Part shown: positions 1-1,255 of the stretch, one piece after another
How the letters are laid out: each line of letters opens with the position of its first letter
Position numbering within the stretch: the first letter of the stretch is position 1
From: Naegleria gruberi
Taxonomy: Eukaryota
DNA length: 1,255 nt
Assembly: GCA_000004985.1 (NCBI GenBank)
Contig: GG739471.1
Strand: one strand, 5' to 3'
Notes under the pieces: generated by a model
Seen by the model: the letters and a program-made list of their open reading frames with translations, nothing else
Databases searched by the model: none
Told to the model about the DNA's origin: nothing
Position numbers and translations under genes: made by a program

Positions 1-11
1 GTAGAAGATGA

Positions 12-155
12 TTAAATATTAAAAGCTAAATATGATAATAAACTAGTAGAAGCAGTAATACCTAATGCAAGTAAACCTTTTTTAATCAGTGATGCACCAT
101 CTGATGATGATGAAGTAGATGAAGATGTTATATCATTATGATGATGTTGACTCAT
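12..155 (-). CDS. Small hypothetical protein, 47 aa (MSQHHHNDITSSSTSSSSDGASLIKKGLLALGITASTSLLSYLAFNI*). The N-terminus is His/Ser-rich and the C-terminus is a ~21-residue hydrophobic segment, so it may be a tail-anchored membrane micro-protein.
   Basis: Complete ORF on the minus strand. ATG is the reverse complement of 153-155, and a TAA stop is the reverse complement of 12-14. A run of 7 A immediately 5' of the ATG (plus-strand TTTTTTT at 156-162) matches the A-rich start context typical of dictyostelid genes. GC is ~28% over the ORF against ~9% just upstream. Codons end mostly in T/A. Translated by hand. No homology search was possible. Confidence 0.45.
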   Translation of the reverse strand: MSQHHHNDITSSSTSSSSDGASLIKKGLLALGITASTSLLSYLAFNI

Positions 156-162
156 TTTTTTA

Positions 163-199
163 AATCAATCAATATTAATATTAATAATATTATTTAATT
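163..199. repeat. AT-only low-complexity tract (AATC AATC AATATTAATATTAATAATATTA...) upstream of the minus gene.
   Basis: Simple-sequence repeats of AATC and ATTAAT units, typical of dictyostelid intergenic DNA. Confidence 0.6.
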
Positions 200-209
200 A
201 TAACACAAT

Positions 210-231
210 TAATAATATTACTGTGATGAAA
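210..231 (+). repeat. Left copy of an imperfect direct repeat: TAATAATATTACTGTGAT-GAAA.
   Basis: It matches 495-517 (TAATAATATTACTATGATTGAAA) with one substitution (G/A) and one 1-nt indel. The first 13 nt, TAATAATATTACT, are identical (210-222 = 495-507). Confidence 0.8.
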
Positions 232-354
232 CTGCAAACATCGGAATGAAAAGAACTTGAAGTGTTTGTTGAATAATATAAATACATTGAAGAATTTTGT
301 ACAAAAATGGTGAGTTTTATATTTGGACAAATTTCAACCTGAACCCAATCTCTT

Positions 355-373
355 TCTTGGTTGGTGGTTGTGT
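355..373. promoter_or_regulatory. GT-rich / CA-rich tract (plus: CTTGGTTGGTGGTTGTGTA; minus: ACACAACCACCAACCAAG). Candidate G-box / CA-rich-element type site.
   Basis: It is the densest G/C patch in the intergenic region. Dictyostelium G-box-binding factor (GBF) is known to recognise G-rich/CA-rich promoter elements. There is no exact consensus match here (no GGG run), so this call rests on composition only. Confidence 0.2.
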
Positions 374-377
374 ACAA

Positions 378-416
378 TCATTTCAACCATTTCAAAATCA
401 TTTCCAATTCATTCAA
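378..416 (+). repeat. Periodic short-motif array. CATTTCAA-like units (TCATTTCAA, CCATTTCAA, TCATTTCCAA, TTCATTCAA) recur about every 9-11 bp. On the opposite strand this reads TTGAAATGR x4.
   Basis: Read directly from atcatttcaaccatttcaaaatcatttccaattcattcaatttg. On the minus strand, TTGA/TTGG cores recur with spacings of 9, 9, 12 and 9 nt, which is close to one helical turn. Confidence 0.6.
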
Positions 417-442
417 TTTGATCAATGTTCCATATCTGATAG

Positions 443-454
443 TCATTTAAATGA
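443..454. repeat. Perfect 12-bp palindrome TCATTTAAATGA. It is an inverted dimer of the TCATTT half-site that recurs in the adjacent motif array.
   Basis: The reverse complement of TCATTTAAATGA is identical to it. TCATTT also occurs at 378-383 and 397-402. Confidence 0.85.
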
Positions 455-494
455 ATTAATAATAAGAATAACATAATTAATAATAGAATTTGTC

Positions 495-517
495 TAATAA
501 TATTACTATGATTGAAA
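495..517 (+). repeat. Right copy of the imperfect direct repeat: TAATAATATTACTATGATTGAAA.
   Basis: See the left copy. The two copies are ~285 bp apart and bracket the GC-richer island. Confidence 0.8.
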
Positions 518-546
518 TAAACAATCAATAAAAAAACGTTACACAT

Positions 547-570
547 TACTACTAATACTACTACTAATAC
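547..570 (+). repeat. Perfect tandem duplication of the 12-mer TACTACTAATAC (x2).
   Basis: 547-558 equals 559-570 exactly. Confidence 0.9.
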
Positions 571-640
571 TTGTAAAGATAATAATACACAAACTACTAT
601 ACATTATCATCACAATCATAATATATCATTCCGATATAAT

Positions 641-654
641 ACTACTACTACTAC
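641..654 (+). repeat. (ACT)4 trinucleotide microsatellite followed by AC, i.e. (ACT)4.7.
   Basis: actactactactac read directly. It lies in a G-depleted tract upstream of the plus gene. Confidence 0.85.
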
Positions 655-656
655 AT

Positions 657-683
657 TATAATATTAAAATTGCACTTTTCATC
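657..683 (+). promoter_or_regulatory. Candidate core promoter for the plus gene: a TATA-like element TATAATATTAAAA followed by the T-run TTTT at 676-679, roughly 45-70 bp upstream of the ATG.
   Basis: Dictyostelid core promoters typically have a TATA box followed by an oligo(dT) stretch just upstream of the transcription start. The pattern here is consistent with that, but unverified. In ~90% AT DNA a TATA-like string is not specific. Confidence 0.3.
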
Positions 684-695
684 ACTATCATCATC

Positions 696-726
696 ATAAA
701 TAAATAATAATAAATAATAAATAATA
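696..726 (+). repeat. (AAATAAT)n-like A-rich leader immediately 5' of the plus-gene ATG.
   Basis: ataaataaataataataaataataaataataat followed by ATG. This is the A-rich start context typical of dictyostelid mRNAs. Confidence 0.7.
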
Positions 727-1255
727 ATGGGAAATGAACAAAGTAATGAACAATTTAAACAAAAATTACAAAATATAAATACAACATTAGAAAATAAAAT
801 TAATTCATTTTCATTTAGAAATAATGTTGATGATCATGAATTAAATCAACAACAAGTTGATGATGATTTTATTTTAATTGATAATAATATTAATATTAAT
901 AATAATAATAATACTAAATTATCTTGTGATGATAATAATTCATCATTAGATTTAAATATAAAAATAAATAAAAATATTAAAAAAAATAATTCATTTAAAA
1001 TTAGTGATGAAATTATTAATAATAAAAAAAGTAAAGATTATTATGATCATTTATTTAGTGAAAATAGACATTCTAACTTTTGTCAATTAGATTCTGATAT
1101 TATTTTTAAAATATTTACTTTTATAATATTTCCAATTAAGGAATTTAATGAATTATATTTATTTGAAGAAGAAGAAGAAGAATTAGAAACTGAAGAAATT
1201 TTAACAGATGATGAAGATAATGATCAATCTAATAATAATTTAAATAATTCAAATT
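727..1255 (+). CDS. Hypothetical low-complexity protein, 3' end truncated by the window, at least 176 aa. It is N/Q/D/E-rich with an N-terminal MGNEQS (N-myristoylation-type motif), an F-box-like helix LDSDIIFKIFTFI (aa ~121-133) and an acidic tract EEEEEELETEEILTDDEDNDQ.
   Basis: ATG at 727-729 is the first ATG in this frame; an in-frame TAA lies at 718-720. An A/T-rich (AAATAAT)n leader sits immediately upstream. The frame is open through 1254 with no stop. Composition shifts from ~10% GC upstream to coding-like. Codon usage is typical of dictyostelids (AAT, CAA, GAT, GAA, TTA, GGT, CCA). No GTAAGT-type intron donor is seen inside. Hand translation: MGNEQSNEQFKQKLQNINTTLENKINSFSFRNNVDDHELNQQQVDDDFILIDNNININNNNNTKLSCDDNNSSLDLNIKINKNIKKNNSFKISDEIINNKKSKDYYDHLFSENRHSNFCQLDSDIIFKIFTFIIFPIKEFNELYLFEEEEEELETEEILTDDEDNDQSNNNLNNSN... 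Confidence 0.65.
   Translation, partial: MGNEQSNEQFKQKLQNINTTLENKINSFSFRNNVDDHELNQQQVDDDFILIDNNININNNNNTKLSCDDNNSSLDLNIKINKNIKKNNSFKISDEIINNKKSKDYYDHLFSENRHSNFCQLDSDIIFKIFTFIIFPIKEFNELYLFEEEEEELETEEILTDDEDNDQSNNNLNNSN
898..912 (+). repeat. (AAT)5 coding microsatellite giving a poly-Asn run.
   Basis: aat x5 in frame within the plus CDS. Confidence 0.9.
1165..1182 (+). repeat. (GAA)6 coding microsatellite giving hexa-Glu.
   Basis: gaagaagaagaagaagaa in frame. It continues into a broader acidic tract that runs to ~1227. Confidence 0.9.

Follow-up and report, generated by a model that had tools for sequence, protein, structure and literature searches.

A GC-enriched island between two divergent genes of Naegleria gruberi is not coding-like and may be shared upstream control DNA

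The window that we analysed is a stretch of 1,255 nt from contig GG739471.1 of Naegleria gruberi (GCA_000004985.1), and all positions given here refer to it. Two genes diverge within this window, a very short one on the minus strand and a longer one on the plus strand that remains open to the window end (Table 1). Both have the composition of genuine coding sequence. The GC content at the first, second and third codon positions is.30/.15/.02 in the plus gene and.32/.49/.04 in the other one, and the period-3 power in true coding sequence is highly significant (P<0.0005). We considered whether the minus gene might continue upstream across an intron, from an ATG at 241 with a donor GTAATA at 221 and an acceptor at 152. 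Models with an upstream exon on this strand require weak donors and ATGs in poor context, and this one is the only one with a plausible AT-rich intron (71 nt). We rejected it because the context of its ATG is poor and because the perfect AAAAAAATG start would be spliced out.

Table 1. Genes, compositional segments, open frames and short motifs in the window
Feature	Position	Strand	Remarks
ORF of 47 aa (MSQHHHNDITSSS...)	12..155	-	ATG at 155-153 after A7; genuine coding composition, GC3 4%
Low-complexity, near-pure A/T spacer from minus-gene ATG to island	156..220	.	G 0, C 4 of 65
Stop-free frame, 59 codons, whose codon register exactly matches that of the plus frame	201..377	-	judged non-coding
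GC-enriched, sequence-complex island	221..444	.	composition, scan statistic, 4-mer count
Left lobe, purine-/G-rich on + strand	221..325	.	G 21, C 8
TATAAATA, only canonical TATAAA(A/T)(A/T) of the intergenic region	277..284	+	possible core-promoter element facing right
Stop-free frame, 61 sense codons + TAA (474-476), no in-frame ATG	291..476	+	judged a by-product of composition
AAAAATG then GTGAGT (310-315)	303..315	+	looks like a start plus 5' splice site; no acceptor gives an ORF >43 aa
TATAAAAC, near-canonical TATA	314..321	-	facing left
Right lobe, C-/pyrimidine-rich on + strand	326..445	.	C 26, G 14
ACCCAATC, partial DUSE match (dictyostelid ncRNA motif)	343..350	+	6/8 of [AT]CCCA[AT]AA; only CCCA-containing octamer
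G/T-rich cluster CTTGGTTGGTGGTTGTGTAC	356..375	+	densest G run of the island; G-box-like
Two short palindromes, TTGATCAA (418-425) and TATCTGATA (433-441)	418..441	.	GATC and paired GATA cores
AT-rich spacer right of island	446..529	.	G+C 11 of 84
Gene (MGNEQSNEQ...), open to window end	727..1255	+	strong period-3 signal; GC3 2%

The intergenic DNA is far from homogeneous. The segment of maximal GC content covers about 225 bp and reaches 30.8% GC, and the slightly different interval 223-476, which the first-pass annotation had singled out as a GC island, has 28.0%. This island is real: a scan statistic separates it from homogeneous shuffles of the intergenic DNA that contains it (P=0.004), and its GC content is far above the 13% found in random, untranscribed intergenic DNA of Dictyostelium discoideum, where the median ORF has 25% (PMC5295588; binomial, 3e-12). 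The flanks of ~9-14% GC reported in that annotation describe only its immediate surroundings, which have 7.5% GC on the left (156-222) and 15.1% on the right (477-529). Further right the contrast fades, with 22.8% GC in 530-700, and the whole intergenic region has 21.5%. The k-mer complexity of the window also peaks in the island, with 41-48 distinct 4-mers per 60 nt.

Relative to the ATG of the minus gene, the island occupies positions 66-289 nt upstream, and relative to that of the plus gene, 283-506 nt upstream. It is made of two lobes, between which the G/C skew flips at about position 325 (Fisher, P=0.003), so that in either lobe the C-rich strand is the one pointing towards the nearer gene. 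The few G of the right lobe are themselves concentrated, nine of them falling within the single G/T cluster. We found no dyad symmetry between the lobes and no ~10-bp periodicity of WW or S that would signal nucleosome positioning. A large imperfect inverted repeat joining the lobes was tried and rejected (alignment score 18, against a mean of 19.6 in shuffles).

The first-pass annotation also drew attention to open frames in the island. These are present on both strands and matched in register, and the plus frame lacks an in-frame ATG, as had been claimed; the minus frame holds an ORF of 29 aa with an ATG start at 287. What does not stand is the claim that stop-free runs of 60 codons exceed chance expectation. 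Runs of 59-64 codons are found six times in the window in frames other than the true coding one, among them 516-704 (+) and 412-603 (-), with others antisense to real coding sequence, and 17% of the island's dinucleotide shuffles contain a run of 61 codons or more (P=0.17). Finding at least 59 codons open on each strand at once is rarer than a single run (P=0.012). Yet, the excess of runs is not specific to the island: the whole intergenic region has four runs of at least 55 codons where 0.47 are expected, which makes them a texture of the local non-coding DNA. On balance, the argument from open frames does not seem to hold.

Several short motifs that might indicate regulation were searched for in the region. 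The canonical TATA box is unique in the intergenic DNA, but base frequencies lead us to expect about three matches to TATAAAWW there by chance, and this box is thus not evidence on its own. The plus strand has no poly-T tract of 5 nt or more from 162 to 726; in place of the tract expected before a start site there is just a T4 at 294-297. Regulatory elements of the TTGA-repeat (STAT) type are made of closely spaced and enriched TTGA boxes. In this region TTGA and TCAA boxes show no enrichment (9 against 8.05 expected, P=0.41). No recurrent k-mer exceeds its frequency in shuffles, and an array of repeated cis-motifs made of CATTTCAA-like units (at 331, 380, 389 and 400) was discarded, such units being no commoner than in shuffles. 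The factor GBF recognises (T/G)G(T/G)G(T/G)G(T/G), and paired GBF sites are found in the common intergenic regions of divergent sigN pairs (PMC2257962). Neither strand matches this 7-mer, and partial matches are limited to 5-mers at 363, 369 and 347 (-). The two palindromes recall the GATA-like and GATC motifs bound by GtaC (PMC4506546).

What, then, might the island be? One might speculate that it is the body of an unannotated and independently transcribed non-coding RNA, either promoter-associated or an intergenic lncRNA. The candidate unit would lie on the plus strand, with the canonical TATA box, a start near 300-310 and then about 220 nt ending at two AATAAA motifs (516-521, 527-532) and an A7 (530-536). 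These elements follow one another in the order of the transcription units described in PMC3371697. On the plus strand the right lobe has little G, and the GC content of the island (28-31%) fits transcribed DNA better than silent spacer, given that the 621 intergenic lncRNAs of D. discoideum have a median GC of 17% against 13% in untranscribed DNA (PMC5295588). But in DNA so rich in A and T, several chance occurrences of both TATAAAWW and AATAAA are to be expected, AATAAA being present 10 times on the plus strand of the window. Moreover, the putative start lacks a preceding poly-T tract, there is no structural signal, and the unit would be shorter than the median lncRNA of that study. We consider this explanation unlikely, if worth keeping in mind.

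A decaying relic without present function, i.e. a former exon, a pseudogene or a transposable or otherwise inserted element not yet eroded to the AT baseline, seems to us rather improbable. The GC content of the island equals the coding level (the median ORF given above) and comes without codon periodicity, as a frame-scrambled coding piece would. The simultaneous opening of both strands is mildly unusual for the composition, and on either side of the island there are AT-rich segments (195-234 and 463-519) that resemble each other and share an identical 13-mer at 210-222 and 495-507. However, the alignment score of these flanks (50) is within the low-complexity range, an unrelated AT-rich stretch of the window already reaching 44; for the 13-mer P is 0.054, and the window has four copies of its core, TAATAATATTA. 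No similar protein was found for either frame, blastn against plasmid and phage records returned no match, there is no similarity to rRNA or tRNA, and neither a terminal inverted repeat nor a poly-A tail was apparent when the ends were read by eye. Two specific versions of an insertion were considered: one bounded by a target-site duplication is indistinguishable from low-complexity recurrence, and one of mitochondrial or rDNA origin finds no rRNA or protein similarity. The inserted element proposed at first is neither backed nor contradicted by these results.

The promoter elements and the start-like motif might also be combined into a single young or lineage-specific, independently transcribed unit nested in a bidirectional promoter and missed by gene models, whether a short RNA or a gene for a small protein with a micro-exon. 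Such a unit would be started by the canonical TATA box, close to AAAAATG|GTGAGT, and would end at the AATAAA/A7 at 516-536. We find this doubtful.

That the island is a protein-coding exon or small gene, either through one of its two open frames or from AAAAATG (307) joined to GTGAGT after a very short first exon, is very unlikely, and the intrinsic tests already largely refute it. Some observations do speak for it. There are two open frames of about 60 codons, the codon log-odds in frame are weakly positive (+0.14), and the ATG at 307 lies in a good A-rich context directly before a consensus-like 5' splice site, the only GTRAGT of the window. Genes for small proteins with very short first exons do exist, since in the dictyostelid sigN the first exon carries 13 nt of the ORF (PMC2257962). 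Yet, three-base periodicity is lacking in the island (P=0.34; true coding sequence gives P<0.0005), and GC at the three codon positions is nearly flat in both frames (.33/.28/.23 in plus,.27/.34/.27 in minus), giving a GC3 of 23-27% where the flanking genes have 2-4%. The third base is G or C in 14 of the 61 codons of the plus frame and in 5 of 223 in the flanking genes (Fisher, 6e-7). The preferred codons cited in support by the first-pass annotation were a selective choice, because CTG, TTG (twice), TCC and GAG are used too. Codon choice in the doubly open part (291-377) is equally foreign to these genes: TTA, TCA and CTA are absent from its 29 codons, whereas they make up 14% of true coding codons (P=0.011), and leucine is encoded there by two TTG and one CTG whereas the neighbouring genes favour TTA for leucine and TCA for serine. 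The encoded peptide, rich in Phe and Gln, mirrors the loosely repeated CATTTCAA-type DNA motif.

Starts and splice sites do not help the coding interpretation. The plus frame has no ATG of its own, and every donor-acceptor pair starting from the ATG at 307 yields at most 43 aa, with introns of 23-32% GC. This ATG does directly precede GTGAGT, as had been noted, but it is not the only one nearby, others being at 226, 246, 425 and 451. Homology searches point the same way. The plus frame has zero matches among 1.84 billion representative proteins, a word-indexed protein search gave no homologue of the minus frame, and no Pfam family scores above threshold, the minus frame having one sub-threshold match. 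These searches must be interpreted with care, since the N-terminus of the plus gene and the 47-aa minus ORF match nothing either, so that dictyostelid-specific proteins are apparently not represented. Look-ups of the exact products of four ORFs of the window found no match, and neither did exact DNA patterns from the island and the coding sequence among metagenome and prokaryotic genome contigs. Hence, the proposal of a coding-like island, small exon or gene fails on periodicity, GC3, codon choice, start and splice signals and homology.

The least probable explanation is a small structured RNA, i.e. a box C/D snoRNA, a DUSE-driven Class I-type RNA or a miRNA hairpin. Box C/D snoRNAs have a C box (RUGAUGA) and a D box (CUGA) joined by a terminal stem in an RNA of typically ~70-120 nt. 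The island has a C-box-like GTGATGA at 223-229 and CTGA at 339-342 and 436-439, but the first pair is 117 nt apart, its flanks (TTACT/ACCCA, read by eye) cannot pair into a terminal stem, and no CD-box family of Rfam matches the island. The DUSE promoter motif of ncRNAs is [AT]CCCA[AT]AA (PMC3188802). Its best candidate here fits 6 of the 8 positions and there is no exact match to the variant [AT]CCCA[CT]AA. Class I/II membership is defined by a DUSE ~60 nt upstream of the RNA start and an 11-nt motif, containing CTTACAG, beside the 5'/3' terminal stem; CTTACAG is absent from the window, GTTGA is found only at 268-272, upstream of the DUSE-like site instead of at the expected distance, and there is no T-run terminator. 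Rfam 15 has no match in the island even at E=1 and nothing near any gathering score, the sole overlap being a spurious Listeria sRNA whose 16 bits fall far short of its gathering score (100), and ARAGORN finds 0 tRNA genes. Folding of 215-480 is worse than that of shuffles (z=+0.89 on the plus and +1.01 on the minus strand); sliding windows have a mean z of +0.22, and the best of 124 (z=-2.7) is at chance level. As far as this can be tested, the island is not a structured or known RNA, and in this form the ncRNA option of the first-pass annotation falls.

We are thus left with non-coding DNA acting as upstream control or promoter region common to both divergent genes, to which we give a probability of about one half. 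Its position argues for it, being comparable to that of regulatory elements mapped in dictyostelids, such as the paired GBF sites of the divergent sigN genes (PMC2257962). So do its standing as the most k-mer-complex part of the window between low-complexity A/T flanks, the fact that the one canonical TATA box between the genes falls within it, and the reversal of skew between the lobes. It is weakened by several observations: none of the dictyostelid factor motifs that we tested is present or enriched, 225 bp would make a rather long cluster of binding sites, the lobes lack dyad symmetry, and the TATA box may be there by chance. The dense cis-regulatory module proposed at first is accordingly the most plausible survivor, by elimination and position, and it is one in which no known motif is present or enriched. 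It is reasonable to suppose that a GC-enriched block is unlikely to be neutral old DNA in a genome under AT-biased mutation, and the first-pass annotation was right to retain a regulatory option. We infer, largely on grounds of elimination and position, that the island may bind factors or initiate transcription for one or both of the genes.

How could control DNA take this form? Under a strong AT bias in mutation, only positions read specifically by proteins would retain G and C, and where such positions cluster they would become visible as a GC island. The block would then carry sites for sequence-specific transcription factors. The rightward and the leftward TATA boxes, which lie in an AT-richer saddle between the lobes, might serve as core-promoter elements. 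The long frames on both strands would be passive, with no coding information: less A/T means fewer TAA, TAG and TGA, and fewer stop triplets mean longer open frames.

If the island is upstream control DNA, it adds one more case to a known pattern and has little importance beyond this locus. Where a genome is extremely rich in A and T, those parts of its promoters that carry information appear as patches of higher GC content. In such genomes, frames become longer on both strands wherever GC rises locally, and the length of an ORF is by itself little indication of coding. Genes can be told apart cleanly from such islands by third-position GC, period-3 and the usage of TTA and TCA, and a stretch of 1.2 kb is enough for this.

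The comparison with known systems puts these results in context. With DUSE-dependent ncRNA genes (Class I/II RNAs and snRNAs; PMC7919456, PMC3188802) the island has in common a CCCA octamer in an intergenic, GC-richer patch, but only 6/8 of the DUSE positions, and it lacks the 11-nt Class I motif, a terminal stem and an Rfam match. It resembles the intergenic lncRNAs of D. discoideum (PMC5295588) in being intergenic, with more than 13% GC, little coding potential and no conserved structure, and it differs from them in length (~220 nt against a median of 628 nt) and in GC content (28-31% against a median of 17%). [quoted passage not shown] Here there is likewise a TATA box on the plus strand (277-284) and a near-canonical one on the minus strand (321-314), but neither has a poly-T of at least 12 nt beside it, and the boxes are crossed, so that the predicted starts would overlap. 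The divergent sigN pairs (PMC2257962) differ from this locus in their GBF 7-mer and, for group 2, in a palindromic arrangement that is absent here. In both cases, head-to-head genes, one of them with a very small product, share a short intergenic region, in which a G/C-richer block stands in A/T-rich DNA a few hundred bp from both ATGs.

The block of raised GC content between the two divergent genes, hereafter the island, is a real compositional feature, and the first-pass description of it as coding-like is unsupported. Positions 223-476 have 28.0% GC and the maximal GC segment, 221-444, reaches 30.8%; a segment as enriched arose in 0.4% of trials when the bases of the intergenic region were randomly permuted. 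The roughly threefold contrast claimed with the flanks holds beside the island (7.5% GC on the left, at 156-222, and 15.1% on the near right, at 477-529), but is weaker further right, where 530-700 has 22.8%, the whole intergenic region having 21.5%. Relative to D. discoideum, in which random intergenic DNA has 13% GC and ORFs a median of 25%, the island lies far above the former and at or above the latter (PMC5295588). It also has the highest 4-mer diversity in the window, and consists of two lobes with an AT-richer saddle (about 271-325) between them. The G/C skew flips from one lobe to the other (P=0.003, for a lobe boundary picked after inspection).

The window is extremely AT-rich and, to judge from its composition and codon use, resembles dictyostelid nuclear DNA. 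Two ORFs diverge from a 571-nt intergenic region (156-726) housing the island, and both are composed as genuine genes of so AT-rich a genome would be. The GC fractions at the first, second and third codon positions are.32/.49/.04 in the minus-strand gene and.30/.15/.02 in the plus-strand gene, the latter with a strong period-3 signal (P<0.0005). The 176 visible residues of the plus-gene product have neither a Pfam match nor a homologue in the protein collection; they open with MGNEQS (727-744), which we take to fit the N-myristoylation pattern MGxxxS, a prediction from sequence pattern. The 47-aa minus-gene product, MSQHHHNDITSSSTSSSSDGASLIKKGLLALGITASTSLLSYLAFNI, begins with a head rich in His, Ser and Thr and ends in a hydrophobic tail, a predicted layout like that of a small tail-anchored membrane protein; a homologue search and an exact-record look-up in the protein collection returned nothing. 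Upstream of this gene, a 29-aa minus-strand ORF (287-201; MYLYYSTNTSSSFHSDVCSFITVILLIVL) also has a polar head and hydrophobic tail, a likeness that may be a coincidence of low-complexity composition. The flanking products, the ORFs and 24-35-nt DNA strings of the window were absent from the protein, encoding-contig, metagenome, prokaryotic-genome, plasmid and phage collections.

The stretch just before the plus-gene ATG (511-726, 216 nt) is ATG-free, and 530-726 is strongly G-poor on the plus strand (C 34, G 5). The stretch carries (ACT)n-like direct repeats at 547-601 and 637-670, and its stop-free run of 63 codons (516-704) has a non-coding score. It may represent a long leader or a promoter segment rich in CA/ACT, and TATAAT (657-662) followed by TTTT (677-680) looks like a putative proximal core promoter.

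Genes, lobes and TATA motifs in the window
Feature	Position	Strand	Description
Minus gene	12-155	-	47 codons; ATG at 155-153, A7 just before
Plus gene	from ATG 727, past window end	+	product starts MGNEQSNEQ...
Left lobe	221-325	+	G-rich (G 21, C 8)
Right lobe	326-445	+	C-rich (C 26, G 14)
TATAAA(A/T)(A/T)	277-284	+	only canonical match in intergenic region; in saddle
Near-canonical TATA	321-314	-	in saddle

By elimination and from its position, we give about even odds that the island is upstream control DNA common to the divergent pair. It lies 66-289 nt from the ATG of the minus gene and 283-506 nt from that of the plus gene, and low-complexity A/T spacers set it apart from both. Under AT-biased mutation, G and C would persist mainly where proteins read them, and clustered binding sites would thus show up as a GC island, the open frames being perhaps a passive by-product of fewer A/T-only triplets. 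The saddle, with its two TATA motifs, may serve as core promoter (motif rule in PMC3371697), though chance alone should give about three TATA matches (our own estimate) and no poly-T tract lies beside them. Among the known motifs scanned, none was present or enriched in the island. It has no GBF site, (T/G)G(T/G)G(T/G)G(T/G) (consensus in PMC2257962). TTGA/TCAA boxes (9, with 8.05 expected) are not commoner than in shuffles, and no 6- to 8-mer of the island recurs beyond shuffle level, so that a CATTTCAA-like series at 380-410 is without statistical weight. Two neighbouring short palindromes at 418-441, TTGATCAA and TATCTGATA, carry GATC and a GATA pair in inverted orientation; by sequence listing, these candidate cores are like the GATC/GATA cores reported for the GATA factor GtaC (PMC4506546). 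The 12-mer AATATAAATACA, which holds the island TATA box (275-286), recurs at 772-783 in the plus-gene coding sequence, probably by chance in AT-rich DNA.

It is unlikely that the island is instead an unannotated non-coding transcript. Its raised GC is what such a transcript might show, since transcribed intergenic DNA of D. discoideum is GC-richer than silent DNA (PMC5295588), and the stretch from about 305 to 536 has a TATA-to-AATAAA/A7 arrangement.

Somewhat less probable again is that an exon or inserted element left the island behind as a decaying remnant. AT-rich direct repeats at 195-234 and 463-519 flank the island on both sides, with an identical 13-mer, TAATAATATTACT, at 210-222 and 495-507 (P=0.054) whose core is found at four places in the window. 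The bracket-repeat alignment scores 50, against 44 for an unrelated AT-rich stretch elsewhere in the window; relative to such low-complexity controls the bracketing repeats are marginal. By eye, the island ends show neither terminal inverted repeats nor a poly-A tail, and plasmid and phage records hold no similarity to it. The lobes were rejected as an inverted repeat (score 18, shuffle mean 19.6).

A coding exon is very improbable. The open frames themselves are as first described: the plus frame runs over 291-473 (61 sense codons, then TAA) with no in-frame ATG, the minus frame over 377-201 (59 codons) in exact codon register with it, and the ATG at 307-309 is followed directly by GTGAGT, the sole GTRAGT hexamer in the window. 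The accompanying argument, that stop-free runs of 60 codons are not expected by chance, fails. Six runs of 59-64 codons lie outside the true coding frame; two of these, 516-704 (+) and 412-603 (-), fall elsewhere between the genes, and another, 849-1037 (-), runs antisense to the plus gene. When the island is shuffled with dinucleotides preserved, 17% of the shuffles contain a run of 61 codons or more; one run of 59 or more codons per strand is rarer (P=0.012). The whole intergenic region, made up in part of (ACT)n-type repeats, has four runs of 55 codons or more, where shuffles predict 0.47. Hence the excess is not island-specific, but a property of strand-skewed, locally repetitive sequence texture.

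All intrinsic tests came out against coding. There is no period-3 signal in the island (P=0.34; P<0.0005 for the true coding sequence), codon-position GC is flat (plus frame.33/.28/.23, minus frame.27/.34/.27), and third positions are G or C in 14/61 plus-frame codons against 5/223 in the two flanking genes (Fisher 6e-7). Because TTA, TCA and CTA are opposite-strand stops, the in-register opening of both strands itself counts against dictyostelid coding: these triplets make up 14% of true codons in the window, where TTA encodes 19 of 21 leucines, and 0 of 29 doubly open codons, where the leucines are TTG, TTG and CTG (P=0.011). HMMER, run exhaustively over 1.84 billion representative proteins, found no plus-frame homologue, an indexed protein search none for the minus frame, and no Pfam family passed threshold for either. 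Searches with the flanking genes likewise returned nothing, so that lineage-specific dictyostelid proteins seem to be unrepresented in the databases searched. The ATG307/GTGAGT310 pair resembles a start codon and 5' splice site, and very short first exons occur in dictyostelid small-protein genes of the sigN family (PMC2257962). We rejected an exon from this pair, each donor/acceptor combination giving at most 43 aa with introns of 23-32% GC, and also an upstream extension of the minus gene, which requires weak donors or gives up the ideal A7-ATG start.

Least credible is a small structured RNA: the island is not a structured or known RNA, Rfam at permissive thresholds giving noise only, ARAGORN finding nothing, 215-480 folding worse than shuffles on both strands (z +0.89 and +1.01), and sliding windows averaging z +0.22 with a chance-level best of -2.7 among 124. 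CTTACAG, the Class I core, does not occur in the window. Two candidates were discarded: a box C/D RNA, whose C-box-like GTGATGA (223-229) and CTGA (339-342) are 117 nt apart with flanks unable to pair, and DUSE, the motif of small-RNA promoters in dictyostelids, [AT]CCCA[AT]AA (PMC3188802), which is matched (343-350) at only 6/8 positions.

Both shared control DNA and a non-coding transcript have precedents. GC-richer regulatory patches are known in AT-rich dictyostelid promoters, including head-to-head common control regions (PMC2257962), as are intergenic lncRNAs with raised GC (PMC5295588). The island matches none of the specific motif definitions tested, and the locus would add a further case to one of these known kinds, promoter GC patches or lncRNAs.
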